Notes under the pieces: generated by a model | What the model saw: the letters and a program-made list of their open reading frames with translations, nothing else | The model's database searches: none | What the model was told of the DNA's origin: nothing | Assembly (NCBI GenBank): GCA_045531205.1 | Contig: JAZSDN010000050.1 | Coordinates: forward strand, 6,407-70,406 | From: Clostridia bacterium | GTDB lineage: Bacteria; Bacillota; Clostridia; UMGS1883; UMGS1540 | Length of the DNA stretch: 64,000 nt | Direction of reading: 5' to 3' | Translations under genes and position numbers: made by a program | Part shown: positions 1 through 64,000 of the stretch, piece after piece | Layout of the letters: every line of letters begins with the position of its first letter | Numbering within the stretch: the stretch's first letter is position 1

Positions 1-1408
1 TAATGTGTATACTAACAAATAACTCTGCGTTGTTTTGATTTGCTATTTTGGTTCTGTCAAGTAATTCCACAAAAGTGTCATCTGTTCTTGTCATTATATT
101 TTTAACGCCTGCAGATGTTAAATATTCGCTTAAATAGGTTGAAATATCAAGATTTACATCTTTTTCCATAAGGTCAATAACTTCGCCTTCTTTACCTAAA
201 GCACCACAGTCTTCCCCTCCGTGTCCGGGGTCTATAACTACAAGCATATCCTTGGCTTTGTTATCTAATTTTACACTCAAAGCATCAGAAGCAACACTTT
301 CTCTTTGGAAAGTTATATATTGACTTTGACCGTTCTTTGTTATCTGATATTTCATTTTTTCTGTTGCATATACAGATAAGGTTGTTTTTTTATTTTCTTG
401 TGTGACAATTATTTTTTCTATATAAGTATCATCAGTTTCAATAGTTCCAAAACCTAAATTCTGTGAGTTTATTGTGAATATATATACATTGTTTTTTGAT
501 GATACAAAAGAAATTGCAGACAAATCATCGATTTCTATCTTGCTACCGCCAAGATTTGTATAATCAATATTTTTGTAAGTAGCGCCATCAAGTAAAATTT
601 CGTAACTGTTTGCACCTTTTTTTATAGAATATTTAGATTGTGTTTTTAAGTCTATAACTATACGAAAATAATCTTCGTGAACTGCATATCTTACATTAGT
701 AAGCCACTTTCCTGATTTTCCTGTACTTCCATCGGGAAAATCGGCATCAAATTCTTCAAAATCCAGAATTAGTCTGTCAGGCGCTGATAATGTTGAAATT
801 TTAGGTTCCTTACCGAATTTATTTACTTTTATTGTTACAGTATCGCCTTTTTTATCATAAGTGTTTAAAATATCTGTAATTATATATTCGGATTTTTTCT
901 CTTCGTCAATTTTATCATCAGGAGGAGTTCCTTCTTCTGTTGTGACAAAAACGGTATATGTCTTTTCATCCCATTCAACATTGTAACCGAGATTTTCCGA
1001 AATAAATCTTATAGGAATAAGCGTTCGTCCTGCCCCGGAAACATCTGTTAAAATTTTTGCAGGAACATCCAATGTTTTCTTTATTCCGTTTACCAGTACA
1101 GTTTTGCTGTTGATAGTAAGCTTTATACTGTGCTGATTTCCGGCTACTGTAACAGTTTGTGACGCTTGATTCCAGGTTACCTTTGCACCTGCCTTTTCAA
1201 AAAAAGCTCTTGCAGGAACCATTGTTCTGTCACCTATTATAACAGGAAGTACATCAAAATTTATTTTTTCTCCATTAAGTTTAACTGTTATATTTTCGCT
1301 ATGTATATTCCATGCGTTATCATAATAATAAAGATTTGATGCTGCAAAAACATTATAAGGAATTAACAGTATAATAAATATCAGTAATGTATATAAAAAT
1401 TTTTTCAT
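1..1408 (-). CDS. N-acetylmuramoyl-L-alanine amidase, partial (C-terminus runs off the window). It has a signal peptide, a copper-amine-oxidase-like stalk domain and a repeat region, then the start of an Amidase_3 domain.
   Basis: My translation of the minus strand from the ATG at 1408 (SD GAGGAG upstream). It reads MKKFLYTLLIFIILLIPYNVFAA..., then ...GDRTMVPARAFFEKAGAKVTWN... and ...GRTLIPIRFISENLGYNVEWD... (CuAO-N-like repeats), then ...MLVVIDPGHGGEDCGALGKEG...DRTKIANQNNAELFVSIH (Amidase_3 signature). Not in the ORF track because it is open at the window edge. Confidence 0.8.
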   Translation of the reverse strand, partial: MKKFLYTLLIFIILLIPYNVFAASNLYYYDNAWNIHSENITVKLNGEKINFDVLPVIIGDRTMVPARAFFEKAGAKVTWNQASQTVTVAGNQHSIKLTINSKTVLVNGIKKTLDVPAKILTDVSGAGRTLIPIRFISENLGYNVEWDEKTYTVFVTTEEGTPPDDKIDEEKKSEYIITDILNTYDKKGDTVTIKVNKFGKEPKISTLSAPDRLILDFEEFDADFPDGSTGKSGKWLTNVRYAVHEDYFRIVIDLKTQSKYSIKKGANSYEILLDGATYKNIDYTNLGGSKIEIDDLSAISFVSSKNNVYIFTINSQNLGFGTIETDDTYIEKIIVTQENKKTTLSVYATEKMKYQITKNGQSQYITFQRESVASDALSVKLDNKAKDMLVVIDPGHGGEDCGALGKEGEVIDLMEKDVNLDISTYLSEYLTSAGVKNIMTRTDDTFVELLDRTKIANQNNAELFVSIHI

Positions 1409-1519
1409 AAGTAGATAAAACTCCTCGAAATTAAGGTTATACTGTCTTTTTTCTATGTTTGATTTTTCAAATCCTTCAAAAAAATTAAAACGTAATAAAC
1501 CTATAATAAACGTGTAATA

Positions 1520-2527
1520 TTAATCTTCTTTGGCAATTCCAAAATATTCGTAACAGCTTTTGGTTATTACTCTGCCTCTCGGTGTTCTGTTTAAAAATCC
1601 AAGCTGCATAAGATATGGTTCGTATACATCTTCTATAGTAGAAACGTCTTCTCCGATGGTTGCTGACAAGGTTTCTACACCGACAGGCCCTCCGTCAAAA
1701 AAGTCTATTATAGCCATTATCATACGTCTGTCTACCATATCAAGACCTTTTTTGTCAATTTCAAGCATAGAAAGACCTAAATCAGCTACCTCACCTGTTA
1801 TTACACCATTTGCTTTTATTTGTGCAAAATCTCTTAAACGTTTCAAAAGTCTGTTTGCTATTCTGGGTGTTCCTCTTGAACGCATTGCAATTTCTCTTGC
1901 TCCGTCTTCTGTGATTTGAAGCTTTAATATAGATGCTGAACGTGTAACAATTTGCATAAGTTCTTCAGGAGTATAAAGCTCAAGGCGTGAGATTATACCA
2001 AATCTGTCTCTTAACGGAGCTGATAAAAGTCCTGCTCTTGTTGTTGCTCCAACCAAAGTAAATTTAGGTAAATCAAGCCTTACAGAACGTGCACTTGGAC
2101 CTTTCCCTATCATTATATCAAGCGCATAGTCTTCCATTGCAGGATAAAGAGTTTCTTCTGCTATTTTGCTGAGCCTATGAATTTCATCAATAAACAAAAC
2201 ATCATGAGGTGCAAGATTTGTAAGTATTGCAGCCAAATCTCCTGCTTTTTCTATTGAAGGACCGCTTGTAATTCGTAAATTAACACCCATTTCATTGGCA
2301 ATAATTCCAGCTAAAGTTGTTTTACCAAGACCGGGAGGTCCGTACAGCAAGCAATGGTCCAAAGGTTCTTTACGCATTTTTGCCGCTTCTATAAATATTT
2401 TAAGGTTGTCCTTTGTTTTTTGCTGACCTATATATTCGTTCATATAATGAGGACGTATTGCACTTTCGATATCGCGATCGTCATCAGTTTTCATAGAAGA
2501 AATAAGTCTTTCGTCATCAAATACCAT
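1520..2527 (-). CDS. ruvB: Holliday junction branch migration DNA helicase RuvB
   Basis: 335 aa. Walker [18 protein letters not shown], and typical RuvB N- and C-terminal sequence. Sits immediately downstream of ruvA. Confidence 0.97.
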
Positions 2528-2532
2528 TTAAC

Positions 2533-3117
2533 TCACCTCGCTAAATTTTTAAGAGCTGCCATAATTGAATCTTCAAGAGTAAGATTTTCAGGCACTGTCT
2601 GCATAGCATGTCTTGCTTCCTGTGCGGAATATCCTAACGAAACCAAAGCATTTACTGCTTCTGCAAAATTATCGGAATGAATAAAGGTTTCTGTTCCAAA
2701 AGCTGTTTCTTTTATTTCTTCGTCGCTGAGTTTTCCTTTTAACTCCAGAATAATTCTTTGTGCTATCTTTGCACCTACGCCGGGAGCTTTTGTTATAGAT
2801 TTTGTATCGTTTGATATTATAGCCAAAATAAGATCTTTCGGGGACAATGCAGAAAGGATTGCAAGCGCTGCTTTCGGCCCTACCCCACTTACAGAAATTA
2901 GATTTTCAAAAAGTCCCAGTTCTTCGGTTGTTAAAAAACCGAAGATGTCCATTATATCTTCACGAATATACATATATGTATAAAATGTAACAAAATCAGA
3001 ATTTACTGTAGCAAGATTTGATGCAGAAGTGTAAACCTTATACCCTACCCCACCTACATCAATAACTATAAAGTTTTCTCCTTTTAAGGCAGGAGTGCCT
3101 TTTAAATAATAGAACAT
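2533..3117 (-). CDS. ruvA: Holliday junction DNA helicase subunit RuvA
   Basis: The track ORF is 2533..3165. I place the start at M17 (MFYYLKG...), which gives the typical RuvA N-terminus and a TAATG overlap with the ruvC stop at 3117. HhH motifs GVGPKAA and GVGAKIAQRI are present. Confidence 0.92.
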   Translation of the reverse strand: MFYYLKGTPALKGENFIVIDVGGVGYKVYTSASNLATVNSDFVTFYTYMYIREDIMDIFGFLTTEELGLFENLISVSGVGPKAALAILSALSPKDLILAIISNDTKSITKAPGVGAKIAQRIILELKGKLSDEEIKETAFGTETFIHSDNFAEAVNALVSLGYSAQEARHAMQTVPENLTLEDSIMAALKNLAR

Positions 3118-3611
3118 TATTTTGCTCCCATCATATAATTTAACTTTGATGAATGTGCGTGGCAAATTGCAGCTGCAAGTGCATCGGCAACGTCGTCAGG
3201 CTTTGGTACTGCCTGCAGATTCAAAAAAGTTTTAACCATTTGCTGTATCTGATATTTATCTGCTCTGCCGTATCCCGTCAAGGCTTGTTTTATTTGAAGC
3301 GGTGTGTATTCAAAAATAGGAACACCGGCATTTTGTGCAGCAAGAAGAATAACTCCTCTTGCGTGTCCTACAGCTATTGCTGTTTTTACATTGGTATTAA
3401 AAAAAAGTTCTTCAACCGACATAGCGTCAGGATTATATTTTGTTATAAGTCTTTGAGTCTGATCGTAAAGACATTTTAACCTTTCAGGAAAAGGAGTCCC
3501 TGCGCAAGTTGTTATAGCACCGTAATCCAAAGCTTTAAATGAATTATTATTATATTCTATTACCCCAAAACCCTCTATTGCAAAGCCAGGGTCTACGCCA
3601 AGAATTCTCAA
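3117..3611 (-). CDS. ruvC: Crossover junction endodeoxyribonuclease RuvC
   Basis: 164 aa. MRILGVDPG..., and typical RuvC length and context (ruvC-ruvA-ruvB). Confidence 0.95.
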
Positions 3612-3732
3612 GAGAAAACTCCTTCCTTCATTCTTTATTATTAGATATAAATATAGCTACAGGAACTATTATTGCAATAGCTATTGCAAACCATGTGGCA
3701 AAGTTCATAAACATAAAATCAATCCTTTGTAA

Positions 3733-4146
3733 TTATAAAACCATAACAAGAGTCCCTAATGTAATAAAAATACAACCAATGAGTGATTTTGTTGTAAACT
3801 GCTCATGCAAGAAGACAAATGCCAATACTAGAGTTATTACAACGCTCAACTTATCTACCGGAACAACTTTGGACGCTTCTCCAACTTGTAACGCTTTATA
3901 ATAACAAAGCCATGAAGCTCCTGTTGCAAGACCAGACAAAATTAAAAAGACCCAACTTTTTGTATTGATTTCTGTTATAGTTTTTTGTGTGTTAGTTAGA
4001 AATACCATGCCCCACGCCATAATAACTACAACTACAGTACGTATTGCTGTAGCAAGATTTGAATTTACTCCATCTATACCTATTTTTGCAAGAATAGACG
4101 TAAGTGCTGCAAATACAGCAGATAAAAGTGCCAATATAAACCACAT
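3733..4146 (-). CDS. Small single-domain EamA/DMT-family membrane transporter
   Basis: 137 aa with about 4-5 predicted TM helices and EamA-like sequence (…LATGASWLCYYKALQVGEASKVVPVDKLS…). Confidence 0.6.
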   Translation of the reverse strand: MWFILALLSAVFAALTSILAKIGIDGVNSNLATAIRTVVVVIMAWGMVFLTNTQKTITEINTKSWVFLILSGLATGASWLCYYKALQVGEASKVVPVDKLSVVITLVLAFVFLHEQFTTKSLIGCIFITLGTLVMVL

Positions 4147-4270
4147 AATAAACCAAGTCCCTTTTAATTAGTCGAGTCAGATATTATACATAAATTTTAT
4201 CATATTTCGAAGATTTTTGCAATATAAATATTCCTTAAAACAATATTTATATTTTTAAATTTTCTTTATT

Positions 4271-4308
4271 TTGGTATATTTATTCATTTTTGTGAATATT
4301 TTTTCAAA
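4271..4308 (+). promoter_or_regulatory. Candidate ArgR/AhrC operator: two 18-bp ARG boxes separated by 2 bp
   Basis: TTGGTATATTTATTCATT (4271-4288) and TGTGAATATTTTTTCAAA (4291-4308), compared by hand with TNTGAATWWWWATTCANW. Box 2 has one core mismatch and box 1 has two to three. They sit just upstream of the -35 of the argG promoter. Confidence 0.45.
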
Positions 4309-4314
4309 AAGGTG

Positions 4315-4343
4315 TTGCAAAAGGAAAAATGTTGTAGTATAAT
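4315..4343 (+). promoter_or_regulatory. Sigma-A type promoter of argGH
   Basis: TTGCAA (4315-4320), 17-nt spacer, TATAAT (4338-4343). SD AGGAGG at 4361-4366 precedes the ATG at 4375. Confidence 0.55.
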
Positions 4344-4374
4344 ATATAGGAAAAATTTTTAGGAGGTCATTATT

Positions 4375-5592
4375 ATGGCAAAAGAAAAAATAGTTTTAGC
4401 ATACTCTGGCGGACTTGATACATCAATTATCATTCCCTGGCTCCACGAACATTACGATTGTGAAGTAATTTGTGTTTGTGGTGATGTTGGACAAGGTAAA
4501 GAAACAGACGGTCTTGAAGAACGTGCTCTTAAAGCAGGTGCTTCAAAGCTTTACATAGAAGATTTGCGTGATGAATACATCCGTGACTTTATCTACCCCA
4601 CTTTAAAAGCAGGTGCTGTATACGAAGGCAAATATCTCCTTGGTACATCTCACGCACGTCCTATCATTGCAAAGAGACTTGTTGAAATTGCAAAGGCTGA
4701 AGGCGCAACTGCAATCTGCCACGGCGCAACAGGTAAAGGTAACGATCAGGTTAGATTTGAGCTTACAATTAAAGCTTTAGCACCCGAAATGAAAATAATT
4801 GCTCCCTGGCGTACATGGGAACTTAAATCACGTGAAGAAGAAATTGATTATGCAATTGCTCACAATATTGAAGTTCCTGTAACAAAAGAAGATATGTATT
4901 CACGCGACAGAAACATCTGGCATATCAGCCACGAAGGCATGGACCTTGAAGATCCTGAAAATATGCCCCAGTACGATTCACTTCTTAAGCTTTCAAATCC
5001 CGTTGATAAAACTCCTGATGATAAGAAGTTTATCACAATTGATTTTGAAAAGGGTGTTCCCGTAAGCATCGACGGCAAAAAAATGGAACCCATCGAACTT
5101 GTTGAAACTCTTAATAAAATCGGTGGTGAATACGGCATAGGTATAGCTGATATTGTAGAAGACCGTCTTGTTGGAATGAAATCCCGTGGTGTATACGAAA
5201 CTCCCGGTGGTACAATTCTTTATTACGCTCACAACGAACTTGAATACCTTTGTCTTGACAGACAGACTCAGGAATTCAAGCGTCACGTTGGCATAAAGTT
5301 CTCGGAACTTGTTTACGACGGACTTTGGTTTACACCTTTGCGTGAAGCTCTTTCTGCATTTGTTGATTCTACACAGGAAACTGTAACAGGTTCAGTAAAA
5401 CTTATGCTTTATAAAGGTAATATTTATTCAGCAGGTGCTAAATCCGATTACTCACTTTACAACGAAAATATCGCAAGCTTTGGCGACAGTAAAGAACTTT
5501 ACAGCCATAAAGATTCAGAAGGATTTATAAACCTTTTTGGCTTACCGCTTAAAGTTCGTGCTCTTATGAACAAAAATAACGAGGAGAAATAA
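4375..5592 (+). CDS. argG: Argininosuccinate synthase
   Basis: 405 aa. [12 protein letters not shown]-binding motif and full-length ArgG-like sequence. Confidence 0.97.
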
Positions 5593-5595
5593 TTC

Positions 5596-6981
5596 ATGAA
5601 ATTATGGAGCGGAAGATTTGAAAAAAACACCGACAAAGCGGTTGATGATTTTAACTCTTCAATAAAATTTGACAGCCGTATGTACCGCGAAGATATACAC
5701 GGCAGTATGGCTCACGCAAAAATGCTTGGCAAACAAAATATAATTTCGCAGAGCGAAGCTGACCTTATAGTTAAAACTCTTGGCGAAATTCTTGAAGATA
5801 TCGAATGCGGTAAGCTTGAAATTTCGGCTACCGCAGAAGATATTCATATGTTTATCGAAACTGTACTTACCGAAAGAATCGGTGATGCTGGAAAACGCCT
5901 TCATACAGGAAGAAGCCGTAACGACCAGGTTGCTCTTGATATAAGAATGTATCTTATGAATCAGGAAACCGAAATAGCTGCACTTATAAAAGAATTAGTG
6001 CAAACTCTGCTTTCAAAGGCACGTGAGAATACCAAAACTTTTATGCCCGGTTATACTCATATGCAAAAGGCGCAGCCTATAACTTTAGCACACCATTTTC
6101 TTGCTTATTCGCAAATGTTTGTGCGAGATATATCACGCCTTGAAGATGCGAAAAAACGTACAAATGTTATGCCTTTGGGGTCAGGTGCTTTAGCCGGCAC
6201 AACTTATCCTCTTGACCGAGAATTTGTTGCAAATGAGCTTGGTTTTTCAGAGATTACATTAAATTCTATAGACGGAGTAAGCGACAGAGATTTTGTAATA
6301 GAGCTTGCCTCTGCCCTCTCTCTTGTAATGATGCATCTTTCACGTTTTTGCGAAGAGCTTATTTTGTGGAACACAAACGAGTTTTCTTTTGTTGAAATGG
6401 ACGATGCATATTCAACAGGAAGCAGTATAATGCCACAAAAGAAAAATCCTGATGTTGCAGAGCTGATAAGAGGAAAAAGCGGTAGAGTTTTCGGTGATCT
6501 TATAGGTCTTTTAAGTATGATGAAGGGTCTTCCTTTAGCATATAACAAAGATATGCAGGAAGATAAAGAAGCTATTTTTGATTCTATTGACACAGTAAAG
6601 CTTTGCTTGCCTGTATTTACTAAAATGATAGACACAATGAAGGTAAATCAAGAAAATATGCGAAAAGGTGCAGCGGGAGGATTTACAAATGCAACTGATG
6701 CTGCAGATTATCTTGTTAAAAAAGGTGTTCCCTTCCGCCAGGCTCACGAAATAGTAGGAAAACTTGTTTTATATTCAATAAAAAATAATAAATCACTTGA
6801 AGAACTTTCTTTAACAGAATATCAAGAGATTTACGAAGGTTTTTCCGACGATATATACGATGCAATAAGCATAGAAACTTGTGTTGAAAAACGTACTATT
6901 CCCGGTTCTCCGGCAGAAAAAACGGTACTGCTTGCAATAAACAGTACCGAAGAAAAACTAAATAGTTTCAATATTATTTAA
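5596..6981 (+). CDS. argH: Argininosuccinate lyase
   Basis: 461 aa. MKLWSGRF..., the fumarate-lyase signature [12 protein letters not shown]. Follows argG after a 3-nt gap. Confidence 0.97.
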
Positions 6982-7767
6982 TTCTTCAAGCGCTGCTTTA
7001 GTAATATAAGGCAGCGTTTTCTTTTGTGAAACTCTTTTAAGCGTAGCTTTTGCCTCTTTTTCTTTTCCTATTTTAAAAAGTGTTTTGCCTATGTATAATT
7101 CATTAAGATATACGCTGTGTTTATTTGTAAAACCGATTTTTTTTGCATCGTCAAACATTGATTTTGCAGTTTTATATTCTCCTTCCGAAAAAGCAACCAT
7201 ACCTTTTGTTAATAGAAAATTCTCTTCTGGTAAATACTTTTTCGCTTTTTTCATATACTTTTCAGCAATTTTAAGAGAATTTGCAGCATTATCACTGTCG
7301 TCAAGTTCTGCATAAAACATAGCCAGATTATTGTAATAAATTGCCCACGATATCTTGTCTGTCGCTTTAATGTTTGCTTTTTTTGTGACAACAATGGCTT
7401 TTGCAGGTTTTTCTATTGCTTCATATCCCAAAGCAAGATTAAGTCTTAGTGATGTTAAAAATCTTTTTGTCTTTGTTTTTGAAATAAGTGCTTCGGATTC
7501 CGCAATAAATTTTTCGGCATTACATTCCTTATAAAGAATTTCTAAAAGTGCCTCTATTTTTTTGTTTTCCTTTCCGTTTCTTATAAAAGTAAATATTGCT
7601 ACAAAAACAGAAACCAGAAAAAGTGCTCCTGCAAAAGGAATTCTGTACGCTGCCGGTGACGAAAACATTATTATTAATATTGCTATCAAACTAACCAGTA
7701 TTAACACAACAGTTGATACTGTTCTTAAAATATTGTTAACACTTTCGCGGTCTATTGCAATTCTCAC
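6958..7767 (-). CDS. Hypothetical membrane-anchored protein with a TPR-like helical repeat region
   Basis: 269 aa. Two N-terminal TM segments, then repeated A/Y/K-rich helical units (…[34 protein letters not shown]…). No specific family recognised. Confidence 0.4.
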
Positions 7768-8909
7768 TTCAGTTCCTCCAAAACAGACTTAATATCATTG
7801 CTGCCAAGCAATTCTTTTGCTTTTAAAATGCTATCGTAATTTGAAAGCTGACTGATTGTTTTTAAGATGTCTTCTGATGACATTTCGTTTACAGTTTCGT
7901 CGTGCTTAAATAAAAGTGCAGCTGCAATACCTGCTTCAATGAAGGTTGTATCAACATTTTGTTCTTTGCACATATTGTAAGCACCAATAAGTCTGTCAGA
8001 AGGTGAAAGCTTACGTTTTAAGTCATTGCCAACTCTCTTAACTGTATCGCCAAGCTGACGGTTACCAAAACGGCTTATTAAATCATTTACATGGTCGAAA
8101 AGCTCAGAAACATCTGTATTATGACGTTTTGCTAAAGCAATAGCAGACTCAGTCATTGCACGGATAACAATAAGTTCGATATACGGATTTTCTATAGCTT
8201 CCCATATATATTCATATCCACAAAGATTTCCAAGATATGCGGTTATTGCGTGTCCCATATTATGAATATAGAGCTTTCTTTCTATATAAAATTCAAATGG
8301 TGTAAAGAGAATAGCATTTTTAATTTCAGGAATTTCTCCCTTGAAAGCAGCTTTGTCAAGAGGTAACTTATCAAAGGCTTCAACACATACTCTTAAGGGA
8401 TTATCGCCCTGCATCTCGGGTGTTTGAACAGGAACCATTCTGCCTATAGAAGCTTCTACAAAACCAACATTTTCAAGAACTGATACATCATCAAGATACT
8501 GTGATATAAGCTCTTTTAAAATTTTATCTGCACCTATTAAGTTTTCGCAGATAATTATATTAAGAGGTCTGTTACCTTCTGAAAAACGCAATTTTATACC
8601 TTCGGCTAAAGGTTTTGCGATGAATTTTAAAATATTTACGCCTACAGCAGTTGCCATAATATCAGTATCAGCAATTGCTCTTGCTACAGCATTTATATCT
8701 TTTCCGTCAATACAGGAAACGTTTTTTACCATAGTTTCTTTTGCGCCCTGTTTATAAAGAATGTTTACAGGGTATTCGCCAGCTTCATTTATTGCATTTA
8801 TAACTTCGTCTTTAACATCAACAAATGCAACATCATAACCAGATTCATAAAAAAGCTGTCCTATAAATCCTCTTCCAATATTTCCTGCTCCGTACATTAT
8901 TGCTTTCAT
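7764..8909 (-). CDS. mtlD: Mannitol-1-phosphate 5-dehydrogenase family oxidoreductase
   Basis: 381 aa. N-terminus MKAIMYGAGNIGRGFIGQLF matches the MtlD Rossmann signature (xxFGAGNIGRGFIG). No adjacent mannitol PTS genes. Confidence 0.72.
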   Translation of the reverse strand: MKAIMYGAGNIGRGFIGQLFYESGYDVAFVDVKDEVINAINEAGEYPVNILYKQGAKETMVKNVSCIDGKDINAVARAIADTDIMATAVGVNILKFIAKPLAEGIKLRFSEGNRPLNIIICENLIGADKILKELISQYLDDVSVLENVGFVEASIGRMVPVQTPEMQGDNPLRVCVEAFDKLPLDKAAFKGEIPEIKNAILFTPFEFYIERKLYIHNMGHAITAYLGNLCGYEYIWEAIENPYIELIVIRAMTESAIALAKRHNTDVSELFDHVNDLISRFGNRQLGDTVKRVGNDLKRKLSPSDRLIGAYNMCKEQNVDTTFIEAGIAAALLFKHDETVNEMSSEDILKTISQLSNYDSILKAKELLGSNDIKSVLEELK

Positions 8910-8926
8910 CTTGTAATCTCATCCTT

Positions 8927-10588
8927 TCAAACTTCATTTATAACGGGAAGTATCATTGGTTTACGTTTTGTCTTATCGTATATAAAATCGGTAAGAGCAT
9001 TTCGTATATATGTTTTCTTTATATTCCAGTCACCCTTTGCTTTAGGCGACAAGATTGTGTTTTCTGCGACCTCTCTTACTTCGCTCATAAGGTCTTCAGA
9101 TTCCCTGACATACACAAATCCTCTTGAAATAACGTCAGGTCCTGAAATAATTTCGCCTGTTTCGGCAGACAGAGTAGTTACAACTATTATAATACCATCT
9201 TCACTTAAATGCTTTCTGTCACGAAGAACAATGTTTCCTACATCCCCTACTCCATACCCGTCAACCAAAACTTTGCCGGCGGTGACATTCTGTCCCATAG
9301 ATGTTCCTCTTTCGTTAAGCTCCAGCACATCTCCCAAAGACAAAATGAATATATTTTTCTTTTTTACTCCCATAAGCTCGCCAAGTTCGGCGTGTCGTAC
9401 CAAATGACGATGTTCTCCGTGTACAGGAATAAAATATTTAGGCTTTACAAGTCCAAGCATAAGCTTTAATTCTTCGCTTCTGGCATGGCCTGAAACGTGT
9501 ACTTCTGCCAAAGATTCATAAATAACCTCTGCGCCCTTTTTAAACAATTCATTAATAAGATTAAACACGGCTTTTTCGTTTCCGGGGATAGGATTTGCTG
9601 AAATTATAATAAGGTCTCCTGATACAATTTCAACGTTTTTATGCCCGGAATATGCCATTCGGCTTAAAGCACTCATAGGCTCTCCCTGACTGCCTGTTGT
9701 TATAATGACTAACCTTGAAGGATTATGCTGATTGATTTCTTCTAACGGTATTAATGTTCCTTTAGGTATTTTCATATAACCAAGCTCGGAAGCAACTTCA
9801 ATCACATTTTCCATGCTTCTTCCTGAAAGAGCAACTTTTCTGTTATATTTAACTGCTGAATTTATAATCTGCTGTATTCTGTGAATGTTAGAAGAAAATG
9901 ACGCAACAATTATTCTTTGCTTTGAGCCTGCAAAAATATCATCAAATCTTTCTCCTACACTTCTTTCCGACATGGTATAACCCGCGCGTTCAACATTTGT
10001 ACTGTCAGAAAGCAATGCTAAAACGCCGGCATTTCCAAGTTCCCCGAATCTTGTAAGATTTATCATTTCGCCTTCAATAGGTGTAGTATCAATTTTAAAG
10101 TCACCTGTGTGTACAATAACACCTGCAGGTGTAGTAACCGCCATACCTACAGAATCAACAATACTGTGATTAACTCTTATAAATTCAATTTTAAAATTCT
10201 TGCCAAGCTTAATTTTTTGTCCGGCATTAACTGTACAAAGCTTGCATTCTGAAAGCATACCATGTTCTTTGAGTTTGTACTCAACAAGGCCTAATGTAAG
10301 CTTTGTTCCGTAAATAGGAACATTTATATCCCTTAATACATAAGGAAGCGCTCCTATATGATCCTCGTGTCCGTGAGTAAGTAATATACCCTTTATTTTT
10401 TCCTTGTTTTTTGTAAGATATGTTATATCCGGAATAACAAGGTCAATACCAAGCATATCCTCATCAGGAAAAGCAAGCCCGCAATCAATAACTATAATTT
10501 CGTCTGAATACTCAATTACAGTCATATTTTTTCCTATCTCGTCAAGCCCGCCAAGAGGAATAATCTTCACTTTTTCAATTTTTGACAC
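8927..10588 (-). CDS. rnj: Ribonuclease J
   Basis: 553 aa. Metallo-beta-lactamase motif HGHEDHIG, beta-CASP region, and typical RNase J N-terminus (KVKIIPLGGLDEIGKNM). Confidence 0.93.
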   Translation of the reverse strand: MSKIEKVKIIPLGGLDEIGKNMTVIEYSDEIIVIDCGLAFPDEDMLGIDLVIPDITYLTKNKEKIKGILLTHGHEDHIGALPYVLRDINVPIYGTKLTLGLVEYKLKEHGMLSECKLCTVNAGQKIKLGKNFKIEFIRVNHSIVDSVGMAVTTPAGVIVHTGDFKIDTTPIEGEMINLTRFGELGNAGVLALLSDSTNVERAGYTMSERSVGERFDDIFAGSKQRIIVASFSSNIHRIQQIINSAVKYNRKVALSGRSMENVIEVASELGYMKIPKGTLIPLEEINQHNPSRLVIITTGSQGEPMSALSRMAYSGHKNVEIVSGDLIIISANPIPGNEKAVFNLINELFKKGAEVIYESLAEVHVSGHARSEELKLMLGLVKPKYFIPVHGEHRHLVRHAELGELMGVKKKNIFILSLGDVLELNERGTSMGQNVTAGKVLVDGYGVGDVGNIVLRDRKHLSEDGIIIVVTTLSAETGEIISGPDVISRGFVYVRESEDLMSEVREVAENTILSPKAKGDWNIKKTYIRNALTDFIYDKTKRKPMILPVINEV

Positions 10589-10704
10589 AATTTAACCTCC
10601 ATAAAAATTTTCCGCTCAAAATCAATCTTGCATATTATATCACAAAAAAATAGTCAAGTCAATTCTTTTTAAATATTATATCCAATTTATGGAAAATATG
10701 TACA

Positions 10705-10740
10705 AAAAGTTCCGATAAAAAATTATCGGAACTTTTTTAG
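10705..10740. terminator. Bidirectional rho-independent terminator (serves the SASP gene on the minus strand)
   Basis: AAAAAGTTCCGATAAAAAATTATCGGAACTTTTTT: a roughly 10-bp stem flanked by an A-run and a T-run. Confidence 0.65.
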
Positions 10741-10752
10741 GCTATTTTATAT

Positions 10753-10944
10753 TTATTTTATGCTGTTTTCGTAAGCCTGAACCATCTTTTTAACCATCTG
10801 TCCGCCTACAGAACCTGCCTGCTTTGAGGTAAGGTCACCGTTGTAACCGTTCTTAAGGTTAACACCTACTTCGTTAGCAGCTTCCATCTTGAACTTGTCA
10901 AGTGCTGCACGAGCTTCGGGAACTAACTGTCTGTTATTTGCCAT
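10753..10944 (-). CDS. Alpha/beta-type small acid-soluble spore protein
   Basis: 63 aa. ...LVPEARAALDKFKMEAANEVGV...LTSKQAGSVGGQMVKKMV... is the canonical alpha/beta SASP signature. Confidence 0.92.
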   Translation of the reverse strand: MANNRQLVPEARAALDKFKMEAANEVGVNLKNGYNGDLTSKQAGSVGGQMVKKMVQAYENSIK

Positions 10945-11042
10945 TGTAATTTCATCTCCTTAATTTGATTTTTGCTTTTTTTCTTGGTGCATTCTTATTT
11001 TTAGCATAGCAAAAATTTATATTCAGGAAAAGATTTGAAATT

Positions 11043-11399
11043 CTAATTTTTTTCTTTGCATTTTTTGCCAAAAAACACGTTAGTATCAATAAACATTCTT
11101 TCGCCATCTTCGGAGAATCCTATTTTTCTCATATAAGGAAATAAATCTTTATTGAAACTGAAAACCTCAAACACAGAATGAACATCCATATAGTTTATAA
11201 CCGATTTAATCATTCCGTCATATAAAAACATATCATCAACTTTTATATAAACAATTTCTCCGTTTTCACTGCAGGCTGCTACAGCAATAATTTTGTTGTT
11301 ATCGCCTGTGTCACGTGCAGAAAGATGAATGTAATTCCCTTCCTTTTCTGTATAAGCATAAATTTCTTCTAATTTTTCGTCGTATTTTATAGCTATCAT
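11043..11399 (-). CDS. Hypothetical protein
   Basis: The track ORF is 11043..11447. A start at MIAIKYDE (11399) gives an ATGA-type 4-nt overlap with the stop of the upstream pseudouridine synthase gene. No family recognised. Confidence 0.35.
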   Translation of the reverse strand: MIAIKYDEKLEEIYAYTEKEGNYIHLSARDTGDNNKIIAVAACSENGEIVYIKVDDMFLYDGMIKSVINYMDVHSVFEVFSFNKDLFPYMRKIGFSEDGERMFIDTNVFFGKKCKEKN

Positions 11400-12109
11400 T
11401 TTATCTTCCTCAAGCTTTCTATTTCGTATGATGTCATGTGACGCCATCTGCCTTCGGGCAGATTTCCCAATATAACACTTCCTACAGCAATTCTTTTAAG
11501 TTTTAAAACACGAAAACCTATCGCTTCAAACATTCTTCTTACCTGTCTGTTTTTTCCTTCGTGGATAGAAATTTGAATTTCTGATTCTTTATTATTAAAC
11601 AGTGTTAATACTTCAACTTTTGCAGGTGCAGTAAGTCCGTCGTTTAATTTTACACCGCGTCTTAATTTGTTGAGTTCACTTTCTTTTAAAGTTCCGTTTA
11701 TTCTTGCAATATATGTTTTATATACATTGTTTTTAGGGTGAGTTACAATGTTTGCAAAATCTCCGTCGTTAGTCATTATAAGAAGTCCTGATGTATTATA
11801 ATCAAGTCTTCCAACAGGATAAATACGTGTATTTATATCCGAAACAAGGTCCATAACAGAATCTCTGTCAAACTGGTCTTTTGCAGAAGTAATATATCCT
11901 TCGGGCTTGTTTAATACAATATAGTATTTTTTTGTTACTAAAGAGATAATTTCGCCTTCATATTCAACTTTATCAAAGCTTTCATCCACTTCTGTAGCAA
12001 GCTCTGTAACTTTCTCTCCGTTTATTTTTATTTTTCCTTGTCTTATAAGCTCATCGGCAGCTCTTCTTGAGCAGATTCCCGCTGTTGCTATAAATTTATT
12101 CAGTCTCAT
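11396..12109 (-). CDS. rluB: RsuA/RluB-family 16S/23S rRNA pseudouridine synthase (S4 domain plus catalytic domain)
   Basis: 237 aa. MRLNKFIATAGICSRRAADELI (S4 domain) and GRLDYNTSGLL (catalytic Asp motif). Confidence 0.9.
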   Translation of the reverse strand: MRLNKFIATAGICSRRAADELIRQGKIKINGEKVTELATEVDESFDKVEYEGEIISLVTKKYYIVLNKPEGYITSAKDQFDRDSVMDLVSDINTRIYPVGRLDYNTSGLLIMTNDGDFANIVTHPKNNVYKTYIARINGTLKESELNKLRRGVKLNDGLTAPAKVEVLTLFNNKESEIQISIHEGKNRQVRRMFEAIGFRVLKLKRIAVGSVILGNLPEGRWRHMTSYEIESLRKIK

Positions 12110-12131
12110 AATAGTCCTCTCAAAAATCTTC

Positions 12132-13232
12132 TTATGTACTTTTTACCTGACAAAGCCATGTTATAACTATTTTTGTCAGATTTTCGAAAAACTGATTAAA
12201 TATTTTTTCTTTACTTTCTTCTTGTGCGACAATGTCAATTTCGGTAAATATTGTACCATCTTTTTCAATTCTCGCAGTTCCTAATTTTTGCCCTTTTTCT
12301 ACAGGGGCATCAATGTATTCAGGGCAGTTTATTTTAATGTCTACTTGTTCATCATCTGTCAAATTCATAGAAAAACTGTTTTTATATACTGCATTTATTT
12401 TTTCGGTTTCCCCGTTTTTTACAGTTATTTCTTTTATTGTTTGGTTTTCAGTAATAATATTTCTTGGTTTATAATTGTTGAAAGCGTAGTCAAAAAGATA
12501 AATATGGTCATTCCAATCATCGGGTGCTGATAATGTTACCGCTATTACAGAAAAACCGTCTTTTGTAGCAGAAGATACAAGGCACCTGCCACTTTTCTTT
12601 GTGTACCCTGTTTTTATGCCTGTGCAATAAGGATATTTGTATAATAATTTATTGTGATTATAGTATGTATTTGAATTTACTTCTATTTTGCTTTTTGAAA
12701 CAATTTCGCAAAACACAGGATTTTGCATACAATATCTTGCAATTAGTGCTAAATCATACGCGGTGGTATAATGCCCTTTTTCATCAAGTCCGTTTGGGTT
12801 TTTGAAAGAAGTGTTGTTTGCCCCTATTTCTTTTGCTTTTTGCGTCATTTTTTGTGCAAATGACGTAACATCTCCCGATATATGCTCTGCAATAGCAACG
12901 GCAGCATCGTTTCCCGATACCATCATAAGCCCGCATATAAGCTCATATAAAGAAATTTTTTGCCCCGCTGCAAGGTACATAGAGCTTCCCTCCTGCCCTG
13001 CTGCATTTGCACTCACCGTTACAATTTCGTCTGTGTTTTGATATTCCAATGCTAAAATTGCAGTCATAATCTTGGTAGTGCTTGCCATTGTTTTTTCGGA
13101 AAATGCATTTTTTTCATAAAGTATTCTACCCGTTTGTGCATCAAGTAATACGGCACTTTGGGCAGAAAAAGCACTTACGTTTAAAATTTTTACACATAGG
13201 AAAAACAACACAAATAATGTAAGCCTTTTCAT
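12132..13232 (-). CDS. D-alanyl-D-alanine carboxypeptidase (PBP5/DacB-DacF type)
   Basis: 366 aa. Signal peptide, plus the SxxK (ASTTK), SGN and KTG motifs of low-molecular-weight PBPs. Confidence 0.88.
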   Translation of the reverse strand: MKRLTLFVLFFLCVKILNVSAFSAQSAVLLDAQTGRILYEKNAFSEKTMASTTKIMTAILALEYQNTDEIVTVSANAAGQEGSSMYLAAGQKISLYELICGLMMVSGNDAAVAIAEHISGDVTSFAQKMTQKAKEIGANNTSFKNPNGLDEKGHYTTAYDLALIARYCMQNPVFCEIVSKSKIEVNSNTYYNHNKLLYKYPYCTGIKTGYTKKSGRCLVSSATKDGFSVIAVTLSAPDDWNDHIYLFDYAFNNYKPRNIITENQTIKEITVKNGETEKINAVYKNSFSMNLTDDEQVDIKINCPEYIDAPVEKGQKLGTARIEKDGTIFTEIDIVAQEESKEKIFNQFFENLTKIVITWLCQVKST

Positions 13233-13269
13233 TTAATCACCTTGTAAATTATATGAAAAGGCTTTTTTC

Positions 13270-13659
13270 TTATTCGTTTTTCTTGGATTTCTTTTCTATA
13301 AAAGCGTTTAATTTGTCAATTGCTGCGGGAATATAGTCAACAAGCTTGTCTACCGCTGTTATACTTCCGCCCGTCGGGATAAAACGAACATTTGTGCTGC
13401 TGCAAACTAAAAACCCTACTGGATTTATAGTAACACCGCCACCTGTTCCGCCACCAAATAAGGGGTCAGAATCTTTATCTTTGTTTTTGTGGCCGTATTC
13501 ACTTCCACCTGCACCAAATCCGAATGCAACCTTGGAAACAGGAATTATAGTTACACCTTCGGCTGTTTGCACGGGTTCTCCAATTATTGTATTTGCATCA
13601 ACCATTGTTTTTATGTTCTGCATTGAAGTAGACACGAGTTCAGAAATTTTATTTTCCAT
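13270..13659 (-). CDS. ytfJ: Sporulation protein YtfJ (GerW family)
   Basis: 129 aa. ...IIGEPV...TIIPVSKVAFGFGAGGSEY... with a glycine-rich centre, typical of YtfJ/GerW. Downstream of a DUF2953 gene, as in the ytfI-ytfJ arrangement. Confidence 0.85.
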   Translation of the reverse strand: MENKISELVSTSMQNIKTMVDANTIIGEPVQTAEGVTIIPVSKVAFGFGAGGSEYGHKNKDKDSDPLFGGGTGGGVTINPVGFLVCSSTNVRFIPTGGSITAVDKLVDYIPAAIDKLNAFIEKKSKKNE

Positions 13660-13664
13660 TCATA

Positions 13665-14228
13665 TCACCCTTTCAAAATTTTTAATATTTTTATAAGCAA
13701 TTTAAATGCATGTGCAACCTTTATATGAATTTTTGTGTTGAAGTTTATATAAAAACATACATTTTCAAAATCAGGAGTAACACTTTCATAATGCTCTTTT
13801 AAAACAAAAAGCCTATCAAGCGTTGAAACCATTTGCGAAAACAAGGCATAAGCTGCTCCCGTGGCTATTCCTGTCAATGCTGCATCAGTCGTACCTTCTC
13901 TTATTTTTATTTCAAATAAGTCAATAAACAGTCTCTTTTTTAAATATTTTAAAGCATCAACCGCTTTATCAAAACTTTCTTCAATTCTTTCTAAGTTAAG
14001 GTTAAAATCTTTTTTATCAGAATTTTTATCTTGCTTAGTTTTTATGTCTTTATTATCCTTTTTTGCACAAGAATCAAAAAAAGTTATATTAAAAAACAAT
14101 ATCTTTCCTTTTAACAGGAATCTGTTTTTGTTCGGTTCAAGCTTATATTCAGCATCAATATAAATTTTAAGATTTAAAATAATAAAAAAAACAACAAAAA
14201 CAGCCGCTAAAATATAAAGAGTCATCAA
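13665..14228 (-). CDS. DUF2953/YtfI-like sporulation membrane protein
   Basis: 187 aa with an N-terminal TM segment. Call rests on position immediately upstream of ytfJ and general resemblance; sequence-level assignment is weak. Confidence 0.5.
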   Translation of the reverse strand: MMTLYILAAVFVVFFIILNLKIYIDAEYKLEPNKNRFLLKGKILFFNITFFDSCAKKDNKDIKTKQDKNSDKKDFNLNLERIEESFDKAVDALKYLKKRLFIDLFEIKIREGTTDAALTGIATGAAYALFSQMVSTLDRLFVLKEHYESVTPDFENVCFYINFNTKIHIKVAHAFKLLIKILKILKG

Positions 14229-14239
14229 AATTATCCCCT

Positions 14240-14776
14240 TTACAATTCTTCTTCCGGCATTTCGGGAATTTCCGGAATTTCAGGCAAATCATTTAGGCTC
14301 TCAAGTCCGAAACAACGCAGAAACTCTTCTGTAGTAATATATAAAATGGGTTTTCCTGGCGCATCAAGTCTGCCTGCCTCCTCAATAAACCCTCTCTCAA
14401 TAAGCCTTGACACGGAATAAGAACTGTCCACTCCCCGAATTACTTCTATTCTTCCCTTTGTTATGGGCTGATTATACGCAATTATGGAAAGAGTTTCTAA
14501 AGCCGAAGGAGAAAGTGCCTGTTTTCTTCTTGGTTCAAATATTTTTTGAATAACATCGGCATAATCTTCTCTTGAACACATCTGGTAAGAATTTTCAAGC
14601 TTTATTATTCTGAGTCCTCTTTTTTCTTTGTCATAGCTTTCTGCAAGTGAGTTTGTCGCTTTGATAATTACTTCAGGTTCAAGTTCCATAGCTTCTGCTA
14701 TATCATTTACTAAAACAGAGTCTCCTGCTCCGAATAAAATGGCTTCAATATATTTTTCTATTTCAGTTTCTTTCAT
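14240..14776 (-). CDS. scpB: Segregation and condensation protein B
   Basis: 178 aa. ...IEAILFGAGDSV...LSPSALETLSIIAYNQPITKGRIEVIRGV... is typical ScpB. 4-nt overlap with scpA. Confidence 0.92.
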   Translation of the reverse strand: MKETEIEKYIEAILFGAGDSVLVNDIAEAMELEPEVIIKATNSLAESYDKEKRGLRIIKLENSYQMCSREDYADVIQKIFEPRRKQALSPSALETLSIIAYNQPITKGRIEVIRGVDSSYSVSRLIERGFIEEAGRLDAPGKPILYITTEEFLRCFGLESLNDLPEIPEIPEMPEEEL

Positions 14777-15480
14777 TGTTCCTCACCGTTTTTTATCAGA
14801 TAGATTTTTAAACCTTCTTCTTTTATTTTTAAATGACCCTGACTTACTACGTGCAAAAGTGCAACAAAAGCAGAAACAATTTCATATCTGTCGTCAAGTC
14901 CTTCAAAAATATCTTCAAACAGCATTGAAGGCTTTATTTTAAATAGTGCGTGTATGTATTTTATACTGTATTCAATGGGCGTTCTTTCTCTGCCTACAAT
15001 GCCCGAAAAAGCACTTTTTGGCGGAGGCATAAAAGCCTCTTTTCTTTGCAGTAAAAGTTCAAAGGCGTTTAAAAGACTTTCTGCCTGCATAGGAATATTT
15101 TCTATAATTGTTTTGCCCATTTTTTCGGGCATTTTAAAATAATTATCTATGGTAGAAAATTGTACTTCCGAAAGTTTTTGTGCCGCCTGCTTTACTTTTT
15201 TGTATTCTATTAAACGGGCTTGTAAGTCTTCTTTTAACTCTTCTACTTCTTCTTGCTCTGCAGGTATAAGAGTTTTGGATTTCATATACAAAAGATGAGA
15301 TGCCATAACCAAAAACTCGCTTGTAATTTCAAGGTCAAAGTTTTGTATTACCTCCATATACTGGTTTGTTATTTCGGCAATAGGAATATCTTCTATATTT
15401 AGTTTGTTTTTTTGTATTAAATACAAAAGCAAATCCAGAGGACCTTCAAACATTTCAAGTTTAAAGCTTGGTGCATACAT
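14773..15480 (-). CDS. scpA: Segregation and condensation protein A
   Basis: 235 aa. ...FEGPLDLLLYLIQKNKLNIEDIPIAEIT... is the ScpA signature. Confidence 0.92.
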   Translation of the reverse strand: MYAPSFKLEMFEGPLDLLLYLIQKNKLNIEDIPIAEITNQYMEVIQNFDLEITSEFLVMASHLLYMKSKTLIPAEQEEVEELKEDLQARLIEYKKVKQAAQKLSEVQFSTIDNYFKMPEKMGKTIIENIPMQAESLLNAFELLLQRKEAFMPPPKSAFSGIVGRERTPIEYSIKYIHALFKIKPSMLFEDIFEGLDDRYEIVSAFVALLHVVSQGHLKIKEEGLKIYLIKNGEEQ

Positions 15481-16136
15481 TAAAACAACCCCGCAATAAT
15501 ATTAATAAAATCAAATAAAAAATCGTAAATTTTTCCTGATATAAACCCAAGAACCGGTGTAAGTATATTAAAGAATAAGAGTATCATAAGTATGGGCATA
15601 GCATAACGCTCATACCTCATAAGATTATAATAAGCCTTGTCAGGCAATACAACCGCAAGGATTTTTGAGCCGTCAAGCGGAGGTATGGGTATGAGGTTAA
15701 ATACTGCCAAACCAACATTAAGTGCCATAATTGCTGATAACACATTAAGTAAAAAATCTACAAAAATACTTTCCAAAGCATGTAATCCAAAACCAAAAAA
15801 TACACCCAAAAGCAATGCAGAAATTAAAGCCATAAAAAGGTTTGACATAGGTCCTGCAAGACCTACAAGACTCATTCCCTGTTTTCTGTTTTTAAAATAT
15901 AACGGATTTACAGGTACAGGCTTTGCCCAGCCAAATCCAAATAAAAGCATACATATAACACCCATTATATCAAGGTGGTCTAAGGGATTAAGCGAAAGTC
16001 TGCCCATGTTTTTCGCTGTCGGGTCACCTAATTTGTATGCCACATATCCGTGAGCTGTTTCGTGTATTGAAATTGCTATTAAAACAGCAGGGATACGAAA
16101 AAGTATTTCTGTTATATTAAAACCTGAAAGTAACAT
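15480..16136 (-). CDS. Site-2 protease family (peptidase M50) membrane metalloprotease
   Basis: 218 aa, polytopic, with HETAHG (HExxH) in the first TM region and a later ...PPLDGS... motif. Confidence 0.8.
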   Translation of the reverse strand: MLLSGFNITEILFRIPAVLIAISIHETAHGYVAYKLGDPTAKNMGRLSLNPLDHLDIMGVICMLLFGFGWAKPVPVNPLYFKNRKQGMSLVGLAGPMSNLFMALISALLLGVFFGFGLHALESIFVDFLLNVLSAIMALNVGLAVFNLIPIPPLDGSKILAVVLPDKAYYNLMRYERYAMPILMILLFFNILTPVLGFISGKIYDFLFDFINIIAGLF

Positions 16137-17422
16137 TATAAATCATTCCTTAATAAATCTTCATAGGTTTCACGTTTTACAATAATGCGTGACTTACCAT
16201 CTTTAATCATAACAACGGCAGGTCTTGGAAGTCTGTTGTAATTACTGCTCATAGAGTAATTATAAGCACCCGTTGAAAGTACCGCTACCAAATCGCCTCT
16301 GTTTATTTTGGGCATCTTTGCATCCTTAATTATAATATCGCCCGATTCACAACACTTACCGCATAAAGTTACAGTTTCTGTTTTTTCGTCAAGCGGACGG
16401 GATGGAAGCAACGCTTCATATTTTGAGCCATACATAATAAAACGTGGGTTATCCCCCATTCCACCATCAAGTGAAACATATTTTCTTATTCCAGGTAAAT
16501 CTTTAATAACGCCTGCAGTATATAACGTAATACCTGCAGCACCTACTATTGACCTTCCGGGTTCGAACATAAGGAAGGGTAATTGTACTGAATACTTTTT
16601 AGCTGAAATTTTAAGAGCTTTAATTGTTTTGCTCATATAATCGCTGTAATGAGAATGCTTGTCCTCTTCGGTGTATCTGATTCCAAAGCCACCGCCTAAA
16701 TCAAGCTCGTCTATTTTAGTATCAAGCTCTGAAATGAATTTTACCATTACATCTGCTGTTTTTTCAAAAGGCTCTGTATCAAATATCTGCGAGCCTATAT
16801 GGCAATGTATACCGCCTAAAATTATATTTTCGCACTGTGTGGCAAAAGCTATTGCTTTTTTTGCTTCTCCTGTTTTAATTGAAATACCGAATTTTGAATC
16901 TTCCCCGCCTGTCATAACAAACTCATGGGTAGAAGCTTCTATTCCCGGAGTTACCCTTACAAGAATCTTTTGTTTTTTGCCTAATCTGCCTGCAATTTCG
17001 TTAACTCTTTCAATATCATCAAAGCTGTCTGCCATAATTCTGCCTATACCATTAGTTATTGCAAACTCAAGCTCGTCGTAGCCTTTATTATTTCCATGGA
17101 AACAAATCACAGAAGGCGAAACTCCTGCCGAAAGAGCAGTAAACATTTCACCGCCTGAAACAACGTCAATTCCGAGTCCTTCTCTCGCTGCAATACGGCA
17201 TGTTTCCTTAGTGCACATGGATTTTGACGCAAAAAAGATAAGTCCGTTTCCGTCATATTCTTTATCTATAACATCCTTATAGGCACGCATATTGGATACA
17301 ATAGTATTTTCGTCCATAACATATAATGGTGTTCCGTATTCTTTTGCAAGCTCTACAGTGTCCGCTCCGCCTATTGTAAGGTGATTTTTTTCGTTAATAT
17401 TAAGTGCATCTGAAATAAACAT
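16136..17422 (-). CDS. lysA: Diaminopimelate decarboxylase
   Basis: The track ORF extends to 17467. I place the start at MFISDALN (17422), which has GGAGG 5 nt upstream. PLP-dependent Orn/DAP/Arg decarboxylase features are present (...GGGFGI..., ...CESGD...). Confidence 0.93.
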   Translation of the reverse strand: MFISDALNINEKNHLTIGGADTVELAKEYGTPLYVMDENTIVSNMRAYKDVIDKEYDGNGLIFFASKSMCTKETCRIAAREGLGIDVVSGGEMFTALSAGVSPSVICFHGNNKGYDELEFAITNGIGRIMADSFDDIERVNEIAGRLGKKQKILVRVTPGIEASTHEFVMTGGEDSKFGISIKTGEAKKAIAFATQCENIILGGIHCHIGSQIFDTEPFEKTADVMVKFISELDTKIDELDLGGGFGIRYTEEDKHSHYSDYMSKTIKALKISAKKYSVQLPFLMFEPGRSIVGAAGITLYTAGVIKDLPGIRKYVSLDGGMGDNPRFIMYGSKYEALLPSRPLDEKTETVTLCGKCCESGDIIIKDAKMPKINRGDLVAVLSTGAYNYSMSSNYNRLPRPAVVMIKDGKSRIIVKRETYEDLLRNDL

Positions 17423-17512
17423 ATTATCCTCCGTTCTATTTTTTAAATTATAACATAACTTAACCATATTTGTAAAGAATTTTCAAAAACAAAAATTTTT
17501 TCAAAAAAACTA

Positions 17513-17541
17513 TTGACAAAGATTTTTTACGGTGTTATACT
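17513..17541 (+). promoter_or_regulatory. Sigma-A type promoter of the ctsR-mcsA-mcsB-clpC operon
   Basis: TTGACA (17513-17518), 17-nt spacer ending in TGT (extended -10), TATACT (17536-17541). Confidence 0.7.
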
Positions 17542-17543
17542 AA

Positions 17544-17566
17544 AGTCAAAGAAAGTCAAAGTCAAT
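17544..17566 (+). promoter_or_regulatory. CtsR operator (heptad direct repeat)
   Basis: AGTCAAAGAAAGTCAAAGTCAA. The first 17 nt fit the CtsR box A/GGTCAAANANA/GGTCAAA exactly, and a third partial heptad follows. It starts 3 nt after the -10. Confidence 0.8.
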
Positions 17567-17583
17567 TCAAAGAGGTGTTTTTT

Positions 17584-18030
17584 ATGGGAATAAGTGATAT
17601 AATAGAAAACTTTTTAAGAGAAATGATTGATTCTGAAGGCTCGGTTGAAATAAAAAGAAATAATCTTGCAAACCATTTTGGCTGTGTTCCTTCACAAATA
17701 AATTATGTTATACAAACAAGATTTACCAACGAACGCGGCTATATAGTAGAAAGCAGACGCGGCGGTGGCGGATATGTAAAAATATCCCGTGTTACTCTCC
17801 CCGGAAAGAATTATCTTATGCACATTGTTAATAATATTGGAAAATCAATTGACTTTGAAACTGCCCGCATATTTATAGAAAATATGGTGGCTTACGAACA
17901 TCTTTCTGTGCGAGAGGGTAAGCTTATTTTAAACGCAATAAGCGATAAAGCGCTTGCTGTTCCCTCAATAATGCAGGATCAGCTTCGTGCATCAATACTT
18001 AAAAATATGATAGTAGGACTCGGTGTTTAA
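17584..18030 (+). CDS. ctsR: Class III stress gene repressor CtsR
   Basis: The track ORF starts at the GTG at 17575. The ATG at 17584 (MGISDIIENFL...) has AGAGGTG 6 nt upstream and matches typical CtsR N-termini. The glycine-rich RRGGGGYV loop is present. Confidence 0.93.
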   Translation: MGISDIIENFLREMIDSEGSVEIKRNNLANHFGCVPSQINYVIQTRFTNERGYIVESRRGGGGYVKISRVTLPGKNYLMHIVNNIGKSIDFETARIFIENMVAYEHLSVREGKLILNAISDKALAVPSIMQDQLRASILKNMIVGLGV

Positions 18031-18042
18031 GGAGGTTTTTAT

Positions 18043-18513
18043 ATGTTGTGTGAAAAATGCGGAATGAATACCGCAAATATTTTCTTATCCCAGACAATAA
18101 ACGGCAAAAAAAGTGAAATGCACGTTTGCTCGAAATGTGCCGCACAGATGGGTTATTTTGGAGATGGAATGAATTTAAGCCTTGATTTATTAGGGGCATT
18201 CTCCCCTGCTTTAAAAACTGTAAAATCCTGCCCTGTATGCGGTAAAACATACGAACAGATAAAAAAGAGTCAACGTTTTGGTTGCGAAGAATGTTATGTT
18301 CATTTTTCAAATATAACAGACGGAGTGCTTGAGAGAATACACGGCAAGACACTTCACACAGGCAAGCTTCCCGACAAAGTCGATGCAAAGCTTAAAACAA
18401 AAAGACATCTTGACGATTTAAAACGCAAACTCAAAGAAGCTGTTTTAAACGAAAAATATGAAGATGCAGCAAAATTCCGTGACGAAATAAAATCAATTGA
18501 GGAGGGACTTTAA
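18043..18513 (+). CDS. mcsA: McsA (CtsR modulator with zinc-finger CxxC pairs and a UVR motif)
   Basis: 156 aa. CEKCG/CSKCA/CPVCG/CEEC cysteine pairs and a C-terminal UVR-like ...EKYEDAAKFRDEI... Confidence 0.9.
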   Translation: MLCEKCGMNTANIFLSQTINGKKSEMHVCSKCAAQMGYFGDGMNLSLDLLGAFSPALKTVKSCPVCGKTYEQIKKSQRFGCEECYVHFSNITDGVLERIHGKTLHTGKLPDKVDAKLKTKRHLDDLKRKLKEAVLNEKYEDAAKFRDEIKSIEEGL

Positions 18514-19520
18514 TGAGCTGGTACGAAAACACAGGAAAACAAAATGATTTAATAATAAGTACCCGTGCGAGATTAGCACGCAATATTTCTAAATACCCTT
18601 TCCCCGGCTCTATGAGTGCAAAAGACGCCGAAGAAGTTATTTCTCTTGTATGGGATGCTATAACTCCTCTTCAAAGCGAATTTACACTTTACAGAATGGA
18701 TAAAATTTCGCAAAGCGAAAGACAAAAGCTTATAGAAAAGCATTTAATAAGCCCTAATTTTACTTCTGATTTTCCAAGAGCAGCCATTATAAACAAAGAT
18801 GAAACCCTTTCTCTTATGGTAAACGAAGAAGACCATATAAGAATTCAATGTCTGCTCCCCGGGTATGATGCTTATTCTGCATACGAAACAGCTGACAAAA
18901 TAGATACTCTTTTAAACGAAAAAATAGAATACGCCTTTCATGAAAAGTACGGATATCTTACTTCGTGCCCAACAAACACAGGTACAGGTATGAGAATATC
19001 GGTAATGATGCACCTTCCTGCCCTTTCTCTTTCGGGTGGGATGAACTCACTTCTTACAAAAGCCGCAAAGCTCGGTATGACTGCACGCGGTCTTTTTGGT
19101 GAAGGCAGTGATGCTTTAGGCAATTTTTATCAGCTTTCAAATCAGATAACACTCGGGCTTTCGGAACACGAAATTATAGAGAATTTTTCATCTCTTGTAC
19201 AAATTGCAGTTAATGCAGAAAATGCTTTGAGAGATAATCTTAGAAAAGAAACTCCCTCTAAACTTCGTGATAAGCTTTTACGTTCTTACGGAATTATAAA
19301 GAATGCTTATCTCATTTCTACAGGAGAAATTCTTAATCTTATAAGTGATGTCAGGTTCGGGATATATTTGGGTATAATTAAACCGATTCCCTTTGAGAGA
19401 TTAACAAAACTTATGGTAATGTCTATGCCCGCAAATATATCTTCGGACAAAGCATTATCAAGCGAAGAAAGGGATATAAAACGTGCACAAACGGCACAGG
19501 AAATCTTTAAGGAGGTATAA
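18513..19520 (+). CDS. mcsB: Protein arginine kinase McsB
   Basis: 335 aa. Phosphagen-kinase-like core (...NEEDHIRIQ..., ...TNTGTGMR...). Overlaps the mcsA stop. Confidence 0.95.
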   Translation: MSWYENTGKQNDLIISTRARLARNISKYPFPGSMSAKDAEEVISLVWDAITPLQSEFTLYRMDKISQSERQKLIEKHLISPNFTSDFPRAAIINKDETLSLMVNEEDHIRIQCLLPGYDAYSAYETADKIDTLLNEKIEYAFHEKYGYLTSCPTNTGTGMRISVMMHLPALSLSGGMNSLLTKAAKLGMTARGLFGEGSDALGNFYQLSNQITLGLSEHEIIENFSSLVQIAVNAENALRDNLRKETPSKLRDKLLRSYGIIKNAYLISTGEILNLISDVRFGIYLGIIKPIPFERLTKLMVMSMPANISSDKALSSEERDIKRAQTAQEIFKEV

Positions 19521-19523
19521 AAT

Positions 19524-21959
19524 ATGAATTCAAATAAATTCACACCAAAAGCAAAAGAAGCTCTCTCTTTGGCACAACAGAGTGCCGCAAGTCTTGGTCA
19601 CTCATATCTTGGCAGCGAGCATCTTCTCTTAGGACTTATAAAAGAAGGCTCGGGTGCGGCAGCTGCTGCTCTTTCATCAAACGGCATAACAGAAGAAAAG
19701 GTTTTAAATCAAATAAGTGCAATGCTTGATACTGCTCCCGGTGCCCCTGTTGCAACACTGGAATTTACACCCAGAACACGTCGTATATTACAAATCAGTG
19801 CAATGGAAGCGGCAAAATCAAACCTTTCGGCAATAGGAACAGAACATATTCTTTTAGGAATACTTAAAGAAGGAAATAATGTTGCTTGTACAATTCTTGC
19901 TTCGCTTGGAGTTCAGGCTCAAACAATCTACAATTCTCTTATGCATTCTTCAAATTCAGACAGCGAAGATTTTTCTGCGCCTTCGCCAGAAAAGAAAAAT
20001 GCTTCCACCCCTACCCTTGACCAGTTTGGAAGGGATTTGACGCAACTTGCAAGAGAAGATAAATTTGACCCCGTTATAGGCAGAGAAAAAGAAATTGAAC
20101 GTGTTGTTCAAATTCTTTCCAGAAGAACCAAAAACAACCCCTGCCTTATAGGTGAACCCGGTGTTGGCAAAACCGCTATAGCAGAAGGTCTTGCGCAGAG
20201 AATTGTTAAAGGAGATATACCTGAAATATTAAAGGATAAAAGAGTGTTCACTCTTGATATATCATCAATGATTGCAGGAGCAAAATACCGTGGCGAATTT
20301 GAAGAAAGACTTAAAAAAGCTATGGAAGAAATAACTGCATCGGGCAATGTAATCCTTTTTATAGATGAAATGCACACTCTTATAGGTGCGGGTGCTGCGG
20401 AAGGAGCAATAGATGCATCTAACATATTAAAGCCTGCCCTTGCAAGAGGTGAAATACAGCTTATAGGTGCAACAACTATATCTGAATACAGAAAATACGT
20501 TGAAAAAGATGCTGCTTTAGAAAGACGTTTTCAGCCTGTAACTGTAGGCGAGCCCACAATTGATGAAACCATTCTTATTTTAAAAGGCTTACGCGAAAAG
20601 TATGAAGCTCATCACGGCATAAAAATAACAGATTCAGCGCTTTCTGCAGCAGCAAAGCTTTCTGCCCGTTATATAACCGACAGATTTTTGCCCGATAAAG
20701 CAATAGACCTTATGGATGAAGCGGCTTCCCGCTCACGTCTTTCAACTCTTACTGCTCCCGATGAATTAAATCAGCTCGAAGGCAAAATCAAAACAGCATT
20801 AGAAGAAAAAGAGGAAGCTATAAAAACGCAGGACTTTGAAAAAGCTGCAAAATTAAGAGATGAAGAAAATAAGCTTTCTGCCGAGCTTGAAGAAAAACGT
20901 AAAGCCTGGAAAGCTGATAACGCAGTAAACAAAACAGAAATCGATGAAAACGATATTGCTCACATAGTTTCTTCATGGACAGGAATCCCTGTAAACCGCC
21001 TTGCAGAAACAGAAAGCTACAGACTTAAGAATATGGAAAACATTCTTCACGAAAGAGTTGTAGGACAGCATCAGGCAGTATCAGCTGCAGCAAGAGCTAT
21101 CCGCCGTGGAAGAGTTGGTTTAAAAGACCCAAAACGTCCCATAGGTTCATTTATCTTTTTAGGCCCTACGGGTGTTGGTAAAACCGAACTTTCCAAAGCT
21201 ATTGCCGAAGCAATATTCGGTGACGAAGATTCTATGATAAGAATTGATATGTCGGAATATATGGAAAAGCATACCGTTTCACGTCTTGTAGGCTCCCCTC
21301 CAGGATATGTGGGCTTTGACGAAGGCGGTCAGCTTACCGAAAAGGTTCGCAGAAAGCCATATTCCGTTCTTCTTTTTGACGAAATTGAAAAGGCTCATCC
21401 TGATGTGTTTAATATACTTCTCCAAATTCTTGAAGATGGTATTTTAACAGACGCACAAGGCAGAAAAGTTGATTTTCGAAACACAATAATTATTATGACA
21501 TCAAATGTAGGTGCACGCCTTATAACAGACCAGAAGCGTTCTTTAGGCTTTGCAGAGGAAAAAGACCCTGAAGCTGCAACTTACGAAAACATCAAAAAGA
21601 ATGTAATGGGCGAATTGAAACAGCTTTTCCGCCCCGAATTTTTAAACCGTGTTGATGATATTATAGTATTTACACAGCTTAATCAGGAAAACATAAAAAG
21701 TGTAGCTAAAATAATGCTTTCTTCACTTCAAAAACGACTTGAAAGCATTGGAATAAAAGCAGAATTTACAGAGAATGCTTTAGAAGAACTTGCAAAAGAA
21801 GGTTATGACCCTGTATATGGTGCAAGGCCGCTGCGTCGTGCTATACAAACTAAAATTGAAGATCTGCTTGCTGAAAAAATGCTTGATAAAGCAGTAGAAG
21901 AAGGCGACTCAATTTTAATTGATTTTGAAAACGAAAGCTTTACTGTAACAAAGAAATAA
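19524..21959 (+). CDS. clpC: ATP-dependent Clp protease ATP-binding subunit ClpC
   Basis: 811 aa. Clp-N repeats, two AAA+ modules (GEPGVGKT and GPTGVGKT), and a UVR linker motif. Confidence 0.97.
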
Positions 21960-21961
21960 TT

Positions 21962-22000
21962 AAAAATCCGCAATTCTTTTTAAGATTTGCGGATTTTTTT
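21962..22000 (+). terminator. Rho-independent terminator after clpC
   Basis: AAAAATCCGCAA-loop-TTGCGGATTTTTTT. Confidence 0.75.
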
Positions 22001-22067
22001 GTAGACTAATTCAAAAAAATCTGTTATAATTTAGAGCGTTAATATTTTACACAGGAGAAATTTTAAA

Positions 22068-22919
22068 ATGCAGTATTACGCTTTGCTTATTATAGCAGTA
22101 GTTTTTTCGTCATTTCAAAGTATTTTTAATCAAAAATTTCAAAAATACGAAGGTAACAATGTAACAAGTGCATTGAATTTTGCAGGTTTTAGTTATTTTA
22201 CTATTTTTATTATAATCCTTTTTATGTCGGGCTTTAAAATACGTTTTAATTTTTTTGCACTTTTTATTGCTCTTTTTTACGGCTGTCTTAATGTGGGACA
22301 TTGCTATTTTGCATTAAAAGCATTTTCAAAAGTAAATTTATCAGTATTTTCTATATTTAATATGCTCGGCGGAATGCTTCTCCCCTTTTGTGCAGGAATA
22401 ATTTTTTCAAACGAAAACATTACCTTATTTAAGTTATTTTCGTGTTTTACAATAATTTTATCTATTATTTTGCAATTCAGAAAAGGCAAATCCTTTTTTT
22501 CGGGTATATTATATTGCCTGGCTGTATTTTTCTGTAACGGAATATGTGGAGTTTTGTCATTTATTCATCAGTCAAACCAAAGTCTTGCAACAGATTCATT
22601 AAGCTTTATGGCGTCTTATTCACTATTTACTGCAATAATATGCTTTGTATGGCTTATGTGTAAAAATAAAAAAATAGTTTTACCTTCAAGGCAAGGCTTG
22701 TCTTGTTCCTTTGGATACGCAGTATGTTGCGGAACAGGTAATCTTTTATCATTAATTGCTTTAAAACATCTGCCTGCATCCGTACAATATCCATTCTTAA
22801 CAGGTGGCGTAATTATTTTCTCGTTTATAATAAGCATACTGCAAAAAGAAAAGGTTTCTTTAAAATCTGTTGTGTCGGTCCTTCTTGCATTTTTGGCAAC
22901 ATTATTTATAGTTCTTTAA
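22068..22919 (+). CDS. Polytopic membrane protein, probably DMT/EamA-like
   Basis: 283 aa with about 10 hydrophobic segments. The family call rests on topology and length only. Confidence 0.35.
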   Translation: MQYYALLIIAVVFSSFQSIFNQKFQKYEGNNVTSALNFAGFSYFTIFIIILFMSGFKIRFNFFALFIALFYGCLNVGHCYFALKAFSKVNLSVFSIFNMLGGMLLPFCAGIIFSNENITLFKLFSCFTIILSIILQFRKGKSFFSGILYCLAVFFCNGICGVLSFIHQSNQSLATDSLSFMASYSLFTAIICFVWLMCKNKKIVLPSRQGLSCSFGYAVCCGTGNLLSLIALKHLPASVQYPFLTGGVIIFSFIISILQKEKVSLKSVVSVLLAFLATLFIVL

Positions 22920-22944
22920 AAACACGCCCGCATGGGCGTTTTTT
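22917..22944. terminator. Bidirectional terminator between convergent genes
   Basis: AAAAACACGCCCGCATGGGCGTTTTTT: a GC-rich 6-bp stem with flanking A and T runs. Confidence 0.6.
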
Positions 22945-24223
22945 AGTCTATAATGTATTCTTTTTCTTCGGTAACAGGATTCCCTAACAGGCTTTCCCAC
23001 CAGAACACTTTTATCTTATTGCCTGCTTTTATATTTTTTAAAGAAACAGGCAAAACTTCAAGTGCGTTATGATATTCCAACTTTAAAAATCTATCATCAC
23101 CATCATATACTGCAACAATTACAAGTCCTTTGGTAAGGCTTGAATTTATATCAAAATCCAGATTTCCATCTGCAAAAATTACATTTGAAATTGAAAAATT
23201 GATTCCCAAAACATCTTCAAAAGCCATAACTTTTCCGGAATCAGCAAAGAATGCTGCGTCCTTTATAATTAAATCTGACGCATAAGGCGTTTCTTTTTTT
23301 TCAAAACACAAATATACCATTGTGTCATTTTCAAAATTATATAAATTATGTCTTGCAAAAACAAGGTTTAGTCTGCCTTGCACGTTTTTTGTAAAAACAG
23401 AGCCAAAATCAGACTCACAAGACACAAATTCAAGCTTGCTCGAATTATATTCAATAACTAATTCTGCAGCATTCATTTCGCCTGTTACCTTTATGGGAAC
23501 CTTGTATCCGTTTTTGTAAGAAATGAATTCAGCAGGTTTTATGCTTGTGCTGGCAATTTTTTCAGCACAAGAAAAATTATTCAAATTATTTACTATATGT
23601 TCACCAAGAAGATTAAAATCTGTTTTATCGGTTATTCCGCTGTCATCAATATCCCCGGCAGTTATGTCACGGTATTCTTTTGGATGCAAAAATATTACCA
23701 AATCGTGTGCCGAAATTTTTTCGTCAGCATCGGTATCGCCTTTTGAATAAAGCAAGCTTCTGCCATTTGAATTATGCATACTTACAAGCTTTTCGTCCAA
23801 AGACTCTATGCTTGCATCATTTGACAAAACCTTTAAATCAAAAGAATACAAAAGCCCGTCCAAAGCCCTGCAGTTAGAAGGTTTTACCCATACAAATTTC
23901 ACAAACTCAAGGTCTTCGACGTTGTTTCCTGCATTCGGATCAATATTTGTTGCGGCAGAGCCACCGGCAAAAACATTGTTTGATTTTCTTAAGCTTCCCA
24001 TTACAGGCTCAAGCTTTCCTTTTTCAAACCAAACTTCGTAAACCATAGTGGCAAATCCCGGATTGTTTTTTATGTAAACGTTACAGGTAATTGTATTCCC
24101 TTCAAAAAAGTCTCCATCAAATTCAGCATAAACAGTAGGCGGCTCTGCCCCTATTTGCGCAAATGAAATTAATGGACACAGCAGAATTATTATTGCTGTA
24201 AATACACTTATAAATTTTTTCAT
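22943..24223 (-). CDS. Secreted protein with an internal dockerin module flanked by beta-rich (cohesin-like?) modules
   Basis: 426 aa with a signal peptide (MKKFISVFTAIIILLCPLISFA). There are two EF-hand-like Ca-binding dockerin repeats, GDTDADEKISAHDLVIF and GDIDDSGITDKTDFNLLGEHIV. Assignment of the flanking modules is tentative. Confidence 0.6.
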   Translation of the reverse strand: MKKFISVFTAIIILLCPLISFAQIGAEPPTVYAEFDGDFFEGNTITCNVYIKNNPGFATMVYEVWFEKGKLEPVMGSLRKSNNVFAGGSAATNIDPNAGNNVEDLEFVKFVWVKPSNCRALDGLLYSFDLKVLSNDASIESLDEKLVSMHNSNGRSLLYSKGDTDADEKISAHDLVIFLHPKEYRDITAGDIDDSGITDKTDFNLLGEHIVNNLNNFSCAEKIASTSIKPAEFISYKNGYKVPIKVTGEMNAAELVIEYNSSKLEFVSCESDFGSVFTKNVQGRLNLVFARHNLYNFENDTMVYLCFEKKETPYASDLIIKDAAFFADSGKVMAFEDVLGINFSISNVIFADGNLDFDINSSLTKGLVIVAVYDGDDRFLKLEYHNALEVLPVSLKNIKAGNKIKVFWWESLLGNPVTEEKEYIID

Positions 24224-24241
24224 AACTGTTCCTTTCGATAA

Positions 24242-25159
24242 TTAAATTACCTTTTCAAAAACTCTTTTAAAATTATGGAAGGTTATTTTTCTTATAATTT
24301 CTTCGCTGTAGTTTAATTTAAGAAGTTCATTTATTACTTTTAAATGGTCTCTGACTCCGTTTATTCCTGCGGGTAGATTTCCGTCTACTCCGTCAAAGTC
24401 GGCGCCAAATCCCACGTTATTTTCACCGCCAAGTTCCATAAAATGTTCAATATGCTTTATAATATCAGAAATTTTTGCTCTTGTTTTACTGTTCAAAAAA
24501 TTCGAACAGTAATTTATTCCCGCAACACCGCCTGATGAAATCAAAGCTTTAAATTGTTCGTCAGTAAGATTTCTTGAATGCGGGCATACAGCATACGAGT
24601 TTGAGTGGGATGCTATTACAGGTTTTGTTGCTAATTCCAAAACATCATAAAAGCCTTTTTCGGATATGTGAGATAAATCAATCATTATCCCCTTTTCTTG
24701 CATTTGTAAAACAAGTTCTCTTCCAAACCGGGTAAGACCGGGCACTTCGGCAGATGTGCAGTTTGTATCGCTTACCCCGTTTAAATTATTCCAGGTAAGT
24801 GTCATACATCTTACACCTTTATTGTAGAGTATGTCAAGATTTTTTAAATCTTTATTTAATGCCTCTGCCCCTTCAATTCCAATAATTACACTGTTTTTAT
24901 GTTTGGAAAAATCAGATGCTTTTCTTATTATTTTAAAAATTCCAAAATCTTCCTGCGTAGCAAAAAACGAAAGTTTTTCCAATATGGTGCTCCATTTGTC
25001 ACCATTTATTGATGCAGGACAAATATTTGATACTGCAACAGTGCTATTATAAACCGAAGCTTTCTCGAAGCTGAACTCACACTCTGTATTGTAAAGGTTT
25101 TCACCTTTTTTCATTTCTAAAATTGTGTCATTATGTCCGTCAAATAAATCAAAATGCAT
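24242..25159 (-). CDS. Membrane dipeptidase family (peptidase M19)
   Basis: 305 aa. ...FDGHNDT... N-terminal metal-binding motif, and ...DLSH... and ...GADFDG... motifs typical of the renal-dipeptidase family. Confidence 0.85.
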   Translation of the reverse strand: MHFDLFDGHNDTILEMKKGENLYNTECEFSFEKASVYNSTVAVSNICPASINGDKWSTILEKLSFFATQEDFGIFKIIRKASDFSKHKNSVIIGIEGAEALNKDLKNLDILYNKGVRCMTLTWNNLNGVSDTNCTSAEVPGLTRFGRELVLQMQEKGIMIDLSHISEKGFYDVLELATKPVIASHSNSYAVCPHSRNLTDEQFKALISSGGVAGINYCSNFLNSKTRAKISDIIKHIEHFMELGGENNVGFGADFDGVDGNLPAGINGVRDHLKVINELLKLNYSEEIIRKITFHNFKRVFEKVI

Positions 25160-25511
25160 TCTTAATTACCTCTATGCTGTCGGGTTTGAATATTTTTTTG
25201 CCTGCATCTCCCGTTATTGCAACAACGTCAAACCTTACAGGAATGTCAGGATTTTTTATTATATAAAGATTAGCTGTTTTTCGTATTTTTTCTATTTTTG
25301 AAGGTGTGATAGCACCAAGTGCTCCCCCAAAATCATTACTTTTGCGAAGCTTAACCTCAATAAAAACAAGATATTCTTTATCTTTGGCAATAATGTCTAT
25401 TTCCCCAAAGCGACAAGAAAAATTTCTTTCTATAATCTTGTATCCGTGGCGTTTTAAATAACGCACTGCGGCTTTTTCGCCTATATCTCCTAAAAATCTT
25501 TTAAGTATCAT
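25149..25511 (-). CDS. yraN: YraN family (UPF0102) endonuclease-like protein
   Basis: 120 aa. ...GEKAAVRYLKRHGYKIIERNFSCRFGEIDIIA...VFIEVK... is the YraN signature. Follows rnhB, as is common. Confidence 0.85.
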   Translation of the reverse strand: MILKRFLGDIGEKAAVRYLKRHGYKIIERNFSCRFGEIDIIAKDKEYLVFIEVKLRKSNDFGGALGAITPSKIEKIRKTANLYIIKNPDIPVRFDVVAITGDAGKKIFKPDSIEVIKNAF

Positions 25512-26137
25512 TTTTCAAGTATCTTTCCTATAAAGGTTTTTCTGTGTATTTCACACGGACCATATTCCTTTAAAGCTTTTATATGTTCAGCTGTGCCATA
25601 TCCCTTGTGCTTTGCAAAATTATATTCAGGATATTTTTCGGAAAGTGCAACAATTTCTCTGTCCCTCGAAACCTTTGCAAGTATTGATGCTGCAGATATA
25701 CTTATGCTTTTTGAATCACCTTTTACAACACATTCGAAAGGAATTTCACTTTTGTAAAAACGGTTACCGTCAACAAGTAAAAATTCAGGTTTTACCGAAA
25801 GTGCATCTACTGCTCTTTTCATTGCAAGATATGTAGCATTAAGAATATTGTATTCATCTATTTCTTCAGCACTTGCTCTTCCGACTCCCCAGGAAATTGC
25901 ATTGCTTGTTATCACGTCAAAAAGTAATTCCCTCTTTTTTTCGGAAAGCTTTTTAGAATCGTTTATGCCTTCAATTATTAAACCCTTCGGTAAAATAACT
26001 GCTCCCGCAAAAACATCTCCTGCCAAAGGTCCTCTGCCTGCTTCATCAATACCTGCAATAACGCTGTAGCCTTTATTGAAAAAGTCTTGCTCAAAACTTA
26101 TCATTTCAAGAACTCTTTCCTTTTCTCCTTCTTTCAA
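25508..26137 (-). CDS. rnhB: Ribonuclease HII
   Basis: AGIDEAGRGPLAGDV catalytic motif. The start is uncertain: TTG at 26137 per the track, or ATG at 26104 (MISFEQD...). Confidence 0.93.
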   Translation of the reverse strand: MKEGEKERVLEMISFEQDFFNKGYSVIAGIDEAGRGPLAGDVFAGAVILPKGLIIEGINDSKKLSEKKRELLFDVITSNAISWGVGRASAEEIDEYNILNATYLAMKRAVDALSVKPEFLLVDGNRFYKSEIPFECVVKGDSKSISISAASILAKVSRDREIVALSEKYPEYNFAKHKGYGTAEHIKALKEYGPCEIHRKTFIGKILEK

Positions 26138-26219
26138 ATAAAATACCTTCTTTCAGTATACATATAATATTTATATTAACTTACACTAGCTACAATTTTT
26201 TAAAAACCTCAAATCATTC

Positions 26220-26248
26220 TTGCAATTTTCTTTACAGTGTGTTATACT
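26220..26248 (+). promoter_or_regulatory. Sigma-A type promoter upstream of pnuC
   Basis: TTGCAA (26220-26225), 17-nt spacer ending in TGT, TATACT (26243-26248). Confidence 0.55.
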
Positions 26249-26296
26249 GCAATAAATTAAATATTTAAACTGCCACCGGGTAGTCGATGTTTTTTA

Positions 26297-26354
26297 GCAT
26301 TCGTTTGTATATCGTTAGGTCTTAGAAGATATACTTGCGAATGTTTGTTTTTTA
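26297..26354 (+). terminator. Leader terminator/attenuator hairpin immediately upstream of the pnuC SD
   Basis: GCATTCGTTTGTATATC...GATATACTTGCGAATG. This is an approximately 16-bp imperfect stem with a 2x2 internal loop, followed by TTTGTTTTTTAT. SD GGAGG and the GTG start follow within 15 nt. Confidence 0.55.
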
Positions 26355-26366
26355 TGGAGGTTTATT

Positions 26367-27053
26367 GTGAATAAATTAAAAACATATTTTTCAAAAACTG
26401 ACTTTGCTTTATGGGTATCTTCTGCAATACTTATTATAGTTTCATTCTGTATATTTGACAGAAAAAGTTATCTGACCCTTTGTGCATCACTTATTGGTGT
26501 TACATCGCTTATTTTTAATGCTAAAGGAAACCCTTTGGGGCAGTTTCTAATGATAATTTTTAGTATTATTTACGGAATTATCTCCTATACTTTTCGTTAT
26601 TACGGAGAAATGATAACCTATCTTGGCATGACAATGCCTATGGCTTTTTTGGCACTTATTTCATGGCTTAAAAATCCGTATAACGGAAACAAAGCGGAAG
26701 TAAAGGTAAATACATTAACTGTAAAAGAAAATGTTTTTTTATGGTTAATTACCGCTATAGTTACTGTTATTTTTTATTTTATACTAAAATACTTTAACAC
26801 CGCAAATATAATTCCAAGCACTCTTTCTGTTACAACAAGCTTTCTTGCTGTATATCTTACATTCAGACGAAGCCCCTATTTTGCTTTGGCTTATGCTGCA
26901 AACGATATTGTACTGATAGCGTTGTGGGTGTTAGCTAGTTTTTATGATATACGATACATATCTGTAGTCGTTTGCTTTGTATCCTTTCTTTTTAACGATA
27001 TATATGGCTACATAAACTGGCAAAAAATGAAAGTTCGGCAAAACAAATCATAA
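26367..27053 (+). CDS. pnuC: PnuC-family nicotinamide riboside transporter
   Basis: 228 aa with about 7-8 TM segments. PnuC-like features (...ISWLKNPY..., ...AANDIVLIALWV..., ...FLFNDIYGYINWQKM). GTG start. Confidence 0.72.
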   Translation: MNKLKTYFSKTDFALWVSSAILIIVSFCIFDRKSYLTLCASLIGVTSLIFNAKGNPLGQFLMIIFSIIYGIISYTFRYYGEMITYLGMTMPMAFLALISWLKNPYNGNKAEVKVNTLTVKENVFLWLITAIVTVIFYFILKYFNTANIIPSTLSVTTSFLAVYLTFRRSPYFALAYAANDIVLIALWVLASFYDIRYISVVVCFVSFLFNDIYGYINWQKMKVRQNKS

Positions 27054-27060
27054 ATTTAAT

Positions 27061-28719
27061 TTATTTTGTAGAGTCTTTTTCAGATAATTTTCTTGCCATT
27101 TCAAGTGCTTCGTCAATATTTAGGGCAAAGTTTTCTTCTCCTACTTTATCATAAAAGCCTGATTTTTTCATTACCGAAAGCGGTTGCTCGTTAACGTGTG
27201 AGAAAATAACTGCAATTTTGTTTTCTGCACAAAAATCGTAAACCTTAATAAGAGTTTGAAGTGCCGAAACGTCAATTGTAGGCACGCTTCTCATTCTAAG
27301 AATAATTGCTTTGTAACCTGATTTTATAGGAATTGAAGCAACAATATCACTTGTTGCAAAAAACATAGGTCCGTCAATTTCGAAAACCTGTGTTTTCTTT
27401 GGAACCTCTTTTAATCTTTCTCTTGCATTTTCTTCTGCTTCATCAGCCTTTGTCCACGGTCTTACGTGGGTAACCTCTGTCATTCTTTTCATAAAAAGAA
27501 TGACTGCAAGCAAAAGCCCAATTTCAATAGCAACCACCAAATCAAATACAACTGTTAAAACAAAGGTTAAAACAAGTACTATAATATCGCTTTTGGGTGC
27601 AGTTTTGCAGATTTTAACAAACTGACGCCACTCGCTCATATTATAAGCTACCATAAACAATACAGCCGCAATAACAGGCATTGGAATCCATGCTGCATAA
27701 GGCATTAAAACAACTAAAACAAGAAGTAATACAATAGCGTGAACAATGCCTGATACGGGTGTTTTTCCACCGTTTTTAACATTTGCTGCAGTTCTTGCAA
27801 TGGCGCCCGTTGCGGGAATTCCGCCAAATAATCCAGAGAAAATGTTACCTGCACCCTGGGCTATCAGCTCTGTATTTGAATGATGCTTATCCCATATCAT
27901 TCCGTCCGAAACAACGCACGAAAGAAGTGATTCAATAGCCGCAAGTATTGCAATTGTAAATGCACTTGGCACAAGCTGTTTTATCATTGCAAAATTTATC
28001 TCGGGCACGGAAAAAGCAGGAAGTGATTTTGAAATTGTATATAAATCACCAATTGTATTTACCTGCATTTGCAAAGCTTTTACCATTACTGTTCCTACAA
28101 TAACCGCAATAAGAGATCCGGGTATTTTTTTTGACACCTTTGGCCATATAATTAAAATTAAAAGTGCAACAGCTCCAACCAAAACAGCTTGCCAGTTTAT
28201 TGTGAATAAAGACTTTGCAACACAGGATAGCTTCTCTATAGTTTCAACCGCGTGTGCACCTTCCGGGAATGTAAGTCCCATAAAGTCTTTAAGCTGACCT
28301 ATTAAAATTGTAACCGCGATACCTGATGTAAAGCCCGTTGTAATTGTGTGAGGTATGTACTTTATTAAAGCTCCAAGTCTGAATAAACCCATTAAAATCA
28401 GAATAATGCCTGCCATAATGGTTGCAATAACAAGTCCCTCTGTGCCAAATGTTGCTACAATTCCTGCAACAATTGTAGCAAAAGCAGCGGTAGGACCTGA
28501 AATATTTACTTTACTTCCGCCTAAAAGGGCAATTACAAAGCCTGCTACAATCGCAGTATAAAGTCCTTTTTCGGGAGCAACCCCTGATGCAATTGCTAAA
28601 GCTATTGAAAGCGGCAATGCTATAATTGCTACAATAATACCTGCTACCACATCGGAAGCAAATGTCTTCATATTATAATTTTTAAGTTCCGAAAAAAGCT
28701 TAGGACTGAAAATGTTCAT
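27061..28719 (-). CDS. SulP family inorganic anion transporter with a C-terminal STAS domain
   Basis: 552 aa. N-terminus ...DVVAGIIVAIIALPLSIALAIASGV... and a C-terminal STAS-like region. Confidence 0.9.
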   Translation of the reverse strand: MNIFSPKLFSELKNYNMKTFASDVVAGIIVAIIALPLSIALAIASGVAPEKGLYTAIVAGFVIALLGGSKVNISGPTAAFATIVAGIVATFGTEGLVIATIMAGIILILMGLFRLGALIKYIPHTITTGFTSGIAVTILIGQLKDFMGLTFPEGAHAVETIEKLSCVAKSLFTINWQAVLVGAVALLILIIWPKVSKKIPGSLIAVIVGTVMVKALQMQVNTIGDLYTISKSLPAFSVPEINFAMIKQLVPSAFTIAILAAIESLLSCVVSDGMIWDKHHSNTELIAQGAGNIFSGLFGGIPATGAIARTAANVKNGGKTPVSGIVHAIVLLLVLVVLMPYAAWIPMPVIAAVLFMVAYNMSEWRQFVKICKTAPKSDIIVLVLTFVLTVVFDLVVAIEIGLLLAVILFMKRMTEVTHVRPWTKADEAEENARERLKEVPKKTQVFEIDGPMFFATSDIVASIPIKSGYKAIILRMRSVPTIDVSALQTLIKVYDFCAENKIAVIFSHVNEQPLSVMKKSGFYDKVGEENFALNIDEALEMARKLSEKDSTK

Positions 28720-28754
28720 AGTTTACGCTCCTTATGTCAATAAATCAAGAGAAG

Positions 28755-29288
28755 TTATTTGCAAAACTTTTCTACGTAGTTGTTAATGGCTTTATCAATT
28801 ATTTTAATTGACGTTTCGTGACCGCTTACTTCGTTTACAGCGGTTTCTTTATTTTCAAGATTTTTATATACGCTGAAAAAGTGACTCATTTCGTCAAAAA
28901 CATGCCCCGGAAGTTCTGTTATATCTTTATACATATTATAGTTCGGATCACTAAATGGAATTGCAATGATTTTTTCGTCATTACGTCCATTATCTATCAT
29001 TGAAATAACCCCTATAGGATACGCACGGACAAGTGTCATTGGTTCAATTTGCTCTGAACAAAGCAAAAGCACATCCAGAGGGTCGTTATCATCGCCATAA
29101 GTACGAGGAATAAAGCCATAGTTTGCAGGATAATGAGTTGAGGTGTACAAAATTCTGTCCAGCATAAGATAACCCGTTTCCTTATCCAGCTCGTATTTTT
29201 TCTTACTTCCTTTTGAAATTTCTATAACGCAAATAAAATCTTCTGCGTGTATTCTTTTCGGGGAAATATCGTGCCATATATTCGACAT
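28755..29288 (-). CDS. ppa: Inorganic diphosphatase (family I)
   Basis: 177 aa. ...YPANYGFIP...DNDPLDVLLL... active-site motifs. Confidence 0.93.
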   Translation of the reverse strand: MSNIWHDISPKRIHAEDFICVIEISKGSKKKYELDKETGYLMLDRILYTSTHYPANYGFIPRTYGDDNDPLDVLLLCSEQIEPMTLVRAYPIGVISMIDNGRNDEKIIAIPFSDPNYNMYKDITELPGHVFDEMSHFFSVYKNLENKETAVNEVSGHETSIKIIDKAINNYVEKFCK

Positions 29289-29480
29289 TTTTCTAACTCC
29301 TTTTTAATTATGCTTTAATTGTTAATGTATTTTTCACAAGAGCTTTTATCTTCTTGCAGATTTAATATTGTATATTCTATAAAATTAAGTAAATTCCTTT
29401 ATATAAAGACTGTAGAATCTAGATGCCAGTTGTTTAAGTTGAAAGTTCGTGTTAAGTTAGAAACAAAGAGCTTTATTTTC

Positions 29481-30245
29481 TTAATCTACATACTCGCCAA
29501 GTTCTTTTAATTTTGTGATAATATCCTCTTTTTCTTTTTCAAGTTCTTTTATCTCTTTTTTATACCTATCAACATCACTTTTATATGTATTTATACTTAC
29601 ATTGCGTGTTTCTATTGTTCCGTAGCACACCTCCTGAGCTCCTCTTAACACACCAATATCCCCACTTTTAGTTGGACTAGTGCTTTTTTCCAATTCTGTA
29701 ATCCTCTTTTCATATTCCGCGATTTCATTATATTCGTCTTGTATATCATTTTCTAATTCAATGATTCTTTCTTCATTGTTAGATATATCGTTAGTCCGAT
29801 ATGAAATTGTACTATCAATCGACTCTAACCGATTTTTCAATTTATTCACATACTCCGCATATTCTTTCTTTTCTTGAGCAAGGTTTTCTTGCTTTTCTTT
29901 TTCAGCCTTAATCTTGTTCAAATTTGTTTGAATTTCTTGTTGTTTTTCTTCATTTCTATAGAAAATGCTTGTTGTCTTTTCCTTTAAATCAATCAAAGTG
30001 AGTACATCATTTTTCACTGTATACCTATATTCTGATGCCATACCCCAAAAGGAAATTGAAAGGTTATCTTCACCATATAATGAATAATCCATAGACATAC
30101 CATCAGATATTACTTTTCCATTAGAGTTAAATGATATTGTTTCTCCATTTTCAGCCATCCAATATCCCTCTACGGTTTCTTGCTCTTTGGTACATCCTGA
30201 AAGGATTAAAACCATCATTAATAATCCAATTATAAGTTTTCTCAT
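29481..30245 (-). CDS. Lipoprotein with an N-terminal beta-rich module and a long C-terminal coiled coil
   Basis: 254 aa. Lipobox LILSGC at residues 13-18. The C-terminal half is E/K-rich with heptad character (…EKEKQENLAQEKKEYAEYVNKLKNRLE…KKEIKELEKEKEDIITKLKEL). No family recognised. Confidence 0.55.
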   Translation of the reverse strand: MRKLIIGLLMMVLILSGCTKEQETVEGYWMAENGETISFNSNGKVISDGMSMDYSLYGEDNLSISFWGMASEYRYTVKNDVLTLIDLKEKTTSIFYRNEEKQQEIQTNLNKIKAEKEKQENLAQEKKEYAEYVNKLKNRLESIDSTISYRTNDISNNEERIIELENDIQDEYNEIAEYEKRITELEKSTSPTKSGDIGVLRGAQEVCYGTIETRNVSINTYKSDVDRYKKEIKELEKEKEDIITKLKELGEYVD

Positions 30246-30268
30246 TCGTTACACCTCTCAGTTATTCT

Positions 30269-30285
30269 TTCGACAATATTCGACA
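30269..30285 (-). promoter_or_regulatory. Two tandem perfect Spo0A boxes (TGTCGAA-TAT-TGTCGAA) at the lipoprotein gene promoter
   Basis: The minus strand reads TGTCGAATATTGTCGAA. Each heptamer fits the 0A box TGNCGAA, and spacing is 10 bp centre to centre. A TTGACA hexamer lies 17 nt upstream of TCGAAT, so the boxes overlap the -10/start region. The repeat ends about 24 nt before the ATG. Confidence 0.5.
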
Positions 30286-30442
30286 CTCTTTCTATGATTT
30301 TGTCAAGTCAGGTTAAAAAATATATAAATTGCAAATTTTTAATTTAATTTGTTTCTTAGCAAAAGAGCGTATTTAAAAATAAATTTATTTTCTAAAAAGT
30401 GGCTCGTTTGTCCCATTAGACAAGCATAAAATTTCGTAACAT

Positions 30443-31111
30443 TTATATTTTATAAGCCTTTTCGGTAGGAATGGCAAATACTATACCTCTTGCCTCGGAA
30501 TTAAGACCGAATTCTTTGTTTAAATCAAGCATAATCTGTTTACTTGTTTTAAGAGGTGCAAGAATACAAAGTATTTCGCGTTCACCTTGCATATCATCTT
30601 TTCCTAATGTTGCAAATTGTTCTGCTTCTGCCAATCTTCCTTTAATAACAGTTCCGCCGGTTGCTCCTGCTTTTCTTGCAACATGCATTACATCGTCGGA
30701 ATATCCTTCGTTCACAGATATAATAATCAAATTGTTATGATGTTCGTTTTTCATTGAACCGTCTCCCTTTTCTGCGTTTTTATCACTGTTAAAATTCAGC
30801 ATCTCGCTCAGAATTCTGCTTGCGGCAGAAACTTCTAAAATTATCATAAGTCCGCCATATTTTGAATGGCTTGCAAATGTGGTTCCAAAATTAGCCATCA
30901 TATTCTTTACAACACTTTCTGATCCAAGACTTATAATTATATCCTTGTCGTTTGTTCCAAGACCGAAAATGTCCATCATTTCAGTCGGTGCAGTGCCAAA
31001 CCCAACCGACTGAAAGTTTATTTTTATGTTGAGGTTTTCTAATTCTTTAATAAGCTTTTTCCCTTTATCACGTTCAACTATTGATAAAAGAAGCATAGGT
31101 TTTTTACTCAT
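30443..31111 (-). CDS. Tandem P-II-like (nitrogen regulatory protein P-II family) protein
   Basis: The track ORF extends to 31147. I place the start at MSKKPMLLL (31111), which has GAGGAGG upstream. There are two roughly 105-aa P-II-like halves (...LLLSIVERDKGKKLIKELE... and ...LIIISVNEGYSDDVMHVARKAGATGGTVIKGR...). Confidence 0.7.
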   Translation of the reverse strand: MSKKPMLLLSIVERDKGKKLIKELENLNIKINFQSVGFGTAPTEMMDIFGLGTNDKDIIISLGSESVVKNMMANFGTTFASHSKYGGLMIILEVSAASRILSEMLNFNSDKNAEKGDGSMKNEHHNNLIIISVNEGYSDDVMHVARKAGATGGTVIKGRLAEAEQFATLGKDDMQGEREILCILAPLKTSKQIMLDLNKEFGLNSEARGIVFAIPTEKAYKI

Positions 31112-32633
31112 AGGATTTTCCCTCCTCATCAAAGAATATAATATCATCCTCTATAGCACTTATTTCAGCATGAAGCTTTTTAATCATTTTGGCGTGTCTT
31201 CTTCTTTCAAATAAACCAAGCGTCTGAATGGTTATAAGCGGGGTCATGGCTATCATTGCAACAATTCCGAAAGCATCTGTCATAAGATTTCCGCCTATTG
31301 CTTCGCAGGCACCCATTGCAAACGGAAGCATAAATGTTGAGGTCATAGGTCCGCTTGCAACTCCGCCCGAGTCAAACGCAATGCCCGTATAAATATTTGG
31401 TACAAAAAAGCTTATAACTAACGAAATTGTATATCCAAAAATCAAAAACGGCATTATGGAGATTCCCGTTAAAACTCTGAGCATAGAAATACCAACAGAA
31501 ACAGATACGCCAACAGAAAGTGCAACGGCAACCGATTTTTGTGAAATAGCACCGTTTGTTATTTCGCTTACCTGTCTTTTAAGAGAATGTACAGCAGGCT
31601 CGGCAGAAACTACAAAGTAACCCATAATCATACCTACGGGCACAAGCATTTCCCTGAAAGAGTCTTCCGCAAGCTTTGCACCTATAAGTCTTCCTGCCGG
31701 CATAAACCCAACATTTGCTCCTGTTAAAAACATAACCAGACCTATGTATGTGTACACAAAGCCTACAGACATTTTTATAATATTGTGTATATGCGGTTTT
31801 CTTGTCGCAACCTGAAAAATAATAAACACCAAAACAATTGGTATAAAGGCAACCAAAACCTCTTTTGCATATATAGGCAATGCATTTGCAAACTGTAAAA
31901 AAGCTTCAACTGTAGTAGTAATGCTTGTTATTTCATAAGTGCTGACGGTTGGTTGCGGTTTGTAAAAAATACTAAGCAAAAGAACTGACAAAATTGGTCC
32001 TACACTGCAAAGTGCAACCAAGCCAAAGCTGTTTTCTCCGCTGTGTTTACCCTTTTTCAAAGACGCAAGACCTGCACCTAAAGCCATTATAAAAGGTACT
32101 GTAATAGGACCTGTAGTAACACCACCCGAGTCAAACGCTGTGGGCACAAATTCCTTTGGTGCAAAAAATGCTAATCCTATAACCAGAATATAAAAGATTA
32201 AAAGCAGATTGCGAAGAGGAATATTCTTTTTATTTCTTATAAGCGTAATGCTTAAGAAAATGCCAACACCTATACCTACGCAGTTTATAAGCAGTGCATT
32301 TGGAATGGTGGGGACCTGCTCTGCAAGCACCTGCAAATCAGGCTCTGAAACAGTAATAATAAAGCCAAGAACACCGCATATAAGTAACGGAATCATAATT
32401 TTATTGCTTTTATTTAAGGATTTGCCTATTCCTTCGCCCAAAGGCTCCATAGACATACCTGAACCCACCGTAAAAAAGCTCATCCCTAAAATCAGTAAAA
32501 TCGTTCCAAATAAAAACAAAACAAGCACACCTGCATCAAGTGATACAAAGGTGACTGACAAAATAAGAACTATTATCGCTATCGGTAAAACCGAGGAAAG
32601 CGATTCTTTAATTGATGCAAAAATGTGCGTCAT
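31104..32633 (-). CDS. DUF1538-family polytopic membrane protein (internally duplicated)
   Basis: 509 aa. Two homologous halves each contain ...FDSGGVxxGPxT... (AFDSGGVTTGPITVPF and AFDSGGVASGPMTSTF). Overlaps the P-II-like gene by 8 nt. Confidence 0.75.
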   Translation of the reverse strand: MTHIFASIKESLSSVLPIAIIVLILSVTFVSLDAGVLVLFLFGTILLILGMSFFTVGSGMSMEPLGEGIGKSLNKSNKIMIPLLICGVLGFIITVSEPDLQVLAEQVPTIPNALLINCVGIGVGIFLSITLIRNKKNIPLRNLLLIFYILVIGLAFFAPKEFVPTAFDSGGVTTGPITVPFIMALGAGLASLKKGKHSGENSFGLVALCSVGPILSVLLLSIFYKPQPTVSTYEITSITTTVEAFLQFANALPIYAKEVLVAFIPIVLVFIIFQVATRKPHIHNIIKMSVGFVYTYIGLVMFLTGANVGFMPAGRLIGAKLAEDSFREMLVPVGMIMGYFVVSAEPAVHSLKRQVSEITNGAISQKSVAVALSVGVSVSVGISMLRVLTGISIMPFLIFGYTISLVISFFVPNIYTGIAFDSGGVASGPMTSTFMLPFAMGACEAIGGNLMTDAFGIVAMIAMTPLITIQTLGLFERRRHAKMIKKLHAEISAIEDDIIFFDEEGKSYE

Positions 32634-32645
32634 TCTACAATACCT

Positions 32646-33530
32646 CTAACCTAAAAAATGTTTTACTTTTTCACTGTTTTCTTCACAGTATTCTATTTCG
32701 GAAGAATACATTCTTACAACCTCAAGCATTTCTTCAATGCTTTTGCAGCCTGCACAAATTGTTCCTAAACACCATAAGCTTACAAGAGTAAACCCTACCC
32801 CGCTTTCAAAATGGCGGAATACAAAGTAGCAGGCAAGCTGCTCAAATATAATCTGTAAATCTTCTCTTTTTAATGTATATTCACATTCAAAAAAATTAAG
32901 CTTATAAAGTTCTTTTTCCCAAACCTTATCAAGCCGCTCCAAAGATATATAAAAATCATACAGTTCTTTATTTGAAAACTCAAATTTAAGTCCGTATTTT
33001 TGTGCAAGATTTTTAAGTCTTTCAAAAATACTTATATCTCTGTTTTGTAAAATATCAAAAACTTCTTTTCGTTCTTTAAAAAAATCCTGATTTTTTGCCT
33101 CTTTCGGTACTTCAATGTTAAACTTTTCTTTTTGAGTAAGCAAAATTTTTGCCGCTTCTTCGCAGCAAAGACCTAAACCTGTTTCGGTAAAATCTTCGTA
33201 AAAGTTGGAAAATCTCGGATGCATATAACATATATCACATATAGCACCATCGCCAAGCTCAAGTATAATATCACAAAGACCTTTTTTGTTTAAAAACGGG
33301 CAACGATCCCCCTCTTTTAAAATAAAGTGAGGAACCTCTCCTTCAATATTATTGCGTATCCGTTCGCCCATTTCCCCATCAAGAGAATTATATAAATCCA
33401 TTGTGTCTTGGTCGATATCAATTTCCCAGCCTATGCAACAGCTGTGCTTGCACTTATCGGCAATACATTTGAATTTTTTATAATAATTTGGAAATACTTC
33501 AGTCATCATTTTCACATTCGCTGTCATCAA
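32646..33530 (-). CDS. Cys-rich YkgJ/FliB-like protein (flagellin lysine-N-methylase family resemblance)
   Basis: 294 aa. N-terminal FKCIADKCKHSCCIGW (C-x4-C-x3-CC) and a later CPFL...GLCDI motif. No flagellar genes are nearby, so the functional label is weak. Confidence 0.4.
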   Translation of the reverse strand: MMTANVKMMTEVFPNYYKKFKCIADKCKHSCCIGWEIDIDQDTMDLYNSLDGEMGERIRNNIEGEVPHFILKEGDRCPFLNKKGLCDIILELGDGAICDICYMHPRFSNFYEDFTETGLGLCCEEAAKILLTQKEKFNIEVPKEAKNQDFFKERKEVFDILQNRDISIFERLKNLAQKYGLKFEFSNKELYDFYISLERLDKVWEKELYKLNFFECEYTLKREDLQIIFEQLACYFVFRHFESGVGFTLVSLWCLGTICAGCKSIEEMLEVVRMYSSEIEYCEENSEKVKHFLG

Positions 33531-33933
33531 TTTCTACAAGACCGTCGGGTGTTTCTACCATATCGTGGCGATTAAGTAAAAATCTTCTTACTACAAAAAG
33601 AATTGCAATAGCTGCAACTGTAATAAGATTTTCTAAAGGTGATGCATGTCCTACTATAAGCTGACGCGCAAGAGCAAATGCTAAAACCTCAATAATTGTT
33701 TCAGGTGTGTGCTTGCAAAGCATTTTTATAAGCTCGGCACCGATGGCAAGAGTGATTGCCTTGTCCAAAACCATAACAAGCGAAGCAATTCCGTTTTCAA
33801 AAAATGAAAGATTAAACATATCAATAACTGCTTGCACCGCAAAAATCAATACTGCAACACCAACAAGTATTGAAATAACAAGTTCGATAAGATAGCTTAT
33901 TTCAAACATTTTGTCCTGAAGTTTTTTTCTCAT
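33499..33933 (-). CDS. PsiE-like (phosphate-starvation-inducible) membrane protein
   Basis: 144 aa, 4 TM. ...AITLAIGAELIKMLCKHTPETIIEVLAFALARQLIV... resembles the PsiE core. Confidence 0.5.
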   Translation of the reverse strand: MRKKLQDKMFEISYLIELVISILVGVAVLIFAVQAVIDMFNLSFFENGIASLVMVLDKAITLAIGAELIKMLCKHTPETIIEVLAFALARQLIVGHASPLENLITVAAIAILFVVRRFLLNRHDMVETPDGLVEIDDSECENDD

Positions 33934-33971
33934 ATTTTTTCTCCTATCTGTGCATTTTTTATATCATAAAA

Positions 33972-34658
33972 TCATTGAATAATTTCCGTGATTTTGCCAA
34001 GATCATCAATTTCGTATGTAACAGAAACCTCTGAAGTGTTAGGATTATGTGCAGGGTTAAACCAGCAAGTATCGATACCGGCAACAAATCCACCTTTCAT
34101 ATCACTTGTAAGGGAATCTCCAATTATCAGTACCTCGCTTTTGTTTGTTATGCCAAGTTTTTTAAACACATAATCAAAATATTCTTTGTTTGGTTTTTCG
34201 GCACCAACATTTTCTGATATAAAAATTGCATCAAAAATTTTATCAAGTCCCGACAAACGCAATTTCTTTTCCTGTGCAACTTTTGTGCCGTTTGTAACGG
34301 CAACAAGAGTATATTTTCCTTTCTGCGAAAGGAGTATATCCTCTGCTTTATCAACAAATTCTATATAGTCGCCAAGTGTTACCTGATAATCTTTGTTGAA
34401 TTCTTCTGCTATAGTAATATCCGCACCAATTATTCCAAAAAACTCGCGAAATCTTCCAACCAGAATTTCCGGCTTTGTAAGTTCATTTCTTTCAAGCTTC
34501 TGCCAGTATTTTGAATTTATTTTTGAATACAGTTTTATCATCTCATCACTGCATTCACCAATTTTATATTTTTCAAACAAAGTCCGTATTGCATAAGCCT
34601 CTGATGCAAGAAAATTCAATACTGTTCCGTCTATATCCCACAATAAATATTTGTACAT
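33972..34658 (-). CDS. HAD-IA hydrolase (YjjG-like nucleotidase type)
   Basis: 228 aa. DIDGT (DxDxT) motif I, ...VTNG... motif II, ...IGDSLTSDMKGG... motif IV. Confidence 0.75.
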   Translation of the reverse strand: MYKYLLWDIDGTVLNFLASEAYAIRTLFEKYKIGECSDEMIKLYSKINSKYWQKLERNELTKPEILVGRFREFFGIIGADITIAEEFNKDYQVTLGDYIEFVDKAEDILLSQKGKYTLVAVTNGTKVAQEKKLRLSGLDKIFDAIFISENVGAEKPNKEYFDYVFKKLGITNKSEVLIIGDSLTSDMKGGFVAGIDTCWFNPAHNPNTSEVSVTYEIDDLGKITEIIQ

Positions 34659-34667
34659 AACGCTTTT

Positions 34668-35069
34668 TCACGCCTTTCGTGTGTTTTCTTGATTTTTGTA
34701 TATTACAAATTTTGAAAACAAAAATTCTAACACAAAATTTGAGAGCATTGTTATTATTAAAATTATGTAATCGTTAACCCTGGCTGTTTCTGCCAGATGT
34801 CCAAGCCATGTTGACACCGGAGTAAACACTGCGTAAAAACCAAAGAGTTTCAGCATTGCAACGGGGACATTTACAGCAGATTTAAAAGTGTATCGTCTGT
34901 TAAATGTAAAATTCCAGATTATTGATATAATCAGTGATGTAAGGTAAGCCGGCCAATACCTCCAGTCAAACAACTCGTTAAATATTGTAAATGTTGCAAT
35001 TTGTATTATCCCTGCCGATACAGAAAATAACAAAAATTTTAACATTTGAAAAACTGATTCCTTTTTCAT
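34668..35069 (-). CDS. GtrA family membrane protein
   Basis: 133 aa, 4 TM. GtrA-like pattern (...FLLFSVSAGIIQIATFTIF..., ...NFVLEFLFSKFVIY). Confidence 0.6.
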   Translation of the reverse strand: MKKESVFQMLKFLLFSVSAGIIQIATFTIFNELFDWRYWPAYLTSLIISIIWNFTFNRRYTFKSAVNVPVAMLKLFGFYAVFTPVSTWLGHLAETARVNDYIILIITMLSNFVLEFLFSKFVIYKNQENTRKA

Positions 35070-35117
35070 TTTTTCTCCTTTATATCTATAAGCATATTTT
35101 ATTTTGTAAATTACAAA

Positions 35118-36080
35118 CTACATATTCCTCTCAAATATTTCGCGTACGTACTGTTTCATTTGTTCTTTGTTTGTTGCTGTATTTATAAGACATTTTGATT
35201 CTGCAGCGTTTTTAAGACCTTTAATATACCACGCCATATGTTTGCGTGCTTCTAAAATTCCTATATGCTCTCCCTTGTCTTCTATCAGCATATCAAGATG
35301 TAAAAGGGCTGTATCCATTTTTTCCTGCAAAGTTACTTTTGTGACAGGTTTGCCTTCTAAAAACTCGTTTATTTCTCTGAATATAAACGGATTACCCATA
35401 CTGCCTCTGCCAACCATTACGGCGTCACAGCCTGTTTTTTGTATCATTTCAAAAGCGTCTTTTCCGCTTTGTATATCTCCGTTTCCAATGACAGGGATAC
35501 TAACATTACTTTTAACCTCTGCTATAATTTCTCTGTCAGCCTTACCTAAGTACATTTGCTCGGTAGTTCTTCCGTGTACCGTTATTGCGGCAGCACCGCA
35601 CTCTTCGGCAATTTTTGCTATTTCAACAGCGTTTACATGCTCGCTATCTACGCCTTTTCTTATTTTTACAGTTACAGGGATTGAAACCGCTTTCGATACT
35701 TTTTCAATAATCTTGCCCGCAAGTAGCGGTGTTTTCATAAGGGCGCTTCCTTCCCCATTCTTAAATATTTTAGGTGCAGGGCATCCCATGTTAATATCTA
35801 TAATCGAAAAGTCATTTTCAATTCTTTTTGCAGTCTCTGCCATTATTTCAGGCGATGTACCGAAAATCTGTACCGCTCGCTGAATTTGTGTGTCATTTTT
35901 TCCTAAAAGCGTAAACGTTTTTTTGTCGTTATACGACATTGCTTTTGCGCTTATCATTTCGGTGTATGTAAGTCCTGCACCAAAATCACGGCAAATGGTA
36001 CGAAAAGAATAATCAGTTACCCCTGCCATGGGTGCAAGAAAAGCTATATTATTAAGTTCAATATTTCCTATTTTTATCAT
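35118..36080 (-). CDS. dusB: tRNA-dihydrouridine synthase
   Basis: 320 aa. ...LAPMAGVTD..., ...IDINMGCP..., ...TVHGRT... Dus family motifs. Confidence 0.93.
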   Translation of the reverse strand: MIKIGNIELNNIAFLAPMAGVTDYSFRTICRDFGAGLTYTEMISAKAMSYNDKKTFTLLGKNDTQIQRAVQIFGTSPEIMAETAKRIENDFSIIDINMGCPAPKIFKNGEGSALMKTPLLAGKIIEKVSKAVSIPVTVKIRKGVDSEHVNAVEIAKIAEECGAAAITVHGRTTEQMYLGKADREIIAEVKSNVSIPVIGNGDIQSGKDAFEMIQKTGCDAVMVGRGSMGNPFIFREINEFLEGKPVTKVTLQEKMDTALLHLDMLIEDKGEHIGILEARKHMAWYIKGLKNAAESKCLINTATNKEQMKQYVREIFERNM

Positions 36081-36150
36081 AAAAAACCTCTAAAATTTAT
36101 TACCTATTTATTATATAATAACTAACTGATTAAGTCAATTTATTTTTAAC

Positions 36151-36179
36151 TTGCATTTTAAAAAAAAGTGTTGTATAAT
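36151..36179 (+). promoter_or_regulatory. Sigma-A type promoter
   Basis: TTGCAT (36151-36156), 17-nt spacer, TATAAT (36174-36179), upstream of the EIIC-like gene. Confidence 0.55.
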
Positions 36180-36211
36180 AATAGCATTATTTTTACAGAA
36201 GGTGATTTTAA

Positions 36212-37264
36212 GTGAAAGATTTTTTAAAACGCAAAGACGTCGTATTTTCTTTTAAAAGATATTTTATCGACGCCTTGGGAAGTATGGCACAGGGTCTTTT
36301 TGCCTCTTTGCTTATTGGTACAATTATAGGAACTATTGGCTCACAGCTTCATATTGAGGCACTTGTAACGGTGTCAAACTATGCAAAAGCCGCAACAGGT
36401 CCCGCAATGGCAATAGCTATAGGTGCCGCTTTAAACTCCCCTCCACTTGTTTTGTTTTCGCTTGTAACAGTTGGTCTTGCCGCAAATGAGCTTGGCGGTG
36501 CAGGCGGTCCTTTAGCCGTTTTGTTTATGACTATAATAAGTGCTGAATGCGGAAAGCTTGTAAGCAAAGAAACCAAAATAGATATTATTGTTACACCTCT
36601 TGTTACAATATGTGTTGGTGTTTTGCTTTCTGTTTTGTGTGCTAAATATATAGGTCTTGCAGCATCATGGGTTGGCAATGCAATTATGTGGGCAACAGAG
36701 CTTCATCCTTTTATAATGGGCATAATAATTTCCGTTGTAGTAGGTATTGCCCTTACATTACCTATAAGCAGTGCCGCAATATGCGCAGCACTTGGTCTTA
36801 CAGGGCTTGCAGGCGGTGCAGCTTTAGCAGGTTGTTGTGCCAACATGATAGGTTTTGCTGTAATGAGTTTTAAAGAAAATGGATGGGGCGGATTTTTTGC
36901 GCAAGGAATAGGCACAAGTATGCTCCAGATGGGAAACATTGTTAAGAATCCTAAAATTTGGATCCCTCCCATTATAGCCTCTGCAATAACAGGTCCTTTG
37001 GCAACATGCGTTTTTGGTTTACAAATGAACGGTGCCGCAGTTTCTTCAGGAATGGGTACTTGCGGTCTTGTTGGTCAGATAGGTGTTTATACAGGTTGGT
37101 TAAACGATATTGCGCAAGGACTTAAAGCTTCGGTTACTTTCTTTGACTGGGCCGGACTTATACTTATATCCTTTATACTCCCTGCAATTATTACATATTT
37201 GTTTGGTATTTTGTGCAGAAAAATCGGCTGGATAAAAGAAAACGATTTAAAACTTGATTTATAA
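36212..37264 (+). CDS. PTS EIIC-like (PTS_EIIC_2 type) membrane protein, orphan
   Basis: 350 aa, polytopic and glycine/alanine-rich (…ISSAAICAALGLTGLAGGAALAGCCANMIGF…). GTG start. No EIIA, EIIB or sugar-catabolic partner is adjacent. Confidence 0.5.
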   Translation: MKDFLKRKDVVFSFKRYFIDALGSMAQGLFASLLIGTIIGTIGSQLHIEALVTVSNYAKAATGPAMAIAIGAALNSPPLVLFSLVTVGLAANELGGAGGPLAVLFMTIISAECGKLVSKETKIDIIVTPLVTICVGVLLSVLCAKYIGLAASWVGNAIMWATELHPFIMGIIISVVVGIALTLPISSAAICAALGLTGLAGGAALAGCCANMIGFAVMSFKENGWGGFFAQGIGTSMLQMGNIVKNPKIWIPPIIASAITGPLATCVFGLQMNGAAVSSGMGTCGLVGQIGVYTGWLNDIAQGLKASVTFFDWAGLILISFILPAIITYLFGILCRKIGWIKENDLKLDL

Positions 37265-37272
37265 AAAGCAGT

Positions 37273-37299
37273 AAAAGTTCTCTTTTTTAGAGAACTTTT
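37273..37299 (+). terminator. Possible terminator hairpin after the EIIC-like gene
   Basis: AAAAGTTCTC-TTTTTTA-GAGAACTTTT. The T-run is part of the stem, so it is only moderately convincing. Confidence 0.4.
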
Positions 37300-37381
37300 A
37301 TGTCATGTAAAACATTTTTAACAATTTTACCATATCATAAGTGTAAGCAGACAAATTTCTTTTTTTGAAAGGATTTATAAA

Positions 37382-38740
37382 ATGAATATAATTATTGTAG
37401 GTTGCGGTAAAGTAGGTCAAAAAATTGCCGAAAGCCTTTCCGAAGAAAAAGCTCACAATATAAGAGTTATCGATCCAAGATACGATGTTATACAAAATCT
37501 TACAAATTACTTTGATATAATGGGTGTTGCAGGCAGCGGTGTTAATATTGAGAGTTTAAAAGATGCAGGTATAGAAGATGCCGATCTTCTTATTGCAGCA
37601 ACAGGTTCTGACGAAGTCAATATTCTAGCTTGCCTTATGGCAAAAAAACTTGGCAACTGCGGCACTATTGCCAGAGTAAGAAAGCCTGAATATGCTAAAA
37701 TAATGCATCTTTTAAAGGATGATTTAGGGCTTACACTTATTATAAACCCTGAAAGAACTGCTGCAAACGAAATTGCAAGAATACTGCGGTTCCCCTCTGC
37801 TATACAAATTGATACTTTCGCTAAGGGTAGAGTTGAAATTTTAAAATTCAAAGTGCCCGAAGATTCTGTTTTAAATAATCTTTCTGTAAGTGAAATTGTT
37901 TCAAAGCTCAACTGCGACATTTTAGTCTGCGGTGTTGAAAGAGGCGAAGATGCTTTTATTCCCAGCGGTGATTTTGTTTTAAAAAGCGGTGACCTTATAA
38001 GCATTGTTGCATCAATTCAAAACGGCACATATTTCTTCAAAAAAATAGGCATAAAAACAAACCGCGTAAAAGATACAATGATAATAGGTGGTGGTGCAAC
38101 CTCGTATTATCTTGCCGAACAGCTTATAGAAACCGGGATAAATGTTAAAATAATAGAACATAATTCCGAAAAATGCGATGCTTTGTGTGAAAATTTACCT
38201 AAAGCATCTATAATAAACGGCGACGGAACAGACGAACGTCTTTTAATGGAAGAAGGAATTGAAAAGGCTGAATCCTTTGTTTCTCTTACAAACATAGATG
38301 AAGAAAATATCCTTCTTTCGCTTTTTGCAAAAAGTAAATCAAACGCAAAAATAGTTACCAAAATCAATAAAATTGCTTATGATGAAGTCATAGACAGGCT
38401 TGATTTAGGAACAACTATTTGCCCAAAAAATATTGCAGCTGCATATATTTTGCGTTTTGTTCGTGCAATGCACAACTCCATAGGCAGCAACATAGAAACA
38501 ATGCATATTATTCTTGACGGAAAAGCAGAAGCTTTGGAATTTAACATAAAAGAAAATTCACCCGTTGCCAATATGTCACTTGAAGAATTAAAGCTTAAAA
38601 GCAATATTCTCATTGCCTGCATATCAAGAAATGGCAAGGTAATAATTCCAAGAGGTAAAGATATTCTTATGCCGGGTGATACTGTTGTTATAGTAACATT
38701 ACGTTCGGGCTTTAACGACATAAGCGATATACTTGCGTAG
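37382..38740 (+). CDS. trkA: Trk system potassium uptake protein TrkA (two RCK/NAD-binding modules)
   Basis: 452 aa. MNIIIVGCGKVGQ and a second IIGGGATSYYLA Rossmann motif. Confidence 0.93.
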   Translation: MNIIIVGCGKVGQKIAESLSEEKAHNIRVIDPRYDVIQNLTNYFDIMGVAGSGVNIESLKDAGIEDADLLIAATGSDEVNILACLMAKKLGNCGTIARVRKPEYAKIMHLLKDDLGLTLIINPERTAANEIARILRFPSAIQIDTFAKGRVEILKFKVPEDSVLNNLSVSEIVSKLNCDILVCGVERGEDAFIPSGDFVLKSGDLISIVASIQNGTYFFKKIGIKTNRVKDTMIIGGGATSYYLAEQLIETGINVKIIEHNSEKCDALCENLPKASIINGDGTDERLLMEEGIEKAESFVSLTNIDEENILLSLFAKSKSNAKIVTKINKIAYDEVIDRLDLGTTICPKNIAAAYILRFVRAMHNSIGSNIETMHIILDGKAEALEFNIKENSPVANMSLEELKLKSNILIACISRNGKVIIPRGKDILMPGDTVVIVTLRSGFNDISDILA

Positions 38741-38767
38741 CATTGTATAAAATATGAGGAAAAAGGT

Positions 38768-40207
38768 ATGAATTATAAAATTGTAAGGTATATTCTGGGG
38801 TCTGTGCTTAAAATAGAAGCATTATGTATGCTTCTCCCCCTTATATGTGCTTTTATTTATAAAGAACAAACAGAAATTTATTCTTTTTTGGCAACAATAA
38901 TATTGTGTGCTGTAATAGGATTTACTTTTGCAAGTCGTGCACCTGAAAATAAATCTATGTACGCAAAGGGTGGCTTTGTTGCTGTAGCTTTAAGCTGGTG
39001 TATTATAAGTGTTTTTGGTGCTCTCCCCTTTGTTTTATCGGGACACATTCCGAATTTTATTGATGCACTTTTTGAAACTGTTTCAGGTTTTACAACCACC
39101 GGAGCCTCTATTCTTAATACGTTGGAAAATATGCCGTATAGCCTGCTATTCTGGCGCAGTTTTACGCATTGGATAGGTGGTATGGGAGTTTTGGTGTTTC
39201 TGGTTGCTATTCTCCCTGTTGCCGGCAGCGACAATTTCTTTTTAATGAAGGCTGAAAGCCCGGGTCCTGCCGTAAGCAAGCTTGTTCCTAATGTGCGTTC
39301 AACCGCAAAAATTTTATATTTAATATATATGGCTTTTACGCTTGTTGAAATTGTTCTTCTTTTATTAGGAGGAATGACTCTGTTTGAAGCATTGACTCTT
39401 TCCTTCGGTACTGCAGGAACCGGCGGTTTTGCTATTCTTGATTCCGGTATTGCAGATTATTCATCATATTCACAAATAATTATAACAATGTTTATGATTA
39501 TTTTCGGCGTTGACTTTGCAGTTTATCATTTAATTTTAATTAAAAAAGCAAACTATGCATTTAAGTCAAATGAAGTAAGATGGTATTTAGGAATAATTTT
39601 GTCTGCAATAATAATTATAAGTATTGATTCTTTTGGATTTTTTGGTAATGTTTTTGAAACTGTAAAGCATAGTGCGTTTCAGGTAGCATCAATTATTACT
39701 ACAACAGGGTACTCGACCTACGATTTTAATACCTGGAACTCCCTTTCCAAAACAATTCTGGTTATACTAATGTTTATTGGTGCTTGTGCCGGAAGTACCG
39801 GTGGTGGTATTAAAGTTTCAAGAATTATTATTCTTATAAAAAGTGTTATAAAAGAAATTAAACTTGCTGTACATCCTAAAGCAACTGTAAAAGTAAGTAT
39901 GAACGGAAAACTTGTTGAACACGAAACTGTACGTGCTATAAATACTTTTATTGCTGCATATCTTGCTATTTTTGCTGCATCTTTGTTGATTATAAGTATT
40001 GATAATTTTGATTTTACAACAAACTTTACAGCAGTAGCCGCAACTTTAAATAATATAGGTCCAGGGCTTTCTTTGGTTGGTCCTGCAAGTAATTTTTCAT
40101 TGTTCTCGCCTTTGTCCAAAATTGTATTGATTTTAGATATGCTTATAGGAAGACTTGAAATTTTCCCGATTTTATTATTACTTTCTCCATATACTTGGAA
40201 AAAATAA
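38768..40207 (+). CDS. trkH: TrkH family potassium uptake membrane protein
   Basis: 479 aa. Repeated selectivity-filter-like ...GFTTTGAS..., ...TAGTGGF..., ...TTTGYST..., ...GSTGGGIK.... Confidence 0.93.
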   Translation: MNYKIVRYILGSVLKIEALCMLLPLICAFIYKEQTEIYSFLATIILCAVIGFTFASRAPENKSMYAKGGFVAVALSWCIISVFGALPFVLSGHIPNFIDALFETVSGFTTTGASILNTLENMPYSLLFWRSFTHWIGGMGVLVFLVAILPVAGSDNFFLMKAESPGPAVSKLVPNVRSTAKILYLIYMAFTLVEIVLLLLGGMTLFEALTLSFGTAGTGGFAILDSGIADYSSYSQIIITMFMIIFGVDFAVYHLILIKKANYAFKSNEVRWYLGIILSAIIIISIDSFGFFGNVFETVKHSAFQVASIITTTGYSTYDFNTWNSLSKTILVILMFIGACAGSTGGGIKVSRIIILIKSVIKEIKLAVHPKATVKVSMNGKLVEHETVRAINTFIAAYLAIFAASLLIISIDNFDFTTNFTAVAATLNNIGPGLSLVGPASNFSLFSPLSKIVLILDMLIGRLEIFPILLLLSPYTWKK

Positions 40208-40216
40208 TTTACAAAA

Positions 40217-40251
40217 AAGAGCTGTAAAAAATTATTTTTTTACAGCTCTTT
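40217..40251. terminator. Bidirectional rho-independent terminator (trkH on one side, epimerase operon on the other)
   Basis: AAGAGCTGTAAAAA-ATTAT-TTTTTACAGCTCTT with flanking A and T runs. Confidence 0.7.
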
Positions 40252-40262
40252 TCTTATATCTT

Positions 40263-41147
40263 TTAATAATTCATATATTTTTTCAACATATTCTTTTCAA
40301 AATTCAACAGATATTTTGCTTCTTCGTCAATTCTTTTTTCCGAAATGGAATCAATTAAATTGCGGTATACATGTATATCCCTGCCTACTTCTCCTCCTTC
40401 CATAACAAACGGTTCTGAGACTATTCTACCTCTATAGTTTATATCGGCAAGAGCTTTAAATATCTCGTCCCAATCAAGATGTCCTCTTCCAGGTGCTGTA
40501 CGATTATTTTCACCTGTATGAAAACTTGTAAGTTTATCTCCCACAAGTCTTATTGCATCACCTATATTATTTTCTTCAATATTCATATGATATGTGTCAA
40601 GAAGCACACCAATATTTGGGCTATCTATTTCTTCTGTATACATAAGAGCTTCTGCTGCAGTGTTAATAAGACAAGTTTCAAAACGGTTAACAGCTTCAAC
40701 ACAGTATGTAACTCCATTATCTTCGGCAGTTTTGATAATTTCTTTCATACTTTTAATGCTTTGTTCCCAATATGGACGTTTATCCCCCTGATAATTATCT
40801 GGAGTCCCCCATCCTGCATAGCTTACACCAGACAGTAATGTGCCATTCATAAACCCTATTCTTTCAACTATTCTTTTTAAATAATCAACTCCGCCAAGTC
40901 TTATTTTTTCATTCAGAGAGGATACATCATAATTTCTGTCAAGGCCAAGGCTGTATGTTAGTTCAATATTATATTCTTCGGCTAACTTAACTAAATCTTT
41001 CATGTGTTCTTTACTCATTTCAAGCAAAGGTTGTGCCTGAAATTCAAGAACATCAAACCCTATCTCGGATGCCTTTTTTATATATTTTTTATGGTCAGCA
41101 TCCCAGTTTTTCTCCCAAAAATTCATAAAAATACCAAACTTATTCAT
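40263..41147 (-). CDS. Ketose 3-epimerase (D-psicose/D-tagatose 3-epimerase family, xylose-isomerase-like TIM barrel)
   Basis: 294 aa. N-terminus MNKFGIFMNFWEKNWDADHKKYIKKASEIGFDVLEF parallels the DTE/DPE family N-terminus (…GIYYxYWExxWxxDxxxYIxKxxxLGFDxLE…). ...VEAVNRFE..., ...LLDTYHMNIEE... and ...VSEPF... metal-ligand regions are present. Confidence 0.8.
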   Translation of the reverse strand: MNKFGIFMNFWEKNWDADHKKYIKKASEIGFDVLEFQAQPLLEMSKEHMKDLVKLAEEYNIELTYSLGLDRNYDVSSLNEKIRLGGVDYLKRIVERIGFMNGTLLSGVSYAGWGTPDNYQGDKRPYWEQSIKSMKEIIKTAEDNGVTYCVEAVNRFETCLINTAAEALMYTEEIDSPNIGVLLDTYHMNIEENNIGDAIRLVGDKLTSFHTGENNRTAPGRGHLDWDEIFKALADINYRGRIVSEPFVMEGGEVGRDIHVYRNLIDSISEKRIDEEAKYLLNFEKNMLKKYMNY

Positions 41148-41163
41148 TTTATCTTACTCCTTA

Positions 41164-42564
41164 TTATAAAACATCTATATCGTATCCAAGATATTTCACA
41201 AGCGCTTCCTTCACACATTCTGACCATTCTCCTTTTGCAATGGCAACATGGTGTTTGTATCCGTTTTCGCACATATACTTAAATACATTTTTAAGATTAT
41301 CTTTTTCAAAAACAATACCTGTTCCAAAAAACTCTTTGTCAAACTTATCTTCTGTCAATGTGCCATTAGTTGTAAATCCATAAAGTTTTCCATTTTCGGT
41401 TTTAATGCTTGCAACTGTAACCTTTCCTGATTTTATTTTTCCGTTAAGAATTCCAACTCCGGTTCCTTCTCCGTAAGATTTTTTAAACATAAGATGTTCA
41501 TTTATAAAAGTATCATTTTCAAAGAATGAATTTGGAACTGCCGAGCAATGAAACATAATGACTTTATTTTCTTCATTTCCGTAATTATTGTTTACATCCA
41601 AAAGCATAACAGGATGATTTGAGGCTAAAGTTAACGCATACATCATAACAGCATTGTTAACATCAAGTTCACATGCGGCAGGTATTCCTTTTTCATTCAT
41701 ATCACTCAAAATAAGACAAGGTGCTATATTATACTGTGTAACAAATTCGTCCCAGCATCTTACTGCCATAGCATCAAGAGAATAGTCCTTAACCAATTTA
41801 TCTACTGCTACACCAAGCTTTGCAATATTTGTAAGCTTTTCTTCAGAATAACTTCCAAAAGATGTAACAGAAGAATAATATCTTTTTTTCTCATCTAATT
41901 CGGTTTTGTCAACTCTTTCCATTAAATCAAATATATACGATAAATCTATTGATTCAACATTTATATTTTTGTTTTGCAATGCCACTTCATCTGTACGTAC
42001 AGTTTTAAAAGCAGTTGTTCTAGCTCCTAACGTTCCAATGTTAACATTTCTCATTCCTTTAACAATTCTGCATATTGCAGCAAAGTTTTTTAAGTCTTTT
42101 GCAAAAGCTTCATCAAGAGGTGAAACTGCCATTTTTTCTGTTAAAGTGAATTTAATATTGCATTGACGCAAAAGATTACACATAGCAAATTTTCCGCACA
42201 CAGCATCTCTTCTTTGTGAAAAATCCATCTTCCCTATTTCGTCAGGATATGCTTGAACTAAAATTGGTACACTTACATTTTTAAATGCTTCTGCCGCACC
42301 ATTTTCATCCGAAAAGTTCGGCATACATAAAATTATACCGTCAAACCTTCCCTTGTTATTTTCTAAAAAATCTTTGAACAAACGTCCTTCTTCTCTTGTT
42401 TCTACCGCACCGTATCTTGTTAAATTTTTATCCATACAAATATAACTAAAACCATTATCGACTACAGCTTTTATCATTTCTTCTCTGGCTTTCGCTATAA
42501 CTTCTCCTGGAAAAAAACCTCTGTTTCCAAAAAATAATGCGAATGTAATTTCTATTTTCCTCAA
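41164..42564 (-). CDS. L-fucose/L-arabinose isomerase family protein (COG2407-type, substrate unknown)
   Basis: 466 aa. Family-typical features (...GARTTAFKTVR..., ...ACELDVNNAVMM..., ...MFHCSAVP...). Forms an operon with the epimerase. Confidence 0.72.
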   Translation of the reverse strand: MRKIEITFALFFGNRGFFPGEVIAKAREEMIKAVVDNGFSYICMDKNLTRYGAVETREEGRLFKDFLENNKGRFDGIILCMPNFSDENGAAEAFKNVSVPILVQAYPDEIGKMDFSQRRDAVCGKFAMCNLLRQCNIKFTLTEKMAVSPLDEAFAKDLKNFAAICRIVKGMRNVNIGTLGARTTAFKTVRTDEVALQNKNINVESIDLSYIFDLMERVDKTELDEKKRYYSSVTSFGSYSEEKLTNIAKLGVAVDKLVKDYSLDAMAVRCWDEFVTQYNIAPCLILSDMNEKGIPAACELDVNNAVMMYALTLASNHPVMLLDVNNNYGNEENKVIMFHCSAVPNSFFENDTFINEHLMFKKSYGEGTGVGILNGKIKSGKVTVASIKTENGKLYGFTTNGTLTEDKFDKEFFGTGIVFEKDNLKNVFKYMCENGYKHHVAIAKGEWSECVKEALVKYLGYDIDVL

Positions 42565-42602
42565 ATTTCTCCCTCCTTTTTATATATCTTACATTGCCTT
42601 TT

Positions 42603-42618
42603 TCACTATTTATAGTGA
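42603..42618. promoter_or_regulatory. Perfect 16-bp palindrome in the divergent promoter region
   Basis: TCACTATTTATAGTGA (7-bp arms, 2-bp centre), between the isomerase operon start (42564) and the PocR-AraC gene start (42717). Confidence 0.3.
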
Positions 42619-42716
42619 CTTTCTTGTTAAAAATAAGCACTATCTTACTTTTTTATTTTGCTAATATTGATTTTATTTGTTTTATTGTGTTAATATAAAA
42701 ACAAGGAGTGATATAT

Positions 42717-43565
42717 ATGATCTATAGTTTTGATAAAATAAAACTGCATAATATGTTTAAAGATTTTTACACTCTTTTAAAAATAACAATAAGTATTTGG
42801 GACTCGGATTTTAATCAGTTACTTTTTTATCCAAATCCCATGCCTTCAATATGTGCAAAAATAAAATCGTCGCCAACAGGCAAACAAAAATGTCTGGAAT
42901 CTGATATAAACGCCTGCAAAAAAGCTGCTTTAATAAAAAAACCTTATACCTTTACATGTCATGCAGGTCTTGTTGATACTGCTTTTCCGATTTATTATAA
43001 CGACGAAATAATTGCCTACATTATGTTTGGACAACTGCGCGATGTAGAAAATAAATTATCTACCATAGAAAATGTAAAAATTTTATGTAAGAAATATGGT
43101 TTAGATGAAAAAAGTATAGATAAATATTATAATGATTTACCGTTGCTTAATCATAATCAAATAAATGCCATTATACATCTATTTGAAATGTGTATTCCTT
43201 ATTTTTACACAAGTGAAGCGATAAAATTTGAAGAAAATATGCTTGCTTCAGAAATAGATAACTATATATCGCAAAACCTTTCTTCCTCTTTATCTCTTGA
43301 ACAATTAACTAAAAAATTTATGATTTCGACAAACGAATTATATCAGATATCACACAAATTTTTTGGCACTTCAATAAAAGACTATATAATTCAAAAAAGA
43401 ATTATCAAAGCGAAACACTATCTTGCAACAACTAATTTACCTGTTTCTGAAATAAGTATTAAAATTGGATATAATGATTACAACTATTTTATCCGCACCT
43501 TTAAAAATCGAACAGGGTACACTCCGCTTTCATACAGAAAAAATTTTCCGCTTAACACTTTGTAA
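42717..43565 (+). CDS. AraC family transcriptional regulator with an N-terminal PocR sensory domain
   Basis: The track ORF starts at the GTG at 42708. The ATG at 42717 has AAGGAG 8 nt upstream. PocR-like Cys pattern (...PSICAKIKSSPTGKQKCLESDINACKKA...TFTCHAGL...) and a C-terminal HTH_AraC (...IGYNDYNYFIRTFKNRTGYTPLSYRK). Confidence 0.85.
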   Translation: MIYSFDKIKLHNMFKDFYTLLKITISIWDSDFNQLLFYPNPMPSICAKIKSSPTGKQKCLESDINACKKAALIKKPYTFTCHAGLVDTAFPIYYNDEIIAYIMFGQLRDVENKLSTIENVKILCKKYGLDEKSIDKYYNDLPLLNHNQINAIIHLFEMCIPYFYTSEAIKFEENMLASEIDNYISQNLSSSLSLEQLTKKFMISTNELYQISHKFFGTSIKDYIIQKRIIKAKHYLATTNLPVSEISIKIGYNDYNYFIRTFKNRTGYTPLSYRKNFPLNTL

Positions 43566-43572
43566 AACATAT

Positions 43573-43605
43573 AAAAACTCACCTATATTTTGTAGGTGAG
43601 TTTTT
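43573..43605. terminator. Bidirectional terminator between convergent regulator and activase genes
   Basis: AAAAACTCACCTA-TATTTTG-TAGGTGAGTTTTT. Confidence 0.7.
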
Positions 43606-43664
43606 AATCTTTATACATAATAACATTTTATCTTACTTTTCTATATATGTAATAAGACAACAGG

Positions 43665-44573
43665 TTAAACAAAATAGCAGCTTATATTGCATTTTTCATT
43701 AAGTATTGAACAGATTTTTTTCATTTCGCCATCTGTTTGTGAGCTGTCTGCGAATTTCGTGTATTCTTTTCCTGCAATCTTATATTTTGACTCAGCAAGA
43801 TTGTTGTATTTTAATAATTCAATCTCTTTTATTCCTTTTCCGAAGGTTTTTATGATTTCAGCAAAGGCATAAATATCATCATCAGAATCATTCACTCCGG
43901 GTATTACAGGAATTCGTAAAATGATATTACTGTGTTTGTTTGATAATTTAGTGATATTTTCGATTATCAGTCTGTTGTCCTGCCCTGTAAATTTGCGATG
44001 TTTTTCGGAATTTGGAATTTTCAAATCAGCAAAGAACAAGTCTACAAAGGGTAACACCTCTTCAACCTTTTCCCAAGGAACGAAAAAAGCACTTTCAATT
44101 GCTGTGTGAATCCCATGTTCTTTACACATTCTTGTAACTTCTGCCACAAAGTCTGAATACAACAAACACTCTCCGCCCGAAAAGGTTACTCCTCCGCCTG
44201 AGGAAATATAATAGTGAGCGTCTTTTTTAATTTCTTCAAAAAGTTCCGGAGCAGTCTTTTCCTCACCACACAGGCTAAGTGCAAGCGAAGGACAGCTTAC
44301 CGCGCATTTGCCGCAAGCTGCGCAACCTTCGCGCAGAAAAGCCATATCATTTCCCAGTATTTTATGATGTTGTGGACAAAGCTCAATACATTTACCGCAA
44401 TGAATACATTTTGTAGGTATGTAAAGAATTTGCTTTTTTGAAGACAATGTTTCCGGATTATGACACCATTTGCATCTAAGGGCGCATCCTTTGAAATATA
44501 CAACTGTTCTGACGCCCGGTCCATCATGCAAAGAACCTCTTGATATATTTGTAATTGTTGCACTTACAGACAT
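43665..44573 (-). CDS. Glycyl-radical enzyme activating protein (radical SAM) with a two-ferredoxin-motif insert
   Basis: 302 aa. Radical SAM CALRCKWCHNPE, plus CIHCGKCIELCP and CAACGKCAVSCP. The start overlaps the stop of the upstream GRE by 10 nt. Confidence 0.92.
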   Translation of the reverse strand: MSVSATITNISRGSLHDGPGVRTVVYFKGCALRCKWCHNPETLSSKKQILYIPTKCIHCGKCIELCPQHHKILGNDMAFLREGCAACGKCAVSCPSLALSLCGEEKTAPELFEEIKKDAHYYISSGGGVTFSGGECLLYSDFVAEVTRMCKEHGIHTAIESAFFVPWEKVEEVLPFVDLFFADLKIPNSEKHRKFTGQDNRLIIENITKLSNKHSNIILRIPVIPGVNDSDDDIYAFAEIIKTFGKGIKEIELLKYNNLAESKYKIAGKEYTKFADSSQTDGEMKKICSILNEKCNISCYFV

Positions 44574-47200
44574 GAATGCTTTGTCCTTCCGATAATATGA
44601 TTCTGAAGTTCAGGAGAAAGCAGGTTAAATTTTTGACTGAATCCAGAAACTCTTACTGCAAGGTTATTATATTTTTCCGGATATTTTTGTGCATCAATAA
44701 GAGTGTCTGCATCAATGGTATTAAACTGTACATTTTCCAGACCTTTTTCGCTGCTTGCAATTAAAATATCCGCAAGCATGGGTATATTTTTGTCAGTAAA
44801 CAATTTTGGATCAACTTCAACAATTGCCGAAGTTGTACCCGGAGTGCGTTTGGTTGGCAGTTTAGCAATTGAGTTAAGCAAAGCTGTTAAGCCGTTAAAA
44901 TCACGTCCCTGCATTGGAGAAACACTATAAGCTATAATTTCGCCTTTGCGTCTTCCGTCAGGAGTTGCGGCACTTTCTCGTCCGTAGTCAACCATCCAAA
45001 GGAATGTAAATGGTTGTGCATGGAATGAAAGTCCGTATTTTTCAGACAATTCTTCAAGATAATCGCAAGCAGTATTTACTATATCAACCGCAATTGAGTC
45101 TACACTTTCAATATCATTACCAAATTTTGCAGCTTTATTTATAAATTCAAGCCTTATACTTTCATCCGGAAAATTGTTAACTAATATATCTTTTAATTCT
45201 TCAAGTGTATATTTTTGTTGTATGTACACAAATTCACGAATAACCTCAAGTGAGTCGGCAAGGTTTGGTATTCCGCCAAGCATAATTTGGTAATAATCAT
45301 ACTTCGCTCCTGCATCATTAAAGTCTTTTCCTGTTTCAATACAACCGTCTGTCAGTAACGACTTGTAAGGTCTTGGGCTGTTGATAACAGAACAATCCCT
45401 GTGTTTTTTTACAGAAGAACAGGTCAAATCAAGAATATGATAAATTTGTTTTTTGACCGAATCATAAAACTTGTTATAGGTGTCAAACGAATTAAGCTCA
45501 CCGGTTTTTACACCTGTGTTAAAATCAGGATACATCATACTGCTGCCGTTACATAGCACATACTCAACTGCTTTAAGCAAATTGGTTTCTCCTGTTACGG
45601 CATGAGGATTGGATTTTCCCGGTATAACAGTTTCAACACATCCAATTTGAGTGTAGTCGCAGGCATCCTCATAAGATATTCCTTTGCTTGTAAGTGCAGG
45701 AATCATTACATCATCATTAAAGAAGAACGGAACACCTTTCTGGACATGACCTACCACCTCAAGGGCACGTTTTATAAATTCCTTTTCCGTATTTTTTGAG
45801 TAACGCACTGACATGCAACGTATAAAATCAAGCTGTTCGGTAGCATCGAGCATCATATAAGAAAGTTCATTGACCTGACTGCTTCCATCGGGAGAAGTCC
45901 CGCCGACACACGACTGCTGAACATCGTAATTTAAGTATAGTTTAATCCACAAGCAGCATATCAGTTCAAAAGCATCTTCTTTTGTCAAAATGCCTTTTTC
46001 AATATCCGCTTTGTAATATGGATAAAGTATCTGATCAAGTCTGCCGAGTGAATTTGCGTTTATATGGTCCTCCCATGTGTTGATGATATGCGCAAACCAT
46101 AAAGACTGTACTGCTTCTCTGAAGTTTGAAGCAGGATTTTCGGGAACATTTTCACACGCACTTATAATATAATCCAAATCCTTTTCAAGATAAAGTTCGT
46201 CACCAGATTCTTTAATTCTTTGAGCTTCTTTTGCATATTTTTTGCCCATTTCACAAGCTGCTACGCAAATACTTTTCATTGAAGAATAAAGCGGATTTGT
46301 TCCGTTTTTCTTTTCGTGCGCTATAACTTCGTCAAGCAGGCCTTTAAACCCAAGCTTCAATACTTTTTCATAGTTTATTACACTGTGATTAGAGTCGGTA
46401 CATCTTCCTATTGCAGCCCATTCTCCGCACGAATCCTGCTCGTCTTTTGTAAGAATCGGCGATACATATTCAAGAAAATTAGGCTCTTGTTTAGTCAGCT
46501 CAAAGTATTTTTCCAAATCGCTATCACTGATACCATTTAATTTGGCTAACCTGCGATTTTCTTCCGTGTCATCAGGTGAAAACCATTCATCGTATTTAGA
46601 GTCAGGAAAATTAAAACCAACAATTAGTTCTCCAGGAATAATTACAGGAGTAAATTTATCTAAAACATTAATAGCTCTTGCCGCGCTGATTTCTGTATTC
46701 GAAAGATTCTTTTTTGCTGCTTCAGCCATCCCAATATAAGAGTAAACTTTATTTTGCATACAATAATAATCTTCATAGTCGTTTGTGCCAACAACTAAGC
46801 GACGCAAAGCTTCACATCTGTCAGTCAGAGAATACATAGTAATTCTTTTCCTTTCATAATAAAATTGAGTTTCTTTTGCTTGCTTTTTATATTCTCTGGG
46901 CAAGCAACCGAATTCTGCCAAAAAGGCTTTGTTGAACCCGCCTAACGTTTCATATCCATAAGCTATTGCTACATCGGTTATTTTTTTGCCAGAGATTATA
47001 TCAATTGCAGCCAATTGGAGACGGTAATGTCGAACATATTTTACAAAAGACTTTCCGGTATATTTATGAAATTTCGAGCAAAAATGCCATTTAGAATACC
47101 CAAACTGATTTGCAACATCTGATAGGTCTAAACGCTTCTCGATATTATTATGAATATACTTTAAAACTTCATACACAACACCATCTCCTTTCATTTTCAT
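44564..47200 (-). CDS. Fusion protein: N-terminal AraC-type HTH DNA-binding domain plus a full glycyl radical enzyme (C-x-E thiyl-loop class)
   Basis: One uninterrupted 878-codon ORF. Residues about 10-110 are HTH_AraC (…LSDVANQFGYSKWHFCSKFHKYTGKSFVKYVRHYRL…ITDVAIAYGYETLGGFNKAFLAEFGCLPREYKK). From M122 there is a GRE core with IGCVETVIPGK and C-terminal RVSGFSQKFNLLSPELQNHIIGRTKH. The exact start is uncertain (ATG at 47200, or GTG at 47176 after AAAGGAG). Confidence 0.88.
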   Translation of the reverse strand: MKMKGDGVVYEVLKYIHNNIEKRLDLSDVANQFGYSKWHFCSKFHKYTGKSFVKYVRHYRLQLAAIDIISGKKITDVAIAYGYETLGGFNKAFLAEFGCLPREYKKQAKETQFYYERKRITMYSLTDRCEALRRLVVGTNDYEDYYCMQNKVYSYIGMAEAAKKNLSNTEISAARAINVLDKFTPVIIPGELIVGFNFPDSKYDEWFSPDDTEENRRLAKLNGISDSDLEKYFELTKQEPNFLEYVSPILTKDEQDSCGEWAAIGRCTDSNHSVINYEKVLKLGFKGLLDEVIAHEKKNGTNPLYSSMKSICVAACEMGKKYAKEAQRIKESGDELYLEKDLDYIISACENVPENPASNFREAVQSLWFAHIINTWEDHINANSLGRLDQILYPYYKADIEKGILTKEDAFELICCLWIKLYLNYDVQQSCVGGTSPDGSSQVNELSYMMLDATEQLDFIRCMSVRYSKNTEKEFIKRALEVVGHVQKGVPFFFNDDVMIPALTSKGISYEDACDYTQIGCVETVIPGKSNPHAVTGETNLLKAVEYVLCNGSSMMYPDFNTGVKTGELNSFDTYNKFYDSVKKQIYHILDLTCSSVKKHRDCSVINSPRPYKSLLTDGCIETGKDFNDAGAKYDYYQIMLGGIPNLADSLEVIREFVYIQQKYTLEELKDILVNNFPDESIRLEFINKAAKFGNDIESVDSIAVDIVNTACDYLEELSEKYGLSFHAQPFTFLWMVDYGRESAATPDGRRKGEIIAYSVSPMQGRDFNGLTALLNSIAKLPTKRTPGTTSAIVEVDPKLFTDKNIPMLADILIASSEKGLENVQFNTIDADTLIDAQKYPEKYNNLAVRVSGFSQKFNLLSPELQNHIIGRTKHSCL

Positions 47201-47254
47201 TATAGCAAAACCTAAATAATATTTCTACTCCAAAATTGTGTTTTTCAAAATGTT

Positions 47255-47286
47255 AAAAATGCTCGCCTGAAACAACAGACGAGCAT
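47255..47286 (-). terminator. Terminator hairpin belonging to the spoIVB 3' remnant
   Basis: The minus strand reads ATGCTCGTCTG-TTGTTT-CAGGCGAGCAT followed by TTTTTAA. This is an 11-bp stem with one G-U pair, in the same position relative to the remnant stop codon as the terminator of the intact spoIVB. Confidence 0.55.
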
Positions 47287-47291
47287 TCATC

Positions 47292-47417
47292 TTAATTTTT
47301 CTCTGATTCTGCTAACATATTTTCAATAAATATTCCATACCCACGCGTGGGATCGTTTACGAATACGTGAGTGACTGCACCGATGAGCTTGCTATTTTGG
47401 ACAATGGGGCTGCCCGA
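47292..47417 (-). pseudogene. Remnant of a spoIVB 3' end (last 41 codons plus stop), orphaned
   Basis: Minus-strand translation is [41 protein letters not shown], against intact SpoIVB ...[42 protein letters not shown] at 51115-51243. Homology stops abruptly upstream of the SGSP codons, and there is no start codon or N-terminal part. Confidence 0.8.
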
Positions 47418-47448
47418 TAGGTGTGATGTCAATATGGGACAACAAATT

Positions 47449-48282
47449 CTACGCTTTTTTAACTAATATATTTGTTTTTGCTCTGATATAATTAATTATT
47501 TCATTAATCTGTTCATCAGTTTGCATTGAAATTTCAAGCGGTTGTTTTCCTAATGCCAAGTACTTATTTTCGCCAAAAGCGTGATAAGGCTCTATTTCAA
47601 TCCCTATGATTGATGTAAGTGTATTTGCAAGTTCGCATATTTTGTCATAGTTTTCTTTTCTGTCATTATAGCCGGGAATTACAGGACAACGGAGAATAAT
47701 ATCTTTTTTTAACTCATTTAATAAATATAAGTTTTTCTTTATTAAAATATTGTCCACTCCTGTATAGGTCTTATGTAATTCAGGATTACTTTCCTTGAAA
47801 TCAAACAAAAACAAATCGGTGTATTCTGCAATTTGTTTTATTTTATCGCTATCGGCAAAGCCACAGGTTTCTATAGCAGTGTGCAGGTCATTTTCTTTAG
47901 CTTTTTTTAAAATGTCCAATGCAAACTCAAACTGAAACAACGGCTCACCACCCGAAAGTGTAATTCCGCCACCGGAATTTTTATAAAATTCATAGTCTTT
48001 CATAACTTCGTCAATAACATAATCTGACAATACTGTTTTTCCGCAGATTTCCTTCGCATTATTAAAACATATAAAATCCGAATTGTCAGCTGTTAAGTTT
48101 CGACATCTTCCACAGCCCGAACATTTATCCGGATAAAACATGATTTGTTTTTCTTGCGTCTGACTTTCAGGATTATGACACCATTCACAACGCAAAGGAC
48201 AGCCTTTGAAAAAAACAGTTGTGCGTATTCCCGGACCATCATTAACACAAAATTTTTGAATGTTAAATATTTCACCGGTCAT
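47449..48282 (-). CDS. Glycyl-radical enzyme activating protein (radical SAM), reduced auxiliary-cluster insert
   Basis: 277 aa. [12 protein letters not shown] radical SAM motif and only one CxxCxxC (CSGCGRC) in the insert region. Starts 2 nt after the GRE stop. Confidence 0.9.
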
Positions 48283-48284
48283 TT

Positions 48285-50234
48285 TTATTTCTCCTGCACT
48301 GCTCGTTCAATTACAGCGTCCTGAATTTTTTCATTCAATGTTGTAAACTGTGTACTGTAACCACTGATTTTAACAATAATATCCGTGTGTTCTGACGGAT
48401 TTTGTTTGGCTTCTTCTAACAATTTTGCATCTATAGTATTAACAGCAAGATGAAAACCGCCGGCTTCAAAAAATGTCTTTATTAGAGGTGTAAGTACACT
48501 GCTTTTTTCAATATCTTTTTTATTCAAACTTATCATAACAGGGCATCCGTTGGGAAAATATTTGGCAGAGATATTTGCGCATGACATCAGAGTTGATGTT
48601 AAGGTGCTTTTGTGAGGCGTTGCGCAAGGCATCACTCCGTAGGATAACAGTTCTCCTTTTTTTCTTCCGTTAACCATTCCGCTACAATCCCGCTGCCATA
48701 TATCCGCAGTAAAACGAAACAGTGCCGGCGAAGAAAGAACATTATCATCTATAGGATATTTTTGAATTACTTTTCCTATAAACTCGGTTATATCTTTAGC
48801 TAACTGATTACTTTCTTCGCTGTTGGAACCGTAATAAGTTTTTAAGCCTGCTATTTTATTATATAAAGATACATCCTCAAAATCTTTTTCTGCCTGCATC
48901 CTTAGATTTTTAATTGTTGTATGATTTTCGTCAAATACAAGCCTTTTTATAGTGTAAATACTGTCAATTAAAATGCCGATTCCCAAGATATTTATGCCAA
49001 ACAGGTATTTTTCCCGGTTTAATACACAGTTTGCAAATGGTGATACTGCGTTTCTATCTTGATTTGCAATACTCTTAAATTCAGGAAGTAAAGAGTTTGC
49101 ATAATAAAATTCAAAATAATTTTTGTATGCATTAAGAAAGTCTTTGAAAGAAGAATAATCAGACTTTTGCTCCAAAAACTCTTTGAAGGAATCATATAGG
49201 TTAACGGCTGCGGCAACTGTGTTTGAAAACGAGCCTTGGGGAGCTGGTTCGTAACAGCCAACAATTCCGTAATCCATTGCTCTCTTATCATCAATTCCCA
49301 ATTTTTTTAAACCTTCAATAATAGTATCATCATTGAAATATGCCGGCATACCGCTTCCGTTTAAAACCAGCCGAGTTGCTTTATTTAAAACATCGGTACT
49401 TGTTATTTTTGATACTCTCAGGGCAATGGATGGCTGGCGCATACTGATTTGTGTTTGAGCTTCAATAAATAACGATGTCAATTCATTTTCAATATCTCCA
49501 CCCACGGTCAGCATGCACGACTCATCACCCTCGGAATTTTTTATGTAAAAGCACATAATAAGTTCTAACGCTTCTTCCGGCGTAAGAATACCTTTTTCGA
49601 TATCATTTTTATAATATGGATACAGGTATGAATCTGCTCTGCCTAAAGATATTGCAGCGCCGCCCGCTTCTGTATATAAAAAGCATTGAATAAACCATAC
49701 AAGCTGTAACGCCTGACGAAAACTCACAGGAGGGTTTTCCGATATGAATTCACAGTCATTTGCGATGTTTAAAAGTCTTTCTTTATCTTCATTCTGCGAT
49801 AAAACATAAGCTTTTCTTGCAGTGTCAGCATAATTTTTTATGTAATTTGAAAAAGCCTTTAACGTATTTACCAAAGCTGTTTTATTAGAGTTTTTATTGA
49901 CTTCATTTATTTTCCCTTTAATTCCTTTTTCCAAGAAATCCTGAAAATCTGCAATGAAGTGCCCTCTATTCTGAGGTTTTACAGTTTCGCCAAGAGACCT
50001 TTGCCATTGCCAATGCCAGTTTGTTCCTACAATGTATTCCTTTTCATAAATTTCGGTTGAAAAGTTTTCTGAAAAATACTGATAGAAACCACTGTATAAA
50101 AGCCCTTTATCTTCTTCAACGTTTTTGTTTGAAATATATTGCTGATAAAGATTACATAAATGCTTTTTGTGTTGCTCTCTTTTTTCTTCAAACATAGCAA
50201 GGTGCTGTTTTTTTAAAAAAATTGTGTTATTCAT
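48285..50234 (-). CDS. Short glycyl radical enzyme homologue (about 649 aa)
   Basis: The track ORF starts at the GTG at 50255. The ATG at 50234 (MNNTIFL...) follows GGAAAGGAG. Thiyl loop VGCYEPAPQG and C-terminal glycine loop IVKISGYSTQFTTLNEKIQDAVIERA. Shares DIEKGILTxEEAxELI and FNDD motifs with the upstream GRE. Confidence 0.85.
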   Translation of the reverse strand: MNNTIFLKKQHLAMFEEKREQHKKHLCNLYQQYISNKNVEEDKGLLYSGFYQYFSENFSTEIYEKEYIVGTNWHWQWQRSLGETVKPQNRGHFIADFQDFLEKGIKGKINEVNKNSNKTALVNTLKAFSNYIKNYADTARKAYVLSQNEDKERLLNIANDCEFISENPPVSFRQALQLVWFIQCFLYTEAGGAAISLGRADSYLYPYYKNDIEKGILTPEEALELIMCFYIKNSEGDESCMLTVGGDIENELTSLFIEAQTQISMRQPSIALRVSKITSTDVLNKATRLVLNGSGMPAYFNDDTIIEGLKKLGIDDKRAMDYGIVGCYEPAPQGSFSNTVAAAVNLYDSFKEFLEQKSDYSSFKDFLNAYKNYFEFYYANSLLPEFKSIANQDRNAVSPFANCVLNREKYLFGINILGIGILIDSIYTIKRLVFDENHTTIKNLRMQAEKDFEDVSLYNKIAGLKTYYGSNSEESNQLAKDITEFIGKVIQKYPIDDNVLSSPALFRFTADIWQRDCSGMVNGRKKGELLSYGVMPCATPHKSTLTSTLMSCANISAKYFPNGCPVMISLNKKDIEKSSVLTPLIKTFFEAGGFHLAVNTIDAKLLEEAKQNPSEHTDIIVKISGYSTQFTTLNEKIQDAVIERAVQEK

Positions 50235-51018
50235 AAATAACAAACTCCTTTCCACAATACCCTAAATTTGCCGAGATTTCAGCGGAAGCATTTCTTATTA
50301 GATCAAGTTTTTCATTAATTAAAGAGTCAATATCGTCATATAGCGTCAGGCTTGAAACACCTATAGTTGCCACCACATTTCCTGTATAGTCAAAAATAGG
50401 TACTGCAATACAAATTATGCCTTTGGCAAACTCTTCATTATCAATAGCAAAACCTGCTTTTTTTATCTTATAAGCTTCAATAATAAAACTATCAAAATCC
50501 GTAATGGTATTTTCTGTTCTTTTGTCAACCGGTATATTAAAGTAATTCTTTATCTCATCTGTATCTGAATAACTTAAAAGAATCTTACCGGGGGCAGAAC
50601 AGTTAAGTGGGTATTCTCCACCTATACACCCATTAATTCTGACTTCCTTTGTGGAATCATAATGCAAAAGATAAAGGACGTTTCTTTCGTTTTTAACCCC
50701 AAGATAGACAGAATCACCAAGCTCATTATTTAACTGTTCTATGTAAGGAGTTGCAATTTTTGCAATGCTGTTATTATTAACATAACCTGATATAAGTGAA
50801 AAGGGACGGAGCGTTAATCTGTATTTTTTTTGAGTATTATCACTCATATAAATCCAATTTTTCTCGAGCAAAGCTTCCAACACCCTTGAAACAGCATTTT
50901 TATTTATATTAAGAGCATTACTTATATCAGCAATTCCTATTTCAGAATTTTTACTTGCAAAAAATTCAATTATTTCCAAAGCGTAATCTACAGCAGGAGC
51001 TTTAGACAACTTTATCAC
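50227..51018 (-). CDS. IclR family transcriptional regulator
   Basis: 263 aa. N-terminal wHTH (...ALEIIEFFASKNSEIGIADISNALNINKNAVSRVLEALLEKNWI...) and a C-terminal IclR effector domain. The likely true start is the TTG at 51009, 6 nt after GAGGTG. The stop overlaps the GRE start by 8 nt. Confidence 0.9.
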   Translation of the reverse strand: MIKLSKAPAVDYALEIIEFFASKNSEIGIADISNALNINKNAVSRVLEALLEKNWIYMSDNTQKKYRLTLRPFSLISGYVNNNSIAKIATPYIEQLNNELGDSVYLGVKNERNVLYLLHYDSTKEVRINGCIGGEYPLNCSAPGKILLSYSDTDEIKNYFNIPVDKRTENTITDFDSFIIEAYKIKKAGFAIDNEEFAKGIICIAVPIFDYTGNVVATIGVSSLTLYDDIDSLINEKLDLIRNASAEISANLGYCGKEFVIYE

Positions 51019-51046
51019 CTCATAATATATTTATTCTACAATTATA

Positions 51047-51075
51047 AGTATATCACGTAAAGATATATATGTCAA
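51047..51075 (-). promoter_or_regulatory. Sigma-A type promoter of the IclR-GRE-activase cassette
   Basis: The minus strand reads TTGACA (51075-51070), a 17-nt spacer ending in TGA, then TATACT (51052-51047). It directly abuts the spoIVB terminator. Confidence 0.6.
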
Positions 51076-51110
51076 CAAAAATGCTCACTTATATAAAACA
51101 AGTGAGCATT
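51076..51110 (-). terminator. Rho-independent terminator of spoIVB
   Basis: The minus strand reads ATGCTCACTT-GTTTTATAT-AAGTGAGCAT followed by TTTTTGTT. Confidence 0.7.
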
Positions 51111-51114
51111 TATC

Positions 51115-52086
51115 TTATTTGTTTTTCTCTGCTTCAGTTAACATATTCTCTATAAATATCCCATAACCTCTTGTTGGATCATTCACAAATACGTGTGTCA
51201 CAGCTCCGATGAGCTTTCCGTTCTGAACTAAAGGTGACCCCGACATACCTTGGACAATTCCACCCGTTATCGAAAGAAGTTTTGGGTCTGTAACTTTTAT
51301 TATCATATTTTTATTTTCTTCATAATTTTTATTTAAAATCTTTTCAATTAAAACTGTATATTTTTGTACACCTTCTCCTAAAACATCCGCATATATAAAA
51401 GCATTTCCTTCCTTCACTTCGTCTGATGTTGAAGTAAAAACAGTTTCTCCTTCACTTTTTTTAAGCAGTGTTCCGAATAATCCGCTTTTTGAATTTTTGT
51501 TTATTATGCCACTTTTAACATTTAAAAAATCCCCTTGCAAACCACCGGGGCTCCCCTCTTTCCCTCTTATTACATACATATTTTCACAAAAACGTATATC
51601 GCCCGAATTTCCTGAAGGCATTATGCCTGTTTCTGTATCTTCTACCTTGTGCCCTAACGCAGCAAATTTTAAGGTTTCGGGTTCGATATAAGTTATAGTT
51701 CCTATCCCGGCTATACTGTCTCTTACCCATGCGCCTATTTTATATTTATAAGCATCGTCATAAAATACAGGTGTAACCTTTTTGGTTAAAATTTTATTTT
51801 CTCTCTTTATTCCTAAATTAAGATTTTTTCCTTCTGACTGTTCAACAAGCTTGCTGAATTCATCACTCTTTGATATCTTTTTGCCGTTTACTAAATAAAT
51901 TATATCTCCCTTTTTAATTCCTGATGCCTTGGCAGGAGATATATTTTTTCCATTTGAAACTATATCAGAAAATCCAACCACCAATACACCTTCAAAATAC
52001 ATGGATATTCCTATGGTGTTTCCTCCTAATATTACTTGTTTTGGTTCGCTCTCTTCTGTTGCTTCAATATTGTTTTGGCCGCACAA
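51115..52086 (-). CDS. spoIVB: SpoIVB peptidase (S55), stage IV sporulation signalling protease
   Basis: PDZ-like region (...GIKKGDIIYLVNGKKI...) and the serine protease motif GMSGSPL. The coordinates are the track ORF (TTG start, no SD). The reading frame stays open upstream to 52173 and encodes a signal/TM segment, so the true start is probably near 52157/52158 (see findings). Confidence 0.88.
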   Translation of the reverse strand: MCGQNNIEATEESEPKQVILGGNTIGISMYFEGVLVVGFSDIVSNGKNISPAKASGIKKGDIIYLVNGKKISKSDEFSKLVEQSEGKNLNLGIKRENKILTKKVTPVFYDDAYKYKIGAWVRDSIAGIGTITYIEPETLKFAALGHKVEDTETGIMPSGNSGDIRFCENMYVIRGKEGSPGGLQGDFLNVKSGIINKNSKSGLFGTLLKKSEGETVFTSTSDEVKEGNAFIYADVLGEGVQKYTVLIEKILNKNYEENKNMIIKVTDPKLLSITGGIVQGMSGSPLVQNGKLIGAVTHVFVNDPTRGYGIFIENMLTEAEKNK

Positions 52087-52217
52087 AAGAGAAAGCAGGG
52101 TTACTGTCAGTAAAAGTGCAAAAAATATTTTTAATAAATTAACACTTTTTTTTGCAATATAAAACCACCCCCCTTAATTTAATTTTTACAGAGAGCGGTT
52201 TTTATATTCATTGCAAT

Positions 52218-52997
52218 TTATCGGTATTCTGTTAAAGATTTAAATGTATAGCCTTGGCTTTTTGCATCTTTTATTACTCTGTCAAGAGCTTTTGCGTTAT
52301 CGGCAGATACTGCGTGAAGCAATATAACTGCACCATTATGTAAGCCTTTCATTATGTTATTATATGCTGCTTCCTCTCCTATTGGATTTTCTGCTTCCCA
52401 GTCTTTGTATGCAAAGCTCCAGAAACAACTTATAAAGCCCATTTCGTTTGCCTTTTTTAAAACTTTTTCGTTGTACTCTCCCATTGGAGGACGGAAAAAT
52501 TTCATTTTACTGCCAAGTTCATTTTCAAATTTTTCCGAAAGAGTCAAAATTTCTTTTTCCATTTCTTCTTCCGAAATTTTTGGCATTGAAGGATGATTCC
52601 ACGTATGATTTCCTACAATATGACCTTCATCATGCATTCTTGCTACCAAATCAAAGCTGCGAGTAAAATAATCTCCTGTAATAAAAAATGCTGCCGTAAC
52701 CTCATTTTCTTTTAGTGTGTCCAGAATATCGTCTGTGTATCCGTTTTCGTAACCTTCGTCGAATGTAAGATATAAAGTTTTTTCTTCCTTATTTCCCATG
52801 TAAATGCAATTATTTTTTGTCATCATTTCTGTTTGAGATGCTGTAAATTCAGGTCCTTCCTCTGTTGGTCTGAATCCCCAACCAAAAACATCTGTTTGAT
52901 AAGATATTTCCTTTGAGGTTTCTGTTACATTATCTGTGCACGATGTAAAAAGTAAAACACTTAAAAGTAAAATAAATATTTTTTTAATAATCTCCAC
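52218..52997 (-). CDS. Polysaccharide deacetylase (NodB domain) lipoprotein, PdaA-like
   Basis: 259 aa. Lipobox LLFTSC. ...LTFDEGYENGYT... (TFDD-type motif), ...GNHTWNHP... and ...ILLHAVS... NodB motifs. Sporulation-gene neighbourhood. Confidence 0.8.
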   Translation of the reverse strand: MEIIKKIFILLLSVLLFTSCTDNVTETSKEISYQTDVFGWGFRPTEEGPEFTASQTEMMTKNNCIYMGNKEEKTLYLTFDEGYENGYTDDILDTLKENEVTAAFFITGDYFTRSFDLVARMHDEGHIVGNHTWNHPSMPKISEEEMEKEILTLSEKFENELGSKMKFFRPPMGEYNEKVLKKANEMGFISCFWSFAYKDWEAENPIGEEAAYNNIMKGLHNGAVILLHAVSADNAKALDRVIKDAKSQGYTFKSLTEYR

Positions 52998-53053
52998 CTC
53001 CAGATAAATTTATACTCAAAATAATTTAAAAAAAGAACCTTGCGTTGCAAGGT

Positions 53054-53782
53054 TCACTCTAAAATATAATTTATTGCTTTTTGAATATATTTATCCCAGA
53101 AATCCCAGGTATGGTCGCCTATTCCTTCTTCGTAAAAATATTCAAAGTCAGTTTTTTCTATTACCTGTTTGAATTTTTGATTTCCTTCATACAGAAAATC
53201 GCTTTTACCTATAGCCTGATAAATTTTGGGTTTTACGGGTGCACCGTTCATCTTTTTAACAAGATAAACAGTATTTTCATTGCTTTTTGATAAATCAGTA
53301 TCTTCTCCAAGTATTATTTTTGAAAGTTCAGGTTCTTTGTTTACTATTGCCTCTATATCCAAACACCCAGATAAAGATGCCGCTGCACTGAAAATTTCAG
53401 GTCTTCTTAATGCTATTTTTACAGCACCGTATCCACCCATAGAAAGACCTGCAATAAATGTGTCATCCCGCCTTGTGCTTAAGTTAAAAAGTTTTCTTGT
53501 ATACTCAAGAATTTCATAAGCTATATGAGTAAAATATTTATCACCATACACCATATCTGCATAAAAGCTTTTTGCAGCATCCGGCATAATTACAGCTATG
53601 TTATTAAGCTTTGCGTATCGTTCTATCGACGAAAATCTTGACCATGCTGTTGAATTTTGCGAAAAGCCATGTAAAAGATACAAGGTCTTTGCCCCGTTTT
53701 CACAACCTTCGGGTATAATTGCATTAAACTCAACATTTTTAGAAAGCACTTCAGATGCAAAATTACAAGTCAAAAATGCCAT
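53054..53782 (-). CDS. Esterase family protein (esterase D/tributyrin esterase type alpha/beta hydrolase)
   Basis: 242 aa. GLSMGGYGA nucleophile elbow and a ...GDHTWDFW... C-terminal His region. Confidence 0.7.
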   Translation of the reverse strand: MAFLTCNFASEVLSKNVEFNAIIPEGCENGAKTLYLLHGFSQNSTAWSRFSSIERYAKLNNIAVIMPDAAKSFYADMVYGDKYFTHIAYEILEYTRKLFNLSTRRDDTFIAGLSMGGYGAVKIALRRPEIFSAAASLSGCLDIEAIVNKEPELSKIILGEDTDLSKSNENTVYLVKKMNGAPVKPKIYQAIGKSDFLYEGNQKFKQVIEKTDFEYFYEEGIGDHTWDFWDKYIQKAINYILE

Positions 53783-53795
53783 GAATGTTCTCCTT

Positions 53796-55094
53796 TCAGG
53801 AAACAGATTCCTCGTTTATCCTTTGTTTTTTGGGAGCGGGTCTTTTGATTTTTCTTACCCCATCGCCTCTTGTGATTTCAGGCTGTCCTTCTTTATTATT
53901 TACACAGTTTTCTGTTATGAGTACCTTCTCAATAGTTTCATCCGAAGGAATTTCAAACATAATATCTGTCAAAGTTTCTTCCATTATCGCACGCAAGCCT
54001 CTTGCCCCTGTTTTTCTTGCAATTGCACTTTCTGCCATCTTTACAAGAGCTTTTTCGTCAAACTCAAGTTCAACCCCATCAAGCGAAAACAACTTTTCAT
54101 ATTGCTTTGTAAGTGCGTTTTTAGGTTCTTTCAATATGCTTACAAGTGCATCCTTATCTAAAGCCGAAAGTGCTGCTATTACAGGAATTCTGCCTACAAA
54201 TTCGGGAATTAAACCAAATTTTAATAAATCTTCAGGTTCAATAAGTTTAAAGAGTTCAGAAATATCTTTTGTAGCTTTTGATGATATTTCCGACCCAAAG
54301 CCCATGGTCTTTTTGCCTATTCTTCTCTCAATTATTTTTTCAAGTCCGTCAAACGCTCCGCCTACAATAAAGAGAATATTAGTAGTATCTATCTGTATGA
54401 ATTCCTGATGAGGATGCTTTCTTCCACCCTGCGGAGGTACTGACGCAACAGTCCCTTCCAAAATCTTCAAAAGTGCCTGCTGAACACCTTCACCACTTAC
54501 ATCTCTTGTGATAGACGGATTTTCGCTTTTTCTTGTTATTTTATCTATTTCATCAATATAAATTATGCCTTTTGATGCTCTTTCAATATCATAATCAGCT
54601 GCCTGAATAAGACGAAGCAAAATATTTTCAACATCTTCACCTACATAGCCCGCTTCGGTCAATGATGTCGCATCTGCTATTGCAAAAGGAACATTTAAAA
54701 CTTTTGCCAAAGTCTGTGCAAGCAATGTTTTTCCTGAACCTGTAGGACCCATAAGTAAAATGTTGCTCTTTTGTATTTCTACATCGCTTTCAACCTGTGC
54801 TGATATTCTCTTATAATGGTTATAAACTGCAACTGATAAGAGTTTTTTTGCAGTATCCTGACCGATTACATAGTCGTCAAGTGCTTTCTTTATATCGTAG
54901 GGTTTTGGAATATCATCATAATATACATCTGCATTTGAAGAATCTAAAATTTCTTCATCAATGATTTCATAACAAAGCTCTATACATTCGTCACAAATAT
55001 ATACCCCGGGACCGGCAACAAGTCTTTTTACCTGATCCTGACTTTTTCCGCAAAAAGAACACTTTAACTGTGCCTGTTCGTTAAATTTAGACAT
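53796..55094 (-). CDS. clpX: ATP-dependent Clp protease ATP-binding subunit ClpX
   Basis: 432 aa. Zinc finger CSFCGK...CDECI, Walker [15 protein letters not shown]. Confidence 0.97.
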
Positions 55095-55151
55095 TTTAAT
55101 GCTGTCCTCCCTTAAAGGATTAACGCCAACCGTTTCCGATTGGCGTAAAAA

Positions 55152-55733
55152 TTAATGTTTTGTAATAATTTTATCTACAAGGCCGTACTCAACTGCCTGC
55201 TGTGCTGTCAAGAAGTTATCTCTGTCAGTATCTTTTTCAATAATTTCCAAAGGCTTGCCTGTAACTTCACTCAAAATAGTGTTTAACTTAGTACGCATTT
55301 GAATTATTCTGTCAGCATGAATTTTAATATCAGAAGCCTGACCTTGCATTCCGCCAAGGGGCTGGTGAATCATTACTTCGCTGTTAGGCAAAACAAAACG
55401 TTTTCCTTTTGCTCCTGCAGCAAGCAAAAACGCGCCCATACTTGCTGCCATACCTACACAAATTGTAGATACGTCACATTTTATATACTGCATTGTATCA
55501 TAAATAGCCATACCTGCTGTTATTGAACCGCCGGGGCTGTTTATGTAAAGACTTATATCCTTTTCGGGGTCTTCACTTTCCAAAAACAGCATTTGAGCTA
55601 CAACTAAGCTTGCAGTTGTATCGTTAACTTCTTCTCCTAAAAATATTATTCTGTCTTTAAGCAAACGTGAAAAGATGTCGTAAGAACGTTCTCCTCTATT
55701 AGTCTGCTCTATTACCATCGGCACCAGACTCAT
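55152..55733 (-). CDS. clpP: ATP-dependent Clp protease proteolytic subunit ClpP
   Basis: 193 aa. [32 protein letters not shown]... and the catalytic GMAASMGA region. Confidence 0.97.
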
Positions 55734-57045
55734 CTTTTTCTTCTCCTTTACTCTTTGCCTTTTTAGTTATTTTTGCATTGTCAACCAAGAATGTCAGAGT
55801 TTTGTTTACAGATAAATCAGCCTTTAAGCCGTCCATGGAATTCTTCATAATGTTCTTAACCTTCTTAAGTTCCATGTTATACTGTTCTGACATTTTCTTA
55901 AGTTCTTCTTCTATTTCTTCTTTTGTAATTTCAATCTTTTCAATTTCAGCAATTTTTTCTAAAATAAGGTTAATCTTTACAGATCTTGCTGCACCTTCTT
56001 TAAACTGACCGCGCATTGTCGCTTCGTCAATGCCTGTAATCTGCTGATACTGTTCTAAAGTAATTCCCTGTGCAGAAATTCTGTATTCAAAATCCTGCAA
56101 CATTCTGTCTATCTGTGCTTCTACCATGCATTCAGGAATATCAATTTCTGTTTTTTCTGCAATGGCATCAACTATTTTATCTTCAGTTTCTCTCTTTGCA
56201 CGAACATTGTTAGCTTCTGTCATTTTAGCCTTAATGTCTGCTTTTAATTCATCAAGTGTATCAAATTCACTTACATCTTTTGCAAATTCATCATCAGCTG
56301 CAGGAAGTTCTTTCTTCTTAACTTCGTTAATCTTTACCTTGAATACAGCTTCTTTGCCAGCAAGGTCTTCAGCATGATATTCTGTGGGGAATGTAACATT
56401 TACTTCAACTTCCTGACCTGCCTTTTTACCGATAAGCTGGTCTTCAAATCCGGGGATAAACTGTCCTGAACCAAGTTCAAGGTTGTGGTTTTCACCCTTA
56501 CCGCCGTCAAATGCAACACCGTCAACAAAGCCTTCGTAATCAATAACAGCAATGTTGCCCTTCTTTGCAGCTGTTTCGATTGAAACGAGTCTTGCATTCT
56601 GTTCGCGACGTCTGTCTATTTCAGCATTAACATCTTTTGCCAATACTTTATATTCTATTTTATCCAGTTTGATTCCTTTGTATTCAGCAACTTCAAATTC
56701 AGGCTTAACTGTAACTGTAGCGGTAAACACAAATGCTTTGCCTGTTTCAAGCTGTTCAATATCAACTTCAGGTCGATCAACAGGGTTTATGCCGCTTTTT
56801 GCTACTGCTTTATCATATGCATCGGGGCATACAAAGTTTATAGCATCTTCATAAAAAACGCCTTCTCCATAGTATTTTTCGCAAACTTTACGGGGAGCTT
56901 TACCCTTGCGGAAGCCGGGAACAGATATGTATTTTACATTTTTACGATATGCTTTTTCCACACCTTCTTCAAATGCCTGCTTGTCAACTTCAATAGTTAA
57001 CTTAACCTTATTGTTTTCTAACTTTTCAACGTTTTTTACTTTCAT
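55699..57045 (-). CDS. tig: Trigger factor
   Basis: 448 aa. N-terminal ribosome-binding GFRKGKAP motif and an FKBP-type PPIase domain. The charged C-terminal tail overlaps the clpP start by 35 nt. Confidence 0.95.
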
Positions 57046-57151
57046 TAGTTATTCCTCCAAGCTTTATAATACAATTTAATATTATAACACAAAAAATTAA
57101 AATTTCAATAGTTAAATGTAAAATTTTTCAATATTTTTAAGCTTTTTGTAT

Positions 57152-57180
57152 AATAAAAGCGCCTTTTAAAAGGCGCATTC
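57152..57180 (-). terminator. Rho-independent terminator after abrB
   Basis: GCGCCTTTTAAAAGGCGC palindrome followed, on the minus strand, by TTTTATT. Confidence 0.65.
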
Positions 57181-57194
57181 ATTTTTATATGCTT

Positions 57195-57434
57195 TTATTT
57201 TGAAAGCTCTGCCGCACAAGTTGGGCAAATATTTTTGCCGCGGAATAAAAAAACATCTTTTGCATCACCGCAGAATACGCACGAAGGTTCATATTTTTTT
57301 AAGATTATGCTGTTACCGTCAACATAAATCTCCAAAGAATCTTTTTCAGCTATATCCAAAGTTCTTCTTAATTCAATAGGAAGAACTACCCTTCCGAGTT
57401 CATCAACTTTTCTTACTACGCCTGTAGCTTTCAT
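57195..57434 (-). CDS. abrB: AbrB/SpoVT-family transition state regulator with a C-terminal Cys4 motif
   Basis: The track ORF extends to 57449. The start at MKATGVVRKVDELGRVVLPIELRRTL (57434) follows GGAGGGG. The SpoVT-AbrB swapped-hairpin N-domain is canonical. The C-terminus has CVFCG...CPTC. Confidence 0.88.
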   Translation of the reverse strand: MKATGVVRKVDELGRVVLPIELRRTLDIAEKDSLEIYVDGNSIILKKYEPSCVFCGDAKDVFLFRGKNICPTCAAELSK

Positions 57435-57470
57435 TATTTTCCCCTCCAAATATTTTCTTTAACAAAATTA

Positions 57471-57499
57471 ATAGTATCACATAAAAAAAGGCTTGTCAA
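57471..57499 (-). promoter_or_regulatory. Sigma-A type promoter of abrB
   Basis: The minus strand reads TTGACA (57499-57494), a 17-nt spacer ending in TGA, then TACTAT (57476-57471). Confidence 0.55.
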
Positions 57500-57574
57500 T
57501 CAGTAATTTGAAAAAAATGTAAATTTTATCATATAAAAATACAAAAAGACATATTTTTTCAAGAGGTGTTTTTT

Positions 57575-58156
57575 ATGCTTAATTTTATATGGCCGGCTTT
57601 AGTTATATTCTCGCTTGCTGTATCTTTTTTCACAGGCAACCCAGAGGAAGTTTGCATTGCCGGCATCGAAGGTGCAAAAAACGGAATTTTATTTACTATA
57701 GAGCTTTGTGGGATTATGTGTTTTTGGACAGGGCTTATGAAAATTGCAGAAAAAGCAGGACTTATAAATTTTTTATCACGCTTGCTTTCTCCACTTATAA
57801 AAGTTCTTTTTCCCGATGTTAAAAATCAAAGCACAAAAAATGCTATTGTAATGAATATGGCGGCAAATATATTTGGAATGAGTAATGCAGCAACTCCTCT
57901 TGGCTTAAAAGCAATGCAAGAGCTTGACAAAGAAAACCACTACAGCAAAACAGCGTCAAATGCAATATGTATGTTTGTACTTATAAATACTGCTTCAATA
58001 CAGCTTATCCCATCTACACTTATTGCCTTGCGTGCCCAAAACTCATCCTCTGCACCTTCAGAAATAATTGTACCCGTATGGATTGTTTCTTTTTTATCGT
58101 TATTTATAGCGATAATTTTTGCTAAAATTGCAGAAAAAAGGAGTAAATTATTTTGA
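57575..58156 (+). CDS. spmA: Spore maturation protein A (nucleoside-recognition domain membrane protein)
   Basis: The ATG at 57575 (MLNFIWPALV...) is 6 nt after AGAGGTG. SpmA-like sequence, followed by an overlapping spmB. Confidence 0.88.
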   Translation: MLNFIWPALVIFSLAVSFFTGNPEEVCIAGIEGAKNGILFTIELCGIMCFWTGLMKIAEKAGLINFLSRLLSPLIKVLFPDVKNQSTKNAIVMNMAANIFGMSNAATPLGLKAMQELDKENHYSKTASNAICMFVLINTASIQLIPSTLIALRAQNSSSAPSEIIVPVWIVSFLSLFIAIIFAKIAEKRSKLF

Positions 58157-58674
58157 GTATATCTTCTTACATTGTTCCTTTTGTGATAATTTGCGTAATT
58201 GTTTTTGGATTCTGTAAAGGCTTATCTTTATACGATTTATTTATTGATGGTGCAAATGATGCTTTAAAAACTGCTATTAAAATAATAGCTCCCATGACTG
58301 CACTTATGTCTGCAGTTAGTATGCTTCGTGCAGCGGGAGTTATAGATATTATTTCAAATTTATTTTCTCCTATTGCCAAAATGACGGGATTCCCTATAGA
58401 AGTTCTTCCTTTTGCTTTAATGCGTCCTGTATCAGGGAGTGCATCACTTGCAATTTTAGAAGATATTTTTTCGGTATACGGTCCCGACAGTATTGCAGGG
58501 CGTGTTGCTTCTGTAATATCAGGCTCAAGCGAAACTACATTTTACGCTTTAAGTGTATACTTTGCAGCTACAAAAATAAAAAACACAAGGCACACCTTGA
58601 AAGCCGCATTGATAGCAGATTTTGCAGGAATGGTTCTCGGTACAGCCTCGGTTTATTTATTTTTTAATTTATAA
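58153..58674 (+). CDS. spmB: Spore maturation protein B
   Basis: 173 aa. SpmB-like (...PFALMRPVSGSASLA...). 4-nt overlap with spmA. Confidence 0.88.
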   Translation: MSISSYIVPFVIICVIVFGFCKGLSLYDLFIDGANDALKTAIKIIAPMTALMSAVSMLRAAGVIDIISNLFSPIAKMTGFPIEVLPFALMRPVSGSASLAILEDIFSVYGPDSIAGRVASVISGSSETTFYALSVYFAATKIKNTRHTLKAALIADFAGMVLGTASVYLFFNL

Positions 58675-59620
58675 GTGCATTTATTTCTTCGTGGCTTATG
58701 CCTTTGTGCATAGAATAGTTTATTCCGTTTGCAAGTATTTTTGATGTTCTCATAATAATTGTATCTATTTCCTTTGGCGTTACAATTGATTTACCTGTTT
58801 TTTCGGCATTGAATTCTGTAAGTATTCTTTCTTTTTGTTTTTCAAAAGCTTCATTTTCTTTTTCTGAATTTCCTGTTAATACTTCAATTGCTTTATCTAT
58901 TGCATCAGCGGCAATTGTTGCACTGTCGCAAACCATAGGAACACCTATAGCTATTACCGGCACTCCAAGAGTTTCCCTGTCAAGACTTTTACGGTTGTTC
59001 CCTACCCCGCTTCCGGGATTTATTCCTGTATCAGAAATCTGAATTGTAGTGCTCACTCTTTTTGGACTTCTTGATGCAAGTGCATCTATTGCTATAACTA
59101 AAGAAGGCTTTACTCTTTCACATACACCTTTTATTATTTCTCCTGTTTCTATTCCTGTAATTCCAAGCACTCCGGGCGAAACTGCACATACAGAACCAAG
59201 TCCTTCGGCGGTTCCTTTTGGCATATATTCAAAAATATGTCTTGTTACAAGCAATGCTTCCACTGTTTTTGGACCCAGGGCATCGGGTGTTATTTTTTCA
59301 TTTCCTAATCCAACTATTAAAACATTGTTTCTGTCATTTCCTATAAGCTTGTCAAGTTCTTCCGCTAAAAGCTGTGCTGTTTTTTCGTGTGTTTCAGGAT
59401 TTGCCTGTGCGGGGTTTGGAAATTCTATTGTGATATACCTACCACACTTTTTCCCTAAAGCTTCTGCTGTTTTATCATCTTTGATTTGTACATTCGTTAT
59501 TTTTATGCCTTCTATCTCTTTTTCTGTGCTTTCTATCCCTGAAAGTTCTCCCGAAGTTTCTATATAAAAATTCATAGATTCAAGTGCAAGGTCAGTTCTT
59601 ACATAGCTCAAAAAAATCAC
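58664..59620 (-). CDS. gpr: GPR endopeptidase (spore germination protease)
   Basis: 318 aa. ...VRTDLALES... N-terminal motif, ...LIVGLGN...TPDALGP... and ...AIDALA... GPR signatures. Confidence 0.9.
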   Translation of the reverse strand: MIFLSYVRTDLALESMNFYIETSGELSGIESTEKEIEGIKITNVQIKDDKTAEALGKKCGRYITIEFPNPAQANPETHEKTAQLLAEELDKLIGNDRNNVLIVGLGNEKITPDALGPKTVEALLVTRHIFEYMPKGTAEGLGSVCAVSPGVLGITGIETGEIIKGVCERVKPSLVIAIDALASRSPKRVSTTIQISDTGINPGSGVGNNRKSLDRETLGVPVIAIGVPMVCDSATIAADAIDKAIEVLTGNSEKENEAFEKQKERILTEFNAEKTGKSIVTPKEIDTIIMRTSKILANGINYSMHKGISHEEINALIN

Positions 59621-59656
59621 CTCTTAATGCATTGTTTGCAAAAAGAGGTGATTTTA

Positions 59657-61531
59657 TTACGATAGTTCAAACATTCCCATATAAAGCTGATAATATTTAC
59701 CTTTTTGTTTTAATAGTTCCTCGTGATCACCACGTTCAATAATTTCGCCGTTTTCAAGCACCATAATAGCATTTGAATTACGCACAGTAGAAAGTCTGTG
59801 TGCTATAACAAAAACAGTTCTTCCTTTCATAAGGGTGTCCATTCCCTTTTCTATTAAAGCTTCTGTTCTTGTATCTATAGAGCTTGTTGCTTCATCAAGT
59901 ACCAAAACAGGCGGGTTTGCAATTGCTGCTCTTGCAATAGCTAAAAGCTGACGTTGTCCCTGACTTAAATTTGCTCCGTCCGCAGTTATTTTTGTTTCGT
60001 ATCCTTTTGGAAGTCTGCGGATAAAGGAATCTGCGTTTGCGAGCTTTGCCGCATAAATTATTTCTTCGTCTGTTGCATCAAGCTTTCCGTAACGGATATT
60101 ATCTGCAACTGTTCCGGTAAACAAATGTGTATCCTGTAAAACAAAGGCTTGCGAGCGTCTTAAATCTGATTTTTTGATTTCATTAATTTTTATTCCGTCG
60201 TATAAGATATTACCTTCGTTAATATCATAAAATCGGTTTATAAGGTTTGTTATAGTAGTTTTTCCTGCTCCTGTTGAGCCTACAAAAGCAATTTTCTGTC
60301 CCGGCTTTGCATAAAGAGATATGCCTTTTAAAACAGTTTTTTCACTTGTGTATCCGAATTTTACATTATCAAAAGAAACATTTCCTTTTACTTCAATATA
60401 GCTTATATTTCCATTTTCGTCTGTAGTTTTCCATGCAAAAACTCCGTTTTCGCTTTCAATATATTCTTTGCCGTTATTTGTAACCTTTACAAGTGTAACT
60501 TTTCCGTTATCTTCTTCGGGTGTTTCGTCCATTATCTCAAATATTCTTTCTGCACCCGCAAGAGCGTTCAGTATTGAGTTAAACTGCTGTGACATTTGAG
60601 TTATAGGTTGCGAAAATGAACGTGTATACTGCAAAAATGCAGCAAGTGAACCTAAATCAAAGCCCCATAAAATCGACATTACTGCACCCACCATTGCAGT
60701 TAGTGCGTAATGCATATATGAAATGTTGCCCATTATAGGCATCAGTATACTTGCAAAGGTATGTGCACCCTTTGCAGTTTCAAAAAGCTGCTCGTTTACC
60801 TTGTCAAAGTTTTCTTTAGCCTTTTGTTCATGATTGAATATTTTTACTACCTTCTGCCCTTCAATCATTTCTTCAATGTATCCGTTTACCTGTCCTATTG
60901 CCTTTTGCTGCTTCATAAAATAGGTTCCGCTTTTTTTACCAAGAACACTTATAAGATTAAGTATCAATATAAGTATTAATACAACAAGAACCGTTAATGC
61001 AGGGCTTAAAATAAGCATTGTGCAAAATACGCCTATAACAGTTAAAATAGAAACACAAAGCTGCATTATAACCTGACTTAAAAGGTCGCGTATTGCGTCT
61101 ATATCATTTGTAAAGCGGCTCATTATTTCGCCATGAGTGTGAGTGTCAAAGTATTTTATAGGTAAGGTTTGCAGTTTTTCAAACAAGTCTTCACGCAAAC
61201 GGCGAAGCGTACTTGTTGATACATGAAGCATAATTCGGTTGCCTGCATAGTTTGCCGCAGCCCCCGCTATATAAAGCGCCGCCATCATAATAACAGCATT
61301 TGAAAATGCAGACAAATCAGGATTTTTATGTCCTATAAAAGGAACAATATACTCATTTATAAGAGGCTTTAAAAAATATGTTCCCATTATACTTGCTGCG
61401 GAATTTATAAATATAAGTACCACTAATATTGCAAGTAAAAGCTTATAGGGTTTAAGATATGAAAAGAGCTTTTGAAGGGTTTTCTTTAAATCTTTAGGCT
61501 TTCTCATGCCTTTATTTCTGGGTCCCGGCAT
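59657..61531 (-). CDS. ABC transporter ATP-binding/permease protein (type I exporter half-transporter)
   Basis: The track ORF extends to 61582. I place the start at MPGPRNKG (61531), 6 nt after GGGGGTGG. Six-TM domain plus NBD with GSTGAGKTT, LSQGQRQL and LVLDEATSSID. Confidence 0.9.
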   Translation of the reverse strand: MPGPRNKGMRKPKDLKKTLQKLFSYLKPYKLLLAILVVLIFINSAASIMGTYFLKPLINEYIVPFIGHKNPDLSAFSNAVIMMAALYIAGAAANYAGNRIMLHVSTSTLRRLREDLFEKLQTLPIKYFDTHTHGEIMSRFTNDIDAIRDLLSQVIMQLCVSILTVIGVFCTMLILSPALTVLVVLILILILNLISVLGKKSGTYFMKQQKAIGQVNGYIEEMIEGQKVVKIFNHEQKAKENFDKVNEQLFETAKGAHTFASILMPIMGNISYMHYALTAMVGAVMSILWGFDLGSLAAFLQYTRSFSQPITQMSQQFNSILNALAGAERIFEIMDETPEEDNGKVTLVKVTNNGKEYIESENGVFAWKTTDENGNISYIEVKGNVSFDNVKFGYTSEKTVLKGISLYAKPGQKIAFVGSTGAGKTTITNLINRFYDINEGNILYDGIKINEIKKSDLRRSQAFVLQDTHLFTGTVADNIRYGKLDATDEEIIYAAKLANADSFIRRLPKGYETKITADGANLSQGQRQLLAIARAAIANPPVLVLDEATSSIDTRTEALIEKGMDTLMKGRTVFVIAHRLSTVRNSNAIMVLENGEIIERGDHEELLKQKGKYYQLYMGMFELS

Positions 61532-63257
61532 TTTCGTCCACCCCCTTCTGCTGCGATTCATATACTTCTCTGTATATTTCATTTGATGCCATCAGTTCTT
61601 CATGATTTCCTATTCCGTTTATCATCCCATTATCCATAACTATTATTTTATCGGCATCACAAACAGAGGATATTCTCTGTGCAACAATTATTGTCGTTGT
61701 AGCTTTTAAATGAGTTTTTAAAGCTTCACGGATAGATTTATCTGTAGCAGTATCAACAGCGCTTGTGCTATCATCCATAATAATTATTTTAGGTTTTTTC
61801 AAAAGTGCCCTTGCAATACAAAGTCTTTGCTTTTGTCCACCCGAAACATTTACACCGCCCTGCCCTAAATTTGTGTCATATCCATCAGGAAAAGCGGTTA
61901 TAAAATCGTGTGCATTGGCAATTTTGCACGCTTTTTCTATTTCCTCCTGCGAAGCGTTTGTATCTCCCCACTTAAGATTTTCTCTTATTGTGCCGGAAAA
62001 TAAAACATTCTTTTGTAAAACCATTGCCACCGCTTCACGCAGTTCAAAAAGTGAATAATCCTTTACATTTTTTCCACCTACATATATTTCGCCATTCGTT
62101 ACATCATAAAGTCTTGGAATAAGATTTACAAGTGAGCTTTTTGCAGAGCCTGTTCCTCCTATTATTCCAACTGTTTCGCCTGATTTAATTTCGAAATTTA
62201 TATCCTTCAAAACCATATCGTTTGCTTTTTCGTTATAAGCAAAATCAACATTTTTAAAAGATATTGAACCATCAGAAACCTTTATATCGCTTGATTTGTT
62301 ATCTTTCAGCGAAATATCTTCGTCCAAAGCTTCGTTAATACGTGTTATAGAGGCTTTTGTAAGCACAAGCATAACAAATACCATCGAAATCATCATAAGC
62401 GCCATAAGTATTTGCGAAACATAACTTACAAACCCCATAAATTCACCTGTTTGCATTCCTCCGGCAATTATAAGGTTACCGCCAAACCAATAAACAGCCA
62501 GCATACAGGAATACATTACCATCTGCATTATAGGTCCGTTTAAAATAATAAGCTTTTCAGCATTTATCTGTGTACGCTGTACCTGACGTGCAACATCATT
62601 AAAGTTTTCTTTTTCATATTCTTCTCTTACAAAGGCTTTTACAACTCTTATAGCTATTAAGTTTTCCTGCACTTTAGAGTTTAAAAGGTCATATTTTTTA
62701 AGCATTTCTCCAAAACGGGGAAACGCACGTGTTGCTATTAAATATAAAGCTATACCCAACACGGGAACTGCTGCAAAAAATATACAAGCAAGACTTGCAT
62801 TCATTTTAAATGCCATAATTACTGCAAACACAAGCATAAATGGCGAACGGATGCAAACACGTATCAGCATCATAAATGCGTGCTGAGTATTATTTACGTC
62901 GGTTGTAAGCCTTGTAACCAAAGATGCAGTGCTGAACTTATCCATATTTGCAAATGAATATTCCTGCAATTTATAAAAAAGCTTCTGCCTTAAGTTTTTG
63001 GCAAAGCCTGTTGCCGCAACAGCCGAGCATCTTGCCGCACCTGCACCAAAGCTTAATGATATAAGCGACATTAAAACCATCAAAGCACCTGTTTTGATTA
63101 TATAACTCATATCTTTGTTTGCTATACCAATATCAATTATATTAGCCATAAGTATAGGTATAAGCACCTCAAGTATAACCTCGCCTATAACAAGCAAGGG
63201 TGACAGGATGGTTTGCTTTTTATATTCTTTTATACACGGAATTAAGTGTTTGAACAA
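61512..63257 (-). CDS. ABC transporter ATP-binding/permease protein (partner half-transporter)
   Basis: 581 aa. TMD plus NBD with GGTGSAKSS (the usual Walker A Gly before Lys is Ala), VSGGQKQRL and IIMDDSTSAVD. TTG start after GGAGG. Confidence 0.9.
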   Translation of the reverse strand: MFKHLIPCIKEYKKQTILSPLLVIGEVILEVLIPILMANIIDIGIANKDMSYIIKTGALMVLMSLISLSFGAGAARCSAVAATGFAKNLRQKLFYKLQEYSFANMDKFSTASLVTRLTTDVNNTQHAFMMLIRVCIRSPFMLVFAVIMAFKMNASLACIFFAAVPVLGIALYLIATRAFPRFGEMLKKYDLLNSKVQENLIAIRVVKAFVREEYEKENFNDVARQVQRTQINAEKLIILNGPIMQMVMYSCMLAVYWFGGNLIIAGGMQTGEFMGFVSYVSQILMALMMISMVFVMLVLTKASITRINEALDEDISLKDNKSSDIKVSDGSISFKNVDFAYNEKANDMVLKDINFEIKSGETVGIIGGTGSAKSSLVNLIPRLYDVTNGEIYVGGKNVKDYSLFELREAVAMVLQKNVLFSGTIRENLKWGDTNASQEEIEKACKIANAHDFITAFPDGYDTNLGQGGVNVSGGQKQRLCIARALLKKPKIIIMDDSTSAVDTATDKSIREALKTHLKATTTIIVAQRISSVCDADKIIVMDNGMINGIGNHEELMASNEIYREVYESQQKGVDENAGTQK

Positions 63258-63293
63258 AACGGTTTTTCCTCCCCAGTGCTTTATAATATTTTT

Positions 63294-63333
63294 ATACTAT
63301 AACTTTAAATAAGATATGTCAATACAAATTGAC
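63294..63333 (-). promoter_or_regulatory. Promoter of the ABC exporter operon with an inverted repeat over the -35
   Basis: The minus strand reads GTCAAT-TTGT-ATTGAC (63333-63318), overlapping TTGACA (63322-63317). A 17-nt spacer and TAGTAT (63299-63294) follow. Confidence 0.4.
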
Positions 63334-63408
63334 GATTATTAACAAAAGTTTCATTTTTATAAAAGAAAAATACGCAATTTCAAAACAAAACTGCGTATTT
63401 TATTATTT

Positions 63409-63750
63409 TTACTTAAAAGAAACAAATCCGTAGCTTTCTAAAATCTTAAAGTACTTTGCAAGCCTTTCATAAAGAGGATGTGCTTTTTCTCCAAAACCTT
63501 CTTCAAGTATAGTGCCAAGCTCTGTAATACTTTTTTCTCCGTCTATTAAAGGCCACACAAAGCTTCCAAGCTCATCAAGGTGAATATAGCTTATTTTAGG
63601 TTTTTTAAAAAGCTTCTGGCAAATTCTGTTCATAATGCCCTTGTTTTCAATTTCAAGAGTAACTATATTTTCGTCATTGCTTTTCCATGCAATATTTTCG
63701 TTTTTTACAGGAATACGTTCAAGATAATTTTCAGATATAACCTTCTTCAT
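63409..63750 (-). CDS. PqqD-family (RRE-like) small protein
   Basis: 113 aa. ...IHLDELGSFVWPLIDGEKSITELGTILEEGFG... resembles the PqqD/RRE core (LNxxGxxIWxLIDGxxSxxEI). Confidence 0.5.
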   Translation of the reverse strand: MKKVISENYLERIPVKNENIAWKSNDENIVTLEIENKGIMNRICQKLFKKPKISYIHLDELGSFVWPLIDGEKSITELGTILEEGFGEKAHPLYERLAKYFKILESYGFVSFK

Positions 63751-63752
63751 AA

Positions 63753-64000
63753 TTATTTACGTTTTCTCCATAACGAAAATTTTAAAACAGTAAGAATTGT
63801 TATTGCAAAAAGTACAATTCCGCCTATATTTGAAACTGCGGCAGGAATGCCAAGTATTGCCGATAAATTAAATAAAGAATCAACTCCGAATACTGCCAAA
63901 AGTGCAAGTAAAATACCAACAAGACCTTCACCTGCTATCATTCCTGAACAGAAAAGAATACCGTCGTTTACTATTTCTTTCTTTTCTTCTTCGTCTTTTT
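63753..64000 (-). CDS. OPT family oligopeptide transporter, C-terminal part (partial; continues beyond the window)
   Basis: The frame is open to the window edge. ...NDGILFCSGMIAGEGLVGILLALLAVFG... and the final TM plus basic tail are typical of OPT C-termini. Confidence 0.7.
   Translation of the reverse strand, partial: KDEEEKKEIVNDGILFCSGMIAGEGLVGILLALLAVFGVDSLFNLSAILGIPAAVSNIGGIVLFAITILTVLKFSLWRKRK

Follow-up and report, generated by a model that had tools for sequence, protein, structure and literature searches.

Results

Organization of the locus

The window, the stretch of 64,000 nucleotides of DNA analyzed here, carries a compact glycyl radical enzyme (GRE) gene on its minus strand at positions 48285..50234, encoding a PFL-like GRE of 649 aa plus stop. 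Its reading frame runs from an ATG at 50232-50234 to a TAA at 48285-48287, which bears out the length of about 649 aa given in a preliminary description of this DNA. A Shine-Dalgarno sequence (GGAAAGGAG) lies upstream of the ATG, and the homologues start in the same column of the alignment. A GTG at 50255 offers an alternative start, from which the protein would be 656 aa long.

On the same strand, the GRE gene follows a gene for an IclR-family transcriptional regulator of 263 aa (50227..51018; Pfam IclR_C 5e-38, HTH_IclR 4e-07), the first of the operon, and precedes that of a radical-SAM activating enzyme of 277 aa (47449..48282), which scores 300 bits against the NCBIfam model for glycyl-radical enzyme activating proteins (TIGR02494, cutoff 174). 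Scores of the regulator against the PcaR/KdgR-like NCBIfam models fall below cutoff. The stop of the IclR gene and the start of the GRE gene overlap by 8 nt, and the activase start lies 2 nt past the GRE stop. Upstream of the IclR gene, a consensus scan predicts a promoter-like site at 51047..51075 (minus strand). It reads TTGACA-17-TATACT, the -10 element being extended by TG, and its match to 11 of 12 consensus positions is the best in the region. Downstream of the activase gene, a terminator-like hairpin followed by a T-run is visible in the sequence (47255..47287, minus strand). A 61-nt fragment around this hairpin gives a longer nested helix (-22.9 kcal/mol); the consensus scan made no call at the hairpin. 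To judge by this arrangement of overlap, spacing, and flanking signals, the regulator, the GRE, and the activase are one translationally coupled transcription unit, in agreement with the earlier suggestion of a dedicated activase and regulator. The ferredoxin-like insert of the activase is shortened to 67 aa with 5 Cys, most relatives having 87-88 aa with 8-10 Cys.

The neighboring GRE, of 878 aa, is set apart by a terminator-like hairpin and served by a promoter-like site and an activase of its own. It contains DIEKGILTKEDAFELI, FNDD, RVSGFS, and IIGRTKH, and Pfam assigns its first ~110 residues to an AraC-type HTH domain, which fits the earlier placement of its GRE core from M122 onward.

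Catalytic motifs of the compact GRE

Two Pfam domains match the compact protein: the PFL-like domain spans residues 84-508 (E 5e-76, covering profile positions 151-640 of 647), and Gly_radical spans residues 533-631 (E 8e-14, above the gathering score). The motifs listed in the preliminary description were found again, namely VGCYEPAPQG with C327 and E329, FNDD, and DIEKGILTPEEALELI, as was the variant glycine loop, IVKISGYSTQFTTLNEKIQDAVIERAVQEK, with K622 and G625 and with Lys for Arg. The Cys loop reads GIVGCYE, and its core, Cys327-Tyr328-Glu329 (codons at 49248..49256, minus strand), is invariant at three of three residues in an alignment of 27 sequences, conforming to the C-x-E motif of the 1,2-eliminases and isomerases as defined in PMC13450708. 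In the Gly loop, VKISGYS, the core Lys622-Ile-Ser-Gly625-Tyr626 (48357..48371, minus strand) departs from the fingerprint R-V-x-G-[FWY] by a Lys at the Arg position and keeps Gly625 and Tyr626; Gly625 is invariant in the same alignment. So are R524 and His92, the latter in an N-x-G-H motif (codon at 49959..49961, minus strand) and equivalent to His164 of glycerol dehydratase. The downstream IIxRTxH motif had been described as replaced, by VIERAVQ; this needs correction in that the Arg of the I-x-R motif is kept, as the invariant R644.

A clade of conserved length

It had been considered that the homologues might uniformly be about 800 aa long. The 74 full-length relatives, which come from several phyla and share 32-78% identity, measure 628-734 aa; their median of 657.5 aa compares with one of 781 aa for other GREs. 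All but two of the full-length members (72/74) have VGCYE. At the fingerprint position, Lys is found in 47/74, which form an inner clade, and Arg in 26/74, which form an outer one; Lys for Arg also occurs sporadically in five unrelated long GREs. By this distribution, the replacement is best read as a conservative change that is fixed at the level of the inner clade, the outer members keeping Arg. A strict co-variation of this change with the shortened activase did not hold, as one locus (L013) combines K-I-S-G-L with a full-length activase insert.

Could the gene be a decaying paralogue with lineage-specific internal deletions, the alternative raised in the preliminary description? The protein falls 130-150 aa below the typical length of PFL-like GREs, its fingerprint is non-canonical, a second, full-length GRE lies next door, and only the subclade of the window protein has a 13-aa deletion following residue 407. 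That deletion, however, is present in 7/7 subclade members (P0002, P0004, P0006, P0013, P0015, P0020, and P0029) at 54-78% identity, the short length is common to the 74 relatives, and the reading frame is intact. The dN/dS of the gene is ~0.10-0.14, a value for which three to four comparisons are informative, synonymous sites being saturated for pairs below ~66% amino-acid identity, and the catalytic residues are invariant. A confident structural model of a complete fold and the coupling of the gene to its own activase argue in the same direction. We therefore reject decay, which appears barely credible.

The loci nearest to that of the window GRE belong to Clostridia MAGs and one Ructibacterium sp. 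MAG, and the clade is found only in uncultured anaerobes. The host of the window DNA is an uncultured, low-GC member of the Clostridia (GC ~35%). Other lineages also contain PFL-like GREs that do not exceed 700 aa (9/145 sampled), and the clade is "minimal" only in a relative sense because these other short lineages exist. The earlier statement that characterized GREs span 750-900 aa likewise requires a qualification, as it leaves out the class III ribonucleotide reductases.

Predicted fold and origin of the compactness

Whether so short a protein could form a closed barrel had been a further concern. The AF2 model (pLDDT 91.7, pTM 0.91) contains the 10-stranded β/α barrel, as five plus five strands, with both the Gly and the Cys finger, and predicts a β-hairpin at residues 323-331 that would carry Cys327. 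Query-normalized Foldseek TM scores are 0.84-0.87 against glycerol dehydratase (GD), 1,2-propanediol dehydratase (PD), CutC, and PflD, and structural alignments with solved GREs give 18-25% identity. The compactness results from trimming of ~67 aa of the N-terminal region, which forms the dimer interface in canonical GREs (PMC13450708), and of several loops, two of which shape the substrate pocket in GD; the barrel and the two fingers are retained in the model. Of the segments previously thought to be missing, those in the N-terminal region, which is helical, are indeed absent, but those assigned to the middle of the barrel turn out to be loops and not barrel strands.

Comparison with characterized GREs

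No characterized family claims the protein: all NCBIfam model scores lie far below cutoff, and neither NCBIfam, Pfam, nor the solved structures yielded a characterized short GRE family to which it belongs. The match to the YjjI-like family (PF11230) is weak and partial, with 22.9 bits (gathering score 23) over profile positions 60-237 of 485, and this assignment was rejected; YjjI-like GREs and the window GRE are both shorter than canonical PFL-like GREs, and the window GRE is far closer to the PFL2/eliminase group. A literature search on YjjI, short GREs, and AraC-GRE fusions found nothing relevant.

The best matches to the family profile are GD from Clostridium butyricum (1R8W/1R9D) and PD from Roseburia inulinivorans (5I2G), with 415 and 398 bits, respectively. 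These enzymes resemble the window GRE in fold (Foldseek TMq 0.84-0.85), in the C-x-E Cys loop and the C-terminal Gly loop, and in having a dedicated radical-SAM activase. In profile alignments, from which, rather than from coordinates, all residue equivalences given here are taken, His92 falls on His164 of 1R8W and Cys327 on Cys433 of GD. Identity is nevertheless only ~22-23% in the Foldseek alignments, the window GRE is 138 aa shorter than GD and has Lys at the fingerprint Arg position, and the GD/PD model TIGR01774 gives 252 bits (cutoff 678). GD residues H281 and S282 correspond to A193 and A194, Y640 corresponds to F506, and the GD loops with Y339 and D447 are deleted; given these replacements and deletions, the substrate should be neither glycerol nor propanediol. 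Unlike GD and PD, the window GRE has no microcompartment or aldehyde-processing genes nearby. An E-G-D-E-S motif (E235-S239) was considered as a family-specific substrate binder and set aside, since the aligned GD position reads R-D-E-I-S.

More distant classes differ in their key residues or scores. The formate lyases PFL and TdcE have a Cys-Cys pair where the window GRE has G-C-Y-E (TIGR01255, 77 bits, cutoff 994). Choline trimethylamine-lyase, CutC, has an Asp (D216 in Desulfovibrio alaskensis numbering) aligned with the GD His164 position, where the compact family has the invariant His92; its model TIGR04394 gives 188 bits (cutoff 1050), and the microcompartment context is absent. The YbiW/PflD isomerases, which act on 1,5-anhydroglucitol/-mannitol-6-phosphate (8YJN, 8YJO, 8ID0), have in common with the window GRE the C-x-E motif and a ketyl-radical logic of C-O cleavage (PMC13450708). 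They differ from it in length (765-810 aa), share 22-24% identity with it, and have an equivalog model, NF007437, that gives 178 bits (cutoff 1109); in addition, PTS or aldolase partners are not conserved beside family members. The aminoacyl radical enzymes ARE, SRE, and TRE are like the compact family in having non-canonical fingerprints, in occurring mostly in MAGs, and in being closest to eliminases, but replace the radical Gly by Ala, Ser, or Thr, whereas Gly625 is invariant here and the change affects the Arg position (PMC11528403).

Genomic context and tandem paralogues

Of 42 related loci, about 13-15 have an IclR gene beside the GRE. We compared two neighbors on each side in 41 family loci (127 proteins) with Pfam, leaving out obvious GRE paralogues. 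IclR (13) and the radical-SAM activase (13) recurred, together with further GREs, and a sulfatase was present in three loci; no catabolic partner, transporter, or microcompartment was shared among them. With no partner conserved, the context neither supports nor specifies a reaction.

In about 13 of these 42 loci, the family member has another GRE beside it, and often just one activase is present (L001, L004, L006, L008, L023, L039, L040, and L042); L012, L023, and L042 have, beside the family member, a relative of the catalytic core of the AraC::GRE fusion. It is conceivable that the compact GRE depends on a partner, either within a hetero-oligomer or through a relay to a divergent second GRE paralogue. 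The trimming of the N-terminal region, where canonical GREs have their dimer interface (PMC13450708), and the published precedent of Fu et al. 2024, whose aminoacyl radical enzymes include paired TREs with one activase (PMC11528403), would fit such an arrangement. The partner paralogues, however, have 20-40% identity and differing Cys loops, a diversity that speaks against a single conserved partner, and many loci contain the family member alone. In the window itself, the compact GRE has its own activase, and the second GRE, behind its hairpin, is separately equipped with a promoter-like site and an activase. We regard a hetero-oligomer or relay as improbable.

Discussion

Our analysis of the sequence indicates that the gene is an intact and conserved compact GRE, belonging to an uncharacterized clade of ~630-730 aa. 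The preliminary description had proposed a divergent compact GRE subfamily, and this proposal is supported by the conserved length, the invariant catalytic residues, the dN/dS values, the complete predicted fold, and the lack of any family assignment. The clade is real and modestly novel, one among many unannotated GREs: a few dozen GREs have been characterized, and whole clades are without assignment (PMC13450708).

What reaction might such an enzyme catalyze? We propose that it is probably a streamlined, functional PFL-like GRE that cleaves a C-O bond of a hydroxylated small molecule by Cys/Glu/His radical chemistry of the dehydratase or isomerase type. According to a 2026 review, Glu435 acts as the base and His164 as the acid in GD, and C-x-E is kept by all eliminases and isomerases (PMC13450708). 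Glu329 of the C-x-E motif and His92, the counterpart of GD His164, are both kept, and C-O cleavage is therefore the most likely chemistry. By analogy with the established GRE mechanism, the activase, with S-adenosylmethionine, would abstract an H atom from Gly625 of the K-I-S-G-Y loop; the resulting glycyl radical would generate a thiyl radical on Cys327, which in turn would take an H atom from the substrate. Residue conservation suggests that C-O cleavage would then proceed through a ketyl radical by a spin-centre shift, either as a dehydratase-type 1,2-elimination or as a ring-opening isomerization, on a hydroxylated small molecule other than glycerol or propanediol. The IclR regulator presumably senses this substrate or a related metabolite.

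A functional GRE of other chemistry, performing C-N or C-S elimination, decarboxylation, or C-C cleavage, is a possible though rather unlikely alternative. C-x-E is found also in C-N and C-S lyases (PMC13450708), the family is structurally equidistant from all these classes, the substrate-binding residues of GD are not conserved in it, and the sulfatase genes lie beside three members from PVC-group phyla. Individual classes nevertheless fit poorly. The family His contrasts with the Asp of CutC, and the PFL-type Cys-Cys motif is missing. For decarboxylases, the HPAD score is much lower (80 bits, against 198 bits for GD), and a small-subunit gene was not found within the window. The C-S lyases IslA, IseG, and HpsG anchor the sulfonate by two Arg and one Gln (IslA R189, Q193, and R678; PMC13450708); they have Gln at the position of His92, IslA Q193 aligning with His92 and R189 with Gln87, equivalences that rest on the alignment offset only (7KQ3 residue 194 = profile position 93).

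GREs, which are sensitive to oxygen, catalyze demanding anaerobic reactions of relevance to gut metabolism. The clade suggests that the GRE scaffold tolerates a loss of ~15-18% of its length, including pocket loops and part of the N-terminal region, where canonical GREs have their dimer interface, and that Lys is tolerated in the "universal" R-V-x-G fingerprint with the gene still under purifying selection. More speculatively, and in our view quite unlikely, the pared-down scaffold could support a reaction type new to GREs, or be one component of islands in which as many as four tandem GRE paralogues share one activase, multi-GRE islands that would form a hitherto unrecognized radical catabolic network in uncultured gut Clostridia and PVC-group bacteria. 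The features cited for this reading are the trimmed N-terminus, an open or remodeled pocket, the Lys fingerprint, and a single auxiliary cluster predicted for the activases of the closest subclade. A small GRE paired with a small activase might also be a handy system for studies of activation or for engineering.

The Gene and Its Family

The short glycyl radical enzyme (GRE) of the window, a member of the GRE superfamily, is encoded on the minus strand by a 649-aa ORF running from an ATG at 50234 to a stop at 48285–48287, with GGAAAGGAG as the ribosome-binding site 5' of it and a start column that is the same as in homologues (27-sequence alignment). Pfam places a PFL-like domain at residues 84–508, covering only positions 151–640 of the 647 in the profile, and a Gly_radical domain at residues 533–631. 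A preliminary description had noted an unusually short GRE with a variant glycine loop; ORF and domains bear this out, as do the motifs, all of which were found in the translation as quoted: GIVGCYEPAPQG, containing Cys327 and Glu329; IVKISGYS, containing Lys622 and Gly625; DIEKGILTPEEALELI; FNDD; and the C-terminal VIERAVQEK. The canonical RVSGFS and IIGRTKH are found in the neighbouring 878-aa GRE.

Searching 5.8 billion proteins brought up relatives at 30–78% identity, nearly all of similar length. We defined the family by a profile built from 27 members, which scores members above 600 bits and the nearest outsiders at no more than 430 bits; the range in between is sparsely populated, in part by fragments. 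The 74 full-length members among the proteins fetched measure 628–734 aa (median 657.5); the median of 145 sampled non-family GREs is 781 aa, and nine of these 145 are PFL-like GREs of 700 aa or less in other lineages. All 44 family loci (one genome per species) lie in metagenome-assembled or uncultured genomes, from gut Clostridia of ruminants, rabbit and human, and further from Victivallales/Lentisphaerae, Armatimonadota, Verrucomicrobiota, Phycisphaerales and Pontiellaceae. One longest-ORF call, in a Lentisphaerae genome (L034:5109-9566), gives a family member as a 1485-aa product overlapping an upstream 750-aa GRE, which is probably no true fusion but an artefact of calling ORFs at high GC.

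Is this a decaying paralogue, as had been considered, a private deletion in a line of homologues uniformly about 800 aa long? The short length is family-wide, the reading frame is intact, and the invariant residues of the 27-sequence alignment include Gly625, Cys327, Tyr328, Glu329, His92, Arg199, Arg524 and Arg644. The only pairs without saturation give a dN/dS of 0.10–0.14, and the gene is not a decaying copy on this evidence.

The glycine loop bears on the same question. Lys in this clade breaks the textbook GRE fingerprint R-V-x-G-[FWY] (PMC11528403). V/I-K-I-S-G occurs throughout the inner clade, which reaches down to about 41% identity with the window protein, the outer clade (30–40% identity) carries V-R-I-S-G, and five unrelated long GREs also have Lys at the Arg position, as V-K-V-A-G-Y. 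This distribution marks the exchange as a fixed, conservative, clade-level substitution with no sign of decay. In a few family members (P0029, P0035, P0040 and others), the radical Gly is followed by His or Leu and not by an aromatic residue (KISGHS, KISGLS, RISGL).

Fold and Predicted Chemistry

Alignment to 40 GREs of 770–830 aa and to glycerol dehydratase (GD; 1R8W) mapped the missing segments. Common to the whole family are deletions of about 67 aa in the N-terminal region, between E-L-I-V-G-T and N-x-G-H (residues 72–85), and of about 15 aa each after residue 236 and after the Cys loop; those of 15 and 6 aa after residues 113 and 246 affect variable loops in part of the family. A further 13 aa, forming a G-G-A-x-Y-N hairpin, are missing after residue 407 (window 49014–49016 region) in the window subclade only, in all seven of its members in the alignment (54–78% identity); the hairpin is kept in about 82% of the family and in most long GREs. 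All barrel strands are spared by these deletions. In the AlphaFold2 model (pLDDT 91.7, pTM 0.91), 5+5 strands are present together with the Cys and Gly hairpins, and Foldseek gives query-normalised TM scores of 0.84–0.87 to GD, 1,2-propanediol dehydratase (PD), choline trimethylamine-lyase (CutC) and the GRE isomerase PflD; the suspicion that the barrel might not close is thus not borne out at the level of prediction. The conserved GRE dimer interface is formed by N-terminal helices preceding the barrel (PMC13450708), and since this region is partly trimmed, the oligomeric state may differ from that of canonical GREs.

By sequence, the nearest solved relatives are the C-x-E eliminases (family-profile scores: GD 415, PD 398 and CutC 378 bits), at an identity of only 18–25% to solved GREs in structural alignments. 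In GD, Glu435 acts as base and His164 as acid, and C-x-E is kept in all eliminases and isomerases (PMC13450708). His164 aligns exactly with the invariant His92, whereas CutC has Asp there. By alignment, the substrate contacts of GD (H281, S282, Tyr339, Asp447 and Tyr640) are not retained: the first two become Ala193 and Ala194 and the last Phe506, and the loops bearing Tyr339 and Asp447, which correspond to the deletions after residue 236 and after the Cys loop, are absent. The short GRE is predicted to work most like C-x-E eliminases and isomerases.

It belongs to no characterised family. NCBIfam equivalog and subfamily models all score far under their cutoffs (e.g., TIGR01774, 252 bits against 678), and a literature search found no paper on its clade. 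Identities as GD/PD, CutC, C-S lyase, PFL, YjjI or aminoacyl radical enzyme were each tried and rejected in membership tests. The protein is most aptly seen as a compact variant, so far uncharacterised, of a known kind of enzyme system, its clade being one more among many unannotated GRE clades.

Activase and Genomic Neighbourhood

The short GRE lies in an operon opened by an IclR-family gene (50227–51018, minus strand), which is upstream and shares 8 nt with the start of the GRE gene; just 5' of the IclR gene is TTGACA-17-TATACT, the region's best sigma-70-like site, which has an extended -10 TG. The short GRE has its own 277-aa radical-SAM activase (47449–48282, minus strand), which starts 2 nt past the GRE stop and scores 300 bits against TIGR02494 (cutoff 174). 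On its 3' side the activase gene is followed by a GC-rich hairpin with a T-run, in a 61-nt fragment folding at -22.9 kcal/mol, and the second GRE with its own 302-aa activase forms a separate unit beyond the hairpin. The ferredoxin-like insert of the 277-aa activase is shortened to 67 aa with 5 Cys, which suggests one auxiliary [4Fe-4S] cluster rather than two; that of the second activase and most relatives has 87–88 aa and 8–10 Cys. The shortened form also occurs at loci L004 and L008, beside 58–66%-identical family members, and not at L013. In a genome with a 71%-identical orthologue, gene calling splits the activase that follows the GRE pair into two small pieces of 67 and 121 aa (L001:13997-14584), which either gene disruption or faulty assembly could explain.

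In the 41 family loci compared, nothing recurs next to the GRE except an IclR regulator and an activase (each in about 13–15 of 42 loci) and further GRE paralogues (about 13 of 42). Sulfatases occur three times, in PVC-group genomes, and no conserved microcompartment, aldehyde dehydrogenase or transporter was found across the 41 loci; genomic context does not indicate the family's substrate. The neighbouring paralogues are very diverse (20–40% identity, differing Cys-loop motifs), so a fixed heteromeric partner is unlikely.

The neighbouring AraC::GRE (44564–47200, minus strand, 878 aa) joins an AraC-type HTH domain (HTH_18, residues 30–107) to a GRE core that is complete and carries RVSGFS and GCVE. 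Such fusions are widespread: among the clusters listed, the best 120 show 65–92% identity and derive from metagenome-assembled genomes of Oscillospiraceae, Ruminococcaceae and Clostridia; apart from a few that are truncated, they measure about 865–890 aa and share the HTH, PFL-like and Gly_radical architecture. A literature search found no paper on this fusion, and a radical enzyme that carries a DNA-binding domain may be a greater oddity than the short GRE. Adjoining this unit are a divergently oriented PocR-sensor/AraC regulator (42708–43565, plus strand), a fucose-isomerase-like protein (41164–42564, minus strand) and a xylose-isomerase-like TIM-barrel protein (40263–41147, minus strand); these genes (40263–43565) may point to a sugar-related context.

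In other genomes, some family members sit in GRE islands made up of two to four highly divergent paralogues at 20–40% identity (L042:1306-10864; also loci L001, L004, L006, L008, L023, L039 and L040), with Cys-loop motifs including ACC, GCC, NSCMG, GGCTE and IGCIE, and a single activase often serves the whole island. Relatives of the AraC::GRE core occur in the islands at L023 and L042, at 35–39% identity.
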